Assembly: GCA_024641335.1 (NCBI GenBank)
Contig: JAHEDG010000005.1
Span: 27,779-91,778 of the forward strand
Length of the DNA: 64,000 nucleotides
DNA from: Candidatus Zixiibacteriota bacterium
Lineage (GTDB): Bacteria; Zixibacteria; MSB-5A5; UBA10806
Direction of reading: 5' to 3'
Shown: piece by piece, positions 1 through 64,000 of the stretch
How positions within the stretch are numbered: the stretch's first letter is position 1
Layout: every line of letters begins with the position of its first letter
Position numbers and translations under genes: made by a program
Notes under the pieces: generated by a model
The model's database searches: none
The model's input: only the letters and a program-made list of their open reading frames with translations
Told to the model about the DNA's origin: nothing

Positions 1-313
1 CTTCTAACTCTTCTCTTATCTCCCGAAGCATAGCCTTGACTCTGGCCGCTGCCGGGTCGACACCGTTGCCGTTGCCATCTCGTTTGAGAAGATTACGGGC
101 CCCTTCGATTGTGTACCCCTCATCATGGAGGAGCCGTTTTACCTGCATGACCTTCTGAATATCCTTAGGCTGATAGATCCTGTTACCGGCCCTGTTCTTT
201 TTGGGTCTCAAATGACCGAATTCCTTCTCCCAGAAACGCAGAACATAAGGCTCCACGCCGACCATTCCGGCCACCTCCGAGATGGAATAATACATTTTGC
301 CCTGAAATTCCTT
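1..313 (-). CDS. MerR-family transcriptional regulator; the C-terminus runs off the window start (partial)
   Basis: Minus-strand translation from the ATG at 313-311 gives MAKEFQGKMYYSISEVAGMVGVEPYVLRFWEKEFGHLRPKKNRAGNRIYQPKDIQKVMQVKRLL..., a typical MerR N-terminal HTH. It is missing from the ORF track because it is open at the window edge. Confidence 0.6.
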
Positions 314-320
314 GGCCATC

Positions 321-1547
321 CTAGCCTTTACCTTTCGGCTTTTTGAGAATATCGGGGTCAATCCTGGTCACCCTGGACTGCAGACCTCCGTCATACAGAA
401 TAATATCGATTTTATCGTCGATTGCAACCTGTTTGAAGCTTTTTACCGTATTTCCTTTTTCGTCGCGGCAATAGGAATACCCCCGTTTCATGATACCTCC
501 GGGAGAAACCATTTCGAGTTTCTCAAAAATCGAATCAGATTCGCGCCTGAACGATTTCATTCCGTGGGAAAGATGGATATTCAACAGGCGGGACGTTTCA
601 TCCAGCCCCTGGGCCCGCTGGACAATAATCTCCAATGGCTTGCGTAATCCGTAACGCCCCTTAACCTCTGTAAGACGGCCGCTTAACCTCTCTATTCTAT
701 CGAATACCGATTCGCTCAGCGAGACAAAATTCTGATTTAACCGAGCAAGCAGCTCGACGCCATCCGGCACAGCTATTTCGGCGGCGGCTGACGGGGTCGG
801 AGCGCGCAGATCAGCGACGAAATCGGATATGGTGAAATCTATCTCATGCCCTACCGCCGATATCACCGGGAGCTTCGAGGCGTACACCGCCCTGGCGACT
901 ATCTCCTCATTGAACGCCCAAAGATCCTCGAGCGATCCTCCGCCCCGACCTATGATAATAAAATCGACCAGATCCAGTTCATTAAATCGGTTTATCGCGT
1001 GAGCGATCCTCTCGGCGGCTCCTTCTCCCTGTACAGGTACCGGCCAGAGAATGATCTCCACCCATGGGGCACGTCTGCGAGTGATATTCAATATATCGCG
1101 GATAGCCGCGCCTGTGGGGGATGTCACCACTCCGATTTTGGCGGGAAAACGTGGGATCGGTCTCTTTCGCTCCTGATTAAACAACCCCTCTTCGGCTAAT
1201 TTTCGCTTCAACTCCTGGAAAGCCAGTTCCAGTTCGCCTATTCCGGCCGGTTGTATGGAGGTAACAACCAGCTGATACTGCCCCGATTTTTCATAGACTG
1301 TTATCTGCCCCGATCCCCTGATCTTCATACCGTCCCGCGGCTCGAAGAAAAGATGCTGGCCGGTCCAGCGCCACATAACGCAGCGGATCTGAGCCCCCTG
1401 GTCCTTCAATGTGAAATACCGATGCCCCGATGAATGATGAATATAATTGGAGATCTCCCCCTCGACCCAGATCTTCGGGAATGATCCTTCGAGAAGAGCC
1501 TTGAGTTCCTTTGTTATCTCCGAGATTGTATAAATCTTATCGGGCAT
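321..1547 (-). CDS. xseA: exodeoxyribonuclease VII large subunit
   Basis: 408 aa. An N-terminal OB-fold segment (ISEITKELKALLEGSFPKIWVEGEISN) is followed by the ExoVII catalytic region, the usual XseA architecture. Confidence 0.9.
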   Translation of the reverse strand: MPDKIYTISEITKELKALLEGSFPKIWVEGEISNYIHHSSGHRYFTLKDQGAQIRCVMWRWTGQHLFFEPRDGMKIRGSGQITVYEKSGQYQLVVTSIQPAGIGELELAFQELKRKLAEEGLFNQERKRPIPRFPAKIGVVTSPTGAAIRDILNITRRRAPWVEIILWPVPVQGEGAAERIAHAINRFNELDLVDFIIIGRGGGSLEDLWAFNEEIVARAVYASKLPVISAVGHEIDFTISDFVADLRAPTPSAAAEIAVPDGVELLARLNQNFVSLSESVFDRIERLSGRLTEVKGRYGLRKPLEIIVQRAQGLDETSRLLNIHLSHGMKSFRRESDSIFEKLEMVSPGGIMKRGYSYCRDEKGNTVKSFKQVAIDDKIDIILYDGGLQSRVTRIDPDILKKPKGKG

Positions 1548-1551
1548 AAAA

Positions 1552-2439
1552 TCAGCTGATACCCCGCCTTATCCGGCAGGCTTTGACTGTGTTCTTCAAA
1601 AGAGCGGCGATAGTCATCGGGCCAACTCCACCAGGGACCGGAGTAATGGCTCCGGCAACCTCTTTGACCGAATCGAAATCAACGTCGCCGACAACCCTTT
1701 TCCCTTTCGGATGGGTCGGATCATCGATCTGATTGGTGCCGACATCGACTACAACCGCTCCGGGCTTGATCATATCTCCGGTGAGAAAACGTGCTTTGCC
1801 CATGGCGGCAACGATTATATCGGCCCGCCTGGTATGCGCGGCTATATTTTTGGTGCCAGTATGGCAAACAGTCACCGTAGCGTTAGCTATATTTGATTTG
1901 ACCGAAAGCATGACGGCCAGCGGCCTGCCGACCAAAAGACCCCGTCCCAAAACCACTACTTCCTTGCCTGACGGATTATTGCCTGAGCGGTCTAGAAGCT
2001 CCAGAATACCTAACGGTGTAGCCGGTTCGAAAACCGGTCGTCCGGCTAGTACCAGGCCCTGATTCACCGGATGAAAGCCGTCAACATCCTTTCCCGGATC
2101 TATACGAAATGTTACAGCCGGTTCATCTATCTGACCGGGCAGCGGCGATTGCACCAAGATGCCGTCGATATCATCTCTGTTGTTTAAATCATCAACCAGA
2201 TCGATCATCCGGGCGTGAGTGAAATTATTATCTTTGATTATTACATCTGAAAAAATACCCACCTGCTGGCAGGCCCTGGCTTTCATTTTGACATACAGAG
2301 CAGATGCCGGGTTGCTTCCCACCAATACCGCGGCCAGGCCCGGAACAATCCCTTTGCTTTTCAGTTGATCGATCTCTGCTTTCAGCTCCGCCTTAATCTC
2401 GTCGGAGATCTTTTTGCCGTCGATAATTACCGCGCCCAT
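1552..2439 (-). CDS. folD: bifunctional methylenetetrahydrofolate dehydrogenase/cyclohydrolase
   Basis: 295 aa carrying the conserved FolD motifs GSNPASALYVKMK and VIGRSNIVGRP-like. Confidence 0.9.
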   Translation of the reverse strand: MGAVIIDGKKISDEIKAELKAEIDQLKSKGIVPGLAAVLVGSNPASALYVKMKARACQQVGIFSDVIIKDNNFTHARMIDLVDDLNNRDDIDGILVQSPLPGQIDEPAVTFRIDPGKDVDGFHPVNQGLVLAGRPVFEPATPLGILELLDRSGNNPSGKEVVVLGRGLLVGRPLAVMLSVKSNIANATVTVCHTGTKNIAAHTRRADIIVAAMGKARFLTGDMIKPGAVVVDVGTNQIDDPTHPKGKRVVGDVDFDSVKEVAGAITPVPGGVGPMTIAALLKNTVKACRIRRGIS

Positions 2440-2444
2440 CGGGA

Positions 2445-3260
2445 TCAGCGCCTGTTTCTTGTATATTGATCCTCAACCATCATAGGCCGGAAAATCCGCT
2501 CGATGGAATTTGCCTTTCCGGTTTCAGGATCGATATCGATGACTACGGCTGCCAGACGGATATCATTTTTGGCTACCGTAAACCTGTTGGGCAGGCCGGT
2601 AATCATCCGGTAGAGAGCGTCCTCAACCTCGATCCCGATGACCGAATCGTATGGTCCGGTCATTCCAACGTCGGTTATGAAAGCCGTGCCCCCTGGAAGA
2701 ATTCTCTCGTCGACCGTCTGGACATGGGTATGAGTTCCGACTACAGCCGATACCCTGCCGTCGAGGTATCGTCCCAGGCCCTGTTTTTCAGACGTGGCCT
2801 CGGCATGGAAATCGATAAAAATAACATCGGCCTGATCGCCTATCTCTTCCACAATCCTGTCGGCGGTTTTATAGGGGCAATCGATATTCCACATGAAAAT
2901 CCGCCCCTGCATATTTATCACCGCGACTTTAACCCCGTCTCTGCTTTTATAAATATTGTAACCCAATCCGGGAGCGCCCGACGGGTAGTTGGCCGGCCGA
3001 AGCAGACGGGGCTCGACTTCGAAAAACGAATAGATCTCTTTTTTATCCCAGATATGATTCCCGGTGGTCTGACAATCGACCCCCAAATCAAAAATCGATT
3101 GAGATATCTCTTTGGTCAGGCCGAAACCGGCCGCGGCGTTCTCGGTGTTGACTATAATAAAATCATACCGGATATTATTCTCTTTGCATTCGGCCAAATA
3201 ATGCTCCAGGCAGTCTCTCCCCGGCTTGGCATTGATATCGCCGACAAACAGTAATTTCAC
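2445..3260 (-). CDS. ymdB: TIGR00282-family metallophosphoesterase (YmdB-like 2',3'-cyclic-nucleotide phosphodiesterase), GTG start
   Basis: 271 aa with MKLLFVGDI...GRDCL...NTENAAAGFG...GNHIWDKKE motifs. It sits immediately downstream of rny, as in Bacillus. Confidence 0.8.
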   Translation of the reverse strand: MKLLFVGDINAKPGRDCLEHYLAECKENNIRYDFIIVNTENAAAGFGLTKEISQSIFDLGVDCQTTGNHIWDKKEIYSFFEVEPRLLRPANYPSGAPGLGYNIYKSRDGVKVAVINMQGRIFMWNIDCPYKTADRIVEEIGDQADVIFIDFHAEATSEKQGLGRYLDGRVSAVVGTHTHVQTVDERILPGGTAFITDVGMTGPYDSVIGIEVEDALYRMITGLPNRFTVAKNDIRLAAVVIDIDPETGKANSIERIFRPMMVEDQYTRNRR

Positions 3261-3404
3261 TTTGCCCCCCCGGCAAACAACTCCTTGAAAGATCCATTCA
3301 GCTTAAAAGAAAAGGGTGTTCCGGGAAGAAAAATAAAAATACAGTCCGACCTGGACATGCCCGAAACAACGAAATTTTCTGGGCTGCAAAATTCCGCGAT
3401 TCGG

Positions 3405-4964
3405 TTATCTGGCATAATCAACCGACCTGACTTCTCTGATCACTGTTACTTTGATAGTGCCGGGATATTCCATTTCCGATTCGATTCTTCTGGCGATATC
3501 GCTGGCCAGGGTGGCGGTACCGACATCATCCAGCTGTCCGGATTCTACAATAACTCGAATCTCGCGGCCTGCCTGTATGGCATACGCTTTTCCAACGCCT
3601 TTGAAACCGTCGGCCATCTCCTCGAGCTTCTCAAGCCTCTTGATATACCCTTCGAGCGTTTCCCGCCGGGCGCCCGGCCTTGCTCCGGAGATAGCGTCGG
3701 CCGCCTGCACCAAAACCGCGAACGGTGTCTCCATAGGCACATCCTCGTGATGGCTGGCTATAGCATTAAGGACGATATTGTTCTCATTGAACTTGGAGAC
3801 AAAATCGACACCTAATTCCGTATGGGTTCCCTCGGTTTCGCGATCTATCGCTTTGCCGATATCATGAAGCAATCCGGCTCTCTTGGCCATATTGCCGTCA
3901 AGATCGAGTTCGGCGGCCATGATACCGCAAATGGTGGAAACCTCTTTGGAATGCTGAAGCACATTCTGTCCGTAGCTGGTTCTGAAATGCAATTTCCCCA
4001 GCAATCTTACTATTTCGGGATGAACGCCGTGCACGCCCACGTCAAAACAAGCCTGTTCACCGTTCTCCCTGATTATTACTTCCATCTCTTTTTCTGCCTT
4101 ACCGACCACCTCTTCGATCCTGGAAGGATGAATGCGGCCGTCCACAATCAGCTTCTCGAGGGCCATTCTGGCGACTTCCCTGCGAATCGGATCATAGCCC
4201 GAGAGAATAACCGCTTCAGGGGTGTCATCGACTATCACGTCGATACCCGTAGCGGTCTCGAACGCCCTGATATTCCTTCCCTCTCGACCGATGATTCTGC
4301 CCTTCATTTCGTCTGATGGCAAAGTAACCACCGAGACACATGATTCGGCTGCATGATCCGCGGCGCACCGTTGAATAGCCTGAATGATGATATTCTTGGC
4401 TTCCTTTTCAGCGTTTCGTTCCGCTTCGTCCTTGATTTCCTTGATCATGGCAGCCGCTTCCCGACGGGCCTCGGCCTCGAGATTGGATATCAGCAGTTTT
4501 TTGGCTTCCTCAGAAGTCATTCCGGCGATTTTTTCGAGCTTGATATTCTGCTCGTTGACCAGGCTGTCGAGATCTTTTTCCTTGGTCTCGATTGCTTTTT
4601 CCTTAATCATCAAAGCCTTATCGCGCGACGAGACTTCCTTCTCTTTTTTATCGAGAATATCTACCTTGCGGTTTAAATTCCCTTCCTTGGTAGACAGCAC
4701 CTGCTCGAGCTTGGTAATCTCGAGTCTTTTGGCCTGAGTGTCTTTTTCGAATTTCTGTTTGGCCTTGAACCACTCATCCTTGGCTTCAAGCAAGGCCTCT
4801 TTTTTCTTGATTTCCGCCGATTTCTCGGCTTCGGCGATGATTTTGGCGGCGAAGGCCTCGGCTTTCGTAACCCTTCCCTCTCCCGCTTTACGGGAGATTA
4901 AAAGGCCGATAGTCAAAGCCAATACAAATATTCCGGCCCCAATCACGTAGTAAATCGGTTCCAT
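3405..4964 (-). CDS. rny: ribonuclease Y
   Basis: 519 aa with an N-terminal TM helix, a coiled-coil, a KH domain and an HD domain (LLHDIGKA). A GGAGG SD lies upstream. Confidence 0.9.
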
Positions 4965-4998
4965 AGTTCCTCCATCAGGGGCGGACGCTTATATCAAA

Positions 4999-5277
4999 TT
5001 ACAAAATTTCGGAGAGTTTTCGAGTAAGCTCACCAATCCTGTCGTTTGTCTCTATTCCGCCGGTAGAATCCGATCGGGTTTGAAACAACTCGCCGGTGAT
5101 ATTCAGAGCCGCCAATACCGCGATCTTGGCTTCCGGGATGCCAGGGTAGCTTCCCGCTACCTCTCTCATCCTGGTATCAAGATATTCCGCAGCCCTTTTT
5201 ATATTCTCCGGATCGACATCGGAAACAATAGAATAATCTCTCCCGAAAATCGAAACCGTTACTCTAACTTTCTCCAT
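4999..5277 (-). CDS. zapA: cell division protein ZapA
   Basis: 92 aa; VTVSIFGRDYSIVSD...KIAVLAALNI matches the ZapA pattern. Confidence 0.75.
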   Translation of the reverse strand: MEKVRVTVSIFGRDYSIVSDVDPENIKRAAEYLDTRMREVAGSYPGIPEAKIAVLAALNITGELFQTRSDSTGGIETNDRIGELTRKLSEIL

Positions 5278-5295
5278 TACAGCGCCCGCTATATA

Positions 5296-5577
5296 TTAAG
5301 TCCAGCTGTCCTCCAAAGCGGCCAGTTTTCCAGCCAGTTTCAAAAGCCGCTTTTTTATCTCGCGGCCGTCAAAACCAGGGGGAGGATTATTCTCAACTGC
5401 TGCCGAAATCGAAGGCTCTTTCCTGTGCCTGTCGAACTCCGCACGCAAATCCCCCAACTGTCTGCCCAGAGACTCGTTCATCCTCTCCAGTTTAAGTTTA
5501 TCTTCTCTCAAACAGGCGATCACTTCTATCGCCTTGTTTATTTTATCCTCCAATTCGATTAAACTCCTATTATCCAT
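5296..5577 (-). CDS. ZapB-like coiled-coil cell division protein
   Basis: 93 aa, coiled-coil. LEDKINKAIEVIACLREDKLKLERMNESL parallels ZapB [29 protein letters not shown]. Confidence 0.45.
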   Translation of the reverse strand: MDNRSLIELEDKINKAIEVIACLREDKLKLERMNESLGRQLGDLRAEFDRHRKEPSISAAVENNPPPGFDGREIKKRLLKLAGKLAALEDSWT

Positions 5578-5583
5578 ACAGGC

Positions 5584-7965
5584 TTAAGCTCTTAACCTGG
5601 CGCTGAATTTAGTTTCCAGCGATCCGGCTATATTATTATGGGCCTGATCGACTTCGCTGTCGGTCAATGTCCTGTCATTCAGACGGTACTTAATGCCATA
5701 GGCCAGACTCTTCATGCCGGCCGGTATATTCTTGCCGCGGTACATATCGAAAAGCCAAACATCCTCGACCAGCCCCCCGCCGTTCTTTATTATCTCGGAG
5801 AGAATATCATCCGATTTTACTTTCTCGTCCACAACAATGGCGATATCTCTGTTGGCCGACGGAAACCTGGCCAATTCGCCGAACTCCGGATTTTCCGGAA
5901 TCAAAGCGGCTAATTTTTCAAAATCGATTTCAGAGATATAAATATCCCCCTTGATATCGGCAATCGAGCAGGCCTTTTCGGAAAGCCCGCCGAGACACCC
6001 GATCCTGTCCTGACCTGAATATACATCAAAAGAGCGGGAATGATCAAACGCGAAATGAGGGGCCGGCGTAAGTTTCGGTTTTTCTATTCCCAGATAATCG
6101 GCAAGATTCTCCAGTATACCTTTTAACGAGAAGATATCGGCGGCCCGCCGGATACCGTCCCAGAATACCGGGCTTTCATGACCGGTCATAGCGATTATCA
6201 GGTTGGTATTCTGCGATGGCAATTCCCCTTTGACGCCCGGTTGATAAACGTCGCCCAATTCGAACATCAGCAGGTCTTTTTCCCGAAAATTGATATTTCT
6301 CCTGATAATCGGCAGCATAGTCAAAATCAGATTTGGCCGCATCACGGCCATTTCCTCCGAAATAGGATTCATCAGTCTTATAGAATTTTTATCGAGATCG
6401 AACTCCCTGATCAGCCTGGAATCCGCCAGAGTGAGAGGGAAAATCTCTGCTCCCCCGTACCCGACAAGATATGATCTGACCCGGTCGGCTATTATCCGCT
6501 GACGATTTTCGGACGCCCCGAGCATTCCACCGGGACGAAAAGAGGGCGGGATATTATCGTAACCGTAAATTCTGGCCAATTCCTCTATCAGATCGATCTC
6601 CCTGACAAGATCAGGGCGGAAACTCGGCTGCTCAACACTGATATTCCCATCCAATTCGGCTTTCATATCCAAACCTTCGAGAATTCGACGCATTTTCTCA
6701 GCGGAAATTTCCGTGCCTAAAAAGCTGTTTGCCCTGGAAGGGCGAAGCTCGATCGTCACCGGTTCGAACGGCCTGAGATGCGCGTCGACTACCCCTTTGA
6801 GAATCCGACCGCCGGCGATTTCACCGATTAATTTGCAGGCACGGTCATTGGCCCGATCAGCCATATTCTGATCGGCTCCCCGCTCGAATCTGCGGGATGA
6901 TTCGGTGGATAGTCCAAGGGCTTTCGAACCCCTCCTGATAACCACCGGGTCGAAGTACGCGGACTCCAGCAGGATATTCGACGTCTTATCGCCAACCTCG
7001 GATCTGGATCCGCCCATAATACCGGCGATAGCCACCCCGGACAAACCGTCGGTGATCAGCAAATGCCCCTTATTCAACGTCCGCCTGGCATCATCCAGAG
7101 TTATAAAAACCTCGCCGTCTGCCGCCCGTCTGACCACGACCTCCGGTTTGCCGAAAAGGTCATAGTCAAATGCATGGAGCGGATGCCCTAATTCCAGCAT
7201 TACATAGTTGGTGATATCAACCGCGTTGTTGATCGGCCTCATTCCGAGATAATATACGGTCATCTTGAGCCAGAGCGGCGACGGCCCGATATTAACGCCG
7301 CGCACAACGCGGCCTGTGTACCTGGGACAGGCAATAGGATCATCTATGGTGATTTTAACTGCGCCGGATGCCAGCTCTGAAATTTCATTCAGTTCCGTAT
7401 TGGGAAAAACCAGGCGGCCGCCGCCCATGGCCTGAATTTCCCTGGCGATACCCAAATGCGAAAGGCAGTCCGGACGGTTGGGGGTGATTTCCAGCTCGAA
7501 AACCGTATCATTATAATCTACGATGGATGCAAGCGGCGTTCCCGGCTTGATATCCCCGGGCAATACCGTTATCTCATCTCCATTGTCGGAAAACCCGAGT
7601 TCGGCTTCCGAGAGAATCATGCCGTTGGATTCGACCCCATGAATAACCGTCTTCTGCAGAGTCATACCGGGGATAGTCGAACCGGTCGGGGCAAAAAGTA
7701 TTATCTGATCCGCGGCCACGTTAGGGGCGCCGCAGACTGCCTGAATCTTGTCCGAACCATTATGAACAGAACATATACTCAGCTTGTCCGACCCTTTGAT
7801 TTTCTCGGCCGAGAGAACTCTGGCGGCCATTATCCCTGTTATATCGCGTCCCTTATGCTCTATAGCTTCGATCTCACTGCCAGACATGGTCAGCTTCTCG
7901 GCCAGTTGATCCACCGGCCAGTCGAAATCGATCATTTTACGCAAAAGGTTGTAGGAGATCTTCAT
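5584..7965 (-). CDS. pheT: phenylalanine--tRNA ligase beta subunit
   Basis: 793 aa with tRNA-binding, B3/B4, B5 and FDX-ACB domain signatures. It is adjacent to pheS. Confidence 0.95.
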   Translation of the reverse strand: MKISYNLLRKMIDFDWPVDQLAEKLTMSGSEIEAIEHKGRDITGIMAARVLSAEKIKGSDKLSICSVHNGSDKIQAVCGAPNVAADQIILFAPTGSTIPGMTLQKTVIHGVESNGMILSEAELGFSDNGDEITVLPGDIKPGTPLASIVDYNDTVFELEITPNRPDCLSHLGIAREIQAMGGGRLVFPNTELNEISELASGAVKITIDDPIACPRYTGRVVRGVNIGPSPLWLKMTVYYLGMRPINNAVDITNYVMLELGHPLHAFDYDLFGKPEVVVRRAADGEVFITLDDARRTLNKGHLLITDGLSGVAIAGIMGGSRSEVGDKTSNILLESAYFDPVVIRRGSKALGLSTESSRRFERGADQNMADRANDRACKLIGEIAGGRILKGVVDAHLRPFEPVTIELRPSRANSFLGTEISAEKMRRILEGLDMKAELDGNISVEQPSFRPDLVREIDLIEELARIYGYDNIPPSFRPGGMLGASENRQRIIADRVRSYLVGYGGAEIFPLTLADSRLIREFDLDKNSIRLMNPISEEMAVMRPNLILTMLPIIRRNINFREKDLLMFELGDVYQPGVKGELPSQNTNLIIAMTGHESPVFWDGIRRAADIFSLKGILENLADYLGIEKPKLTPAPHFAFDHSRSFDVYSGQDRIGCLGGLSEKACSIADIKGDIYISEIDFEKLAALIPENPEFGELARFPSANRDIAIVVDEKVKSDDILSEIIKNGGGLVEDVWLFDMYRGKNIPAGMKSLAYGIKYRLNDRTLTDSEVDQAHNNIAGSLETKFSARLRA

Positions 7966-8982
7966 CTAAAACTGCCTTAAAAACCTGATATCGTTATCGT
8001 AAAGCAATCTGATATCTCCGATCCTGTATCGGAGCATGGTAATTCTATCCACGCCCATACCGAAAGCATAACCGGTGTAGATCTCAGGATCGTACCCGAC
8101 CGCCTTGAAGACTTCCGGATCGACCATGCCGGCTCCGGATATTTCGAGCCAGCCGTTATATTTGCAAACCCGGCAGCCTTTGCCGCCGCACAAAATACAG
8201 GAGAAATCATACTCGGCCGATGGTTCGGTAAAGGGGAAAAAATGAGGTCTGAAACGAACTTTGATCCTGGGGCCGAACAACTCCTTGGCAAAAGTAATAA
8301 TCGCCCCTTTCATATCTCCGAATGTCACGCCGTTATCAACAAACAAACCCTCGCATTGATAGAATACGGGCGAATGAGATGCGTCAAAAGCGTCCGAACG
8401 GTAGCACCGCCCCGGGGCTATCACTCTTACCGGAGGCTTCTTGCTCTGCATAGTCCGGATCTGGACAGTGGAAGTATGGGTCCGCAGCAAAACTCCTTTT
8501 TCAATATAAAAAGTGTCCGAAAGATCCCTGGCCGGATGATCCTCAGGAGTATTCAGAGCGTCAAAATTATAAAAATCGGTTTCGATATCCGGTCCTGAAG
8601 CTACCGAAAAGCCCATTCCCCGAAAAATTCGGACAATTTCGTCAACGGTCTGTAAAAGAGGATGTTTTCGGCCGACCAGTCTTCTTCGGCCCGGCAGAGA
8701 ATAATCGAACGATTGATCGGCGGCGCCGGAGACGGTTAAATCGTTGAGCCTCTTCTCGGCAGAATCAGTCAATTTGGTTTTTAGTTGATTCAGCCGAGCC
8801 CCGACCTGGGGTCTGGTTTCGGGAGCAACCTGCCCCATCCCCTTAGAAATATCAGCCAGCTTGCCTTTTCGCCCCAAATATGAGACCAAGATCGCGTCAA
8901 CCGCGGCCTTATCGGCGGATTGTCCGAGGGCGGTTATCGCTTCCTGCTCTATTTTATCGAGAAATTTTAATATATCGTCCAT
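7966..8982 (-). CDS. pheS: phenylalanine--tRNA ligase alpha subunit
   Basis: 338 aa with class II aaRS motifs (FRPHFFPFTEPSAEYD, GAGMVDPEVF). Confidence 0.95.
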   Translation of the reverse strand: MDDILKFLDKIEQEAITALGQSADKAAVDAILVSYLGRKGKLADISKGMGQVAPETRPQVGARLNQLKTKLTDSAEKRLNDLTVSGAADQSFDYSLPGRRRLVGRKHPLLQTVDEIVRIFRGMGFSVASGPDIETDFYNFDALNTPEDHPARDLSDTFYIEKGVLLRTHTSTVQIRTMQSKKPPVRVIAPGRCYRSDAFDASHSPVFYQCEGLFVDNGVTFGDMKGAIITFAKELFGPRIKVRFRPHFFPFTEPSAEYDFSCILCGGKGCRVCKYNGWLEISGAGMVDPEVFKAVGYDPEIYTGYAFGMGVDRITMLRYRIGDIRLLYDNDIRFLRQF

Positions 8983-8993
8983 AATGGCAAGAC

Positions 8994-9016
8994 GGGCTTT
9001 TGGTTAAAAAGCCCGC
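8994..9016 (-). terminator. stem-loop between rplT and pheS (possible partial terminator or attenuator)
   Basis: Hairpin CGGGCUUUU-ggUU-AAAAGCCCG about 10 nt upstream of the pheS ATG. It has no clean trailing U-tract, and pheS lacks an obvious SD. Confidence 0.3.
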
Positions 9017-9051
9017 CAGAAAATCTATGGGTTAATGCGATCTGTATCGAA

Positions 9052-9402
9052 TCACACGCCCCTGGCCAGCTCTGCCAACCTGGTAAACGCGACAGAATCT
9101 CTGGCGGCGATATCAGCCAGCATTTTCCTGTTTAAAACTACGCCGGCTTTGCCCAAACCGTTGATAAAGGCCGAATATGACATGCCATTCAGCCTGGCGG
9201 CAGCGTTGATTCTAATGATCCATAATCTTCTGAATTCACGTTTTCTGTTACGGCGGTCCCGATAGGCGTAAGTCAGCCCCTTCTGGACTGTCTCCTTCGC
9301 TGTTCTATAAAGATTACCTCTTCCGCCGAAATTACCGCTGGCGGCGTTGAGCACTCTTTTCCGGCGCCTGTGAGCGGTTACGTTATTTGTGGCCCTTGAC
9401 AT
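9052..9402 (-). CDS. rplT: 50S ribosomal protein L20
   Basis: 116 aa; [26 protein letters not shown] is the L20 consensus. Confidence 0.95.
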
Positions 9403-9430
9403 CTTCTACTCCATTGAATTTTAATCAACT

Positions 9431-9625
9431 CTAATAAGGAATCATCCGGCTGACCCTGTCCATATCGGATTTATGAACCAGAGTGGCCTGACGAAGCTTC
9501 CTTTTGCGTTTAGTCGTTTTTTTTGTTAAGATATGACTGGCATTAGGCTTATGTCTCTTAACCTTTCCCGTTCCAGTCTTCTTAAATCTTTTCGCCGCTG
9601 AGCGATTGGTCTTTATTTTAGGCAT
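9431..9625 (-). CDS. rpmI: 50S ribosomal protein L35
   Basis: 64 aa; [26 protein letters not shown]. Confidence 0.95.
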
Positions 9626-9741
9626 CAGTTCTCCTTTGGAGCGACAATATATCTAAATCAACCTCGTTAGGCAACAAAAAAGTATAACGATTTATTAAAC
9701 AATCTCGTTAATAGCCCGATCCGGTCCGGAACTCCCAGCTC

Positions 9742-10260
9742 CTACTTTTTCTTGGCGTTAAACATCAAGGAAAGACTCCGGCCTTCCATCTTAGACTGAT
9801 TCTCAGGTTCGGCCAGATCAGCCAAATCTACTTTCAGCCGTTCGATGATCTGGTAGCCTCTCTCCTTATGCACCATCTCCCGGCCCCGGAAGATCACGAA
9901 AACCTTTACTTTGGAGCCCTGCTCCAGAAATTCCCGGACATGCTTTAGCTTAAACAGATAATCATGTTCCTCGGTCTTCGGCCTGAATCTCATCTCTTTG
10001 AGGTTCACGGTATGCTGTTTTTTCTTGGCGGCTTTGGTTTTCTTGGATTGCTCGTAGAGATACTTACCGTAATCCATAATCCGGCATACGGGAGGCTTGG
10101 CGCCGGCGGCCACCTCCACCAGATCCAATCCCCTGCTTTCCGCTATTTCGAGAGCTTCCCGAATAGGGACAATACCCAACTGCGAGCCGTCGTCGTCAAT
10201 AAGTCTGACTTCCGGGACCCGTATCCGATTGTTAATTCTCGTGCTAGGTTCGCGAACTAT
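9742..10260 (-). CDS. infC: translation initiation factor IF-3, with a predicted non-AUG (AUA) start
   Basis: The conserved IF3 N-terminus RINNRIRVPEVRLIDDDGSQLGIV is encoded in-frame upstream of the TTG start chosen by the track (10179). The only in-frame start after the thrS stop is ATA at 10258-10260, preceded by a GGAGGTG SD. IF3 classically initiates on AUU/AUA. Confidence 0.8.
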   Translation of the reverse strand: MVREPSTRINNRIRVPEVRLIDDDGSQLGIVPIREALEIAESRGLDLVEVAAGAKPPVCRIMDYGKYLYEQSKKTKAAKKKQHTVNLKEMRFRPKTEEHDYLFKLKHVREFLEQGSKVKVFVIFRGREMVHKERGYQIIERLKVDLADLAEPENQSKMEGRSLSLMFNAKKK

Positions 10261-10287
10261 TACACCACCTCCAGGTAAATTTTCCTG

Positions 10288-12222
10288 TTAATCTATCTTC
10301 TTTGATCTGTTCTCTTCGTCAAGCGACATGATAGCCTTCCCTACCTCAATGCTCCCCATGTCTCCTATCTTATGTTTTCGGATCGAAATCGACGCGTCTT
10401 CAGCCTCTTTTTTTCCCACGATAGCCATATAAGGGATTTTCATGTTTTCAGCCTCCCTTATTTTCTTGCCGATTTTCTCGCTGGAACTATCAATACCTAC
10501 CCGGAACCCGGCCTGCCTGAACCGCTCCGCGATAACTCCCGCGTAATCATTAATCTGGTCGGTCACCGGCAAAATACGGATCTGCTCCGGGGCCAGCCAC
10601 AACGGGAAATTCCCGGCATAATGCTCCACCAGCACACCAAAGAAACGCTCCAGAGACCCTAAAAGCGCCCGGTGAATCATGATCGGCTGACGGCGCGAAC
10701 CGTCCTGGTCAATATACTCGATATCGAACCTTTCGGGAAGATTGAAATCCACCTGAATTGTAGTGCATTGCCACGACCTGCCCAGATTATCCTTGATCTT
10801 GATATCGATTTTCGGGCCGTAAAACACACCCTCTCCGGGATCGACCTCATAAGCCAGTTCGGTTGCCTCCAGAGATTCCTTCAATGCATCGGTAGCGGCC
10901 TGCCAGTTCTCCGGAGAGCCGACAAATTTTTCCGGCCGGGTCGAAAGATAAACATCGAAATCCTCGAAGCCGAACGTTTTCAGGAAAAAGAGGTTGAATT
11001 TGATTGTTCTTTCCAACTCCTCGCGAAGCTGTTCGGGTCTGCAGAAAATATGAGCGTCGTCCTGGGTAAATCCCCGCACGCGCATCAGGCCGTGCAGAAC
11101 CCCCGATCGTTCATAACGGTAGACAGTACCCAACTCGGCCCAACGGAACGGCAACTCCCTGTAGCTTCTGGTTCTGGCGCGATAAATTTGAATATGAAAA
11201 GGGCAATTCATCGGTTTTAGCTCATATTCAATATTATCCACGATCATCGGCGAGTACATATTCTCGGAGTAAAAATTGGTGTGTCCCGATTTATTCCAGA
11301 GCTCGAGCTTGGCGATATGAGGCGAATATACGATATCGTAACCGTTTTTCAGATGTTCCTCTTTCCAGAAAGTCTCGATCAAATGCCTGATCAAAGAACC
11401 TTTGGGATGCCACAGCACCAACCCGGAACCTATTGAATCGGCAATGGAGAAAAGATCCAGATCCCGCCCGAGAAAACGATGATCGCGCTTTTTGGCTTCT
11501 TCGATTTTCGCCAGATGCTCATCGAGCAGTTTTTTATCAGGGTAAGATACTCCGTAAATGCGCTGGAGCATCTTGTTCTTCTCGTCTCCGCGCCAGTATG
11601 CCCCGGCAACGGATATCAGCTTGACCGCCTTAATGAAGCTGGTGGACGGCAGATGAGGACCTCTGCACATATCCACGAAATTGCCGTGCCTGTAGAATGA
11701 CAGGTTATTATCCGCCATCTCGGAAGCCATCTCGGCCTTGTATATATCGCCGGCCTTATTAAACTCCTCGATCGCTTTAATCCGGTCTTTTTCATCTCTT
11801 TCGAAGGGCAGATTTTTAGCCGCGATTTCGTACATTTTTTTCTCGATCGACTCGAGATCGGCTTCGGAGAGTTTCTCGGCCATATCAAGATCATAATAAA
11901 ACCGCGATGAAAAATCATCGGGAATGGGGGGGCCAATAGCCAGCCTGGTATCGGGGAAGAGCTCCAGAACCGCCGAGGCCATGAGGTGCGACGACGAATG
12001 CCAGAATACTTCCTGCCCTTCGGGATCGTCGAAAGTCAGTATCTTGACCCGGCTATCAGCGGTTATGGGAAAAGACAGATCGACGACCTTATCATCGACT
12101 TTGGCTGCCAGGGCCTTCTTAGCCAGCGATTTGGAGATCGATTCGGCGATGGCCGCAGGGTTAACCGGGGCCTGATATTCTCTTGCCGAATCGTCCGGAA
12201 ATTTAATTTTGATCATTGCCAT
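10288..12222 (-). CDS. thrS: threonine--tRNA ligase
   Basis: TGS, editing, class II catalytic and anticodon-binding regions are present. The N-terminus MAMIKIKFPDDS matches ThrS homologs; the track start at 12261 is probably 13 codons too long. Confidence 0.95.
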   Translation of the reverse strand: MAMIKIKFPDDSAREYQAPVNPAAIAESISKSLAKKALAAKVDDKVVDLSFPITADSRVKILTFDDPEGQEVFWHSSSHLMASAVLELFPDTRLAIGPPIPDDFSSRFYYDLDMAEKLSEADLESIEKKMYEIAAKNLPFERDEKDRIKAIEEFNKAGDIYKAEMASEMADNNLSFYRHGNFVDMCRGPHLPSTSFIKAVKLISVAGAYWRGDEKNKMLQRIYGVSYPDKKLLDEHLAKIEEAKKRDHRFLGRDLDLFSIADSIGSGLVLWHPKGSLIRHLIETFWKEEHLKNGYDIVYSPHIAKLELWNKSGHTNFYSENMYSPMIVDNIEYELKPMNCPFHIQIYRARTRSYRELPFRWAELGTVYRYERSGVLHGLMRVRGFTQDDAHIFCRPEQLREELERTIKFNLFFLKTFGFEDFDVYLSTRPEKFVGSPENWQAATDALKESLEATELAYEVDPGEGVFYGPKIDIKIKDNLGRSWQCTTIQVDFNLPERFDIEYIDQDGSRRQPIMIHRALLGSLERFFGVLVEHYAGNFPLWLAPEQIRILPVTDQINDYAGVIAERFRQAGFRVGIDSSSEKIGKKIREAENMKIPYMAIVGKKEAEDASISIRKHKIGDMGSIEVGKAIMSLDEENRSKKID

Positions 12223-12299
12223 AAATAAAACGGACCGCTTCCCATAAGCGGCCTTAACCATAAAGCCTCATTCAGGAATACCAGCCGCTCCGAGAATAA

Positions 12300-12376
12300 T
12301 GGTGGGCGATACTGGAATCGAACCAGTGACCCCTTGCATGTCAAGCAAGTACTCTAACCATCTGAGCTAATCGCCC
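12300..12376 (-). tRNA. tRNA-Val (anticodon GAC)
   Basis: Minus-strand GGGCGAUUAGCUCAGAUGGUUAGAGUACUUGCUUGACAUGCAAGGGGUCACUGGUUCGAUUCCAGUAUCGCCCACCA folds as a cloverleaf with anticodon loop UUGACAU and an encoded CCA. It lies 38 nt upstream of the thrS start. Confidence 0.85.
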
Positions 12377-12591
12377 CGTGACCATCAATCGGCATCAAAT
12401 CCTGAAATATCGTTAATTTTTCTAACCTACACTACCTATCCGCAAAACGGGCCGGAACCTGGCCGTCGGCAAGAGAACCTCGCCGCCCGCTCCGCAAAAA
12501 ACAACGTTCGTGAATATAGCGTCAACAGTTCCCGCGGGCAAGCGAAAAATGGAGATATACAATTTCGAATCGTGTTCAGAAATTGGGCTTA

Positions 12592-13491
12592 TCAGCTGGC
12601 CAGTCCCTGGGCCATCTTGACGAAAGTCTCGGCTTTGCCATATTCAGTGCGGAGCTGATCCAGCATCGATTCGCTGGTGGACGAATCGAGATTGAGGGTT
12701 GCCCAGGCAGTATCATAGAATTCGCTGGCGTTGGGGTGTGAAATTTCCTCGGAGATATCCAGTTCGTGGGCCAGGAAGTTAGCCAAATGAATCAAAGAGG
12801 TCTCCGGCTCGTCTTTTAGGGCCGATTGGGTATGATGGTTCAGAATGGCTTTGCAGATATTTTCCGGCAGGTTCCACTTGGCGGCCAGATAGCTGCCCAG
12901 ATCCGCGTGGGAAAATCCCATTACCTCGGATTCGGCAAGATGCTCGGGGATTGTCGGATCGCTGATCAGATAAGTTTTTATTTCCTGATGTTCCCTGGCC
13001 AAATGAGAAATAATAATCAGCTTGCCGATATCATGAAGCAATCCGGCCGAGAATGCCATTTCGGTATCCAGGAGCGACGGTGAGTTCTTCTGCCTGGATA
13101 TAATTTTGGACATAAAAGCCACCGACAATGAATGCCTCCAGAAATTTTCCAGGTAATCCGTATCGAGATTGGAGTTTTTGGAGAAAGTATCGAAGACCGA
13201 CGCCGATATCACCAGAGATTTAACCGCCTCCAAACCTAATATGACTATCGCCTGCTTGACATTGGTAATTGTCCTGGGAATTCCATAAAACGACGAATTA
13301 GTCAGCTTCAGGACCTTGGCCGTCAGAGCCGGGTCTTCGGAGATAATCGAGCCTACTTCATAAGCCGAAGTATTGGGATCGTTGATAACTTTAGTAATCT
13401 GAGTAAAAACAATCGGTGGAGTAGGCAGATTATGAACTTTATCAATAATCAGCTTGAGTTTGTTTTCGCTGGTAGCTGTGGACTGGGTCAT
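12592..13491 (-). CDS. HDOD domain signalling protein
   Basis: 299 aa with the HDOD signature (LPTPPIVFTQI..., [12 protein letters not shown]). It sits directly downstream of flgM and is likely co-transcribed with it. Confidence 0.7.
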   Translation of the reverse strand: MTQSTATSENKLKLIIDKVHNLPTPPIVFTQITKVINDPNTSAYEVGSIISEDPALTAKVLKLTNSSFYGIPRTITNVKQAIVILGLEAVKSLVISASVFDTFSKNSNLDTDYLENFWRHSLSVAFMSKIISRQKNSPSLLDTEMAFSAGLLHDIGKLIIISHLAREHQEIKTYLISDPTIPEHLAESEVMGFSHADLGSYLAAKWNLPENICKAILNHHTQSALKDEPETSLIHLANFLAHELDISEEISHPNASEFYDTAWATLNLDSSTSESMLDQLRTEYGKAETFVKMAQGLAS

Positions 13492-13507
13492 TTTATCTTC
13501 TCATCGC

Positions 13508-13978
13508 TTATTTCAATTTGAATCTCTTTAAAAGAGCTTCAGCCAATTCATCGAGATGATCCGGTTTACTATAATATCCATCGGCGATTTTTTCCCGAAC
13601 CTTTGCCAGTTTTTTCGATCTGTCCTCTGTTTCATCGATTCGAGCAACATCGTTACCGGCAGAAACCGCTAAATTCCCATATCCGGCCGATTTTCCGTCC
13701 AGGCTGATAATAATAGCGTCATGGGCCGATTTCCCCTTATTGTTCCCTCTTGAATTCTTCTGTGAAGCCTGATTTCCCGCCAGTTCGATTCTCTCAATGT
13801 CCTTTTCGAGCCCTTTAGCGGAGGATATCTTATCGGTTTTCGACCGGCCTTGATCCTCTCCGCCGCTCGATATCTCTATTCTATCAGACAAAACTCCTTC
13901 AGTCTTCCTGGTTTTTTCAGGCTTGTATTCCCTATTTATCTCGCCGGGAATCAAAGGCTTCGTACCGCGAATCATCAT
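13508..13978 (-). CDS. flgM: anti-sigma-28 factor FlgM
   Basis: 156 aa. The C-terminus KVREKIADGYYSKPDHLDELAEALL matches the FlgM sigma-28-binding region, and the gene is preceded by a sigma-28 promoter. Confidence 0.7.
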   Translation of the reverse strand: MMIRGTKPLIPGEINREYKPEKTRKTEGVLSDRIEISSGGEDQGRSKTDKISSAKGLEKDIERIELAGNQASQKNSRGNNKGKSAHDAIIISLDGKSAGYGNLAVSAGNDVARIDETEDRSKKLAKVREKIADGYYSKPDHLDELAEALLKRFKLK

Positions 13979-13998
13979 AATACACTACCTCTTTAGCT

Positions 13999-14026
13999 AT
14001 ATCGGCATCCGATCTTGAAAACTTTA
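13999..14026 (-). promoter_or_regulatory. sigma-28 (FliA) promoter for flgM
   Basis: Minus-strand TAAAGTTTtcaagatcggatGCCGATAT, i.e. TAAA-N16-GCCGATAT, about 20 nt before the aaagagg SD and the flgM ATG. Confidence 0.55.
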
Positions 14027-14467
14027 GCTCTTCTGATCGAAGAATACCGGCGCTGTAGCGGTATGAAACAGATATCCTTTGATTCTATTCATGGCAACCG
14101 TCTCTCCGAGCTCCAGCCTGATCTTATCTCGGGCTTCGGCCAGATTATCGGCTATCTTTCCCAGAATCGTCTGGTTTCTTCGAGCCAGGTCGTTTATTCT
14201 ATCCGGTACATTATCGAGCCGGTTAACGCGATCGGATGTCCCGGACACTTCCGAGATCTCTCCCGTCGACTCAATCATGGCCATTTCGTAATCCAGGTTC
14301 TTGATCTCGGAAATCACCTTTTCTACCTCGTCGCTCTTTTCATTCAGCTTTTGGAACTCGCCGTCGGCCAGAAGAGATTCCTGCTCCAAAAGGAGTTTTT
14401 CCATGGTTTCGAAAAGAGCCTGTTTGGATCGCATCAAATTTTCATACTTGATTACGGAGCTTCTCAC
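14024..14467 (-). CDS. coiled-coil flagellar chaperone-like protein (FliT/FlgN-like, by position after fliS)
   Basis: 147 aa, helical. It overlaps the fliS stop by 1 nt, and its position matches fliT in the Bacillus fliD-fliS-fliT arrangement. Sequence similarity is weak. Confidence 0.3.
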   Translation of the reverse strand: MRSSVIKYENLMRSKQALFETMEKLLLEQESLLADGEFQKLNEKSDEVEKVISEIKNLDYEMAMIESTGEISEVSGTSDRVNRLDNVPDRINDLARRNQTILGKIADNLAEARDKIRLELGETVAMNRIKGYLFHTATAPVFFDQKS

Positions 14468-14898
14468 TATGCCTCCACAGAGATAAAACTATCGGTTTTG
14501 TTCCCCCCGCCGGGATTCTCCCCGGGCTCCTGCTCATATTTCATTTCCATCCAGGCTTCTTTGATCTCATTGATCAGAGGAACAATATCATCGAGTTCCC
14601 TGGTTTCTTTGGTCACGTTGGCCACGGTAATTTTCTCGATGAAGAAGGAATATAGGGCCGATAGTTTGAGAGCGAATTCACCGCCCGCCTCCAGGTTGAG
14701 AGTGGAGATCAGATGGATAAATATCTGTCTGGCTCTATCCAGTTTCTCGTGCGTGCCCACCACGTTTCCGGCTTTGATTGTTTCTCTGCTTTCTTCTATC
14801 GAGGCCAGCGCCGAATCATATAGAAATATGATCAGCTCCTGCTGGTTCATATCGGTGATTTTCATCTTTCGGTAGACATTCAATCCTCTGTTGGACAT
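14467..14898 (-). CDS. fliS: flagellar export chaperone FliS
   Basis: NVYRKMKITDMNQQELIIFLYDSAL parallels FliS NPYQAYQQNSV...ELTLMLYDGAL. The likely start is MSNRGL at 14898; the track ORF extends to 14937. Confidence 0.8.
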   Translation of the reverse strand: MSNRGLNVYRKMKITDMNQQELIIFLYDSALASIEESRETIKAGNVVGTHEKLDRARQIFIHLISTLNLEAGGEFALKLSALYSFFIEKITVANVTKETRELDDIVPLINEIKEAWMEMKYEQEPGENPGGGNKTDSFISVEA

Positions 14899-14954
14899 TT
14901 TCCATCCCTTATTTAGATTGTTGCTCGAAAATACCAACGACCCGCTGGTTATTA

Positions 14955-17267
14955 TTAAAGGCCGTTTGAGGGCAAACTGGCTATAGCTGAAGTAAGGTAG
15001 GTCTGCTGGCTCTGAATCTTGCCCATCGCTTCTTCCATCGCCAAAAACTGCAGGTAGAGACTCTCCCTTTTTTTCTCCAGCTGTTCCTGCATTCTGACCA
15101 ATTGATCTTTTATATTATCTATCTGTTTCTCTATGCCCCTGGTTCTGTAACTCAAAATGCCCGAATTTGCGTCGGTATAACGGTTTATTTTTTCGTCGAG
15201 AAGCGAAGCTATTCCTTTTGTCAGGAACACTTTGCCCTCTGCCCCATCGACCACCTGATCTGACGTCAGATTAATTTTCAACTTCAGGCCGGCCGTGTTC
15301 TCATTTTCATCATCACCTGTCAGTATCTGTCCCACTCCCTTGGCGGTTTCGCCGTTAATCGTCCCCTCGATGTCGACACCGCTGGTTGATACGCCACCGT
15401 CGAAACCCAGAATAGCGTGGGCGCTGGAGGTCGGCTCCAGGCCGATCTCTACCCTGGAATTGGAACCCCATAATGTGGAATTTATGGTGAAATGACCGCT
15501 AACGCCTTCATCCACCCAAACCACCTCGACCTCATTGCCTCCGAGATCGTTATTGGAGTTGATTTTATCCTGGATCTCCTGGGCCAGTTCCGCGCCGGAA
15601 GTGTAAGTCTTTGCCGTTAACGATATAGACCCGGACTGTGCCCCGTTGACTTTTATCCGAATATTGTTATTACCGCTATTTAGAACCAGGTTTTCCGTGC
15701 TGGGATTAGTTATCGATCCGGTGCTGAATATTCCATGAGTAGCGGCCTGTGTGACATCAACGTCATACCCCGATGTTGACGGAACCGTTTTGGCCCCTGA
15801 GGCAAGGAAAGTTATGTAACCGCTGTCGGAAGAGCCTGAAGCCAGGAACAGCTTCTTGATACCCTCGGGATCCTCGCTTAATTTCTGGTTCAGGACTGTA
15901 TTGTCAACTTTCAATTTACCGTAAATATCAAATTTGATTCCGATATCGGACAATTTGGTCAAGCCACCGGTCAGACCTTTGATTTTTTGGGTAATTGCCA
16001 AACGAACATCCGATAACATTGATACCAGAGATGTTTCTCCAAGAAGAACTCCGGCTTGCTTGGTTTTGGAATCGAACTTCATCTGATCTTCGACAAACTC
16101 CGCGAACTCATTGTATTTGGTTACGAATTCGCTGATAGTCGAAGTTATGCTGGAGGTGTTCTGCTGAACCGAAATACTCACCGGAGTGGCCGAGGTCTTT
16201 TTCAGATTTAGAGTTACACCATCAATCAAGCCGGTCACCGTATTTGTGCTTGAAGTCACGCTGATGGGCGATCCGCTGTTGCCGGAGGAGCCGAGCCTGA
16301 TTATAGCGTCCTGCCCCTGCTGCAGAGTAGGAGCCATAGCCTGGACCTGGAACGTATCCCCGGCGACCAAATCGCCGGCGCCGAACGATAATGTCAGTCC
16401 GTCCGAACCGGTTCCGGACAAAGCGACCTCGGTTAGAGCCGAGTCTACTGTAATAGTCCCGGAATTGGTTCCGTCGCTCCAGTTGATATCTATGGAACCG
16501 CCGCCGACAGTCTGTGTACCGGAACCGCCTACGGTAAAAGTGTAAACTTTATTGGCGCTGCCGGTATAATCGGCTGAGGAACCGAGAACCGCGCTGGATG
16601 TCGATTCGGCAGACCAGCGCATTGTTTCCGGAGAATCGAAGTAGTTGTCGATAAAATCGGGAGGTTCTCCGCCGACCAGGCTGGAGGTAAACGTAATCTC
16701 GCTTTCGGCCCCGGTTTCATTTGATGTCAGAATCAGACGGTACGGATTGTTTGAAGATCCGTCATTGATAATAGCGGCCGATACACCGGCATCGGAATCG
16801 TTGATAGCATATTTCAGCGCCGAAAGGCTGTTGCTGCCGGCTTCCAACGTAATTGTGATCGGGGACGAATTACCGACCTGTATCTCAATGGTTCCCTCCC
16901 CGACAATGTCATTCACGCTGGAGTATCCCTGACTGGCGATCTGATGATTCTGGGCCAGCTGATCGACCGAGAGAAGATAAGTGCCTGTCGCTGAACTGCC
17001 GGTAGAAGACGCCGCGATTACCGTATCGTCAGACGATGTGACTGATATGGAATCCCAGATGGATGATTTGGAGAGGACATCCGACTGAGTTTTAAATGCC
17101 AGTAAAAATGAATTTATCGATTGCCATGAAGTTACTTTCTGAGTGTATTCCGCCTGGCGGGCCAGATACACATCCATCTTCCTGGCTTCGGATTTCATTA
17201 CATTTTCGATGATACCCGTGGTATCCATCCCGGAGAAGATACCGTCTATTCTTCCGAACATTCCCAT
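14955..17267 (-). CDS. fliD: flagellar filament cap protein FliD (unusually long, 770 aa)
   Basis: The N-terminus GIFSGMDTTGIIENVMKSEARKMD and the C-terminus LEKKRESLYLQFLAMEEAMGKIQSQQTYL are FliD terminal domains. A large Ser/Thr/Gly-rich central insert is present. Confidence 0.85.
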   Translation of the reverse strand: MGMFGRIDGIFSGMDTTGIIENVMKSEARKMDVYLARQAEYTQKVTSWQSINSFLLAFKTQSDVLSKSSIWDSISVTSSDDTVIAASSTGSSATGTYLLSVDQLAQNHQIASQGYSSVNDIVGEGTIEIQVGNSSPITITLEAGSNSLSALKYAINDSDAGVSAAIINDGSSNNPYRLILTSNETGAESEITFTSSLVGGEPPDFIDNYFDSPETMRWSAESTSSAVLGSSADYTGSANKVYTFTVGGSGTQTVGGGSIDINWSDGTNSGTITVDSALTEVALSGTGSDGLTLSFGAGDLVAGDTFQVQAMAPTLQQGQDAIIRLGSSGNSGSPISVTSSTNTVTGLIDGVTLNLKKTSATPVSISVQQNTSSITSTISEFVTKYNEFAEFVEDQMKFDSKTKQAGVLLGETSLVSMLSDVRLAITQKIKGLTGGLTKLSDIGIKFDIYGKLKVDNTVLNQKLSEDPEGIKKLFLASGSSDSGYITFLASGAKTVPSTSGYDVDVTQAATHGIFSTGSITNPSTENLVLNSGNNNIRIKVNGAQSGSISLTAKTYTSGAELAQEIQDKINSNNDLGGNEVEVVWVDEGVSGHFTINSTLWGSNSRVEIGLEPTSSAHAILGFDGGVSTSGVDIEGTINGETAKGVGQILTGDDENENTAGLKLKINLTSDQVVDGAEGKVFLTKGIASLLDEKINRYTDANSGILSYRTRGIEKQIDNIKDQLVRMQEQLEKKRESLYLQFLAMEEAMGKIQSQQTYLTSAIASLPSNGL

Positions 17268-17363
17268 TTTAAAAACCTCCTGAAAATCCCCCGGGACATT
17301 TTCCCCTATGGTTTGATCCCGCCTGATATTTATACAGAAGACGGAATCCGTCCCTCGATAATA

Positions 17364-17391
17364 TTATCGGTATATTTCCGAATCTGTTTAG
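17364..17391 (-). promoter_or_regulatory. sigma-28 promoter for fliD
   Basis: Minus-strand TAAAcagattcggaaatatACCGATAA (TAAA-N15-aCCGATAA). The -10 lies within the palindrome CGATAATATTATCG. Confidence 0.55.
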
Positions 17392-17463
17392 CATGAGAAA
17401 CATGGAGTAAGAACAATTTACTCCCGGGGAAGCCTTTTCAGAGAAATCAGTTATTTTTTAACC

Positions 17464-17496
17464 AATAAAAAAGGGGGATGGCTCGTTCCATCCCCC
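17464..17496 (-). terminator. rho-independent terminator after fliC
   Basis: Minus-strand GGGGGAUGG-aacgag-CCAUCCCCC followed by UUUUUUAUU. Confidence 0.7.
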
Positions 17497-17515
17497 TTCC
17501 ATCAAAGAGATTGAA

Positions 17516-19750
17516 TTATCTGAACAACGAGAGTATGACCTGAGGAATCTGGTTGGCTTGAGCCAACATGGCCGTACCGGCCTGCATCAGGATCTGATGC
17601 TTCACGAAGGTTGACATCTCCTTAGCCATATCGGTATCACGGATATTCGATTCGGAAGCGGTCAGGTTCTGAGCCGCGATCCTGAGGTTGGTCAGGTTCG
17701 ACTGCAGAGTGTTCTTCTGGAACGATCCGAGTTTACCGCGAATATTGGTGACTTCGTTGATGGCCTGGTCGATGATCTTCTGTGTATCCTGAGCGCCCTG
17801 CGACGTGGTAACGTCGATGTCGGCCAGACTCGAGAACGTAACGTTATCGAGACCGGTGCCCAGATACGAGGCCGAAAGATTATCGATACCGATTTTAGCC
17901 GTCTGTCCCACGTTAGCGCCGATCTGGAAGACCAGGCTTCTGTCGGTGACATAAAGCTGCTCGGTGCCGCCGTCTGATTTCAAAGAATAACGCACTTTGA
18001 GATATTGATCTCTCTGGGCGTTGAAGACTGTGGCTTCTTTGCCGGCCACTACGGTGGTCTCCTGACCGCCATCCAGTCTCACGGCATAGGTTCTGGCTTT
18101 GACGCTCAACAGCATGTTACCGATGTTAATTCCGCCGTTGGTTTTGGCCATGGCCACGTCCAAAGTTATGGAACCGCGAGCTTCGGCATCCTGGCTGGAA
18201 TAGAATGTCTTGGAATCGCTGGTGTATTCGGCAGTGAAGTAATAACGAACGTCGTCAACGTTATTGTTGTAACCGTCGAGCCGAACTATGGCGTCCAAAC
18301 CCTTGTTGGCGGTCTGGTCAACGGACAATCCGATAGCGTTGAAAAGCGCGGTAGCCGTACCACCGGTGGTTTCGACTTTCAGCGAGTACTTGGAGCCTTC
18401 ATCCATGGTGTAGAGTTTCAGTTTCTGGAATCCGCCCTGGGTAACCACTGTCGCAAATACTCTCGACGTGGTGCCGTCGCCGACATCCCCGAAGCTGGCG
18501 AGCAGCTGGGTGTTAATGGAAGCCACTAAAGCCGAAAGAGTGGAGTATGTGCTATTGCCGACTTCGAATGTTCTGGTGGCTGAAACCGCCGCAATCTGGG
18601 CGCCGGTAGCGTATTCAGCGGTAATGCTCAGGAAGCTGCTGGAAACGCCGCGGTCGTTCTGGCTGGCCAAACTGCCGAGGCTGGTCTGGACGGTAGCATT
18701 GGTAGCTGTGATCGAACCGACTGCTATCGAATAGTTCGTGCCAACGTTGGTTGACTTGATAGCGATCGAATCGGGAGCTCCGACATCGGCCGAAGCCTGC
18801 ATCTTACCGGCCAGGTAAGTGTTGGCGTTGATGGCCGCGTTCAGCTTGGCAACAATATTGGCTGCCAGGTCACCTGTAGCTACGCCGGTATCGGTCCGGA
18901 TTGTCAGGGACTGCATACCAACAGCATTGGTGCCGGCTTCCTGGAAATTAAGCTGGAAGGTGATGGTGAACTGCTGGGCAGCCGCCAGAGAGTCAAAGTT
19001 TGTGACCGCACGGACCTTAGCCTCGCGGACACTGGCTTGGGTGCTATTGACCTTGATTCCATTGCCCCAGGCATCCAGAGCGCTGACCGCGGTACCGACT
19101 TTGGCGGCTCCTGACGAAGCCTGGATGACGTCGATATTATGAACGCCATCGGAAAGGTTATAGGGACCGGTCGGATTGGTCAGGCCGAAACTGGTAACGT
19201 CCAGAGTGGCTTCGGATTCGGTCAACAAAACGCTGGAAACACTGTGAGAACCCTCGGCAAGAGAGGATTCACCGATTCTCAATCCGGAGACATTGCTGGT
19301 GGTTATGGCGGCAACGTTGGCAGCCGAACCATCAATCAACTTCTTGGTTCCAAATTGAGTATTGGCCGCGATTCTATCGATGGTACGAATCGCGTTTGTA
19401 ATTTCAGCCTGGTCGGCAGCCAACTGGTTCTCGTCGTTAACGCCTTCGTTAGCGGCGTGAATAGCCAGTTCTCTCATACCAACCAAAAGATTGTTAATCT
19501 CGTTGAGGGCGCCTTCCGCGGTCTGGATCATGTTGATCGAAGCCTCGGAGTTCTGTACCGCGCGATTTAACGCCGCGATTTGAGCGCGAAACTGCTCTGA
19601 AATTACCAATCCGGCCGGATCGTCGGCTGCTCTGTTTACTCTGAAACCGGATGACAGCTTCTCCATTGTCGAAGACATCGAACCGGTCGTAACCGTCAGG
19701 TTTCTCCAGGCATCCAACGCCGTAATGTTGTGGTTAATTCTTAACGCCAT
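17516..19750 (-). CDS. fliC: flagellin (744 aa, with a large hypervariable central domain)
   Basis: The N-terminus MALRINHNITALDAWRNL...LSSGFRVNRAADDPAGL and the C-terminus ...QAGTAMLAQANQIPQVILSLFR are canonical flagellin D0/D1. The central ~450 aa are Ser/Thr/Ala/Gly-rich. Confidence 0.9.
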   Translation of the reverse strand: MALRINHNITALDAWRNLTVTTGSMSSTMEKLSSGFRVNRAADDPAGLVISEQFRAQIAALNRAVQNSEASINMIQTAEGALNEINNLLVGMRELAIHAANEGVNDENQLAADQAEITNAIRTIDRIAANTQFGTKKLIDGSAANVAAITTSNVSGLRIGESSLAEGSHSVSSVLLTESEATLDVTSFGLTNPTGPYNLSDGVHNIDVIQASSGAAKVGTAVSALDAWGNGIKVNSTQASVREAKVRAVTNFDSLAAAQQFTITFQLNFQEAGTNAVGMQSLTIRTDTGVATGDLAANIVAKLNAAINANTYLAGKMQASADVGAPDSIAIKSTNVGTNYSIAVGSITATNATVQTSLGSLASQNDRGVSSSFLSITAEYATGAQIAAVSATRTFEVGNSTYSTLSALVASINTQLLASFGDVGDGTTSRVFATVVTQGGFQKLKLYTMDEGSKYSLKVETTGGTATALFNAIGLSVDQTANKGLDAIVRLDGYNNNVDDVRYYFTAEYTSDSKTFYSSQDAEARGSITLDVAMAKTNGGINIGNMLLSVKARTYAVRLDGGQETTVVAGKEATVFNAQRDQYLKVRYSLKSDGGTEQLYVTDRSLVFQIGANVGQTAKIGIDNLSASYLGTGLDNVTFSSLADIDVTTSQGAQDTQKIIDQAINEVTNIRGKLGSFQKNTLQSNLTNLRIAAQNLTASESNIRDTDMAKEMSTFVKHQILMQAGTAMLAQANQIPQVILSLFR

Positions 19751-19753
19751 TTA

Positions 19754-19845
19754 ACTTCCTCCTTGAATTTGTGCTAACGTTCCTTTGTCAGCATTGTTTA
19801 TGGTTAGTGCGATAAATTATCTTTGGTAATGCACCTCCTTATGGA
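19754..19845 (-). promoter_or_regulatory. fliC 5'-leader with GGA motifs (candidate CsrA binding sites, one overlapping the SD)
   Basis: The leader (minus sense) contains cauaAGGAGGug, acaaAGGAacg and ucaAGGAGGaaguuaaAUG. The last motif overlaps the SD, and csrA and fliW are encoded nearby. Confidence 0.45.
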
Positions 19846-19888
19846 ATTACAGCTAATTCAATCGCTTTAATCTCTTTTCACTGGCTAT

Positions 19889-19919
19889 ATGATCGACAGA
19901 AAAAGAATAGCTCTTTAGT
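19889..19919 (-). promoter_or_regulatory. sigma-28-like promoter for fliC
   Basis: Minus-strand cTAAAGagctattctttttctGTCGATCAtat, i.e. TAAA-N16-GTCGATCA with 6/8 matches to GCCGATAA, about 130 nt upstream of the fliC ATG. Confidence 0.4.
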
Positions 19920-19947
19920 TTATAACGTTTTTTTTTGAAACAGTCGG

Positions 19948-22758
19948 CTATCGAATGGTTGGCATTTTGCCATACTCGTCTATGTCACGCAAACGATTGC
20001 TCGCCAATTGGTTGCCGGGATTTATCTGAAGTACGGCCTTATAGCCGGCCATAGCCGAGCTGATTTTTCCCAGATTCAGATAGCAATCCGCCAGTCGAAG
20101 CAAAGCTTCGAACTGTTTGGGGTTCTTTCTAATGTATCTTTCATAGAAAGGAATGGCTGTCCAATAGTTTTTGTTGTTGTAATGAAGATCTCCAAGAACG
20201 GCTTGAACCTCTGTATCGCCGGGAATCAAAGTAAGGTATTTTTCAAAGTAGGAAATCGACTCTTCATTCTTGTTTTGTTTCATCAGGGAAACAGCCAGAT
20301 TCCGATATCCGAAAGGAAAGTCCGGTTGATTCTCCAATGACATTCTATAACATTCCTCGGCTGACGAAAAATTGCTCTGCTTAAGAAAACAGTTTCCGAG
20401 ATTATTCCATGACGCGTAATCATTCGGATTCTGCCGGGATTGAGTCTGATAGCTTCCGGCGGCGGAAGCGTAATTGCCGAATTCGTATAAAAGATCGCCT
20501 TTGGCCATTAACACCTGTGGAGCGGTGGGGTATTTTTCCAGCAGCCGGTTAACCAGCTTGAGCGATTTCTCGTTATCGCCGTCGAGCGACGCCGCCGAGG
20601 CCAGCCCCAGCAATGACGGATAATATTCGGTATCGAATTCCAGAGATTTATTGAAACATTCGGCGGCTTTATCGGCCAATTTTTGATTCAAATATGTTTC
20701 ACCCTTCAAAAGATAAATCTCCGCGTCGGTATGACCGTGCCCTATGGCCTGATCGCAGTGAAAGTGAATTTTTTCCAAATTCTTTTTAGCCCTATAGCAT
20801 CGAGCTAGAAGATGATGGGTGAACTCATAATCCCCGCGCATTTCGATGACCGTATTCAGATATTCGATAGCTTTATCGATCTTGCCGGCCATAAACATCG
20901 AAAGACCCATACCGTAATAGGCCGAAAACTGGCTGTTGAGGTTATTCAGAATAAGCCCGTGCCATTCCCGATGTTCCGAGTAGCAGTCTCTGGCGGTCAG
21001 ATATCGATGAAACGCCTCCACCGCTTTATCGTACTCTCCCCCCTTGGCGAAAACATAACCGAGGTTGAACATGGGATCGAGGTAATCCTCTTTTATCTCC
21101 AGGGCTTTATAAAAATATTCCCTGGATTTTTCGAGCTGGTTTAATCCTTCGTATCCGCAGCCGATCTGATCGAGGGCCATTATATAAACATGCCTGTGAT
21201 CCACATCATCGGGGCCGATCAGCTCTATGGCTTTCAAGGCATGTTCCACACTCAAATCGGGCCTGGACATACCTCGATAAATCTGAGCCAGATTAAAATG
21301 GGAAAAGGCGTTATCCGGATCTTCCTCCAGCTGTTTTAGAAGAAGAGCCTCGGTTCTTTTGGCTTTGGCCTTCATCTGATCGTCGGAAAGCCCGTAACCA
21401 TGATGATATACTTTCAGGGGGCTCGCCAGAGAAACACCCTCCATCTTCAGCTGATTATGCACGATACCGTCATAACGGAATTCGGGACGGTTGCGAAACA
21501 GCCGGTGAGAGTTTAAAAATCCGGTGCGTCCCTGCTGTATTTTGTTCAAAACCACAAACGAGACAGCGTCGATATCCTTGCGTTTGGCGGCGTTTCTGAT
21601 CATATCATGTTCCGAAACTTCCAATTCCTCATCGGCGTCCAGGATCAGAATCCAGTTGCCTGTGGCATAATCGATCGATTGGTTGCGATGCAGCGAGAAA
21701 TCGTTCTGCCAGGGATGCTGATAAATTTTAGCGCCGTATTGGGCGGCGATTTCCATGGTACGGTCGGTTGAGCCGGTATCGACCAGTATTATTTCATCCG
21801 CGAGATCCTTAGCGCTTTCAAGGCATTGCGGAAGGAACTTCTCTTCATTCTTTACTATCATGCAAAGCGATATTTTTTGAGGATTCTTATCTATTGTGTT
21901 TTTCAAATGGCGCAGGTTGGATACCGCGACTTCATGTTTGGGATCGATAGCGATAGCTTTGTTGTAATATTGCTCCGCCCCGTCGTAGTCTCCCCGCTTT
22001 TCAAGGGTCACGCCGTAGTTTACCAGGGCGTCGACATCCTTAGGATGTTTTTTTAGTATATTCGAGAGAACCTCGAAGGCCTGATCGAACATCTCGCCGT
22101 CACCGTATACCAGAGCCTTGGCGTTCTCAAAAGCTATTTCATGAGGATATAACTTTGATCCTTCTTCGAGGACCTCGATAGCCGCTTCTATTCTTCCGTC
22201 TTTGCCCAGGTTGGTGGCGAAGACAATCCGGCGGAAATGATGGCCGGGATCGATTTTGACCGCTTTCTTCTGGTATTCCAGCGACTCCTTGATATTCAGA
22301 GTCCGCCTGGCAGCCTCGGACGCCATCCAGAGTGCGTCATTGAGATTATTATATGTCTGAGTCAAATATGATTCGTATTCAGTGTCTTTCTTGTCCCGTT
22401 CGGAAAGAAAGGATCTGGCCGATTCCAGAGCCTTTTCGAAATCGGAAAGATCGTTATATACCGCTGTTTCCAGAAAATAAAGATCCGGATAACCCCCGAA
22501 TTCGGCTCGCGCTTCCGCCAGTACCCCGACCGCCTCGGCCGATTGTTTTTTATTCAAAAGCGACAATACAAGACCATAATAAGCCAATGCCAGGCTTTCG
22601 CGCTGACCAGCCGCCTTGGCCTGACGCAACGCTTCTCTGAAATATTTCCCGGACTGCGAGATATCGTCCTTCTTGATATTTTCCCGCGCCAGTTTTAGAA
22701 GATCCCCGGTTTTTACCGTGAGCTTTTTATTTTCCGATTTTTTTTGTTTCTTGCCCAT
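19948..22758 (-). CDS. TPR–GT2–TPR glycosyltransferase (GmaR-like candidate flagellin glycosyltransferase)
   Basis: 936 aa. The central family-2 GT motif (ISLCMIVKNEEKFLPQCLESAKDLADEIILVDTGSTDRT...ILILDADEEL) is flanked by many TPR repeats on both sides. The gene is immediately upstream of fliC. Confidence 0.75.
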   Translation of the reverse strand: MGKKQKKSENKKLTVKTGDLLKLARENIKKDDISQSGKYFREALRQAKAAGQRESLALAYYGLVLSLLNKKQSAEAVGVLAEARAEFGGYPDLYFLETAVYNDLSDFEKALESARSFLSERDKKDTEYESYLTQTYNNLNDALWMASEAARRTLNIKESLEYQKKAVKIDPGHHFRRIVFATNLGKDGRIEAAIEVLEEGSKLYPHEIAFENAKALVYGDGEMFDQAFEVLSNILKKHPKDVDALVNYGVTLEKRGDYDGAEQYYNKAIAIDPKHEVAVSNLRHLKNTIDKNPQKISLCMIVKNEEKFLPQCLESAKDLADEIILVDTGSTDRTMEIAAQYGAKIYQHPWQNDFSLHRNQSIDYATGNWILILDADEELEVSEHDMIRNAAKRKDIDAVSFVVLNKIQQGRTGFLNSHRLFRNRPEFRYDGIVHNQLKMEGVSLASPLKVYHHGYGLSDDQMKAKAKRTEALLLKQLEEDPDNAFSHFNLAQIYRGMSRPDLSVEHALKAIELIGPDDVDHRHVYIMALDQIGCGYEGLNQLEKSREYFYKALEIKEDYLDPMFNLGYVFAKGGEYDKAVEAFHRYLTARDCYSEHREWHGLILNNLNSQFSAYYGMGLSMFMAGKIDKAIEYLNTVIEMRGDYEFTHHLLARCYRAKKNLEKIHFHCDQAIGHGHTDAEIYLLKGETYLNQKLADKAAECFNKSLEFDTEYYPSLLGLASAASLDGDNEKSLKLVNRLLEKYPTAPQVLMAKGDLLYEFGNYASAAGSYQTQSRQNPNDYASWNNLGNCFLKQSNFSSAEECYRMSLENQPDFPFGYRNLAVSLMKQNKNEESISYFEKYLTLIPGDTEVQAVLGDLHYNNKNYWTAIPFYERYIRKNPKQFEALLRLADCYLNLGKISSAMAGYKAVLQINPGNQLASNRLRDIDEYGKMPTIR

Positions 22759-22781
22759 ATTATCATTCTCGTCTTTCAGGT

Positions 22782-23369
22782 TTAATTCAGGGAACGCGAC
22801 CCCAACTCCGCCAGTCGGTCCTCTATAGCTTTATCTTCCGGATGTATTGCCAGATATTTCTCATAAATTCCGATCGAATTCTCGGATTCGCCCAATTCCT
22901 CCAGGGCCTGCGCCCACATTAACAGCACCTCGCCGGCTTTTTCTCTGGTGTTTATCCCGTAATCACGCTTTTCAAGATCAATAGCCGCGTGAAGTTCAGC
23001 AAAGCTTTCGGCGAATTTAGGGACTCTGGCGGTTTCGCCGTTTACCGCGGCGATAACCAGTTCGAAATATACTATGTCGAGATAATTTCCAAGCTGACGC
23101 CGGGCGTCATAGCAGACCTGCCGGGCTTCATCGAATTTATTCTGCTGCAGATTCGCCAGGCACCAGAGATAATATGCCTCCGACGCTATCCTGGGCATCC
23201 GAAGGCTGATAGCGTCGCCAACCGTTGTTCGGCAATAATCGACAGTTATAGCGAAATTACGTTTGCCGAAACTGGTTTTGGCCAGCTTCATGAATTTGTC
23301 CAGATCGGCGGCCTGAGGAACCCTGGCAGGAAGTTCATTTTTGATTTTTGCGATTTTCTGTTTTATCAT
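22782..23369 (-). CDS. TPR-like helical repeat protein
   Basis: 195 aa with helical repeat character and no catalytic motif recognised. Confidence 0.4.
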   Translation of the reverse strand: MIKQKIAKIKNELPARVPQAADLDKFMKLAKTSFGKRNFAITVDYCRTTVGDAISLRMPRIASEAYYLWCLANLQQNKFDEARQVCYDARRQLGNYLDIVYFELVIAAVNGETARVPKFAESFAELHAAIDLEKRDYGINTREKAGEVLLMWAQALEELGESENSIGIYEKYLAIHPEDKAIEDRLAELGSRSLN

Positions 23370-23371
23370 AT

Positions 23372-23911
23372 TTATTTTCTCTTTCTAATCACCCTGGCTG
23401 GTGTTCCCACGGCCACGGCGAAATCAGGAATGTCCTTATTTACCACGCTTCCAGCTCCTATCTGCGCCCCGCGCCCGATATTTACTCCCGGCAAAATAAC
23501 GCTTAAGGCCCCGATATCGGCGCCATCGCCGATAACCACACGACCGTGCCGCAGCGGGGAATGAAGTATCGGTATTTCCGAATCGTCGATATCATGCTGG
23601 GATGTTATTATCGATACCCCCGGCCCTATTCCGACATGCTCCCCTATTTCAATATCGCCGGACGCATATATAAAGCATCGGGGTCCGATCCAGGTCCCGG
23701 AACCTATGACCAATTTACGATCATAATATCCCTTTATTATAGCGTCATGTCCGACATAAACATCATCTCCTATCTCGACATAACGGGCCAGGAATACACG
23801 GACGCCATCCTCGATCACCACTCCCTCGCCCAGCCGCCGAAAATCGCGGTCATCGCCAGGTCCGTGGCTGTTCCATTTCTTGCTTGTTATCTCCTGCGTT
23901 TCCGGATTCAA
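23372..23911 (-). CDS. hexapeptide-repeat (LbH) sugar N-/O-acetyltransferase
   Basis: 179 aa with repeated [LIV]GxxxxI hexapeptides (IGDDVYVGHDAII..IGSGTWIGPRCFI..IGEHVGIGPGVSI), in the PglD/WbbJ class. Confidence 0.75.
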   Translation of the reverse strand: MNPETQEITSKKWNSHGPGDDRDFRRLGEGVVIEDGVRVFLARYVEIGDDVYVGHDAIIKGYYDRKLVIGSGTWIGPRCFIYASGDIEIGEHVGIGPGVSIITSQHDIDDSEIPILHSPLRHGRVVIGDGADIGALSVILPGVNIGRGAQIGAGSVVNKDIPDFAVAVGTPARVIRKRK

Positions 23912-23923
23912 TTCCCCTCCCGA

Positions 23924-25084
23924 TCAACCCTTGAATTCACGCGACACCGTCACTTTTTCGTCAAGTTTCGGGATTGCGATAGTAAGATAGTTTTTTATAA
24001 CCGCGATTACTTTATCCTGTTCTTTTTCGGTTATCCCCTCATAGAGCGGTAAACTGATCAGATTGCGGTATGCCTTCAACGATTGTGGATATTGAGTCTC
24101 GTCGATCTTGTATTTTTCGGCGTAATACGATGTATGCGGAATCGAATATGTCCCGATCCCTGCCTCGATACCGTTTTCCCCGAGATACTTTATCAGCGAA
24201 TCTCTGTGACCGTCGGAGACAGAGCCGATATAGGTCTGATAATTTACTTTACAGGTACCTTGGGGTTCCGGCGGACTGATAATCCTTGAGTCGCCGAGGT
24301 TTTCATTATAATATTTTCCGGCCGTTATTCGCGCCCGCAGAACCGCGTTAAAACGCTTCATCTGCGAAACCCCTAACGCGGCCTGAAATTCTGTCATCCT
24401 GTAATTAAATCCCGGCGCCCTGAAATCAGGACCCGGATTATACTGCTGCCCGTGATTGCGAAGTTCTTTTATTCTTTCGGAGATCCGGGAATCATCGGTG
24501 ACCACAACCCCGCCTTCGCCGGTAGTCAGGATCTTCCTGGGATGAAAACTGAACCCGGCCAGTCTCCCGAAATTTCCGCAGCGGGATCCTCCCACGCTCG
24601 ATCCAAGGGCACAGGCGGCATCTTCAATTATCGGCAGATCATGCCTGGCGGCGATGCTTTGAATTTTATTAATATCCATCGGCCAGCCGAAATTATGGAC
24701 GACCATTATCGCCCTGGTTCGGGATGTTATCTTGTTTTCGATCGCGCCCGTATCGATATTGAACCCGCCGAATTCCGAATCGACGAAAACAACTTTCGCT
24801 CCGGTCAGCTCTACGGAATTAGCGCTGGCTGGATAACTAAATGCGGGTACTATTACCTCGTCGCCGGCCCTGATTCCCATCGCCAGTAAACCGAGATGCA
24901 AAGCGGCTGTCCCCGACGAGACACATACGGCGTATCGGACCTTCAGATAGGTGGCCAGCTGACGTTCGAACGTTTCTACCGTTTTTCCGCTGATTAATTT
25001 GCCGGATTTCAATACCTCGACGGCTGAAGCGATGTCATCATCCGACAAGCTCAGCCTGACGAGGGGTATGCTGGATTTTGTCAT
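23924..25084 (-). CDS. DegT/DnrJ/EryC1/StrS-family PLP-dependent sugar aminotransferase
   Basis: 386 aa; SIPLVRLSLSDDDIASAVEVLKSGKLISG...FSFHPRKILTTGEGG... matches the nucleotide-sugar aminotransferase fold. It overlaps the upstream gene by 47 nt. Confidence 0.85.
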   Translation of the reverse strand: MTKSSIPLVRLSLSDDDIASAVEVLKSGKLISGKTVETFERQLATYLKVRYAVCVSSGTAALHLGLLAMGIRAGDEVIVPAFSYPASANSVELTGAKVVFVDSEFGGFNIDTGAIENKITSRTRAIMVVHNFGWPMDINKIQSIAARHDLPIIEDAACALGSSVGGSRCGNFGRLAGFSFHPRKILTTGEGGVVVTDDSRISERIKELRNHGQQYNPGPDFRAPGFNYRMTEFQAALGVSQMKRFNAVLRARITAGKYYNENLGDSRIISPPEPQGTCKVNYQTYIGSVSDGHRDSLIKYLGENGIEAGIGTYSIPHTSYYAEKYKIDETQYPQSLKAYRNLISLPLYEGITEKEQDKVIAVIKNYLTIAIPKLDEKVTVSREFKG

Positions 25085-26027
25085 AGTACCAATCCGCGGT
25101 CTTTTTGAGACCTTCCTCTAAATCTATCAAAGGGTTGAAATTCAATATTGTCATGGCTTTGTCTATGTTGGGAATACGCAGCTCCACGTCGGCCTCGTCC
25201 TTGGGAACAAAGACTATTTTCGATTTGGAATAGGTGACGCGAATTACCGCTAACGCCAGTCCGTAAATGGTAACAGTGCCGCGAGGATTACCGATGTTAA
25301 AGCACTCTCCTATCGATTTTTCGTTCTCCAGCGAAAGCAGGATTGCGTCGGCGATATCGTCGATATAGCACCAGGAACGGATCTGATCGCCGTTGCCCCT
25401 GATGACCAGATCCTCTCCTCGTAAAGCTCTGGTAATAAAATGATGTACCGCCCCCTCGCCTACCTGGCCGGGGCCGTAAATGTTAAACGGTCTTATCGTT
25501 GTGGTGGGCAGGCTCTTCTCTGAAAAATAGCTGTAGGAAAGATGTTCTCCGGCCAGTTTCGATACCGCGTATGTCCAGCGCGCGTTCCCCACCGCGCCGA
25601 GCGATGTGGTATCGCCTTCCTCCGAACGAAACGCGTATGAGCCGAATACCTCCGAAGTGGAAAAATCCACGAACCGCTCCAGCGATGAAAGCTCCTCGGC
25701 CGCTTCGAGCATATTGGCGGTCCCCAGCATGTTGACTTTCATGGTATTAATCGGAGATTTGATGACCGTATCGATCCCGGCGACTGCAGCCAGATGAATA
25801 ACTATATTCGCCTGCCCGATATGGCTCTTGATTCTCTCCAGATCGAGTATATCTCCCCGCACCGACGCCAGATTCGGGTGATTGCGGAGTTTCTGGCCGT
25901 TCAGGCTGTACCTGTTGAAGGTATCGTAGATCGTAATCTTATTGTTGTCGATAAGCCTGCTCACCAGGGCCGATCCTATGAAACCCGCTCCCCCGGAGAT
26001 AAATATGTTCTTACCCTTGATCGCCAC
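25038..26027 (-). CDS. NAD-dependent nucleotide-sugar epimerase/dehydratase (SDR family)
   Basis: 329 aa with a Rossmann motif (ISGGAGFIGSAL), a catalytic YAVSK (YxxxK) and an STSEVFG motif. Confidence 0.85.
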   Translation of the reverse strand: MAIKGKNIFISGGAGFIGSALVSRLIDNNKITIYDTFNRYSLNGQKLRNHPNLASVRGDILDLERIKSHIGQANIVIHLAAVAGIDTVIKSPINTMKVNMLGTANMLEAAEELSSLERFVDFSTSEVFGSYAFRSEEGDTTSLGAVGNARWTYAVSKLAGEHLSYSYFSEKSLPTTTIRPFNIYGPGQVGEGAVHHFITRALRGEDLVIRGNGDQIRSWCYIDDIADAILLSLENEKSIGECFNIGNPRGTVTIYGLALAVIRVTYSKSKIVFVPKDEADVELRIPNIDKAMTILNFNPLIDLEEGLKKTADWYYDKIQHTPRQAELVG

Positions 26028-26035
26028 TGATCCTC

Positions 26036-27727
26036 CTATTTCAACAGATACGCGTCGTTGTCCTCGGCGTATCTGTGGCCATTCATTACAAAATCGTACA
26101 TCCAGAGATATTGACGAATAATCTTCATTGGGTCATGATGAGTCCTGGCCCAACTCCTGCCCTGCTGACCGATTCTGGTGATCTCGCCTTTGTTTTTCAA
26201 AAGATGCTCCAATTTTTCGTAGAGATTGCCCTCGTTAACATAGACAATCGGGTTTTCCGGATGATAGCTGGCGGCAAAATTGGAGATCCCGCAAAGCACC
26301 GCATGCCCGGCGGCCATCGATTCGATAGCCGATAACCCGTAGATACCCACCGATATCTGATCGTAGGTGATATGGCAGCGGCTCTTGATATCCAGACATT
26401 CATCGTTGGATTTACCCTCGATCAATTCCACTTCGACCGGATACTTTTCCTTCAGTTTTTCCACAGTAGAAAGAAACAGATCGGTTTTCTTAAATTGCCG
26501 ATTGGTGGGAGGATGACAAATCCGTACGACATCGGCAGGAGGAGACGCCGGTTTTATGCGCGAGATATCGCACATCATATTTATATGGTAAAAAAGCGGG
26601 GCCTTTTCCAGCATGGTGTGATCCCAGGCGGAAAGGCCGGTTATTTTATTTTCATTATGCCATTTATATATATCAGCCCCGTGAGCCCTGATCTCCGAAC
26701 CGTAATACTGAACCAGAGAGTTATTTGGCTTTAGATACTTGCCCCAGTCGAGATCGTTGAAATTTTTCGGGAAACGTCCGATATGGTAAAAATCAGCCTT
26801 TTCGATTATCTTGACCGCCTCTTCGAAATCATCGCTGTTCCCGTTGGAAAGTATCAGATCCTTATCGTAAGAAAGATAATCGCCATTGAGAATAATGAGC
26901 CTGGCCTTGTGTATGGTGTAACGGTTGAGCATCCTGAATAGCAGCGATAACTGTCCGGCGATATTGAAATCCGCGACCACGGCGATATTTTGGCCGGTCT
27001 TCTTCTCCCATAATTCCTCGGGCACATGTTTTAAAAATATGTCATCGGTTTTGGCCGGTTGTTTCTTGGTGATCGTCAATGTTCCCTTGGGCTGCTTTGT
27101 CTCTGGTACAACCGGGGCAGCCGCCGCTTCGAGTATTAGAGATTTATCGTCGGAAGGCTGGTCAACCGGAACGATACGGTTTGTTTTTTTCGCCGGGACA
27201 TTATTCAGATATTTTTCTATCCACTCCAGAGCCTCGGAGTAGTTTTCGTTTTCCCAGCAGATCTCGAAAAGATTCATCAGCGCTCTCTTATAAAGAGGAT
27301 TCGCGCCAAGGGCTTTGATAAAATGCCCTCTGGCCAGATGCTCTTTGCCCTGAGAGTGGTAAAGCACACCGAGGTCATTGTGAGCCGCGAAATCGCCCGG
27401 ATTCAGCTCTACGGCCTTGAGGAAGTTCTCCACCGACTCGGAAAATCGGGATTGCTTGCTGTGAACCAGGCCCAGGTTGTAATAAGCGTCGCAGTTATCG
27501 GGATTATTGTTAAGAACGGATCCGAAAGCGTTTTCGGCCTTATAATAATCACCGCGTTCGGCATATATGGTACCCTGGGTGTTTAACAACTGAGGGTCGT
27601 TGGGATTATTTTCGAGAAGATAACGAACGGATTCCTCCGCTTTATCCAAATCGCCGTCAGCTAACTCCTGGGCCAGCTGCTCATAAGAAATAACCTGTTT
27701 TTTTTCGGTATCGATTGTTTCCGCCAT
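26036..27727 (-). CDS. TPR-domain protein with a C-terminal GT-B-like glycosyltransferase domain (FlmG-like architecture)
   Basis: N-terminal TPRs (YYNLGLVHSKQSRFSESVENFLKAVELNP) are followed by a C-terminal ~350 aa with a GT4-like E...E region (ESMAAGHAVLCG). The start is reassigned to MAETIDTEK at 27727 (SD GGAAGAGG); the track start is 27817. Confidence 0.5.
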   Translation of the reverse strand: MAETIDTEKKQVISYEQLAQELADGDLDKAEESVRYLLENNPNDPQLLNTQGTIYAERGDYYKAENAFGSVLNNNPDNCDAYYNLGLVHSKQSRFSESVENFLKAVELNPGDFAAHNDLGVLYHSQGKEHLARGHFIKALGANPLYKRALMNLFEICWENENYSEALEWIEKYLNNVPAKKTNRIVPVDQPSDDKSLILEAAAAPVVPETKQPKGTLTITKKQPAKTDDIFLKHVPEELWEKKTGQNIAVVADFNIAGQLSLLFRMLNRYTIHKARLIILNGDYLSYDKDLILSNGNSDDFEEAVKIIEKADFYHIGRFPKNFNDLDWGKYLKPNNSLVQYYGSEIRAHGADIYKWHNENKITGLSAWDHTMLEKAPLFYHINMMCDISRIKPASPPADVVRICHPPTNRQFKKTDLFLSTVEKLKEKYPVEVELIEGKSNDECLDIKSRCHITYDQISVGIYGLSAIESMAAGHAVLCGISNFAASYHPENPIVYVNEGNLYEKLEHLLKNKGEITRIGQQGRSWARTHHDPMKIIRQYLWMYDFVMNGHRYAEDNDAYLLK

Positions 27728-27865
27728 GATCAGGCCTCTTCCAATTTTACTATTCTTGTTTTTTTCGAATGTCCCGTTGATCCGGCAGGCCGGCCATTTC
27801 GTTGAACTTCCTGACAAATGGCCTTTGAAAACGTTAACCCGGCCGGGAATTTTACTAACTGATAC

Positions 27866-28324
27866 TCAAACCGATTTGCTCATCAATCTGCTTTCCAAGT
27901 CCGCGAATATATAGTGCTCCACACCGTATTCGCTGTCCGCGAGTATTAGCTGAGCGGCGTGCTTGTTGCCGGAATTCATGACCACAGGCGCCTGAAGATT
28001 AGCCGACATTTTTTCAGGACGCCCTGCGGGAATAGTAATCAAAACAAAAATACCCGCCTCGGCGATCTTAGTAATACCCAGAACTTTCAGATCCTTGGGA
28101 TTAATGTCCACCACGTAATCAGGCTTAAAGAAAAGAGGTTCCAGCATAAGAAAAGCCAACTCGGAATTTTCCACTGATTGCAGCCATTTGAACGGCTCCT
28201 GCCCTTCCACGGCCACGATGATAAATCTCTTCAGATCCTCAAAACCGAGTATGCCGCGCACCATCAAGATTATATCCGATTTTTTATATTCGATTTCCCC
28301 GAATTTGGCTGTTTCCAGTATCAC
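27866..28324 (-). CDS. fliW: flagellar assembly factor FliW
   Basis: 152 aa; the pattern FGEIEYKKSDIILMVRGILGFEDLKRFIIV...PFKWLQSVE is typical of FliW. Confidence 0.85.
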   Translation of the reverse strand: MILETAKFGEIEYKKSDIILMVRGILGFEDLKRFIIVAVEGQEPFKWLQSVENSELAFLMLEPLFFKPDYVVDINPKDLKVLGITKIAEAGIFVLITIPAGRPEKMSANLQAPVVMNSGNKHAAQLILADSEYGVEHYIFADLESRLMSKSV

Positions 28325-28340
28325 TCTTTCCTCCCTTTGC

Positions 28341-30257
28341 CTACCTCAAAAATTGCAGTAATGACGGCTGAAGCATTTTCGAGGCCGATGCCAGCGCCGC
28401 CTGGTAAGCCGCTTCCGCGGTAGCCAGATCGGTGATTATTCTGGCAAAATCGGCATCTTCGATTTCAGACAGCTGGTTGGTAACCTGTATCTCGAACGAA
28501 AGGAGCCGGTATGATGCCGTCTCGCCCCTGTTAACTCTCGATCCGACGTCCGCTCTCTCATTGAGAACCTTATCCAGAGAGCCGTCAAATGTCTCCAGAC
28601 ATAAGCCGATCTCTTCGGTTTCGTTATTTTCAAGCGATCTGGATAGTACCATCATATTTCCCAAAATATCGGGGGAACCGAATATCCCGAGATCCTTGGC
28701 CGTTCGTCCGCCATCGGCCTCTATCACCATCAGAGATTGTCCCTCGACTTTGGAGAATAGCACGATTCCTGTTTTCTGTTCGTTTATCCTCGCCTCGACA
28801 TCGACCCCCGATGAGTTGATAAGATTGATAACATCCATAATTGTAGCGTCGGGATTACTGGTCATCGGAGAAAGATCGATATCCTTGGAGTTATGCCCGT
28901 TAGTTATTCTGAATTTCCCAAGGGGAAATCCCTGACCGTTGTTTAAAGCTGTCAGCTTGGTGAAGTAGGCGATTTCCGGGTCGAGATCATTTCCATCCAG
29001 GTAATTGAATTCGGCCTGCTTCAAAAGCCCCAAATTCTTGGCCGTGTTCTCGCCTGGAGCGTTTTCGACCACCTGAATATGCAAAGGAGCCAGATCCGTG
29101 CCTTCCATGCTCGATAATACCTCGCCCAGAATGCCCAAATCGGCCGCCGTATGGCTGCCCGACGCAACTTCTGTTATTACAATATCCAAAGGCGCGACAT
29201 TGGTATCTGTTATATGAAGAGCGTTTTTCTCCAGGTCTATCGACGCCGTGACATTGTTTATACCTCCGGCGGGCAGTTGCGTATTGATAGCCGTAAGGAC
29301 GTCCCCGACCGTAACCGCCGCGGTTATATCCACATCGACCGCCACCCCTCCGGCGGTTTCGAAATGTATCAGCCCTGTCGATTGATCTATACCCAGGCCG
29401 CCGTTAAGCAGGCTCAATGGGGTATTGGGATTAATATGATGAAGCGACGTATCTTCGAAAGCGAAGCCGCTCCCGGCATTATTTATCGTCGCGGTCAGAT
29501 TCGGGATAGCCAGGCCATTGACAGCGTCCATAATATCCTGAATATTCCTGGCCGCGGAAACGTCAACCACGTATTCGCCGTTTAGAGTTCTTATATTAAA
29601 TAAGCCTGCCCCCAGATCGACACCGTTGCCGTTATAAAGATAATCGAGCCATAAAGTTGGTTGTATGCCGACACTTAAGTCATGACCGTCCCCCAATGTG
29701 CGGGATGGAGAAGTCAGAAAATCCGCGGCATTGGAGTTTATCCCCAGATATGAGGCCGATTCGGTTTCCAGTAGTATTTTGGAGAAATCCCCCTGGTAGA
29801 CGATCCCCATGGCGTTGACATTAAACGGTTTGACATTGGTTCGGGTACCGGAGAAAATATAATTCCCCTCGAACTGCGTATTGGCGGCATCGATTATCTG
29901 ATCGAACAAATCTCTGATTTGGGTAGCCCCGCCCCGCCTGGCATTTTCGTCATAAGTATCGTTGGCCAGCTGAACACCCAGCTCCTTGGCGCTGGAAACC
30001 AGATCATTTATATTGCCCAAAGCCTGATCGGAAAATCCGAGCCAGGATAAACCCTGGTCTATATTTTTTCTAAACTGGGCCAAATCGGCGAGGTCCGATC
30101 TGAATCCGAGATCCTTGGTTATTCCGATAGGGTCATCGGACGGACGGTTAATACGTCGACCGGAGCTGGCCAGGGTTTGTAACCGCAGGAACCGCGACTG
30201 CGCCAGAGATAAATTCCTGGTCACGGTGTTGTTGATCATGTTCGAGGTTATTCTCAT
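28341..30257 (-). CDS. flgL: flagellar hook-associated protein 3 FlgL (638 aa)
   Basis: The N-terminus MRITSNMINNTVTRNLSLAQSRFLRLQTLASSGRRINRPSDDPIG and the C-terminus ...AYQAALASASKMLQPSLLQFLR are flagellin-like termini. A long central insert is present. Confidence 0.85.
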   Translation of the reverse strand: MRITSNMINNTVTRNLSLAQSRFLRLQTLASSGRRINRPSDDPIGITKDLGFRSDLADLAQFRKNIDQGLSWLGFSDQALGNINDLVSSAKELGVQLANDTYDENARRGGATQIRDLFDQIIDAANTQFEGNYIFSGTRTNVKPFNVNAMGIVYQGDFSKILLETESASYLGINSNAADFLTSPSRTLGDGHDLSVGIQPTLWLDYLYNGNGVDLGAGLFNIRTLNGEYVVDVSAARNIQDIMDAVNGLAIPNLTATINNAGSGFAFEDTSLHHINPNTPLSLLNGGLGIDQSTGLIHFETAGGVAVDVDITAAVTVGDVLTAINTQLPAGGINNVTASIDLEKNALHITDTNVAPLDIVITEVASGSHTAADLGILGEVLSSMEGTDLAPLHIQVVENAPGENTAKNLGLLKQAEFNYLDGNDLDPEIAYFTKLTALNNGQGFPLGKFRITNGHNSKDIDLSPMTSNPDATIMDVINLINSSGVDVEARINEQKTGIVLFSKVEGQSLMVIEADGGRTAKDLGIFGSPDILGNMMVLSRSLENNETEEIGLCLETFDGSLDKVLNERADVGSRVNRGETASYRLLSFEIQVTNQLSEIEDADFARIITDLATAEAAYQAALASASKMLQPSLLQFLR

Positions 30258-30454
30258 AAATTCCCTCCGGAATTCTCATTATTCCGGCCGCCGGTCCATA
30301 CGATTTTATCGCAATCGGAAGGCGCACCGAAAAAACTGATCCTGTCTCCCGTGATCTCCCATTCGATTAGCGGAGTATGATCCTGCCAGATACCGGGATC
30401 TTTCGATTTATATCCTATTCCCGTGTTTTCATCCGATACTTTTCTGCCCGGCAT
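30254..30454 (-). CDS. hypothetical 66-aa protein translationally coupled to flgL
   Basis: Its TGA stop overlaps the flgL ATG (ATGA), and it lies 7 nt after csrA. No recognisable domain. Confidence 0.3.
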   Translation of the reverse strand: MPGRKVSDENTGIGYKSKDPGIWQDHTPLIEWEITGDRISFFGAPSDCDKIVWTGGRNNENSGGNL

Positions 30455-30461
30455 TTCCGAC

Positions 30462-30701
30462 CTACTTCTTCTTTTTGGCTCTGATGATCCTGGCCATTTC
30501 CTGAAGGTCCTCTTTCAATGACATCGAAGCCTTCACATTTTCACTCTGTATCTTCCTGAAAATCTCTTCTCTATAAACCGAAACTCGTTCAGGGGCGGTA
30601 ATTCCGATTTTTACCTGCTTACCCGATATCCCCAGCACAGCTATTTTAATATCGTCGCCGATGGCTATCGATTCCCCCGACTTCCGTGTCAGAATTAACA
30701 T
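30462..30701 (-). CDS. csrA: carbon storage regulator CsrA
   Basis: 79 aa; [47 protein letters not shown] is the canonical CsrA sequence. Confidence 0.9.
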
Positions 30702-30728
30702 TGGGACCTCCCTGACCCAATTACATTA

Positions 30729-32123
30729 TTAATAGCCCGAAACTCCCATTTGATTTATTACAGTATTCAACGCTGAATCCATTACCGTTATGATCCTCGC
30801 GGCAGCCTCGTAGGCATGCTGAAACTGAATCATATTGGCCATCTCTTCATCAAGCGATACACCGCTCAAGGATTCCTTCGAATTGGCGATCTGGGATACC
30901 AACGCCTGCTGATTCTGCTCCAGGTTCTGCGCTTCCTGCGACTGCACCCCGATTTTTCCTATTATCGAGTTGTAATATTCGCCGAATGTCGCCTGTCCGT
31001 TGTTCAACCGTAAAGCGTCGCGTAAAGCCGCGATATTCAAAGCGTTGGAATTGTCCCCTTCCTCTGAATTGAGACCCGCGGATATATGATTTACATCTTC
31101 CAAAATCAAATGATGCAGACCTATATCGTCGGCCCCGGTGGTATCGGGATCAAAAAAATCTATTCCGGTATTACCGTCAAGATCGACACCCAGACGGTGA
31201 ATTTCGTTGACACCCTTAACCAATTCCCGCGCTAATATATCGAGTTGGTCCTGCTGATTGACCACTACCTCATCCCTGGCTTCGAGTAGACCTTCCATCT
31301 GTCCTCCGGGATGGGTAATGTCTATTCCAGTGTTTTCAAGAAATACCCTATGGGTAACATTAACCCCGTCCGATTGCGTCTCCGTACCCAAAGAGAGATA
31401 CCCGGTCCCATCGACCAGGGCCATGCCTCCCAGGAGAACAGTATATGATCCTGAAGGTTGCGGTATTACCGAAACCGAAACCCATTGGGATACAGTATCC
31501 ACCAGATAATCCCGCCGATCGCGAAGATCGTTGGCTTGATGCCCGGTCAATTCGGCAGAGGCTATCTGTCCGTTGAGATCCGCGATTTGAGCAGATATCG
31601 TGTTGATCTGCTCGGTCATTGTGGTTATTTCGGAATCCAGAGAATCTCTCAGGTCTTTAAGCTGGGTGGAAAGATGATGAAACGAATTGACCAATAACAG
31701 AGCCTGCTCGCGAAGCGCGACCCTGGCCGATTCACTTTGGGGATTATTGGCCAGATCCTGCCAGCCGTTCCAGAATTCGTCCAGTTGTGCCGACAACCCG
31801 GTGTCCTCCGGCTCGTTGACAATACCCTCGATCTGATTCCAGGTTTGAGATAAAAACTGCCAGCGTCCTAATTTATGGGATTCGCTCCTGAATTGCTGAT
31901 CCAGGAATACGGATCTCATCCTTCTTATATCGGTGATCTGAACCCCGGTGCCGAGACTTCCGAATGTGGTCAACATCGGGTCGTTGTTGCTGAAAATTCC
32001 ATCCTGACGGCTGAAACCCGGCGTGTTCACGTTGGCTACATTATGACCCGTCAGGTTCAGCGAAAGCTGTTGGGCTATTAGCGCCCGTCTGCCTATTTCC
32101 AGTCCTACATTCGGTCCGTACAT
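30729..32123 (-). CDS. flgK: flagellar hook-associated protein 1 FlgK
   Basis: 464 aa; LEIGRRALIAQQLSLNLTGHNVANVNTPGFSRQ at the N-terminus and a ...MIQFQHAYEAAARIITVMD C-terminus. Confidence 0.9.
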   Translation of the reverse strand: MYGPNVGLEIGRRALIAQQLSLNLTGHNVANVNTPGFSRQDGIFSNNDPMLTTFGSLGTGVQITDIRRMRSVFLDQQFRSESHKLGRWQFLSQTWNQIEGIVNEPEDTGLSAQLDEFWNGWQDLANNPQSESARVALREQALLLVNSFHHLSTQLKDLRDSLDSEITTMTEQINTISAQIADLNGQIASAELTGHQANDLRDRRDYLVDTVSQWVSVSVIPQPSGSYTVLLGGMALVDGTGYLSLGTETQSDGVNVTHRVFLENTGIDITHPGGQMEGLLEARDEVVVNQQDQLDILARELVKGVNEIHRLGVDLDGNTGIDFFDPDTTGADDIGLHHLILEDVNHISAGLNSEEGDNSNALNIAALRDALRLNNGQATFGEYYNSIIGKIGVQSQEAQNLEQNQQALVSQIANSKESLSGVSLDEEMANMIQFQHAYEAAARIITVMDSALNTVINQMGVSGY

Positions 32124-32124
32124 T

Positions 32125-32631
32125 TTATACCGTCCTCGAAAGCAATGAACCTTTGTCGGAGACTCCGTAACTATTTTTTATCGGGTTCTCATAAGTCGCT
32201 TTGGGATTGTTCACGTCCCTTATGAAATTAACTGTCTGCCTGATTATGCTCATAGATTGATCGATAAGCAATTCATTGCGGTTCTTCTGCGTCGAGACTT
32301 TTTGATGAATATCCATAATAGTATTCTTCAGTCTCTCCAACTCCTCGAAATTGGGGCCTTTCAGACGTTCGAGTATACGGCTTACGGTCACTTCGTCGGG
32401 ATTCATTTCCAGCTTCCTCGAGATTTTATCGACAATACCTCGTCGCCCGTTTTCCAGCGAGATCGCTTCCTGGGCCAGCATGTTGATTACTTCGACGCTC
32501 TTTCTTACTCCGTCGAGATTGTTGGCTATCAGAAAATCCTGCTGCTCTGTCAGTTTTTGAAGATATTGAACAAAAACCCTATGCTCGGCTTTCAGTACAG
32601 CAATCAGCTCTCTTAATTCTCTTTCCATCAT
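32125..32631 (-). CDS. flgN: flagellar biosynthesis chaperone FlgN-like
   Basis: 168 aa and helical. LRELIAVLKAEHRVFVQYLQKLTEQQDFLIANNLDGVRKSVE matches the FlgN pattern, and the gene sits just upstream of flgK. Confidence 0.6.
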   Translation of the reverse strand: MMERELRELIAVLKAEHRVFVQYLQKLTEQQDFLIANNLDGVRKSVEVINMLAQEAISLENGRRGIVDKISRKLEMNPDEVTVSRILERLKGPNFEELERLKNTIMDIHQKVSTQKNRNELLIDQSMSIIRQTVNFIRDVNNPKATYENPIKNSYGVSDKGSLLSRTV

Positions 32632-32669
32632 TTATTCCATCGGCATAAGATCATTTTAAATAACCACTT

Positions 32670-33542
32670 TTATTCCGAGCTCATTGACGACATCACTTTT
32701 CGGACATAATTCCGGGTTTCCGGAAATGGCGGTATCCCGTCGTATCTTTCCACCATCGACGGCCCGGCATTATACGAAGCCAGAGCTTTCTGCAAATCTC
32801 CCCCAAACCGCTTCATCAGCATAGAGAGATATTTGGCCCCGCCCATAATATTCTGGACTGGATTAAATGGATCCTGAACCCCGACCATAGCGGCGGTGGA
32901 ATCTATTAGCTGCATTAATCCTTTGGCTCCCTTACCCGAAACAGCTCTCGGATCTCCCGCGGACTCATGCTTGATAACCGCCTTGATCAGCTTGGGCTCC
33001 AACTCATATTTTTCGGCCGCCTGGTTGATAATATGATCGAATCGCGAGAGAGTATCATGATCGATAGGCTTAGCTCCGCCGCTTTGAACTCCTCTGCCCG
33101 AAATCTCCGTCAACATGGGTTCGACCACGGTCATATCAGGTTTGATTTCCATCTGTTTAATCTCCGGCTGCCTGATAATACTGGTATCCAGCCCTTTTCC
33201 CGCTTCGACCCCTTTTTGCCCGGTTACCAGTGACGCGTACTGATTGAACAATAAATCGCCGATCTTGAATTGGCTAGTTCTGGACATTTCCTCTGCCAGC
33301 TTGCCGTCAAACATTTCCTTATAAATATCGTTGCCCAGGCCTCCCCCGAACAAATCCGATTCCTCCGAGGCTTTTCTCATACTCTTGAGCATAAACGAGA
33401 TAAAAATCGCCTCGAAATCCTTGCAGGCCTTCTGCAATTTCTCGAGCTTTACGTCCTGCTTGTCCTTAGCCGAAACCGGAGAACTTTGGGCCGCGGGCTT
33501 ATCGGCCAGAAACTGAGAGATATTCGGATTGAATATTTTCAT
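32670..33542 (-). CDS. flgJ: FlgJ: N-terminal rod-binding domain fused to a C-terminal SLT-type lytic transglycosylase
   Basis: The N-terminus FEAIFISFMLKSMRKASEES...DIYKEMFDGKLAEEMS is a rod-binding domain. The C-terminus ESAGDPRAVSGKGAKGLMQLIDSTA...SYNAGPSMV carries the SLT family motif. Confidence 0.75.
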   Translation of the reverse strand: MKIFNPNISQFLADKPAAQSSPVSAKDKQDVKLEKLQKACKDFEAIFISFMLKSMRKASEESDLFGGGLGNDIYKEMFDGKLAEEMSRTSQFKIGDLLFNQYASLVTGQKGVEAGKGLDTSIIRQPEIKQMEIKPDMTVVEPMLTEISGRGVQSGGAKPIDHDTLSRFDHIINQAAEKYELEPKLIKAVIKHESAGDPRAVSGKGAKGLMQLIDSTAAMVGVQDPFNPVQNIMGGAKYLSMLMKRFGGDLQKALASYNAGPSMVERYDGIPPFPETRNYVRKVMSSMSSE

Positions 33543-34657
33543 TACATGATCACCAGTTCCGCTCTCAACGCTCCCGCTAACTTTAAGGCCTGGAAAATGG
33601 CGATAATATCCCTGGGAGTAGCTCCGATCTGGTTCAGCGCTTCGGCCAGATCGCCTATGCTGGCTTTTTCCTCAAAATGAATTATCCGAGCTTCCTCCGC
33701 CTCGGCGGTTATTTCAGAATCGCGGGTTAATACCGTTTTGCCCTGCGAGAATGGCTGAGGCTGCGAGACCTGCGGAGTCGCCTTGATCTCAATCTTCAAA
33801 TTGCCGTGCGCCAACGCTACGGCCGAGAGAGTCACGAACTCCCCGGCCACGATCGTGCCGGTTTTTTCATTGATAACCACTCGCGCCACCGCGTCCGGTA
33901 TTATCTCCAGAGTTTCCACTCTGGAAATCAAATCGACCAGCCCGCCCGGAGTGCGAAATCCCGTCGGGATTCTTACTGTGACATTCCCCTCGTCCATAGC
34001 CACAGCCATACCGGGATCTACCGTCGCGTTGATCTTATCGGCCACTCTTTTCGACGTGGTAAAATCGGGATTGATGAGATTGATAGAGAGAACCTCCGGA
34101 TTGATATCGAAATCCCTCTGGGCTTCGACAATCGCCCCGCCCGGGATTCTGCCCACCAGAGTGTAATTTTCGCTGATCTTATCTCCTCCGCTGGTCTGGG
34201 CGTTGAAACCTCCTATGGAAATAGGCCCTTGAGCCATAGCGTAAACGGTTCCATCGGTCCCTGTTAACGGTGTCACCAGGAGCATTCCGCCCTGAAGAGA
34301 CGACGCGTCCCCCATCGATGATACGGTGCAATCGAGATTAGAACCTATCCTGGCGTATGACGGTATCCGTCCGGTAACCATAACCGCGGCGACATTTTTC
34401 ACCTTTACCTGACCGGCCGAAAGCGTTATTCCCATTCTCTCCATCATATTGGTCAACGACTGCATGGTAAAACCGGCGCTTTTGGAATCACCTGTGCCGT
34501 CAAGCCCGACAACCAGTCCGTAGCCGATCAGCTGCATGTCGTTATCGAGCTGAAAAGAAGCGATATCTTTTAGCCGGACAGTCGATGCCTGACTACTGAC
34601 TAAAGCGGTCGTTAAGACCGCGCTCATCGCTACAAACGCTGCAATTATCTTTTTCAT
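33542..34657 (-). CDS. flgI: flagellar P-ring protein FlgI
   Basis: 371 aa with a signal peptide and RLKDIASFQLDNDMQLIGYGLVVGLDGTGD. Confidence 0.9.
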   Translation of the reverse strand: MKKIIAAFVAMSAVLTTALVSSQASTVRLKDIASFQLDNDMQLIGYGLVVGLDGTGDSKSAGFTMQSLTNMMERMGITLSAGQVKVKNVAAVMVTGRIPSYARIGSNLDCTVSSMGDASSLQGGMLLVTPLTGTDGTVYAMAQGPISIGGFNAQTSGGDKISENYTLVGRIPGGAIVEAQRDFDINPEVLSINLINPDFTTSKRVADKINATVDPGMAVAMDEGNVTVRIPTGFRTPGGLVDLISRVETLEIIPDAVARVVINEKTGTIVAGEFVTLSAVALAHGNLKIEIKATPQVSQPQPFSQGKTVLTRDSEITAEAEEARIIHFEEKASIGDLAEALNQIGATPRDIIAIFQALKLAGALRAELVIM

Positions 34658-34658
34658 A

Positions 34659-35243
34659 TCAAAATATCCAGTTTACTATTCTTGTGATTAACCCGGGTCG
34701 AGCCGCGTCATGGGTCTGCCCTTTGCCGTTAAACGATACCTGGGCGTCAGCTATCTGATAGGAATATATCGTGTTTTCCGAAGTAACATCCTTGACCCGG
34801 ACAATACCGGAAAGATGCAAAGTCTCTTTATCCGAGTTGATATTCATGACCCGGCTGCCCTCTATGATCAAATCCCCGTTTTCAGAAATTCCTATTATGC
34901 GAACCGTCATCTTCGCCCTGATACTGCCGTTTTTCTCCAGACGACCTTCACCGTCAAACTCGTTCTTGTCCTCGGCCGACATGCCGAAAGGCGCGAAGAA
35001 TTTCAACCCCCCCATGCCGGGACCTCCGGCCACCTCGCCTTTGGTCGATTTTTTCGTTGTCGCTTTGGCTTTGTTGCTGGCGCTGGCGTCCTCTACTATA
35101 AAGACCGTTATCAGATCCCCTATCTTATGGGCTTTGATATCTGTGAACATCGACTTGCTTTTCGCCTCAGTGAACGTATCGCCGATGGCTATGCTCGAGG
35201 TCATTAGAAACGGCAAAACCGATAATAGAATCAATCTTTTCAA
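34659..35243 (-). CDS. flgH: flagellar L-ring lipoprotein FlgH
   Basis: 194 aa with a signal peptide and MFTDIKAHKIGDLITVFIVEDASASNKA. Confidence 0.85.
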   Translation of the reverse strand: MKRLILLSVLPFLMTSSIAIGDTFTEAKSKSMFTDIKAHKIGDLITVFIVEDASASNKAKATTKKSTKGEVAGGPGMGGLKFFAPFGMSAEDKNEFDGEGRLEKNGSIRAKMTVRIIGISENGDLIIEGSRVMNINSDKETLHLSGIVRVKDVTSENTIYSYQIADAQVSFNGKGQTHDAARPGLITRIVNWIF

Positions 35244-35252
35244 TTTTCCTCC

Positions 35253-35915
35253 TTATTGGGATATGACCACGGTCAGCGAATCGGCTACCAGCGCGTACAC
35301 GACTTTTCTCGTGTCGGTATTCATCACCCGCACACGGTCGCCCTCCGACCCCGGCTGCTTGACTATGCCGTTGGCCTTGAGAGTCAACGATCCGCTGTTA
35401 TAGATTATCTCGACTTTATCGCCCGGACGAACTGCCGGATGATCTCCCGCCAGGGACGCCGTAATTATCCGTCCCGACGGTATATAGTTTAACGCTACTT
35501 TATTAATTAGCTGTTCGGACAAGACCAGCGGTTCCTCGTTCAATTCGGAGATATCCCTTTGCTGAAAGATCAAATTCTCCATATCCAGAGGCATGCCGGA
35601 TTTGATCGGCGTTGATGCCGTCAGCACGTTCTTGAGAATGCCGACCTTGACCGTTCCATTGGTTTTGTAAATTCTTTCGCCACGGTTGAAAAAGGAAAAC
35701 CGTACCACAACCTGCCCTCTGGGCAGATCTTTGCCGTAGCCGTCGATCGCTACGCTGTCGAATTCCGGAACCTGCCGCAAATTCAACCTGGAAAAATCGC
35801 AGATATATTCGGCTTTTTCCAACGGGTAATGAGCTTTCAGATGATCGGTTACCGCTCTTTCGATATCGGCGGCGCCTAACGAAATCAGGACTAACGGATA
35901 AAGAAATATCTTCAT
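35253..35915 (-). CDS. flgA: flagellar P-ring assembly chaperone FlgA
   Basis: 220 aa with a signal peptide and a C-terminal SAF-like domain (IKSGMPLDMENL...RPGDKVEIIYNSGSLTLKANGIVKQPGSEGDRVRVMN). Confidence 0.75.
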   Translation of the reverse strand: MKIFLYPLVLISLGAADIERAVTDHLKAHYPLEKAEYICDFSRLNLRQVPEFDSVAIDGYGKDLPRGQVVVRFSFFNRGERIYKTNGTVKVGILKNVLTASTPIKSGMPLDMENLIFQQRDISELNEEPLVLSEQLINKVALNYIPSGRIITASLAGDHPAVRPGDKVEIIYNSGSLTLKANGIVKQPGSEGDRVRVMNTDTRKVVYALVADSLTVVISQ

Positions 35916-35916
35916 C

Positions 35917-36705
35917 TTACCTCTTCAGATTATTGGCGATCTCTGTCATCTGTTCGGATGTCTGTATGGCCTTGGAGTTGATTTCGTATGCCCTTTGGGC
36001 GATAATCATATTGACCATCTCCTCAACTATCTCCACGTTGGACATCTCCAGATAACCCTGGTTGATTCTTCCGAACCCCTCTAATGTAGGACTCCCGAGA
36101 ATCGGCGCTCCGGCGGCGGATGTCTCCAGGTAAAGGTTATGACCTATAGCTTCGAGTCCGGACGGGTTGATGAATTTGGCCAGTTCGAGCTGACCTACTT
36201 CCTGCGGATCAGGATCGCCGGCAATTCTTACGCTTACTATGCCGTCCGCGCTGACACTGAAATAATCGGCATCGGCGGGAATAGTAATTCCCGGCTGCAG
36301 ATAAAAACCGTCAGCCGTAACTAACTGCCCGTCGGCCGATAGCTTGAAGGAACCGTCGCGGGTATAGGCTGTCGCGCCGTTAGGCATAAGTACCTGAAAA
36401 AAACCGTTCCCCTCTATAGCCAGATCCATCGGATTACCGCTTTGCTGAAGATTCCCTTCGGTAAATGAACGCTGGGTTGCCACCGGCCGGACTCCGTAAC
36501 CGACATCCAACCCTACGGGGGTGCTGTTGCCGGCGGCCGATTCCGCCCCCGCGCTTCTTAGCCGCTGATATAAAACGTCCTGAAATTCGACTTTTGATTT
36601 TTTATATCCGGTGGTATTCACATTGGCCAGGTTGTTGGCGATCGTATCGACATTGAGCTGCTGGGAGAACATTCCCGAAGCCGCTGTACGCATAGCTTTA
36701 ATCAT
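35917..36705 (-). CDS. flgG: flagellar distal rod protein FlgG
   Basis: 262 aa; MIKAMRTAASGMFSQQLNVDTIANNLANVNTTGYKK... and a ...QRAYEINSKAIQTSEQM C-terminus. Confidence 0.9.
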   Translation of the reverse strand: MIKAMRTAASGMFSQQLNVDTIANNLANVNTTGYKKSKVEFQDVLYQRLRSAGAESAAGNSTPVGLDVGYGVRPVATQRSFTEGNLQQSGNPMDLAIEGNGFFQVLMPNGATAYTRDGSFKLSADGQLVTADGFYLQPGITIPADADYFSVSADGIVSVRIAGDPDPQEVGQLELAKFINPSGLEAIGHNLYLETSAAGAPILGSPTLEGFGRINQGYLEMSNVEIVEEMVNMIIAQRAYEINSKAIQTSEQMTEIANNLKR

Positions 36706-36718
36706 GAATTCCTCCTGT

Positions 36719-37450
36719 TTATACTATCCGCCCGAGATCGTTGACCGCTTTATCAAGGGTCTCGTCCTGGGCGCTGATCGCTTTCTGTCCGGCCTCGAAA
36801 GCCCGGAAAGATGCCAGCATATCGACCATCACGTCGACAACATTTACATTGGATTTCTCCAGATATCCCTGTCGAACCTGAAAATTATCGGCCGGTTTTT
36901 CCTGGCCGGTCGCCTGGGCCGCAGCGAAATAGGAATCTCCTTCCTTATTCAAAGCGTAAGGTTTCTCGAAATCCACGACTTTGATCTTACCCACTGTGGA
37001 ACCATCGACAGAAACCGTACCGTCCATACCGACTGTGAAATTATCGCCTGAAACAGTCAATGGCCCCGATTCGGTCAATACCGGGTTACCATTGGGATCG
37101 CTGAGTATTCCCTGCGGCGAAAGCAGAAAATTCCCGGATCGGGTATACCTGGGACCGGCTTCGGTCTCGACAACAAAAAAGCCGTTCCCTTCCAAAGCGA
37201 GGTTCTTATCATTGCCTGTATCTTCCAGATCTCCCTGGCTGAAATCGGTATAAATACCATCAACCATCGGAGTCTCCCAGGGAACATCCGTTATCAGTGA
37301 TTCTTTGGAGGCATCATTGAGAACCTGCAAGAATATGCCGTCCTTCTTGAATCCCGGAGTGTTCACATTCGCCATGTTGTTGGCGAAACTCTCCTGCTTC
37401 AGTATCCGGGGCAGCATCCCCGACGCCGAGCTGTAAATCCCTTTGATCAT
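36719..37450 (-). CDS. flgF: flagellar proximal rod protein FlgF
   Basis: 243 aa; MIKGIYSSASGMLPRILKQESFANNMANVNTPGFKKD and a FlgF/FlgG-family C-terminus. Confidence 0.8.
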   Translation of the reverse strand: MIKGIYSSASGMLPRILKQESFANNMANVNTPGFKKDGIFLQVLNDASKESLITDVPWETPMVDGIYTDFSQGDLEDTGNDKNLALEGNGFFVVETEAGPRYTRSGNFLLSPQGILSDPNGNPVLTESGPLTVSGDNFTVGMDGTVSVDGSTVGKIKVVDFEKPYALNKEGDSYFAAAQATGQEKPADNFQVRQGYLEKSNVNVVDVMVDMLASFRAFEAGQKAISAQDETLDKAVNDLGRIV

Positions 37451-37713
37451 TCAAACCCCCAAATTGACAATAATACCCACCGGCACTAAAGCAATCCGTA
37501 TGCCCTTTTGGCTGCTCTTTCAAAAAATAATCAGAGGCTTAAAAAGAGAACTTATTGGCCAGCCTAATCTCTTATAGTTTAACGAGATACGCTTACGCCG
37601 ATCCTACGGACAAACAGCCGGGTCGAGAGCCCGCTTCGGTAAACCGAATTTCCAGCAGGAAAATCTTTCTGGTGAGTATGATTTTTTTTCCGGGTATCCT
37701 AATAATCCAATAG

Positions 37714-37744
37714 AAAATCGACCCCTCGATAGGAGTCGATTTTT
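37714..37744 (-). terminator. bidirectional intrinsic terminator after the last receiver gene
   Basis: AAAAUCGAC-(uccuaucgaggg)-GUCGAUUUU followed by cuauu on the minus strand. A T-run is present on both strands. Confidence 0.5.
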
Positions 37745-37774
37745 GGGACTTTGGAATTTCAGCAAAATAGATCT

Positions 37775-38197
37775 TCAGGAATTGTAGGATACGGGCTGAT
37801 CAGCGGTAGATTTATTGCGCGCCGAAAGCAGACGCCAATAAGCTCTCTCGATAATCAATGAGACCTCGTGGCTCTTGAACGGTTTGGAGAGATATTCATC
37901 AGCGCCCTTGGTCAAGGCTTCCTTGACAGTATAAGCGTCGCCATACCCGGTCATGACAATTACCGCCATATCCGGCCATTCCGATTTCACTTTTGTCAAA
38001 AGCTCAAAACCGTTCATTCCGGGCATTTTGACATCGGACACCAACAAATCGAATTTCTCTATACGCAGTTTTTCCAGTGCTTCCGTAGCCGAGGAAGCCA
38101 GCGTAACCTTGTATCCTTCGATCTCGAGGATTTTTAAAAGCAAATTCCTCATCATCGCTTCATCGTCCGCGACAAGGATCTTTACATGTTCTTTCAT
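37775..38197 (-). CDS. stand-alone response-regulator receiver protein (CheY-like)
   Basis: 140 aa; ILVADDEAMMR...DLLVSDVKMPGMNG...VIVMTGYGD...SKPF shows all REC catalytic residues. Confidence 0.85.
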   Translation of the reverse strand: MKEHVKILVADDEAMMRNLLLKILEIEGYKVTLASSATEALEKLRIEKFDLLVSDVKMPGMNGFELLTKVKSEWPDMAVIVMTGYGDAYTVKEALTKGADEYLSKPFKSHEVSLIIERAYWRLLSARNKSTADQPVSYNS

Positions 38198-38289
38198 GCC
38201 CCTTTACTCCTTTATTAATATATCCGGGTCACGATGCATAGCAAGTTAGGTATCAGCTATTCTTAATATCGAATGTTTTCCCAGGATGT

Positions 38290-38673
38290 TTAATTATATT
38301 TTTGTGTTTTACTTGACAACAAATCCGAGATATTCTTCTTTATTTCGTTTAATTTGAAAGGTTTTCTCAATAACTTGTAATTGGTCAATACGTCCCAGTT
38401 TATGGAACTGCCCGATAAATCCACTCCGGCGGTCAAAATAACCGGAGTCTCGATAGACTGGTTTCTCATATTTATCAACAGCTCGTCCCCTCTCATTCTG
38501 GGTAATCCGATATCCGAAATAATCAAATCGAAACAGTCGGATTTCATCATCTTCCAGGCGTCCTCGCCGCTGGCGGCCAGATTTATATCATAGCCGAACC
38601 GCGTGACTATCTCGCCCACCACGTCCCTTACTTCCTTGACATCTTCGACAATCAATACTCTGCCCCTGGACAT
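38290..38673 (-). CDS. stand-alone response-regulator receiver protein
   Basis: 127 aa; VLIVEDVKEVRD...DLIISDIGLPRMRG...LRKPF. Confidence 0.85.
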   Translation of the reverse strand: MSRGRVLIVEDVKEVRDVVGEIVTRFGYDINLAASGEDAWKMMKSDCFDLIISDIGLPRMRGDELLINMRNQSIETPVILTAGVDLSGSSINWDVLTNYKLLRKPFKLNEIKKNISDLLSSKTQKYN

Positions 38674-38680
38674 AAAACGC

Positions 38681-39049
38681 CTATCCCTTCTTCACATCGG
38701 TTAAAAGCCTGACTATTTTTTCCGAATCCTTGATTATTCCTCCCAGGGCAGTCTCGATATTATGGATCAGATCCTGATCGACTGTGCTCTCTTGAGGGTC
38801 GGAAAATATATTTTTCGGCTTTTTCTCGGTTTTGGCGGCGCTTAATATCTGGTTCATATGCTTGACCGCCTGAGTTGCCTGGTTTACCAGTTGCGATAAC
38901 TTCTGATTGATTTCCACATTCAGGTTCTTTTTGTGAGACAGCTTGGCCGCCGCCACAGCTATATTCAATGCCAACAGCTGAATATCGCCGGAGACCGATT
39001 CCATATACTCCAGAAGCTCCTGACTGGTATATTCGACTTTATTTTTCAA
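38681..39049 (-). CDS. hypothetical helical protein with an MCP signalling-domain-like segment
   Basis: 122 aa. GDIQLLALNIAVAAAKL resembles the conserved MCP core NLLALNAAIEAARAGE. It overlaps the next gene by 4 nt. Confidence 0.3.
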   Translation of the reverse strand: MKNKVEYTSQELLEYMESVSGDIQLLALNIAVAAAKLSHKKNLNVEINQKLSQLVNQATQAVKHMNQILSAAKTEKKPKNIFSDPQESTVDQDLIHNIETALGGIIKDSEKIVRLLTDVKKG

Positions 39050-39417
39050 AATGTAAGATACTCCCTTACTTTACTTTTCAATTCGGTCAGGTCTGACGAT
39101 TTTACCAGGTAAGCATCGGCCAGCCACGACGTGAAATTGGCTTTATATGTGGAATACGCTGAATTTAATATGATCGGCACCCGGCCCGCCCTGCTCCTGA
39201 TTACCTCGAGCACTTCCAGGCCGTCCATATCCTTCAATTTGATATCCAAAATAATCAGATCGACACTTGAATCATGATTCAATCGATCGAGCGCTTCCTC
39301 CCCCGATCCAACCGAAAATGTTTTATAACCTTCAATTCCGAATTCGCTTTCATATAAGCTGCGGATTCCGGCTTCATCGTCAACAATTAGAATGTTTTTC
39401 ACTATTCCTCCTTGCAT
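39046..39417 (-). CDS. stand-alone response-regulator receiver protein
   Basis: 123 aa; ILIVDDEAGIR...DLIILDIKLKDMDG...NSAYSTYK. Confidence 0.85.
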   Translation of the reverse strand: MQGGIVKNILIVDDEAGIRSLYESEFGIEGYKTFSVGSGEEALDRLNHDSSVDLIILDIKLKDMDGLEVLEVIRSRAGRVPIILNSAYSTYKANFTSWLADAYLVKSSDLTELKSKVREYLTF

Positions 39418-41150
39418 AATGGCAGCTCGATTGTCAACCAGCCATGCAAATTATCCGACGAGCCAATTCCGATATCTCCGCCGTAATGCTGAAGTATCTC
39501 CAGAGCTACGGCCATCTCCTGCGATCTTAAATCTCCGTGTCCATCTCTAAGCACTCTATAGAACATTTCGGCAAATTCCCGGTAATTATCACCTCCGCCG
39601 ATAAATATTATAGCCGAGTCGAGACGTTTCTTTATCTCCATGGCGACTTTTTCGATACCGCCGACAATTCGCGCCGATTCACGCAAAATCACCATCATGG
39701 CTTCGTAAAACAATCCCTGATCCACAAATATCCTCGCGCCCAGAATCTCGATATCTTCCGTAACAGAGGGAAATCCGTCCGTTTCCGAGTTCACCATCAT
39801 ACCCAGAGCTTCTTTTACCAAATCGGTAAGAACAAATTTGTCTTCTTTCTTTTCGCTAAGTGATACGATACTGGAAAAACGGTCGAGTGTCTGCTCGATT
39901 CGCGAGGATTGTTTGGAAATTATTTCCAGCGCCGCGTAAGCAGGATCGTCCGAACTCGATTTACGCAACTGAGCGTTGGCATAACCACCGATTATGGTCA
40001 GGGGATTACGAACCTGGTGAGCTACATCGAGCGCCATCTTGGAAATACTCGATAATTTTTCTGCCCTGATCAGGTTTTCACGTGATCTGATAATCTGCCT
40101 GTTGGCTTCTTTGAGACTGAAGATTTGCCTTCGTAGTTTTCCGTATAGCCGGGAATTCTCAATAGCGTCTGAAGCGTACCTGGCGAAAATCTCCAGAAAT
40201 TTGACGTCCGTAGGCGAAATAGGTTTTCTGGTGACCATATTATCAGCGACTATCACTCCCAAACGTGATTCCATCGAGATAAACGGAACTACTGCCAATT
40301 CATCAACACCGAATTTCCTTCGAAGTTCAGGATCATTCCCCTCCAGCATCATATCCGGTCCGACTATAATAGATTTCTTTTCGAGGATCGCCCTCGACAG
40401 AAAATTGCTCCCCCCCGCTATGGGGATCTGAAGCGATACCACCAGCTTATTAACATAACCGTCATGAATTTTGGGATCGGCTTTATAGAGCCGCAATACT
40501 TCCTCTAACGGCAACGGTCTGGCCGAAAGGCTTTGCCAGATAGCTCCGGCGTCTTCACTGGATGATGGCCCCGTAGCCAGACAGCCATGTAATAATGTCT
40601 CGGAATCATCGGCCAAGAATATAAATCCCCTGTTGAATCCCAGGCCTGATCCGGAGGTCACCGCCAGCAGGACTATTCTCAGTATATCGGTCAGATTCTT
40701 CGTTTCTGAAAATGCCCTGACAGCCTGGTTAATTATATCCAGATCCCTTATTTTTGCCTGCAGCTTTTCAGAAATCTCCTTTTCGACGCACGTTTCGGAT
40801 ATAACGCAATTTATCGAATCATCCCCCTGCTCTCCTGATGGGAAACAAAGCAGATTGAACGCGCAAAAGAGGCCGCTGTTGGAACGCCGCTGGAATTGAA
40901 ATGACGACGATTCTCCGGCGAAAGATCTGTCCAGAGCCGCCCTGAGACCCGGGTCTTGCAGGGGCAGAAGTTCAGCCGAATTAATATCATCCGACCGCCT
41001 GGGAGCCCAGTCGGGTATCAAGCCATACCAGCTGAGCTTTTTAATCCTATGATCTTTTGTCAGGGTAAAATACGCTGCCAGCCGATCTATCGATTCGGAT
41101 GTTTCTTCCTGTTCAGTCGATGAAATCATAATACTACGGCCATCTGTCAA
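39402..41150 (-). CDS. GAF-domain sensor histidine kinase
   Basis: 582 aa. A central GAF domain is followed by a DHp carrying the phospho-His (DVAHQVRNPLTIIGGYANAQL) and a divergent HATPase-like C-terminus. Confidence 0.8.
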   Translation of the reverse strand: MTDGRSIMISSTEQEETSESIDRLAAYFTLTKDHRIKKLSWYGLIPDWAPRRSDDINSAELLPLQDPGLRAALDRSFAGESSSFQFQRRSNSGLFCAFNLLCFPSGEQGDDSINCVISETCVEKEISEKLQAKIRDLDIINQAVRAFSETKNLTDILRIVLLAVTSGSGLGFNRGFIFLADDSETLLHGCLATGPSSSEDAGAIWQSLSARPLPLEEVLRLYKADPKIHDGYVNKLVVSLQIPIAGGSNFLSRAILEKKSIIVGPDMMLEGNDPELRRKFGVDELAVVPFISMESRLGVIVADNMVTRKPISPTDVKFLEIFARYASDAIENSRLYGKLRRQIFSLKEANRQIIRSRENLIRAEKLSSISKMALDVAHQVRNPLTIIGGYANAQLRKSSSDDPAYAALEIISKQSSRIEQTLDRFSSIVSLSEKKEDKFVLTDLVKEALGMMVNSETDGFPSVTEDIEILGARIFVDQGLFYEAMMVILRESARIVGGIEKVAMEIKKRLDSAIIFIGGGDNYREFAEMFYRVLRDGHGDLRSQEMAVALEILQHYGGDIGIGSSDNLHGWLTIELPLCKEE

Positions 41151-41177
41151 TTCCCGATATGCGATACGCGCCGACCG

Positions 41178-42029
41178 TTACTCGCCAACTTTCAGTGTAA
41201 ATCTTCTTTCGGATCTGGCGGACGGTGAAACAAATTGCTGAGCGATCGACAAAATATTCGAGGCTTCTTTATCAATGGCTTTAAGACGTCGCAATACCGA
41301 GCTATTGGAATTCTTCATGGTCATGAGTAGAAACTGAGCGTTGCCGGCGATAATCGCCAGAGGATTGCTGATCTGCTGATTGAGCGTATCGGCCAGGTTA
41401 CCGCCTGCCTTGATCTGTTCCATTTTGCTCATCTCAATATGGGTATTTTTCAATTTTTCATTCAAGCTGTGAATTTCATCCTTGAATTCGGATTCGTATT
41501 TGGTGTTGGCTATCCTTTCAGCCAGAAGCTCCATCAAAGTGGCCACGATAGCCACCAGTTCGACATCACGTTCGGTAAACGAGTCGGGTTCGTCATGGGC
41601 TAAGTTAATCACCCCGGTTATTTCACCCCCGAACAGCATCGGAACGGAAAGAAACGATTTTGTATGAGAACCGGCCCTGGATTTCCTCAAATTATTCAGC
41701 ACAATAGGCCGTTTTTTTTGAGCCACCCAGGCAGAGATTCCGAAACCCATATCGAATTCGACAAAATCAATAAGATCCACCGTCCGCCCGATAGTGCAAA
41801 TCTCTTCGAGCTTGCCGCTTATTTTGGAATTCAAAAAAAGCGAAGCGGAGCGGAAATCCACCATTTTCCCAAGGTGCTTTAAGATCCCTTCAAATGAGTC
41901 ATCCGTTGCAGGCGAGCTTTGTATCTCGCCCGATATTTCACAAAGCAATTTCAGTTCGTTTTCGAAGCCTGTCATTCCGGATCTTTCTAAAGTTCGAGGC
42001 ACTATTCCCTCCGTAGTTTCAACCGCCAT
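41178..42029 (-). CDS. GAF–DHp protein lacking both the phospho-acceptor His and the ATPase domain (pseudo-histidine kinase)
   Basis: 283 aa. A GAF domain is followed by a DHp paralogous to the neighbouring kinase, but with NQQISNPLAIIAGNAQFLL (Gln in place of His). The protein ends after the DHp second helix. Confidence 0.6.
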   Translation of the reverse strand: MAVETTEGIVPRTLERSGMTGFENELKLLCEISGEIQSSPATDDSFEGILKHLGKMVDFRSASLFLNSKISGKLEEICTIGRTVDLIDFVEFDMGFGISAWVAQKKRPIVLNNLRKSRAGSHTKSFLSVPMLFGGEITGVINLAHDEPDSFTERDVELVAIVATLMELLAERIANTKYESEFKDEIHSLNEKLKNTHIEMSKMEQIKAGGNLADTLNQQISNPLAIIAGNAQFLLMTMKNSNSSVLRRLKAIDKEASNILSIAQQFVSPSARSERRFTLKVGE

Positions 42030-42042
42030 ATTTTCAAAGTAC

Positions 42043-42516
42043 TTATTTGCAGTCTTCTATTTTTAGAACTTCCTTCAACGCCTTGATCATCGAGCTCATC
42101 CTGAACGGTTTTTTGAAAACTTCCGTGACACTGAAAGGTTTTATGGAATCCAATCTTCTCGATCCTTTGGCGATTGTGGCAAAAACAGGCAAACCGGGCA
42201 TCATCGTTCTTATTATCCTGATAACCTCCGGCCCGAAGCACTCCGACTCGGACAGGTTGATTATCGCGGCGTCATGCCGCCCTGTAAGAGCTTCTGTTAT
42301 GGCCATTTTGCCGTCTTCCACCGTAACCACCTCGAATTTCGATTTGTTCTTTAACGAGTATTTTATCAATCTTCGTACGAATTCGTTATCGTCTCCGACC
42401 AGAATCCTCTTTCCGGAAAACGCCGGCAATTCGTCGGGATTGTCATGTTCGTAAGCAATTTTTATTTCATGTTGGCCATCAGATACCCGGCCAGTTTCTC
42501 CGCTAATTTCCTGCAT
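42043..42516 (-). CDS. receiver-domain protein with Asn at the phospho-acceptor position
   Basis: 157 aa; RILVGDDNEF...HDAAIINLSESECFG...FATIA...KKPF. The DD, T and K positions are conserved, but the acceptor Asp aligns to Asn. Confidence 0.7.
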   Translation of the reverse strand: MQEISGETGRVSDGQHEIKIAYEHDNPDELPAFSGKRILVGDDNEFVRRLIKYSLKNKSKFEVVTVEDGKMAITEALTGRHDAAIINLSESECFGPEVIRIIRTMMPGLPVFATIAKGSRRLDSIKPFSVTEVFKKPFRMSSMIKALKEVLKIEDCK

Positions 42517-43019
42517 GTTTTCTCTTCGGTCATCAGTCGTTCGGTTTGACTTGGGTACAAATCGGCGTCGTATTTATCGTTGAAGATATACTGGGCGCGC
42601 ACGCCTCCGGATGCATTCATCTTAAACAGCTTTGCCGGCTGACCATCGGCCGCCGACGGGATTTCCACATACGATTCCAGCTGATAATTTCTGGAATACC
42701 GGTTCAATATATATGGAATGGAAAAGGCCCTTTTAGTTTCCCACAAATTACGAGTAATTACGATATTTACGATATATTCCCCGGCCAACGGTTTATCGTC
42801 CGGGCCATTCAGGAGTCTGAACCTGCCGGGAAAACTGGCCAGACGCAGCTCTCTTTCCAAAGCCTCGGCCAAACGGTTCGAGGGATATTCGGCGACTTCG
42901 TTCAGGGATGTTATGGTTAATGCCAGATTGTCGGTTGGAATTTTCGAGCCCCAGGCAGAAATTCCGGGAATTCCTAAAAGCAATAACGATACAACTACTA
43001 CCCGGGACACTCTACTCAT
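42462..43019 (-). CDS. hypothetical secreted/periplasmic protein
   Basis: 185 aa with an N-terminal signal peptide (VVVVSLLLLGIPGISAWG). It overlaps the downstream receiver ORF by 55 nt. Confidence 0.4.
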   Translation of the reverse strand: MSRVSRVVVVSLLLLGIPGISAWGSKIPTDNLALTITSLNEVAEYPSNRLAEALERELRLASFPGRFRLLNGPDDKPLAGEYIVNIVITRNLWETKRAFSIPYILNRYSRNYQLESYVEIPSAADGQPAKLFKMNASGGVRAQYIFNDKYDADLYPSQTERLMTEEKTCRKLAEKLAGYLMANMK

Positions 43020-43761
43020 GATCCCCGCCGCCTTGTTTCCTGGATTCCACCTGCTGTTTGTAAATATACTGTACTACCAACTTTTGAAGGTTCTCGTCGA
43101 ATGTGCCGCTTCCTTCAGGTAGAAACTCGCCCAGCCTCTCGAGATTATATTTCGAGCTGTTAGCCTCATTTATGAATTCAGCCCCGACCAAAGACTTGCC
43201 GTCATCCAGAGATTCCACCCTCTTCACCACCGAAAGGATATTTTTCAGGGTATGATTGTCTCGCAGCCTTAAATTGACTACCAGGAGACTGCCCTCTTTA
43301 TGCTTTTCCCCGGACTCGAACAGGATTCCTCCGGCGGAAATATTAAGAAGATCACCTTTAGCCTCGGCGCTCAAAGCCCCGGTCATGTTTTGAGGATCAT
43401 CCAATATCCTGAAACTGATTTTACCCGAAATATCCAGCCTGACAAATTGCCGCCTCTGAACACGTTCCGTCTCGCTTATCTTTTCCAGTTCGGCAGAACT
43501 GCCCTCGCCAATAAACAAATCCTTTATGCTGGCCTTAAAAGTGTAGGCGGCGTCATGCTTATTATAGCTAACGTCCACTACGTCTCCTTTTGAAAGGTTA
43601 GTATTTCCACTCTGCTTTATGGGCATTTCGATGACGTATGAGCGCCTTTTTATATTTTCGATCCTGCTGAGATATTCCCCGGCCTGACCGCCACGGGTCA
43701 CCCGGATGGCTATTTTATCCCAGAGGGAGATCGTATCTTTTTTAGTAGTATATTTCTTCAT
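43012..43761 (-). CDS. YcgR-like PilZ-domain protein (candidate c-di-GMP flagellar brake)
   Basis: 249 aa. An N-terminal YcgR-N-like domain is followed by PilZ motifs RRQFVRL (RxxxR) and NISAGGILF (D/NxSxGG). Confidence 0.7.
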   Translation of the reverse strand: MKKYTTKKDTISLWDKIAIRVTRGGQAGEYLSRIENIKRRSYVIEMPIKQSGNTNLSKGDVVDVSYNKHDAAYTFKASIKDLFIGEGSSAELEKISETERVQRRQFVRLDISGKISFRILDDPQNMTGALSAEAKGDLLNISAGGILFESGEKHKEGSLLVVNLRLRDNHTLKNILSVVKRVESLDDGKSLVGAEFINEANSSKYNLERLGEFLPEGSGTFDENLQKLVVQYIYKQQVESRKQGGGDHE

Positions 43762-44939
43762 TATGCATTGACTTTATCAGATTTCTTAATCAGGCGGTTT
43801 TGTTCCAGCGACATCTCCAGGATCTTCTTGGCGTTGGCATAAAGTGACTTGTCGCCTTTGCTCCTGGTCATCATATCCTGCGATTGCCGAGTAGTAATTT
43901 TAAAATACTCATTGGCCTTTTCGAAGTCTCCGACTCTACGGGCGAGTTCGGCTATCATATAAGACGCCTGAAGCTGCTGCAGCCCGGGTTTGATCTCTCG
44001 GCTGTTCTGGTAGGCTTTCAGATAGTTTTCTAAAGCTAAAACCAAAGCCTCAGATTCGACGACCGGGATATCTGTCCATATTTCTCTGGCCTTGTACAAA
44101 AACTCCCTGAAACTCGGGAATTCGACGAAACCGTCCTGCGCCACCATAGCGCTCTTTTGAGCCAATACTTCCTTTTTCACATTATTGAATTGAGCCTGGA
44201 GATTTAAAATATCTTTTTGCATCGAACTCCAGACATTGTGCACGCTTTCTATCGCGGGAATCAGCTTGGTCGAGATCCCGGCCGTGGAGTTAATATTAAC
44301 CGTCGGCTTGAAATCGGCCGAAATCATCTGGTGAAGCGACGGCAGGTTAGAGCCGAAATCCTCGACGTTCTTCTTTAGCCTGTCGATCTCCAACTGAATC
44401 TTACTCAACATCAGCTGCGCCGGATCGGAGGATTCTTCGCCGACATTCATGTCGCGATAGATCCAGGCAATTCTCAGATAGAATCGGGCGATATCAAGGG
44501 CGGTCGGACGGTCCAAAAGCAACTCGTCATAAATGGCTAAAAGCAGTTTGATTACGGCCGATTCGCTCGGAAATAATTCGTTGCTGATATGCGAGCCCAG
44601 GAATTTAATTATACCGTTATCTATCGCGTTGGCTTCCTGATGTTTGGCTTTCTGGCCTGGAAGTTTATAAGATTTGAAATTACTGTTATTCTGCCATTCT
44701 TTATACGTTGAATTCAATTCCCGCGAATAATAGCAGGAATTGCAGGTAGCTGTAAAATAAAGAAGAGGGTTATATTTTTGATAAACGGGATTGGCCCAGG
44801 CTCTGCCGGTTGGGGCGAAATCAGTGTCCCGACCCGATTCGGTATAGGCTCCCTGCTTGATTACCTCGAATACATTAAGATTCCCGCATATCGGACATTC
44901 GAGCTTGATGTTGAAAAAGGGTCTATTATCCGCGGACAT
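43761..44939 (-). CDS. hypothetical protein with an N-terminal CxxC...CxxC zinc ribbon (DUF2225-like)
   Basis: 392 aa; LECPICGNLNVFEV...TATCNSCYY at the N-terminus, with the remainder helical. Confidence 0.4.
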   Translation of the reverse strand: MSADNRPFFNIKLECPICGNLNVFEVIKQGAYTESGRDTDFAPTGRAWANPVYQKYNPLLYFTATCNSCYYSRELNSTYKEWQNNSNFKSYKLPGQKAKHQEANAIDNGIIKFLGSHISNELFPSESAVIKLLLAIYDELLLDRPTALDIARFYLRIAWIYRDMNVGEESSDPAQLMLSKIQLEIDRLKKNVEDFGSNLPSLHQMISADFKPTVNINSTAGISTKLIPAIESVHNVWSSMQKDILNLQAQFNNVKKEVLAQKSAMVAQDGFVEFPSFREFLYKAREIWTDIPVVESEALVLALENYLKAYQNSREIKPGLQQLQASYMIAELARRVGDFEKANEYFKITTRQSQDMMTRSKGDKSLYANAKKILEMSLEQNRLIKKSDKVNA

Positions 44940-45005
44940 TTTTGGCCTTTCATTTCATGGTTTACAATAATTCTATCGGCAATACCGATTTTTCCTGAAG
45001 GCCGT

Positions 45006-45404
45006 TTATAAGCTTTCCGCGACTTCCGCTATTTCCGCGCTCCGTCTGGCCGTAGCCAATAGAATTCCCATCTCCGATTGTGAATAGCCGTACTCTCTGC
45101 CAACCTCCTCCGGCGATTCTCCCATCTGAAGCATTTGCAAAGCTCCGGCGATCCGGTTTTCGACCGTGGCCTCCGGTTGGGGCTGTTCCTTTTCGGTCTG
45201 GGGAAGATCCGTCGCGATTTCTCGTTCCTCCAGCATTGTTAGCCTGCTTAGAAGATCGGAATAATCCCGTTCGGGCTGCTGAACGCGTTGATTATCTTGT
45301 TGACTACTTTTTGCCTTCGAGTCACGCATATAAGCCCGCAGCAAAATTGCCATCACTGCCAGATTCGCCAATGACACTATCGATGTTACTATCGTGGAAA
45401 ACAT
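45006..45404 (-). CDS. hypothetical membrane-anchored protein with a C-terminal HTH-like segment
   Basis: 132 aa with an N-terminal TM helix. The C-terminal GESPEEVGREYGYSQSEMGILLATARR resembles a Fis/sigma-region-4 type HTH. Confidence 0.35.
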   Translation of the reverse strand: MFSTIVTSIVSLANLAVMAILLRAYMRDSKAKSSQQDNQRVQQPERDYSDLLSRLTMLEEREIATDLPQTEKEQPQPEATVENRIAGALQMLQMGESPEEVGREYGYSQSEMGILLATARRSAEIAEVAESL

Positions 45405-45417
45405 TGCTCCTCCTGTA

Positions 45418-45747
45418 TCAGGCCAGAAAATCTACGCTCTTGCCCTTAATATTATCGGGCGGGGACGTTTGCTGGCCGTTAGTCTTGTCCTTTTCATCAT
45501 CTTCTTCTAATTCGTCGTTTTCATCCTCTGCCGCGGTTTCTTCTTCCTCTTCGTCCTTGTGCAGAATGATTTCGTCTTTTTCGTTTTTCCGTTTTTTCTT
45601 TTTCTTCTCTTCGGCGATTTTCCTGTCTAGCTCGGCCACAAATTGCTTTTTTGTGGCCTCCCCGGTGCTGCCTTTCTTGGTATGCCGAACCTCTCTTATC
45701 GGTTCGCTTCGGGCCAGGTCGTTGTTCATTTCCACCCGTTCAATCAT
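45418..45747 (-). CDS. hypothetical highly charged (Lys/Glu/Asp-rich) protein
   Basis: 109 aa with low-complexity KKKKKRKNEKDE / EEEEETAAEDENDELEEDDEKD tracts. Confidence 0.3.
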   Translation of the reverse strand: MIERVEMNNDLARSEPIREVRHTKKGSTGEATKKQFVAELDRKIAEEKKKKKRKNEKDEIILHKDEEEEETAAEDENDELEEDDEKDKTNGQQTSPPDNIKGKSVDFLA

Positions 45748-45777
45748 GGGCCGCTCCAGTTAAAGCGTGATCTTTGT

Positions 45778-46536
45778 CTAAATTGCGAACTTGTCTCTAA
45801 TGGATATCCTCAGACGGGAGACAGCGCGCGTATGAATCTGCGATACCCGGGATTCGGATATCAGCATAATATCACCTATTTCCTTGAGAGTCAGTTCCTC
45901 ATAATAATAGAGAGAGACGACCAAACGTTCCTGCTCGGTCAGTCCGCTGATGGCCTGCATCAGGTACGCCTTCAGCTCTGTTTTTTCCATATCCGCTAAT
46001 ACATCGACCGTAGCCGTATTCTCTACTGTTTCGATTCGCGGCACCTGACGGTTATCGTCTTCGCGGCAAATCATCTCGTCCAGCGAAAGAAGCGATGAAA
46101 AACTCAAGTCTTTCTGGGCGCTGAAAAGCTCCTGAATCGAGATATCCAGAGTGGTGGCGATTTCATGGTTCGACGGACCGCGGCCGAGCTCGTTCTCTAA
46201 CTTGCTTACCGCCCGGTCGATATTTCTTGCCTTGGCCCTGGTGGAACGCGGCACCCAGTCTAAAGCCCGAAGCTCATCAAGGATTGCTCCCCGGATACGC
46301 GGAACGGCGAAAGTTTCGAATTTCACGCCGCGGCCGGGATCGAAATTATTGAAAGCCTCGATCAAACCTATTACCCCTGTGTTAACCAGATCGTTCAAAT
46401 CGACCGATTTGGGAAAAGTAGCCGCCATGCGTCCGGCCACATTTTTAACCAGGGGGAGATAATTGTTGAGGAGCTTATCCCGAACCTCGGAATCATTTGT
46501 TTCTTTGTAGTGTTCCCAGATTGCTGTAATTGCCAT
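45778..46536 (-). CDS. fliA: flagellar sigma factor sigma-28
   Basis: 252 aa with sigma-70 regions 2, 3 and 4 (LVKNVAGRMAATFP...GVIGLIEAFNNFDPGRGVKFETFAVPRIRGAI). Confidence 0.9.
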   Translation of the reverse strand: MAITAIWEHYKETNDSEVRDKLLNNYLPLVKNVAGRMAATFPKSVDLNDLVNTGVIGLIEAFNNFDPGRGVKFETFAVPRIRGAILDELRALDWVPRSTRAKARNIDRAVSKLENELGRGPSNHEIATTLDISIQELFSAQKDLSFSSLLSLDEMICREDDNRQVPRIETVENTATVDVLADMEKTELKAYLMQAISGLTEQERLVVSLYYYEELTLKEIGDIMLISESRVSQIHTRAVSRLRISIRDKFAI

Positions 46537-46575
46537 TTTTTATCCCGCCTCTTGGTTTTATCTTTATCCTATTAT

Positions 46576-47361
46576 TTATCGTCCTGCGGAGCCGGAAATT
46601 GGAAGTAGTTCTATGCCGGTTTCAGGATCTGTTTCACTATGCAACACCCCGGACCTGTTCAAACTGATATTTTTCACGAATGAGATGAATTCGGCGGCGT
46701 TATTATCGATAACGAACTCTTCATATTCCCGCTCTGTTCGACGATACGTGTAACCGCCGTTGCCGACCTTCATCCCGAGAAATTGCCCCGTCAGAATATC
46801 AAACCTCTCCTTGAATGAAAGAGCGTGCTCCGGAGAATTGACAAACCCGAATACGGCTTTGACCCGTTCGGCCAGACCCTCCAAAGCCAGCGATTTCAAC
46901 AGACAGTATGACGATGCCACCGCGGAAGCTTCCGGTTTAATCAGAAGGAATATTTCCTCGCACAAATCGGCGGCGGCCATGGCCAGCGGATGATTCCCCG
47001 CCGGTGGATCGATAACCATGACCCCATACTTCCGTCCAAGACCGTGAATACTCCTGACCAGATTTTCAAGATCCCTGCGTCCGGGGTTGAGAACATCCGG
47101 AGGATTACAGGTTAAAAGATCGAATCCCATACCGGTATTTGTCACCAGTTCCTCGAGTCCGTTGTCGGCCTGGAAAATCTGATGGTAATCCGGAATGGCG
47201 CCACCGACTATATTCAATCCGCCGGTCCCGAAACAGAAATCGATCAATAACGTTTTCTGTCCGTAACGGGCCATGCTGATGGCGCTTCCCAAAGCGGAAG
47301 CGGTTCTGCCTGAACCCCCGGCGCCAGAAAGGAATACGATACCTTTAGCCGTTTCGGTCAT
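46576..47361 (-). CDS. flhG: MinD/ParA-family flagellar number regulator FlhG (YlxH-like) with a degenerate Walker A motif
   Basis: 261 aa with a MinD-like fold, immediately downstream of flhF. The P-loop reads IVFLSGAGGSGRTAS instead of SGKGGVGKTT. Confidence 0.7.
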   Translation of the reverse strand: MTETAKGIVFLSGAGGSGRTASALGSAISMARYGQKTLLIDFCFGTGGLNIVGGAIPDYHQIFQADNGLEELVTNTGMGFDLLTCNPPDVLNPGRRDLENLVRSIHGLGRKYGVMVIDPPAGNHPLAMAAADLCEEIFLLIKPEASAVASSYCLLKSLALEGLAERVKAVFGFVNSPEHALSFKERFDILTGQFLGMKVGNGGYTYRRTEREYEEFVIDNNAAEFISFVKNISLNRSGVLHSETDPETGIELLPISGSAGR

Positions 47362-47370
47362 CTCTTCGCC

Positions 47371-48708
47371 CTACGCCGTTATCTTCTCTAAGGTCTTGCT
47401 TCTCTCCACAGGCATCAGTGACGCCGTGAATACGCCGGGATTGAACGATTCGAACATGCCCGGCAGCTCTCTCGACGAACTCTGATACGAAAATCTCAGA
47501 CCGCGTTGAATAGCCGACCCGATGATCCCGCCGCGATAAGCGCTCTGATCGAGCTTAGTTACCAGAAGCCTGTCCAGCGACAAATCGGAGTGGTTTTCGA
47601 AAAAGGCGTTGAGATCTCCGGACGATATATCCGCCGGCACAACCAGGTGAACTTCGTGCGGATTGGCCGCGCCTATCATCGCGGTGAGTTCCCCTATCTC
47701 TTTTTGATTGGTGATCCCGCTGGTATCGATTAAGACGACTCCCTCCTTGAAAGTCTTCATTAATACGGCCATTTCCTGCGGGGTCGAGATAGCCGAGAAA
47801 GAACAGCCTATTACATTGGCCAGTGACATCAGCTGTTCATGCGAATCGGCCCGGAATTTATCGGTCGTAATCAGGGATACGCTGCAGTCGTTCTCTAAGC
47901 TGAAATGGAACGCCAGACGGGCGGCCGCGGATGTTTTGCCGCCACCGGTAGGTCCCACCAGCATAATCACCGTCGGACCGCTTTCGGCCAGCTTGATCGG
48001 CTCGCCGGTATTCAGCATGCCGGTAATATTCTTCACTATCTGGGTCCAGCCGGCCTGCCTGTCATTGGAACGGAGATTTTCGACCGGAATATTCTTTATT
48101 ATTTCAAGCGCGATATGCTCGGGCAGATGTTTCTCCACCAGGCCGCGGGCGTAATCCAGCTGGGAACCCAAAGGCTCGCCAAAAAGAGATCTTTCGGCCC
48201 TGTTGGCCAGACTCGAACGTAATTCGTGAATTTCGTTCTTTATTCCGTCGAGAGCGTCGTCGGATAAACCGCTTTCCTCGCGGGGAGCGTCGGCCCGTTC
48301 GAGCTTTTCATGGAGATCCTTCTTCATCTGCAGAATCTCGCTTCTTATCTCTCCGAGAATCTCGCTGGGAAGAGGGCGAGGTTCCATGACCGACCCTGAT
48401 TTTATCGGAGTCTGTTTTTCCGCCTCTATTATTCTGGGAGGAGTTTTCTCCTCGGTCAGACGGTTCTTAATCGGCTGCGGAATCGCGGTTTTTTCGACAA
48501 CCTGGGTTTGGGTGGACGGAATCCTGACCGGCTTGACCGCGTTATTATCGATAGCGGCGGTGACTTCAACCAGCTTCTGGTCCTTCTTCAACGGATTGCT
48601 CGAATTGCTGAAACGGGTCTTCAAAATGACCGCGTCTTCCCCAAAGTCTTTCTTGACCTTGGTCAGAGCTTCGGGCAGGCTCTTGGCGATAAACTTCTTA
48701 ATTACCAT
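47371..48708 (-). CDS. flhF: flagellar biosynthesis SRP-type GTPase FlhF
   Basis: 445 aa with a GTPase P-loop (IMLVGPTGGGKTS) and G-domain motifs (ITTDKFR, DTSG). Confidence 0.85.
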   Translation of the reverse strand: MVIKKFIAKSLPEALTKVKKDFGEDAVILKTRFSNSSNPLKKDQKLVEVTAAIDNNAVKPVRIPSTQTQVVEKTAIPQPIKNRLTEEKTPPRIIEAEKQTPIKSGSVMEPRPLPSEILGEIRSEILQMKKDLHEKLERADAPREESGLSDDALDGIKNEIHELRSSLANRAERSLFGEPLGSQLDYARGLVEKHLPEHIALEIIKNIPVENLRSNDRQAGWTQIVKNITGMLNTGEPIKLAESGPTVIMLVGPTGGGKTSAAARLAFHFSLENDCSVSLITTDKFRADSHEQLMSLANVIGCSFSAISTPQEMAVLMKTFKEGVVLIDTSGITNQKEIGELTAMIGAANPHEVHLVVPADISSGDLNAFFENHSDLSLDRLLVTKLDQSAYRGGIIGSAIQRGLRFSYQSSSRELPGMFESFNPGVFTASLMPVERSKTLEKITA

Positions 48709-50782
48709 TCGACAACCTCACTGTTTTAATGCTCTCAACTTCTATGTTTGGAATTAATTCATTAAATGATATAACCGCGACTTTCGGCAGGGCGGCCGAG
48801 ATCAACCTCCTTAGGGCCAGCCTTACATTGGGACCGGCCAGCAATAGCGGCGTGTAACCGGCGATGGACATTTCCTCGGTCGTCTCGGAAATTTCGCCGA
48901 TTATCCGCTGGGCGATCTCCGGGGGCAATACTGCCAGGATCCCTTGCTTTGTGTTTTGTATGGATTCGCTTATCAGCTTCTCTATTTCGCCATCAAGAGT
49001 AGCCACTTTCATCTTCCCATCATCATTGATGTATAATGATGAGATCGACCGGGCCAGAGACTGACGGACGTATTCGGCCAATATGTCGGTTTCTTTGACA
49101 CTCGGAGCGTAATCGGCCAGCGTTTCTAAAATCGTTCCCAGATCCTTAATCGGAATTCTCTCGTCGAGAAGATTCTGCAATACATGCTGGATCTGCCCGA
49201 TATTCAATAGGCCGGGAATTAATTCATCGATTAAAGACTGATGGTCGGCCTTGATATTCTCGACCAGCTTGGAAACCTCCTGACGGGTCAAAAACTCCGC
49301 GGCGTGGGATTTGATAATCTCGGTCAGGTGAGTCGCCAGGACCGCCGTCGGCTCCACGACTGTATATCCCCGCTTCTCGGCGATTTGCCTCTGGTTTTCC
49401 TCGATCCAGATCGCCGGTAATTCGAACGCAGGCTCCGTAGTGGCCATCCCGGCAATCGGATTGGTGATGGTACCGGGGTTTATAGCCAGCAACTGACCAT
49501 GATAGAGTTCCGACGACGCCATACTGACGCCTCGGATCTTAATCTGATATTCATTGGGCCTTAATCCGACATTATCTCTTATTCTTATAGCCGGGACAAT
49601 AATCCCCAATTCGGCTGCTATTTGACGTCTAATAATTGAAATTCGGTCCAGCAGATCATTCCCTTGAGCGGAATTGACCAGCGGTATCAATCCATAGCCG
49701 ATTTCGACTTCCAGCGTATCGACCCTTAGAAAATCCTCGATTCTTTCCGGCGGAGCGGGAGCATCGCCTGCCGCCTCTTCGGCTTCATCTAATTCGGTTT
49801 TTATCGATTTCATCGCCGAATAAGCGATAACTCCGGTTACCCCTCCCAAAAGCATGAATGGCATCGTCGGCAGACCGGGAATCATCCCGAATAAAAAGAG
49901 CATGGCCGAGGCTACGAATATCGCTCTGGGATAAGTGGTTATCTGGCGGGTCAGGTCTTTTCCGAGGTTCGAATCCGAAGCCGCGCGGGTTACCAAAATA
50001 CCGGCTGACGTGGCGATAATCAGGGCCGGTATCTGGCTGACCAGGCCATCACCTACCGTTAGTATGGTATATGTTTTCAAGGCGTCGGTTATGGACATGC
50101 CCATTTGAACCGTGCCTATTATAAATCCGCCTATAACATTGATAATTGTGATTAAAATACCGGCGATAGCGTCGCCCCGAACGAACTTTGAGGCGCCATC
50201 CATAGCTCCGTGAAAATCGGCTTCCGCGGAGATCATCTCTCTGCGTTTCCGGGCAGCTTCCTCGGTGATAAGACCGGCGTTCAGATCGGCGTCGATAGCC
50301 ATCTGCTTCCCGGGCATGGCGTCCAGGGTAAAACGGGCCGCCACCTCGGCGATTCTGCCGGCGCCCTTGGTGATAACCACAAACTGAATAATCACCAGAA
50401 TGGCGAAAATGATAAATCCGACAACATAATTCCCGGCCACCACGAAATTCCCGAACGATTCGATAACCTCCCCTGCATAGGCGCTTCCCAGAATAAGCCT
50501 GGTGGAAGCCACGTTCAGAGATAGGCGAAATAGAGTCAGAATCAAAAGCAGACCGGGAAATACCGACAACTCCATCGGACGAGTGATATACATGGTCACC
50601 AGCAATACTACCAACGCCAGGGTGATATTAAAGGCCAGCAGGAAATCCAGAATAGTCGGAGGAAGCGGCAGAACCAGCAGCCCTATAATACCGACCAGCA
50701 TAACCGCCAAAACTATATCGGAATGCTTGGTGATTTTCAGGAGAAACGGCTGATTGCCGGTGGGATTTTCCGAAGGGGCCAT
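48698..50782 (-). CDS. flhA: flagellar export apparatus protein FlhA
   Basis: 694 aa. The TM region includes the FHIPEP motif (RFTLDAMPGKQMAIDADL); a cytoplasmic domain follows. Confidence 0.95.
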   Translation of the reverse strand: MAPSENPTGNQPFLLKITKHSDIVLAVMLVGIIGLLVLPLPPTILDFLLAFNITLALVVLLVTMYITRPMELSVFPGLLLILTLFRLSLNVASTRLILGSAYAGEVIESFGNFVVAGNYVVGFIIFAILVIIQFVVITKGAGRIAEVAARFTLDAMPGKQMAIDADLNAGLITEEAARKRREMISAEADFHGAMDGASKFVRGDAIAGILITIINVIGGFIIGTVQMGMSITDALKTYTILTVGDGLVSQIPALIIATSAGILVTRAASDSNLGKDLTRQITTYPRAIFVASAMLFLFGMIPGLPTMPFMLLGGVTGVIAYSAMKSIKTELDEAEEAAGDAPAPPERIEDFLRVDTLEVEIGYGLIPLVNSAQGNDLLDRISIIRRQIAAELGIIVPAIRIRDNVGLRPNEYQIKIRGVSMASSELYHGQLLAINPGTITNPIAGMATTEPAFELPAIWIEENQRQIAEKRGYTVVEPTAVLATHLTEIIKSHAAEFLTRQEVSKLVENIKADHQSLIDELIPGLLNIGQIQHVLQNLLDERIPIKDLGTILETLADYAPSVKETDILAEYVRQSLARSISSLYINDDGKMKVATLDGEIEKLISESIQNTKQGILAVLPPEIAQRIIGEISETTEEMSIAGYTPLLLAGPNVRLALRRLISAALPKVAVISFNELIPNIEVESIKTVRLSNGN

Positions 50783-51846
50783 TAGATATTGCCTTTCTCT
50801 TTATAGACATGGGCCAGTACCTCGGCCACTGCGCGGTAAAGCTTGGCCGGAATCTGCATACCGATCTCGGTCAATTCGAAAAGTGTTCGGGCCAATGGTT
50901 TGTTTTCCACGATCGGAATATTGAATTTTTTGGCCACTTCCTTTATTCTCTCTGCCACCAGTCTGGCTCCTTTGGCCACGACTGTGGGAGCGTCGTCTTT
51001 TTCCATATCATATCTGAGCGCCACGGCTATGTGAGTCGGGTTGGTGATAACCACGTCGGCGGTTTCCACCTCGCTGAGCATTCTCTTGCGGGACATCTCC
51101 CGCTGGATTCTTCTGATGCGCGATTTAATCTGCGGATCACCCTCATGCTCCTTGAACTCCTCCCTGATCTCCTGCTTGGTCATGCGAAGCCCTTTCTCAA
51201 ACTCATATTTCTGAAATGAGAAATCGAGAATGGCCAGAATAAGCAGGGCCAGCGATGCCCTCAGACCTATTTTCAGGGTCACTCCGGCGCCAAACTTGAG
51301 AGTCTGGGCCAGATCCTTATCCGCCAGATTAAAAATATCAGGCAGTTCCGATTTTATAGTCATGTAGGCGATGATTCCTATTATGGAGATCTTTATAATA
51401 TCCCTGAGCAGTTCGACGGCGGTTTTCTTGGAAAATATTTTCTTGGCTCCCTTGGTAAAATCGAATCTCTCGGCTTTGGGAGTGATCGGCTCCAATGTGA
51501 AATTGGCCCCGACCTGAACAAAATTGATAATTATGCCGGTAACCATCAACACAATCATGACCGGCAGCACGGTCTGAAGAATCCTCAAGCCGTTTTCGGC
51601 GAAAATCTGCCTGGCCATCAACGGCGTAATATCGAAGTTGGGAATTAAGTTGAAATTGGAGATGAATCCGTCGACCATCTGCTGATAGATCCAGCCCGAA
51701 AAAAAAGAAAGTGACAGCATTCCGAAAAACAGAATAGCCACCGAATTCAACTCGGCCGATTTGGCTACCTGCCCCCGCTTGCGTGCGTCTTCCTGCCGCT
51801 TCGGAGTTGCCTGTTCTGATTTTTCCTGGTATGACGAATCCGACAA
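50782..51846 (-). CDS. flhB: flagellar export apparatus protein FlhB
   Basis: 354 aa with the NPTH autocleavage site (VVITNPTHIAVAL). Confidence 0.95.
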   Translation of the reverse strand: MSDSSYQEKSEQATPKRQEDARKRGQVAKSAELNSVAILFFGMLSLSFFSGWIYQQMVDGFISNFNLIPNFDITPLMARQIFAENGLRILQTVLPVMIVLMVTGIIINFVQVGANFTLEPITPKAERFDFTKGAKKIFSKKTAVELLRDIIKISIIGIIAYMTIKSELPDIFNLADKDLAQTLKFGAGVTLKIGLRASLALLILAILDFSFQKYEFEKGLRMTKQEIREEFKEHEGDPQIKSRIRRIQREMSRKRMLSEVETADVVITNPTHIAVALRYDMEKDDAPTVVAKGARLVAERIKEVAKKFNIPIVENKPLARTLFELTEIGMQIPAKLYRAVAEVLAHVYKEKGNI

Positions 51847-52635
51847 TTATAATCTCCCCGATAATGCGACCATGAGCTCCGTGAGATTCCTGTCCATGCC
51901 GTGCATCAGCTTGGTGAATACATAACTGATAAAGGGAAACGATACCGCCATGGCCATGAAACCGCCGGCGATCTTGAGAGGAAATCCTACTATAAAGACG
52001 TTCATCTGGGGTACAGTGCGAGCGATTATTCCCAGGGCAACGTCGGTTAAAAACAGGGTTATCACCATCGGCGCGCCTATCTTGATGGCTATCGCAAAGA
52101 TGTCCACACAAATTCTCATAATCATATCCGTAGGCACTCCGCCCAGGCTCATTTCTCCGATCGGGACTATATTGAAACTTCCGGCTACCGCGTTGATAAT
52201 CAAATGATGACCGTCCACCGCCAGGAATATCAGAAGAGCCAGAATAAACTGAAACTGACCTAAAAGAGATACCTGCTGGCCGCTCGATGGGTCAATAACC
52301 TGGGCCACCATAAAGCCCATCTGAAAACCCATGATATGCCCGGCCATTTGCACCCCCATGAAGAGCACGGACGCCGAAAAACCGAGAATCAAACCCATAA
52401 CCACTTCCTTGACCGCCACTGAAAAAATCGAGCCGAGGCTGGCCGATATCTCGATTTGCGGAGCCGGAACAACCGGCAGGAGTACCAAAGTCAGCAAACC
52501 GGCAAAACCGATTTTGATGACATTAGGGATATTTCTGTGTCCGAAAAGGGGGGCTATAACCATTATTCCGCTCACACGAAGCAGGATGAACAGAAATTTC
52601 TCAAATTGCATTGCTGAAAAGTCGAGTATCGGCAT
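51847..52635 (-). CDS. fliR: flagellar export apparatus protein FliR
   Basis: Polytopic membrane protein; FEKFLFILLRVSGIMVIAPLFG. The start is placed at the Met preceded by a GGAAGGG SD; the track begins at 52662. Confidence 0.9.
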   Translation of the reverse strand: MPILDFSAMQFEKFLFILLRVSGIMVIAPLFGHRNIPNVIKIGFAGLLTLVLLPVVPAPQIEISASLGSIFSVAVKEVVMGLILGFSASVLFMGVQMAGHIMGFQMGFMVAQVIDPSSGQQVSLLGQFQFILALLIFLAVDGHHLIINAVAGSFNIVPIGEMSLGGVPTDMIMRICVDIFAIAIKIGAPMVITLFLTDVALGIIARTVPQMNVFIVGFPLKIAGGFMAMAVSFPFISYVFTKLMHGMDRNLTELMVALSGRL

Positions 52636-52814
52636 TAATTTACATTCCCTTCCGGATATCATCTAAAGCAAGCCCTGTGCCGTCAATCAGGCTGATTATG
52701 GAAAGTTGTAAGGTGTTGGTAATCTATTGGTTACGATATTATTCGAATTTTCCGGATTGGTCTGTGCCAATTAAATGGGAAAAATATTCCCACCCTGCAC
52801 TAAAAAAGTACCCT

Positions 52815-53084
52815 CTATCCCGGTAGTGCCGGAATAATGGCGAATATCTGGCTGGTGAAATTGACCACAGTAGTGATCATCCAGGGCAGAAAAATCACCA
52901 ATGCTATGGCTACTCCGAATATTTTTGGTATAAACGTCAAGGTCATTTCCTGTATTTGGGTAATGGCCTGCAGTAGAGATATCGACAGCCCGACGACCAG
53001 AGCCAGCAGAAGCATCGGCGCTGAAACCAGCAAAGTCGTGTATATCGAGCTTCTGGCTATTTCCACCACAAATTGGGTGTCCAC
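52815..53084 (-). CDS. fliQ: flagellar export apparatus protein FliQ (GTG start)
   Basis: 89 aa, two TM helices; TLLVSAPMLLLALVVGLSISLLQAITQIQEMTLTF. Confidence 0.9.
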   Translation of the reverse strand: MDTQFVVEIARSSIYTTLLVSAPMLLLALVVGLSISLLQAITQIQEMTLTFIPKIFGVAIALVIFLPWMITTVVNFTSQIFAIIPALPG

Positions 53085-53159
53085 GAAATACTCTCCCCGG
53101 TTAAATTGTGCTTTCCAAAAAGATCATAAATATAATTTCACGCTCCACGCGATCAGGCA

Positions 53160-53909
53160 TTAATGAAAACTGGCCACAATCGATTTGACTATCAGGTACC
53201 AGCCGTCGACCAGCACGAAAAGAAGAATCTTAAACGGCAGCGAAACCATAATCGGCGGCAGCATCAGCATACCCATAGACATAAGCACCGAGGCTACAAC
53301 CATATCGATTACCAAAAACGGGATATAAAGCAGAAAACCGATCTGAAAAGCGATTCTAAATTCTGAAATCACGAATCCCGGAACAATCAAATGTATCGGA
53401 AGATCATCCTGCGTTTCAGGCTGTGGGATATTTGAAAGTGATACAAACAGCGCCAGATCCTTTTCCCTGACCTGTCTTAGCATAAATTCTCTAAGCGGTT
53501 TAATGCCGGCTTCAAAAGCCTCGGTCTGATTTATCTCGCCCGCCATATACGGTTGGACGGCGGTTTTGTTAATCGTTTCGATAGCCGGAGCCATTACGAA
53601 TGCCGTCAGGATCAGCGCCATACCTATCAGGAGCTGATTGGGAGGCATCTGATGAGTTCCCACCGCCTGTCTCAAAAATGAAAAAACCACTACAATCCTT
53701 ATAAACGATGTCAGCATTATAATTATCGCCGGAGCCAGCGTCAGAACGGTCAGAAGTATTAGTATCTGCAGGGCCACCGACATCTCTTCAGGCGAGTCGG
53801 CCTTATCGAGCTGGATGGTGATCTTCGGCACTCCCTGAGCCATCGCCTGATCTGGGACCATCATCAGTATGACTGCTGCCATGCCGATAATAACCAAAAA
53901 GGTTTTCAT
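53160..53909 (-). CDS. fliP: flagellar export apparatus protein FliP
   Basis: 249 aa with a signal peptide and the conserved IRIVVVFSFLRQAVGT...PFKILLFVLVDGW. Confidence 0.95.
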   Translation of the reverse strand: MKTFLVIIGMAAVILMMVPDQAMAQGVPKITIQLDKADSPEEMSVALQILILLTVLTLAPAIIIMLTSFIRIVVVFSFLRQAVGTHQMPPNQLLIGMALILTAFVMAPAIETINKTAVQPYMAGEINQTEAFEAGIKPLREFMLRQVREKDLALFVSLSNIPQPETQDDLPIHLIVPGFVISEFRIAFQIGFLLYIPFLVIDMVVASVLMSMGMLMLPPIMVSLPFKILLFVLVDGWYLIVKSIVASFH

Positions 53910-54379
53910 TGCCTGATTATCCCTTTTAGTATCTCGGCGAATCTGCCGCCTGATGATTCGATCCCGGTCTTGTTCGGCAGGTTTTCGAGCTTGTGGGCTT
54001 CTTCATCGTCAAGCTGGCTGATCATATTTATGCTGCTCTCGGTAGCGCCGAGCACGCTGTACTTCCCCCCGATCTTCACCAGGTACAGGATCTGTTTAGG
54101 AGAAAGATATGTCCGGCCGATTATTTTTATGGTATCGCCTATCGCCCCGCCCCCTGAAACCCGTCCGTTCAGTTTTTTGAAAAGATAAGTAAACAGGTAG
54201 ATCAAGCCGACAATCAACACCATCGAGATAATCAATTTCACGACTATCCCGAACAAAGACGGTGAATAATTAAATTCCGGAAGAACCGCTGTCGAATCCG
54301 GAGATGATGTCTGAGCGAGAACACTGCCCGACATTAGCGAACCAAAGAATATCGCTGTTTTTACTACGCCCCATTTCAT
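53906..54379 (-). CDS. fliO: flagellar biosynthesis protein FliO/FliZ
   Basis: 157 aa with a single TM helix. Its position between fliN and fliP matches FliO, and it overlaps fliP by 4 nt. Confidence 0.6.
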   Translation of the reverse strand: MKWGVVKTAIFFGSLMSGSVLAQTSSPDSTAVLPEFNYSPSLFGIVVKLIISMVLIVGLIYLFTYLFKKLNGRVSGGGAIGDTIKIIGRTYLSPKQILYLVKIGGKYSVLGATESSINMISQLDDEEAHKLENLPNKTGIESSGGRFAEILKGIIRQ

Positions 54380-55035
54380 CCTAAACTCTTAATTCTCTCT
54401 TCCTGAGATACCATCGATGTTACCCTGATTCCGAAATTCTCGTCAACCACCACCACCTCGCCTTTAGCGATAAGCTTGTTGTTGACAAGTAAATCCACCG
54501 GCTCTCCGGCCAGCCTGTTGAGTTCGACCACCGAACCGGGACCCAGATTCAGGATATCCTGGATCGGCATGGAAGTTCTGCCCAGTTCTATTGAGATCGG
54601 CAGAGTAACATCCAAAAGCATATTAATATTCTGAGCTTCGCCGGACGCGATATCGTCGGAAAGCTGATCAAAATCCTTAACTCTGACCGTGCTCATATTT
54701 TCATGAGTGCTATTCTGGTTTACTTCTGCCGGCGCCCTGGTCGGAGCTGGCTGGCTGACCGGTGGCGGTTCAGGAGAAGCCGCGACATCCTGAGAGTTAT
54801 CCTCGCTCGGTTCCTCGTCATAACTGCCCGTACCGTTTTCTCCCCTGAACGCCGCCTCGATCTCCTCCTGCGAAAGCTCTACCGAATCGTCCATGGACGG
54901 TTCCTTGATATCGTCCGGGCCGGTTCCCTGGACAGATTCGGAATCATCCGATGCTTCCGGCAAATCTCCGGGCGCCCCGTTTAGGGCATCGTCGGACATA
55001 TCCGAGTTTTCGTTATTGAGTTCTTCATCTGGCAT
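54376..55035 (-). CDS. fliN: flagellar motor switch protein FliN
   Basis: 219 aa. An acidic N-terminal region is followed by a C-terminal SpoA domain (VELNRLAGEPVDLLVNNKLIAKGEVVVVDENFGIRV). Confidence 0.85.
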   Translation of the reverse strand: MPDEELNNENSDMSDDALNGAPGDLPEASDDSESVQGTGPDDIKEPSMDDSVELSQEEIEAAFRGENGTGSYDEEPSEDNSQDVAASPEPPPVSQPAPTRAPAEVNQNSTHENMSTVRVKDFDQLSDDIASGEAQNINMLLDVTLPISIELGRTSMPIQDILNLGPGSVVELNRLAGEPVDLLVNNKLIAKGEVVVVDENFGIRVTSMVSQEERIKSLG

Positions 55036-55047
55036 GATAGTCCCCCG

Positions 55048-56025
55048 CTATTGAAAATTGGTTATCTTTACCGCTTTGTTATGTCCCACTTTGCCTGGCT
55101 GTGCCTGGAATTTCATTCTATCTCCTACCAGCAAAGTAATATCTTCGTTCTCGCTCAAATCGAGCCTGATAACATCCCCGCTTCTAAGCCGAAGCAGTTC
55201 CTTGATAGTTATATCGGTTCGGCCAAGAATAGCTATCAGCTGAGTGGTCACTCCGGAAAGCTCTATTGCGTTTTTCTCGGCGCGGTTATGGTCATCTCCT
55301 TTTTTCCTGGCTTCGATCCAGTGCTGGGCCGATAGTTTATCCATAATAGATTCTAGAGTCAGATATGGATAGCATACTGTTATCAGGCCTGACGCCGAAA
55401 GCATCTTGATCTGAAGAGATACTACTATTACAGTTTCCCCCGGAGGTACGATTTGAATAAACTGAGGGTTGCTTTCGAAAGCCGACTGAGTGAATTCCAT
55501 CTTCTCGACATGCTCCCAGGCCCTGGATAAACCCTGAAACGCCCTGCTGATTATCTTGGACATGATCGATTTCTCGATCCCGGTCAATTCCCTTTCGGTA
55601 TTTAAAGCCTTCCCCCGGCCGCCGAACATCCTGTCTACGAATGAAAAGGCGATCGACGGATTAAAATCCAATATCCCCGCCCCCTCCAGCGGATCAAGCG
55701 AGAATACGTATGTACACGAGGGAGTGGCCAATGACATGACGAACTCCGAGTAGGTTATCTGATCAACCGATATGAGATCCACGTCCACAACCGATCTGGT
55801 GAATGTGGAAAGGGTCGAGCCGAATTGGTTGGCGAAGTTGTCGTGGATCGATTCCAGCGAACGCAGCTGATCCTTGGAAACCCGGTTGGGATGCTTAAAA
55901 TCGTATAGAAGAGCCTTGCGTGCGCCCTCTACCCGAGAAGGCGCCTCGACAGTTTCGACCGGCTCCGCTGTCTGTACATTAGAAAGTAGAGCGTCGATTT
56001 CGTCTTGTGAAAGTACCTGTGCCAT
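55048..56025 (-). CDS. fliM: flagellar motor switch protein FliM
   Basis: 325 aa. The N-terminal LSQDEIDALL CheY-binding motif is present, along with a CheC-like middle domain and a C-terminal SpoA domain. Confidence 0.9.
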   Translation of the reverse strand: MAQVLSQDEIDALLSNVQTAEPVETVEAPSRVEGARKALLYDFKHPNRVSKDQLRSLESIHDNFANQFGSTLSTFTRSVVDVDLISVDQITYSEFVMSLATPSCTYVFSLDPLEGAGILDFNPSIAFSFVDRMFGGRGKALNTERELTGIEKSIMSKIISRAFQGLSRAWEHVEKMEFTQSAFESNPQFIQIVPPGETVIVVSLQIKMLSASGLITVCYPYLTLESIMDKLSAQHWIEARKKGDDHNRAEKNAIELSGVTTQLIAILGRTDITIKELLRLRSGDVIRLDLSENEDITLLVGDRMKFQAQPGKVGHNKAVKITNFQ

Positions 56026-56027
56026 AA

Positions 56028-56582
56028 TTATTGCAGAACGTAGTCCACGAAATAAATCCGGTAAACTGAATCCGGTTTGATCGCGGTATTCACGTTTGTC
56101 AGGATCTCCTCCCTGAGCTTTTCTTTCCCTTCGATTGAACTTAATTGATCCATTGTCTTAGATGTCAATAAGGCGATCAGCACATCACGGATTACGGGGG
56201 TCACACTTTCCAGGCCGGCTTCATGACCTTTCTCTTTCGATACCTTATACTCCAGCCCTATCGAGGTCGATAGATATCTGGTGCCGTTGGTACCGGCGGG
56301 ATTGACTACGATATCGTCAATCATATGAATCTTGCTGTCTCCCCGCTCCGGGGCCGCGTTTTCTTCGACCGGCATTCCCGACGCCAACTGCAGCCGCGGC
56401 GTCAGGTATGACCTGACGAAAAAGAACGCTCCAACTGCCATAACTATCTGCATTGCCGCCATAATCAGGAGCATACTTAGTAAACCTCCCGATTTCTTGG
56501 GACCATCCGCTTTCGCGCCGATTTCCTCGTCGAGAGGCTCGCCGATATCGTCCATTTGTGATGCCGTAGCGGTATCAGGCAT
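56028..56582 (-). CDS. fliL: flagellar basal-body-associated protein FliL
   Basis: 184 aa with a single TM helix and YLSTSIGLEYKV...VIRDVLIALLTSKTMDQLSS. Confidence 0.8.
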   Translation of the reverse strand: MPDTATASQMDDIGEPLDEEIGAKADGPKKSGGLLSMLLIMAAMQIVMAVGAFFFVRSYLTPRLQLASGMPVEENAAPERGDSKIHMIDDIVVNPAGTNGTRYLSTSIGLEYKVSKEKGHEAGLESVTPVIRDVLIALLTSKTMDQLSSIEGKEKLREEILTNVNTAIKPDSVYRIYFVDYVLQ

Positions 56583-56665
56583 ATCTCACCTGTCTTTCTC
56601 CGAACCGATTAGTTCTTCGGTTTTCAATCAAGTTTAGTTTTTTATTTTTCATCATTTTATCCGGG

Positions 56666-56690
56666 CCGGAGGGAATCGAATTCCCCCCGG
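56666..56690 (-). other. GC-rich stem-loop between flgE and fliL with no U-tract
   Basis: CCGGGGGGAAU-ucg-AUUCCCUCCGG, ~11 bp, located 10 nt after the flgE stop. Confidence 0.35.
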
Positions 56691-56700
56691 CCTGTCAGGT

Positions 56701-59004
56701 CTAACTCTTAAGGTTAACCAGTTCGTTCAGCATAGCGTCCGAGGTTGTGATAACCCGGGCGTTCGCCTGAAATCCGCGCTGGGATACGATCATATTGGTG
56801 AATTCCTGAGCTAAGTCCACATTGGATATTTCGAGAGCGCCCGACGAAATTGTCGATGATGTCGTCTCCCCCGGAATATTCATAATGGCCGCGCCGGTGT
56901 TGGCCGACTCCTGGTAAAGGTTATTGCCGGCCTTCAAAAGGCCGCCGTTGTTGTTGAATTCGGCGACATATATCTGCGCCAATACCCTCGATACGCCGTT
57001 GGTGAATATACCGGTAATCGTCCCGCGGGGATCGATGCTGATATTGGAAAGAATACCCATCCCGTAACCGTCCTGACTGCGAGCGGCAGCCGTGGAGCTG
57101 GATGCGAAACCGGTCAACCCGTCAAATCCCCCGGAAGTCCCGGCAAAGAGCTGGATACTCATATCCAGAGCCCCGTTGTCCGGATCGATATTCAATGAGG
57201 AAACTCCTCCATTATAATCGAAAGAACTTAACGAACCATCAGGATTGAAATTGGCCGTGCCAGTGCCGCCCGAACGGACTATTTCGCCTTGCGCAAGCGA
57301 AGCTTCCCAAAACCATTGGTTCGGCAGCCATGATTTGGTAAAGGTAATGGTCAGATTGTGTTTGCCGCCCTGCGAATCATAGGCCGCTATCGACGTGGAA
57401 TGCTGGGTTTCTTCGGTATCGATTACCAGCATCGATGAGGTCAGCGGACCTGTGCCGTCGGGATCTCCGATCAATCCGCCGTTACCGGCTGATATGGTGA
57501 CACCGCCACCGCCCAGTTCGCTGATACCCGTGACAATGCCCGTATTGGGATTGAAAACCAGGTCGAGAATCTCCGGGGCTAGCGACGGACGATTGGTAGG
57601 CGTAAATACATCGGTAGCTATCAGCGTAGACGCCGAACCGTTATTGACATTGAATAGGCCCGATCCGAAAACCTGGCCGGCTACGTCCGATGTGCCGGTA
57701 TCCTCGAAGACTACGTTATAGACCGAGGCGCTGCCGGCGTAATTCCTCTTGATATGAATCTCGCCGCTATCCAGCGACGCGGTGAGACCTTGCGCGTTGG
57801 AATTGATGGCTGATATTAACTCGTCTATTGTCGATGTCAGCGACAGCTGGGGCAGCGTTATCCAGGCTCCGCCATCGACTCTCATTCTGAATCCGTTGAC
57901 ATCGGTTACTCCCAGAGACGAAAGCTGATTTCCTCCGGAAAGAGATAATGTAGTGTTGATAGACGGAGGAGGAACACCGTCTCCGCTGATCAACCCGTCA
58001 TCAGTCCATAAAAGCGGACCGGGCGCGGCATAAGCCATTTCGCTCAAACGGCCCCCAAGAACACCTTCATACGTTCCGCCCGCCGTTCTGCGATAGACTC
58101 TTATCGAGGTGACATCGGGATCGGCATAATTGACCGTCAAATCGATCGAACCGCTAGCCGGTACTCCAACCACGTTGATCTCCTGACCAATCGATTCGCC
58201 CAACGAGTTGATCGCTATTACCGTATAGACATAGTCACCGGCCGGAAGAGTACCTGTCCCCGCGCCGCCAACCGCCGTACCTATATCGGCGACTACAACG
58301 TCATCCAGAACCATAGCATGAGACCCGGAAAGCTCCGAGAAACGGGCGTTATCACCCAGGATTGTTATATCATGCTGCCCGCCGGAACCGTTGGTGGCTC
58401 TACCCGATACCGATGTGATATTAGATGTTCCGGCCGAAACGAGCGATGCTGTCGAATCAGTAGCCGCGGCGTTTAGGTTCATTCCCAATTGGATCTCTGT
58501 TGTCATTCTGGCCGGGTCCTGCTGGCCGAATGGAAGAGTTACATTCCCAATTGCCGCGTTAGCCGGGATGGTTCCGTCGACATCAGCCATTTTACCCTGC
58601 AGAACAAGTCCAGTGGATGGGCTGACCATATTGGAATCGGCGTCAAAACCGAACGCTCCGGCTCTGGTGTAATATTCCTGCTGACCGTCGGAAACAACAA
58701 AGAACGCCGAACCCTGAATCGCCAGATCAGTCACCTGGCCGGTGGTCTCCAGACCTCCCTGCAAAAATAGGTTGTCTACGGTGGCCACACTCATACCCAG
58801 TCCCAATTGAAGCGGGTTGGTTCCGCCCGACGTGCTTGACGGACGTCCCGCGCCGCGCAATGTCTGCACCAACGCTTCCTGAAATGTGGTACGCCCGGAT
58901 TTATATCCGATTGTGTTGACGTTCGCGATATTATCGCCGACTACATTCATCCTGACCTGGTGATTCTTCAGGCCGCTGACGCCGGCGAAAAGTGATGCCA
59001 TCAT
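56701..59004 (-). CDS. flgE: flagellar hook protein FlgE (767 aa)
   Basis: The N-terminus MMASLFAGVSGLKNHQVRMNVVGDNIANVNTIGYK and the C-terminus ...NVDLAQEFTNMIVSQRGFQANARVITTSDAML are FlgE terminal domains. A large central insert is present. Confidence 0.9.
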   Translation of the reverse strand: MMASLFAGVSGLKNHQVRMNVVGDNIANVNTIGYKSGRTTFQEALVQTLRGAGRPSSTSGGTNPLQLGLGMSVATVDNLFLQGGLETTGQVTDLAIQGSAFFVVSDGQQEYYTRAGAFGFDADSNMVSPSTGLVLQGKMADVDGTIPANAAIGNVTLPFGQQDPARMTTEIQLGMNLNAAATDSTASLVSAGTSNITSVSGRATNGSGGQHDITILGDNARFSELSGSHAMVLDDVVVADIGTAVGGAGTGTLPAGDYVYTVIAINSLGESIGQEINVVGVPASGSIDLTVNYADPDVTSIRVYRRTAGGTYEGVLGGRLSEMAYAAPGPLLWTDDGLISGDGVPPPSINTTLSLSGGNQLSSLGVTDVNGFRMRVDGGAWITLPQLSLTSTIDELISAINSNAQGLTASLDSGEIHIKRNYAGSASVYNVVFEDTGTSDVAGQVFGSGLFNVNNGSASTLIATDVFTPTNRPSLAPEILDLVFNPNTGIVTGISELGGGGVTISAGNGGLIGDPDGTGPLTSSMLVIDTEETQHSTSIAAYDSQGGKHNLTITFTKSWLPNQWFWEASLAQGEIVRSGGTGTANFNPDGSLSSFDYNGGVSSLNIDPDNGALDMSIQLFAGTSGGFDGLTGFASSSTAAARSQDGYGMGILSNISIDPRGTITGIFTNGVSRVLAQIYVAEFNNNGGLLKAGNNLYQESANTGAAIMNIPGETTSSTISSGALEISNVDLAQEFTNMIVSQRGFQANARVITTSDAMLNELVNLKS

Positions 59005-59103
59005 ATTGAAATCCCTCCTGACCGCGGGCCTCTGGCCATCGCGGCAAACCGCGCCGATAAGACACGGGTAATGGCTCCCCCTGACGGGGTCCAGCCGTTG
59101 TTA

Positions 59104-59499
59104 TTAACCCAATACTGCGCTGTCAATTTTAGTGAATACTCCCTCTTTGATACCTTGAGTGTCGCAGGCAGTGATTACGGTTCTGTTCTTTACGGAAACT
59201 ACGAATGCTAATTCATCCAAAAGAACCAGCGATTCTTTCGAGCCTTTCTCCTGAGCGGCGTCTACCGCCTTTATCAACCGTATGGCTTTATCCTGCGTCA
59301 TCTCCACACCACGGTCGGCTAATCTTTCCGCCGCGTGCCCGGAAAACTTGATTCCACCCGGGCTGTCCAGAAAACGGTTTAGCTGGTTCTTGAATTCGAG
59401 CTTCGCCGATTTTTCAGCCTGCCCGGGCTTGCCGGCGTAATCCGCCGGCTTTATCTGACCGATGCCTGCGGCGTCGATCCCGTTACTTCTCATTATCAC
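59104..59499 (-). CDS. flagellar operon protein (TIGR02530-like) located between flgD and flgE
   Basis: 131 aa. The position and size match the conserved Firmicute-type gene between flgD and flgE; its function is unknown. Confidence 0.5.
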   Translation of the reverse strand: MIMRSNGIDAAGIGQIKPADYAGKPGQAEKSAKLEFKNQLNRFLDSPGGIKFSGHAAERLADRGVEMTQDKAIRLIKAVDAAQEKGSKESLVLLDELAFVVSVKNRTVITACDTQGIKEGVFTKIDSAVLG

Positions 59500-59539
59500 C
59501 TCCCCGTAAATTCGATTTTTCTGTTAATAACATATTGTT

Positions 59540-60265
59540 TTATGCTCCGCCTTCTTCTTCCGATTCATTCGAGTTTCCACCGCCGATATCGGCCATATTG
59601 ATCTGGATGATATCCGACATGGAAACACGTAAACCGCCTATCATCAGATAACCCTGGCCCCCTTCATACCTGACTGATTCGACAAGTCCGACTACTCGCG
59701 TTACCACATTGATATCGTCCCCCGCGCCGTTCCTGGCGCTGACTTCGAAGTAGTACTCCCCTTCGGCGACATTGCTTCCGTCCTCATTCCTGCCGTCCCA
59801 GCTTACCGAATTGTCTCCAGCCTCGAAATTCCGGGCGTTTATAGTCTTGATCAGCGCTCCATCGGAATTAAATACCTTTACTTCGACATCGGAAGCGGGC
59901 CCCCCGAGATCGAAATTCAAATCGCTGGATGATCCCGGCGTATGGTAGATTGTGTTGCCGTCAGCCACTACCTCTTTACCTATTATTGTGGTAGCCATAG
60001 TATTGGCGATTGTCTGACTCATCAGATAATCGAGCTCAGACGAATATCCCAATGACGTGTTGATACTGGATAGCTGTTCCAGCGACGAAAACTGCGCCAG
60101 CTGAGCGACAAAATCGCTGTCCTTCAACGGCTCCATGGGATCCTGGTAGCGCAGCTGGGTGACCAGGAGATTCAGAAAATCCTCTTTTCCCAAATTCGCG
60201 TTGCCTGTCTCGGATACGTTTTGATTCAAACCCGGTATATTGCCTATCGATGAAATGCTCGGCAT
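59540..60265 (-). CDS. flgD: flagellar hook capping protein FlgD
   Basis: 241 aa. LGKEDFLNLLVTQLRYQDPMEPLKDSDFVAQLAQFSSLEQL is the FlgD N-terminal signature; a C-terminal FLgD-ig/tudor-like region follows. Confidence 0.85.
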   Translation of the reverse strand: MPSISSIGNIPGLNQNVSETGNANLGKEDFLNLLVTQLRYQDPMEPLKDSDFVAQLAQFSSLEQLSSINTSLGYSSELDYLMSQTIANTMATTIIGKEVVADGNTIYHTPGSSSDLNFDLGGPASDVEVKVFNSDGALIKTINARNFEAGDNSVSWDGRNEDGSNVAEGEYYFEVSARNGAGDDINVVTRVVGLVESVRYEGGQGYLMIGGLRVSMSDIIQINMADIGGGNSNESEEEGGA

Positions 60266-60274
60266 AATATCCCC

Positions 60275-62035
60275 CTATGCTTTCATATCAATCCAGCCCC
60301 TGTGACTGGAATGTGTAGATCCTGATACGGCTTTTTGGTTCTTGCTGTCCATATTTTCCGGCTGATCGTTTTTCATTCGATCAGACCGCCGGCCCTGGTT
60401 CCATCTTCTGCCCTCGCCGAAAAAGTCGGGACGATGATGAGATCTCTGGCCGAGATCGGATAAATCGGCGTTCCTATCAATAATAATATTCAGATTTTCA
60501 ACCTTGAGCTTCTGATCCTCGAGCCCGGCTCGCAGCTTCGGCATTGACGAGGTCAAAATCTTTACCGCTTCGTCCTTTTCGACTTTGAATTCGGCGGAGA
60601 GAATTCCCTTCTTCCAGGTCATCTTGATTTCTAAATTGCCCAAATTCTCCGGATGAAGCTTCATCTTAACATGAGTCAATCCCCTGGCAATACCGGCCGT
60701 CATGCGGGCTTGAATCTCCTCAATATTTCGCTCGGCCTCGACTGGCGCGGCAGGCAATTCGAAGAATAGCTTCTCGGTCGACGCCCCTTTTACCGAATTC
60801 CCCATAACTATAGGTTCCGTTATCTGCCTAACAGCGGGCTCCCGCCCGAAAGATTCTGAAGCGCCGTTGGAACCGGAAGAGAAACCCGATAACCCGGAGG
60901 AATTATCCTGTTCCGAAGATCTAATTCTTCCGGTTCCGACGCTTTCGTTTTCGTTGAGCGCTTCTGATGACAGATCAGAAACTGTTATATCCTGCTTGAT
61001 ATTATATCCGTTGTTTCTCATATGATTGGGAAACTCGAAATTCATCGCTTTGCCCGATTCCATGGAACTTAACGTCCCGAACATAATCGGCGCTGGAATC
61101 GCCTTATCCCGGTTATTGCTGTCAGCCACGGTAAAATTTGTCTCGCCGTTCTTCAATTCCGGCCATGTTGACGGCAATTTTCCCGGCATATCGAATATTG
61201 CCATTTTTTGTCCGGGTATCATCAACTGGGAATTTGACCCGGGCTTATCAGCTGCTCTTGTCTTCCCAGCGGAAAAAACCAGCAGCCCCTCGATACCTTT
61301 GCCGTCTTTCATCCCCTCCGACTGAGATAATCTGCGAAGATCCATTTTGAAAGAGGGTTTGAAATCGCCTGCCGAATTCTCCAGGAGCCCGTCGAACCAG
61401 TCAGCGCTCTCACTTTCGGGTAAAATCGAGATCTCCAACTGAACCGGCTCCTGACGGTTCCTTATCAAATCCATCAGCTTGGAAAGATCGACTGTTTCAA
61501 CTCGTCCTTCCGAACCTGCTCCCTCCAACGATACCGGGATACTCTTTTCAACGAATGAAAACCGGTCGTCAATCAGGTCCGAAGGATTGAATTTCAGATT
61601 ATAGACTTCTTTATTCGATACGCTCTCAAATGAATATCCATCTTGACCAATCCCGAACAACGTACCCGGATTCTCCGAAATACCGCCTGCTGCCTCTTGA
61701 TTATAGCCTGCCAACGGATTCATCGCCTTCAAGCCTGGTGATAGATCTAAAAGGGACAGGGCTTCTTCACCCGATATCTCCAGGGTTATCTGGTTGTCGC
61801 ATTTGCTCAACAACAGCTTGACCGTATCCATATCCAGGGTTATCGGTTCCACCGATTCAAGTCCGTTGCTCTTCTTTTGCGGAGCGGCTGTATTGCCGAA
61901 AGAGTTCAGAATCGAATGAAAATCGAAAACGCCGGATGGCGATTCGGTTGATTTCCCCGCCGTCGGCTTTTGTCCCCGAGCCTCGTTAACCAGGAATCCG
62001 GCCAATTGATCGATGTTATTAAACAAAAATCCCAT
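60275..62035 (-). CDS. fliK: flagellar hook-length control protein FliK
   Basis: 586 aa, low complexity, with a C-terminal Flg_hook domain (MKLHPENLGNLEIKMTWKKGILSAEFKVEKDEAVKILTSSMPKLRAGLE). Confidence 0.7.
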   Translation of the reverse strand: MGFLFNNIDQLAGFLVNEARGQKPTAGKSTESPSGVFDFHSILNSFGNTAAPQKKSNGLESVEPITLDMDTVKLLLSKCDNQITLEISGEEALSLLDLSPGLKAMNPLAGYNQEAAGGISENPGTLFGIGQDGYSFESVSNKEVYNLKFNPSDLIDDRFSFVEKSIPVSLEGAGSEGRVETVDLSKLMDLIRNRQEPVQLEISILPESESADWFDGLLENSAGDFKPSFKMDLRRLSQSEGMKDGKGIEGLLVFSAGKTRAADKPGSNSQLMIPGQKMAIFDMPGKLPSTWPELKNGETNFTVADSNNRDKAIPAPIMFGTLSSMESGKAMNFEFPNHMRNNGYNIKQDITVSDLSSEALNENESVGTGRIRSSEQDNSSGLSGFSSGSNGASESFGREPAVRQITEPIVMGNSVKGASTEKLFFELPAAPVEAERNIEEIQARMTAGIARGLTHVKMKLHPENLGNLEIKMTWKKGILSAEFKVEKDEAVKILTSSMPKLRAGLEDQKLKVENLNIIIDRNADLSDLGQRSHHRPDFFGEGRRWNQGRRSDRMKNDQPENMDSKNQKAVSGSTHSSHRGWIDMKA

Positions 62036-62605
62036 CTATTTCTTTCCCAACAATTTGGATGAAATCCTGGCCGATCTGTCGGGAGGCAGCATCTCTAAAA
62101 TTCTGCTGGCCTGCTGGTTCTTCATTTTCGGTAAAATGGCGATCACCAGAGTATCATCCATATCATTGATTACACTCGCTAATTGGGTCGGATCCATATC
62201 GTTGTAGATTTTGGCCAGCTTGTAAAGCCTGTCGCTGCTCGATTTTTCCCAGGTTTCCATCATTTGAGCCAATTCCAGTTTCTGCTGGTCCAGTTCCGCT
62301 TTTTCAGTCCTGATATTGGCAAGTTCCTGTTTTAAGGAGTCTTCCTGTGCCGAATAAAGCCCTGTTATTTCGGCGTTTATCGAGTCGGCGGCGGCAATTG
62401 TCTTTTTGTATTCCTCCAATGGATTATATTCCAGTTCGCCGGTCATGAGCAAAGACACAGTATTGTGCGGCTCGAGACCTAACGCCATAGCGAACACCAG
62501 AGTGTAGGCAGCGAAGCCGATGATTGTCGTAATTAAAAACGCTACTGCTTTAAGCATAAATCGATATTCTCCCGCCTGTGATAAAGCAACACCCATGCCC
62601 GCCAT
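62036..62605 (-). CDS. membrane-anchored coiled-coil flagellar protein with an MgtE-N-like C-terminus (YlxF/MotE-like)
   Basis: 189 aa: a TM helix, a coiled-coil, then DMDPTQLASVINDMDDTLVIAILPKMKNQQASRILEMLPPDRSARI. Its position directly upstream of fliK matches Bacillus ylxF. Confidence 0.45.
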   Translation of the reverse strand: MAGMGVALSQAGEYRFMLKAVAFLITTIIGFAAYTLVFAMALGLEPHNTVSLLMTGELEYNPLEEYKKTIAAADSINAEITGLYSAQEDSLKQELANIRTEKAELDQQKLELAQMMETWEKSSSDRLYKLAKIYNDMDPTQLASVINDMDDTLVIAILPKMKNQQASRILEMLPPDRSARISSKLLGKK

Positions 62606-62884
62606 CTCAAGATACGAAATAAAATGATAATGCCTTGATTCACAGAAGTTTAAGAAGCCCGAAATAGTTCGCCTTCGATCACCGTTCCGCGGCTATCAGG
62701 CAATTTTTTCATTCGATATGGTATTTTTTTCCGCTTCAAAGCTTGATTTTTCGCTTTGTTAGGGCAATAATATGTTTATGTCCTTCTCGATTGATGTGCG
62801 ATAAATGCCATCCGGGGATAATTGGATTAAAAGGGAGCTTTCTGCAAATAAGGATTATCATTCCATAAACTCTAAGGAGATGTT

Positions 62885-64000
62885 ATGATCAGACTAATTC
62901 TCAGCAGCGTTCTTCTCTTTAATATCTCTATCTCATGGTCGCCTGTCAATGCGGCCACTATTGTATCCCCTCTTGATAAAATCATCGAAGAAAGCGGCCC
63001 GGACGACCTGATAGGGGTTATAGCGGTACTTGAGGATAAAGTCGATAACGTCCTACTAAACCAGCGCTTAAAAACCGATAAAGCTACTCTTGCGGAAAGA
63101 CATTACATTGTCGTTTCATCCCTGATGAACAAAGCGGTTCAAACCCAGGGACCGATCCTGGAGCTTCTCGACCAACTGGAATCGCAGGGCAAAATCGAGA
63201 GGATCAGGCCGTTCTGGATCTCCAATCTGATCGCCTTCAAGGGCACAAAAGAAGCCATATTATCGGTCGCCCGGCTGGAGCAGATCGAGAAGATATTATT
63301 CGATATGCCGGTTGAATCGGTCAAACCGATTATCTCTGATAAAACACTCCCGATGATTACAAGCAGATCGCAGGGATTGGATGTCATTAACGCCCCCCAG
63401 GTCTGGGCTATGGGATATACGGGCGCCGGACGAATTGTCTCTAATATCGATACCGGAGTCGACGGCGCCCATCCGGCTCTTTCCGCACGCTGGAGAGGCA
63501 ACAACGGCCACCCCCAGGCCGAATGCTGGTTCGATCCGATTGACGGGAATTCCACGCCCCATGATCACGGTCAGCACGGAACTCATACCATGGGTACCAT
63601 CTGCGGACGAAGCTCGACCACCTATGATACGATCGGTGTGGCTATTGAGGCCCAATGGATCGGATGCGCCTCCATCGATCCCGGCTCCACGTCCGATGTA
63701 ATCGCGTCGTTTCAGTTCATCGCTGATCCGGACGGCAATCCCAGTACCACCGACGATGTCCCCGACGCCGTCGGCAATTCCTGGGGCTGGTCACCTTTCT
63801 TCCACGGTGTACCTCATTGCGATAATACATTCTGGGCGGTTATGGACGGCTGCGAGAATGCCGGAGTAGCGGTAATCTTCTCCGCCGGAAACGAAGGCAG
63901 CTACGGCGCTAATTCGCTGCGGACTCCCGCCGACCGCGCTACCACATATTTCAACGCTTTTTCGGTCGGGGCCATAGACGGCCATAATCCGTCTTACCCT
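62885..64000 (+). CDS. secreted subtilisin-like S8 serine peptidase (3' partial)
   Basis: A signal peptide and an I9-like propeptide are followed by the catalytic Asp (NIDTGVDGAHPAL) and His (HDHGQHGTHTMGT) motifs. The ORF is open to the window end and absent from the ORF track. Confidence 0.85.
   Translation, partial: MIRLILSSVLLFNISISWSPVNAATIVSPLDKIIEESGPDDLIGVIAVLEDKVDNVLLNQRLKTDKATLAERHYIVVSSLMNKAVQTQGPILELLDQLESQGKIERIRPFWISNLIAFKGTKEAILSVARLEQIEKILFDMPVESVKPIISDKTLPMITSRSQGLDVINAPQVWAMGYTGAGRIVSNIDTGVDGAHPALSARWRGNNGHPQAECWFDPIDGNSTPHDHGQHGTHTMGTICGRSSTTYDTIGVAIEAQWIGCASIDPGSTSDVIASFQFIADPDGNPSTTDDVPDAVGNSWGWSPFFHGVPHCDNTFWAVMDGCENAGVAVIFSAGNEGSYGANSLRTPADRATTYFNAFSVGAIDGHNPSYP

Follow-up and report, generated by a model that had tools for sequence, protein, structure and literature searches.

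A group of Zixibacteria-like bacteria appears to run the FlhG switch without ATP hydrolysis

FlhG is a MinD-like ATPase that, together with FlhF, controls the number and placement of flagella. In current models, FlhG cycles between a cytoplasmic monomer and an ATP-bound dimer at the membrane, and its N-terminal helix stimulates GTP hydrolysis by FlhF. A 2025 review lists as hallmarks of FlhG both Walker A lysines, a catalytic Asp, an N-terminal DQAxxLR helix and a C-terminal amphipathic membrane-targeting sequence (PMC12826062). Binding of FlhG to FliM/FliY is nucleotide-independent (PMC7226244). In Vibrio FlhG, the Walker A substitution K31A abolishes function, and the D60A protein, which has no ATPase activity, still binds ATP and is nearly functional. 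An exchange of Lys for Arg in the P-loop of ParA-type ATPases creates an 'ATP-trap' in which ATP is bound and the partner is held without turnover; in McdA homologues the signature residue is Ser, for which a Lys further towards the C-terminus compensates, Lys151 in McdA (PMC8684754). In the MinD-like BcsQ, a one-shot assembly factor in cellulose secretion, R10 and T15 stand in place of the two Walker A lysines and C39 in place of the water-activating Asp; BcsQ forms a constitutive ATP-sandwich dimer with very weak ATPase activity (PMC7840130). TadZ/CpaE, a localisation factor of the Tad pilus, is likewise ParA/MinD-like, with the motif K/RGGxGx[ST] and an unconserved P-loop Lys, and represents a positioning hub and not a motor (bioRxiv 10.64898/2026.07.08.737194). 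Literature searches revealed no precedent, neither for an FlhG from Zixibacteria nor for one that is degenerate or a pseudo-ATPase; a preprint on spirochete FlhG describes canonical motifs.

The window, i.e. the whole stretch of 64 kb of DNA that was analysed, contains a complete flagellar operon with the gene order flhA-flhF-X-fliA, in which X is a degenerate flhG. The open reading frame of X, which had been noted in a preliminary description of this DNA, is real; that it lies on the minus strand had been missed. The genes relevant here are the following.

46576..47361, minus strand: degenerate FlhG orthologue of MinD/ParA fold, 261 aa, ATG start (from the ORF, phmmer against PDB, AF2 and Foldseek)
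47371..48708, minus strand: flhF, SRP-type GTPase with intact G1-G4 motifs
45778..46536, minus strand: fliA (sigma-28), by family matches
48698..50782, minus strand: flhA (FHIPEP export gate), overlapping the start of flhF; orthologues in related loci are annotated PF00771
55048..56025, minus strand: fliM, N-terminal motif LSQDEIDALL, candidate partner that FlhG might contact independently of nucleotide
54376..55035, minus strand: fliN, whose long, acidic extension at the N-terminus holds a second EIDAL-like motif, LSQEEIEAAF

The window and related loci share the identical order fliPQR-flhB-flhA-flhF-X-fliA, followed by two small ORFs, DUF2225 and PilZ; flhA-flhF-X-fliA is found in loci L006, L008 and L010. 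No second deviant-Walker-A protein that might be the 'real' FlhG or MinD was detected when the 64 kb were scanned. When the window was scanned with Rfam and for tRNAs, the only hit was a tRNA-Val, which is irrelevant to the FlhG question.

Pfam and NCBIfam searches with the window protein yielded sub-threshold matches only. At NCBI, one of the orthologues carries the name 'hypothetical protein'. A MinD identity was rejected, as the scores were 36 bits for NF008079 (cut-off 508) and 34 for TIGR01968 (cut-off 213) and the neighbours are flagellar, with no minC/minE context. BcsQ (PF06564) was rejected as well: the score of 21.3 bits equals the cut-off, and the match is partial (95-147) and lacks an individually significant stretch. 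No bcs genes occur in the window near the degenerate flhG, and BcsQ is absent from the PDB sequence matches at E <= 1. The KGGVGR-motif AAA ATPase family (NF047398) reached 27.1 bits against a cut-off of 90 over residues 7-46 only, and the Lys of KGG is missing. When 1.84e9 representatives were searched exhaustively with a profile, only about 9 scored above 110 bits, followed by ordinary FlhGs, many of them with DQAxxLR. The AF2 model of the 261-aa protein (pLDDT 81.8, pTM 0.82) was best matched in Foldseek by FlhG 4rz3 (E = 4e-14, TM 0.72/0.77), followed by FleN 5j1j, 4rz2 and then MinD. In a simple NJ tree with 100 bootstraps, with an outgroup sequence that was verified over its first 162 residues only, the clade of the degenerate protein and its sister group sit among FlhGs that possess the DQAxxLR enhancer helix; the clade, the sister group and both together were each supported by 100/100 bootstraps. 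By position and phylogeny, the degenerate protein is an FlhG orthologue. It shares with FlhG the flhF-fliA slot, the MinD/ParA (SIMIBI) fold and the phylogenetic placement, the latter with moderate evidence from a simple tree, and it lacks the Walker A lysines, the switch I Asp, the DQAxxLR helix and the amphipathic membrane-targeting helix. The corresponding positions are as follows.

47302..47328, minus strand: degenerate deviant Walker A, S12-G-A14-G-G-S-G-R19-T20; signature Lys replaced by Ala, P-loop Lys by Arg
47227..47241, minus strand: switch I, D41-F-C43-F-G45; the water-activating Asp (MinD D40, GtFlhG D60) is Cys
46996..47022, minus strand: Walker B / switch II, VMVID118PPAG; Asp kept and invariant in the clade
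46882..46938, minus strand: K142 and helix 7, PEASAVASSYCLLKSLAL; K/R142 is a clade-specific gain
46777..46836, minus strand: helix SPEHALSFKERFDILTGQFL, the block with the highest conservation in all three of the orthologue grades described below (SLKxRFDxLTxxFL)
46630..46644, minus strand: peptide LHSET of the C-terminal tail (consensus in the clade FQNET); the tail is predicted as disordered

Residues 12-20 of the protein read SGAGGSGRT, with the codons GCC for A14 and AGA for R19. By phmmer, this motif is placed exactly on the Walker A motifs of E. coli MinD (SGKGGVGKT; 3q9l, E = 1.2e-9) and Geobacillus thermodenitrificans FlhG (SGKGGVGKS; 4rz3, E = 1.4e-8), and the two lysines are thus replaced in register. 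The loss of both lysines, claimed in the preliminary description, was therefore borne out by alignment with MinD and FlhG, and canonical lysines elsewhere in the N-terminus, which would have spoken against it, were not found: only 7 residues precede strand 1, K6 is unconserved, and there is no alternative lysine pair. That description had missed the conservation of the replacement throughout the clade as well as the loss of the enhancer and membrane helices. SG[AS]GGxGRT is common to about 20 orthologues from independent assemblies that are 44-53% identical. Position 14 is Ala or Ser in 20/20 clade members and position 19 is Arg in 19/20, so that the substitution is kept among the orthologues; both positions are Lys in 51/51 ordinary FlhG/MinD relatives. 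Arg19 is encoded by AGA, AGG or CGA, the Gly codons vary synonymously, and the codon of position 14 is 2-3 bases apart from AAG. A sequencing error in the Walker A codons, which had been named as a possible cause, is ruled out by the 20 orthologues from independent assemblies and the three different Arg19 codons.

Further catalytic positions of the nucleotide pocket are changed. Cys43 is present in 19/20 clade members, at a position where 49/51 canonical relatives have Asp, and S150 takes the place of the equivalent of MinD D152 and VaFlhG D171. Y152 and K156 are common to the degenerate protein and FlhG. Cysteines at positions 43, 134 and 153 are specific to the clade. Among the 20 clade sequences, G13, G15, G16, T20, D41 and D118 are invariant, and positions conserved to at least 90% are enriched in the P-loop (6/10) compared to the remainder of the protein (65/251; Fisher p = 0.03). 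Lys or Arg at position 142 occurs in 19/20 clade members versus 0/4 sister sequences, 0/2 stage-2 orthologues (see below) and 2/51 canonical relatives, and Ser/Ala14 co-varies with this clade-specific residue. K156 and K184 were considered as a relocated signature lysine and rejected, since both also occur in relatives that have kept the signature Lys. With the two lysines, the water-activating Asp and the D152 equivalent gone, the degenerate FlhG is very probably non-catalytic. The earlier suggestion of a 'constitutively monomeric, non-catalytic' variant is thus strengthened in its second part, by Cys43 and Ser150 besides the lysines. As to the monomeric state, the invariant pocket residues, the known effect of the Lys-to-Arg trap and the BcsQ dimer suggest that a monomer is no more likely than a protein that keeps its nucleotide without cycling and is possibly a dimer.

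Both terminal helices of canonical FlhG are missing. The TAG stop codon of flhF (47371-47373) lies in frame 3 codons upstream of the ATG of the degenerate flhG, and therefore no N-terminal extension, and with it no DQAxxLR helix, is possible. In 5 orthologous loci an N-terminal extension is equally blocked by in-frame stops immediately upstream. A search of the 64-kb window in all six frames found neither DQAxxLR nor a looser form of it; 46 of the relatives retrieved do have the motif. A hidden N-terminal extension, or an enhancer helix encoded elsewhere in the window, is excluded by these stops and the six-frame search. At the C-terminus, an acidic tail with the conserved FQNET-like peptide stands where canonical FlhG has its amphipathic membrane-targeting helix, and residues 237-261 are predicted by AF2 to be disordered. 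The best hydrophobic moment of the tail was 0.26 in the window protein, and the clade median was 0.38 versus 0.66 in 39 canonical FlhGs; the charge of the clade tails is mostly neutral to negative, whereas the canonical FlhG tails listed are net positive.

All GTPase motifs of FlhF (G1-G4) are kept. The preliminary description had correctly given its P-loop (GPTGGGKTS) as intact, and had proposed as an alternative that FlhF might be used without an ATPase partner. The latter holds insofar as the partner is devoid of the ATPase residues and the DQAxxLR helix, but the partner gene itself is retained under purifying selection. EIDAL-type motifs, which FlhG uses in other species, are present in both FliM and FliN of the window. 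That the degenerate FlhG binds the C-ring or FlhF is, however, a guess from other species.

The orthologue ORFs are intact, of equal length and in the same slot in many independent assemblies. For orthologue pairs at dS 0.7-0.8, dN/dS was 0.17-0.19; the ratio is informative for the L001/L002/L005 pairs only, pairs with the window gene being saturated (dS > 1.5). On these sequence comparisons, the degenerate flhG is under purifying selection and the partner gene is retained. An alignment of 20 clade sequences contains 28 invariant columns. The syntenic orthologues form a graded series that consists of the sister group, the lysine-less clade (stage 1) and stage 2. The sister group occupies the identical syntenic slot and has kept both lysines in a canonical Walker A motif. 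In stage-2 orthologues, which read SGSPLSEKS, ELHSG and ISAPYG, the P-loop glycines and the Walker B Asp are lost and the gene is kept. These orthologues serve as an internal control, indicating that the glycines decay once the pocket is abandoned. Stage 2 has kept Lys19/Ser20 and may have split off before the Lys-to-Arg change; stage-1 monophyly received 21/100 bootstraps in the NJ tree.

We consider it rather probable that a true FlhG orthologue has been turned, in this Zixibacteria-like lineage, from an ATP-driven switch into a nucleotide-binding, non-hydrolysing static adaptor. To judge from the conservation of the glycines, Thr20, Asp41 and Asp118, the pocket would still bind nucleotide, with Arg19 as the putative 'ATP-trap' residue and the newly gained Lys/Arg142 adjoining helix 7. 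Hydrolysis would not occur at a useful rate. As the nucleotide would be bound but not usefully hydrolysed, the protein would be held in one conformational state and would not cycle between membrane and cytoplasm. Through its conserved C-terminal half and the FQNET-like tail it would then most likely serve flagellar assembly as a static adaptor or as a regulator, with the C-ring proteins FliM/FliN (EIDAL-type motifs) or FlhF as the likely partner, and GTP hydrolysis by FlhF would be controlled in some other way. Against this explanation stands the loss of function of K31A in Vibrio, so that the loss of both lysines could equally mean that binding is lost.

In such a reading, which takes up the constitutive monomer of the preliminary description, the pocket would be dead for binding and catalysis alike, and the protein would be a nucleotide-free adaptor that works by protein-protein contacts only. 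We regard this as unlikely, though as the most serious competitor. Both lysines and the catalytic Asp are indeed missing, Vibrio FlhG Walker A mutants lose function, and binding to FliM/FliY requires no nucleotide. Stage 2, moreover, lacks the glycines and the Walker B Asp and has still kept the gene and its C-terminal half; since a gene with such a wrecked pocket is retained, the conserved function is not strictly nucleotide-dependent, a point that also stands against the explanation preferred above. A protein that never binds nucleotide is, however, difficult to reconcile with stage 1, in which the glycines, Thr20, Asp41 and Asp118 are invariant at about 50% identity and with synonymous codon turnover. 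In addition, Arg at the position of the P-loop Lys preserves ATP binding in ParA-type ATPases, and K/R142 was gained in the clade and lost again in stage 2.

That the protein still works as an ATPase through a rebuilt site, with Arg19 substituting for the P-loop Lys and a relocated basic finger (K/R142, K156 or K184) for the signature Lys, appears improbable. McdA, with its Ser signature and compensating Lys, offers a precedent to which the combination of Ser/Ala14 and K/R142 might correspond, as far as geometry can be judged from sequence, and the P-loop glycines are conserved. The water-activating Asp is nevertheless lost as well (Cys43), the D152 equivalent is Ser, and the Lys-to-Arg exchange is hydrolysis-dead in the ParA family. 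K156 and K184, occurring in relatives with the signature Lys, are not compensatory, and the decay in stage 2 points to weak constraint on catalysis.

It is far less probable still that a different ParA/MinD protein, BcsQ-like or of the KGGVGR type, was recruited into the flhF-fliA slot. The borderline partial CBP_BcsQ match, the weak match to NF047398 and the Asp-to-Cys change shared with BcsQ might suggest such a replacement; but the nearest sequences in the HMM search are FlhGs with DQAxxLR, the top folds are FlhG and FleN, the group is monophyletic among FlhGs, a sister group with canonical Walker A occupies the identical slot, and BcsQ is not among the PDB matches at E <= 1. A sequencing or assembly error or a decaying pseudogene, to which the sub-threshold Pfam and NCBIfam matches and the name 'hypothetical protein' of an orthologue could point, is effectively refuted by intact ORFs of equal length in independent assemblies, dN/dS of about 0.18, 28 invariant columns, a confident AF2 fold and a position 14 that is 2-3 bases away from a Lys codon.

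Compared to FlhG (YlxH / FleN / MotR), the degenerate protein has the same slot, fold and helix-7 residues (xAYxLxK) and is accompanied by FliM/FliN with EIDAL-type motifs, whereas every hallmark listed in PMC12826062 is missing; the gains are K/R142, Cys43/134/153 and the FQNET-like tail. The nearest mechanistic analogue is BcsQ, which shares the replacement of the lysine pair and of Asp by Cys. BcsQ, however, comes from another family, is encoded in another operon and requires BcsR, and its trans contacts N152 and R156 correspond to Ser146 and Ser150 here. The resemblance is convergent and not orthologous, since the PDB sequence search gave no BcsQ and the protein groups with FlhG in the tree. 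McdA, a ParA that positions carboxysomes and lacks the signature lysine, differs in that it is a highly active ATPase and has kept the P-loop Lys and the catalytic Asp, both of which are lost here together with the signature Lys. TadZ/CpaE, unlike the degenerate FlhG, has a basic signature residue, an N-terminal receiver-like domain and a Tad pilus context. The trap mutants MinD K11A, K16A and D40A, P1 ParA K122R, McdA K15R and VaFlhG K31A and D60A are laboratory loss-of-function alleles. In the degenerate FlhG, the equivalents of the signature-Lys, Lys-to-Arg trap and catalytic-Asp mutants are combined naturally, as a wild type under selection.

We tentatively propose that the FlhF-FlhG switch was rewired by stepwise loss, during which the conserved C-terminal surface and the FQNET-like tail were kept throughout. 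The FlhF-activating helix, the membrane helix and the catalytic Asp would have been lost first, in the sister group; in the clade, both Walker A lysines would then have been lost and Arg19, Lys/Arg142 and the set of cysteines gained; in one branch, the nucleotide pocket may finally have been lost altogether. The orthologue series is a clean example of a P-loop switch protein that decays to a pseudoenzyme, with convergence on BcsQ. As annotation pipelines miss the degenerate FlhG, surveys of the distribution of FlhF and FlhG would wrongly score such genomes as FlhF-only.

Taken together, uncultured bacteria of a Zixibacteria-like group appear to operate the FlhG switch without hydrolysing ATP. 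An FlhG devoid of catalytic residues and of both helices is selectively maintained next to an intact FlhF and operon, raising the questions of what FlhG is truly indispensable for and by what means FlhF is switched off here. If the proposed rewiring is true, it would represent a natural dissection, showing that for its core role in flagellar assembly FlhG needs neither ATP hydrolysis nor membrane cycling nor the stimulation of FlhF, and would point to a new binding partner or mode of binding and to a different off-switch for FlhF.

The degenerate FlhG is encoded in a minus-strand flagellar operon with the order flgE, fliL, fliM, fliN, fliO, fliP, (fliQ), fliR, flhB, flhA, flhF, degenerate flhG, fliA, two small ORFs, DUF2225 and YcgR-like PilZ.

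Features of the flagellar operon (window positions)
55048-56025, minus strand: fliM; the protein starts MAQVLSQDEIDALL, with the canonical LSQDEIDALL at its N-terminus
54376-55035, minus strand: fliN, 219 aa; acidic N-terminal extension of ~130 aa with a second EIDAL-like motif, LSQEEIEAAF
47371-48708, minus strand: flhF; TIGR03499 at 170.5 bits, just under the cut-off of 174.15
46576-47361, minus strand: degenerate FlhG ORF, 261 codons; N-terminus reads MTETAKGIVFLSGAGGSGRTASALG
45418-45747, minus strand: small ORF 1, 109 aa, Lys/Glu-rich, directly 3' of fliA
45006-45404, minus strand: small ORF 2, 132 aa, hydrophobic N-terminus; weak DUF2802 match only (E = 0.04)
43012-44939, minus strand: DUF2225 protein (zinc-ribbon/TPR-like, 392 aa) and YcgR-like PilZN+PilZ protein (249 aa), same operon

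The flhF stop codon (TAG, 47371-47373) lies in frame with the degenerate FlhG, three codons 5' of its ATG (47361), so that a longer N-terminus is impossible. Apart from the weak DUF2802 match, no family match was obtained for the two small ORFs, which occupy syntenic positions at each related locus (L006, L008 and L010) and may be flagellar regulators specific to the lineage, or else may partner the degenerate FlhG. Every related locus keeps the DUF2225 and PilZ genes, with a 185-aa ORF and GAF/HisKA genes next in line, and these neighbours suggest that c-di-GMP control is tied to the flagellar cluster. A Ser-rich GTG ORF of 227 aa (45080-45763, plus strand) runs antisense to both small ORFs and to the fliA end and is probably spurious low-complexity sequence. 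Rfam and ARAGORN scans of the window detected a single RNA gene, a tRNA-Val (GAC; 12300-12376, minus strand).

A phmmer search of the degenerate FlhG against all PDB chains matched E. coli MinD (3q9l, E = 1.2e-9), G. thermodenitrificans FlhG (4rz3, E = 1.4e-8), FleN and archaeal MinDs. In the resulting alignments, the motif SGAGGSGRT (residues 12-20, 47302-47328; Ala14 is encoded by GCC, Arg19 by AGA) falls exactly on SGKGGVGKT/S, and Cys43 (IDFCFG) aligns with the water-activating switch I Asp (MinD D40, GtFlhG D60). The replacement of both Walker A lysines noted in the preliminary description is therefore in register with the MinD/FlhG structures, and it is clade-wide among the orthologues. 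All Pfam and NCBIfam matches scored under the curated cut-offs (CbiA 21.9 vs 25.4; MinD equivalogs ~35 bits vs >200), which explains why an orthologue carries the NCBI name 'hypothetical protein'. The AlphaFold2 model (pLDDT 81.8, pTM 0.82) displays the MinD-type alternating strand-helix topology with a disordered tail at residues 237-261; its best Foldseek matches in the PDB were FlhG 4rz3 (E = 4e-14, TM 0.72/0.77) and FleN 5j1j, with MinD, Soj and ParA ranking behind.

A search of 5.8e9 clustered proteins yielded 16 relatives at 44-53% identity and one at 32% (30% in the multiple alignment). Sixteen sequences have SG[SA]GG[SC]GRT, from which one GKT and one ART depart, and in all sixteen switch I reads D-x-C-F-G. 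An exhaustive HMM search over 1.84e9 representatives revealed a sharp family boundary: only ~9 representatives scored >110 bits, while all others scored <=106 bits and were canonical, and 133 of the best 150 matches have Lys at both Walker A positions. Sporadic single substitutions occur outside the clade (SGKGGVGRT in the 377-aa protein P0046, SGHGGAGKS in P0110). In a 77-sequence alignment, we compared the clade, hereafter stage 1, with other relatives.

Residues at four positions in the clade (n = 20) and in other relatives (n = 51)
Position 14 (signature Lys): clade A/S 20/20; other relatives K 51/51
Position 19 (P-loop Lys): clade R 19/20; other relatives K 51/51
Position 43 (catalytic Asp): clade C 19/20; other relatives D 49/51
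Position 150 (MinD D152): clade S 20/20; other relatives D 46/51

G13, G15, G16, T20, D41 and D118 are invariant in stage 1, and columns conserved at >=90% are enriched in the P-loop (6/10 vs 65/251 elsewhere, p = 0.03). Position 142, before helix 7 (MinD N144), is basic in 19/20 stage-1 proteins and in 2/51 canonical relatives; it is Thr in the sister group, which keeps both lysines, and Asp in stage 2. Clade-specific cysteines at positions 43, 85 (11/20 members), 134 and 153 are absent from the sister group and canonical FlhG and also coincide with the lysine loss.

Residues gained in the clade
46936-46938, minus strand: K142, Lys/Arg gain coinciding with Walker A lysine loss
47233-47235, minus strand: C43, Cys in 19/20 members
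46960-46962, minus strand: C134, Cys in 14/20 members
46903-46905, minus strand: C153, Cys in 18/20 members

According to a 2025 review (PMC12826062), three hallmarks define FlhG: its Walker A is deviant, its C-terminus carries an amphipathic sequence that targets the membrane, and its N-terminus carries a DQAxxLR enhancer helix, whose Gln completes the FlhF active site. The enhancer helix is absent from the window and from every orthologous locus examined, sister group included. Over the last 30 residues, the best hydrophobic moment has a median of 0.38 in the clade, where the charge is mostly neutral or negative, as opposed to a median of 0.66 in canonical FlhG tails (n=39; tails listed net positive); the clade thus has no membrane-targeting helix. 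The FlhF P-loop is intact, as the preliminary description had it: G1 (GPTGxGK[TS]S), TTDxFRADS, IDTSG and TKLD are invariant in all three grades. G3 reads DTSG, not DTAG, across all four lineages compared, and the B-domain linker is highly variable in length.

All three grades share the extended synteny fliPQR-flhB-flhA-flhF-X-fliA, two small ORFs, DUF2225, PilZ, 185-aa ORF, GAF/HisKA. The MAGs that supplied the related loci bear the label candidate division Zixibacteria or 'uncultured bacterium'. The sister group (P0018 at L008 6001-6765, P0027, P0033 and P0037) has the canonical SGKGGVGKS, no clear membrane helix and a shortened switch I, FDAGGGD, in which the second Asp already appears to be missing; the group may represent an already hydrolysis-poor FlhG. 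Stage 2 (P0022 and P0023) has the P-loop SGSPLSEKS or SGSPLYGKS with Lys19 kept, switch I ELHSG and Walker B ISAPYG, with the nucleotide pocket destroyed. In a simple NJ tree (100 bootstraps; MinD outgroup sequence checked against the PDB alignment over its first 162 residues), a bootstrap value of 100/100 was obtained for stage 1+2, for the sister group and for the three grades together, and stage 1 alone received 21/100. The whole group was placed among DQAxxLR-bearing FlhG proteins. Stages 1 and 2 share 48-49% identity over residues 114-210 but only 27-35% over residues 1-60, identifying the C-terminal half as the conserved core. Its elements are helix 7 VASSYCLLK, the helix SPEHAxSLKxxFDxLTxxFL, GGF and the tail peptide FQNET.

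The residues lost are all catalytic or regulatory (trans-acting signature Lys, cis P-loop Lys, water-activating Asp and the D152 equivalent), and the invariant stage-1 residues would form the phosphate- and Mg-holding set. The stage-2 proteins show that the P-loop glycines are dispensable for the fold. The data establish which gene this is, what it has lost, that it is under purifying selection and that its orthologues form a graded series. What we infer for the degenerate FlhG concerns nucleotide binding, oligomeric state and partner: stage-1 proteins, the window protein included, would keep nucleotide bound without turnover, would not shuttle to and from the membrane and would be unable to stimulate FlhF via the enhancer helix. 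Their role would be that of a static adaptor or regulator, working via the tail and the conserved C-terminal surface. In ParA-type ATPases, exchanging the P-loop Lys for Arg is the established ATP-trap substitution (P1 ParA K122R, McdA K15R); such mutants bind ATP and hold their partner, and stimulated hydrolysis is impossible (PMC8684754). Vibrio FlhG D60A lacks ATPase activity, keeps ATP binding and is almost fully functional, whereas Walker A mutants are null; FliM/FliY binding by Geobacillus and Shewanella FlhG is nucleotide-independent (PMC7226244). In BcsQ, of MinD fold, R10 and T15 replace the two lysines and Cys39 the water-activating Asp; the protein crystallises as an ATP-sandwich dimer, which is constitutive, its ATPase activity is very weak, and a one-shot assembly role was proposed (PMC7840130). 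The basic residue 142, co-varying with Lys14 loss in stage 1, may recall the relocated signature lysine of McdA (PMC8684754).

The nucleotide-free monomeric adaptor put forward initially is a plausible, if less probable, alternative; stage 2 demonstrates that the lineage can dispense with the pocket. A rebuilt active ATPase is unlikely, since four catalytic positions were hit simultaneously. A sequencing error at the Walker A codons, and with it an artefact or pseudogene, is essentially excluded by orthologue codon diversity (AGA, AGG or CGA for Arg19; GCC, TCC or TCA at position 14 vs AAG in the sister group; synonymous variation at the P-loop glycines) and by purifying selection, dN/dS being 0.17-0.19 for three unsaturated orthologue pairs (dS 0.70-0.83). 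Non-orthologous replacement is essentially excluded as well by HMM neighbours, FlhG/FleN ranking first in Foldseek, sister-group synteny and NJ placement.

In full-text literature searches, neither an FlhG with a degenerate or pseudo-ATPase site nor any account of FlhG in Zixibacteria came up, and the 2025 FlhG review does not mention degenerate variants (PMC12826062). Among other proteins of MinD/ParA fold, BcsQ (PMC7840130), TadZ (consensus K/RGGxGx[ST]; bioRxiv 10.64898/2026.07.08.737194) and McdA (PMC8684754) already have a degenerate Walker A; given these precedents, the principle itself is not new. New are a degenerate Walker A inside the FlhF-FlhG switch, the fact that the enhancer helix and the membrane helix are lost along with it, and the graded series of orthologues.
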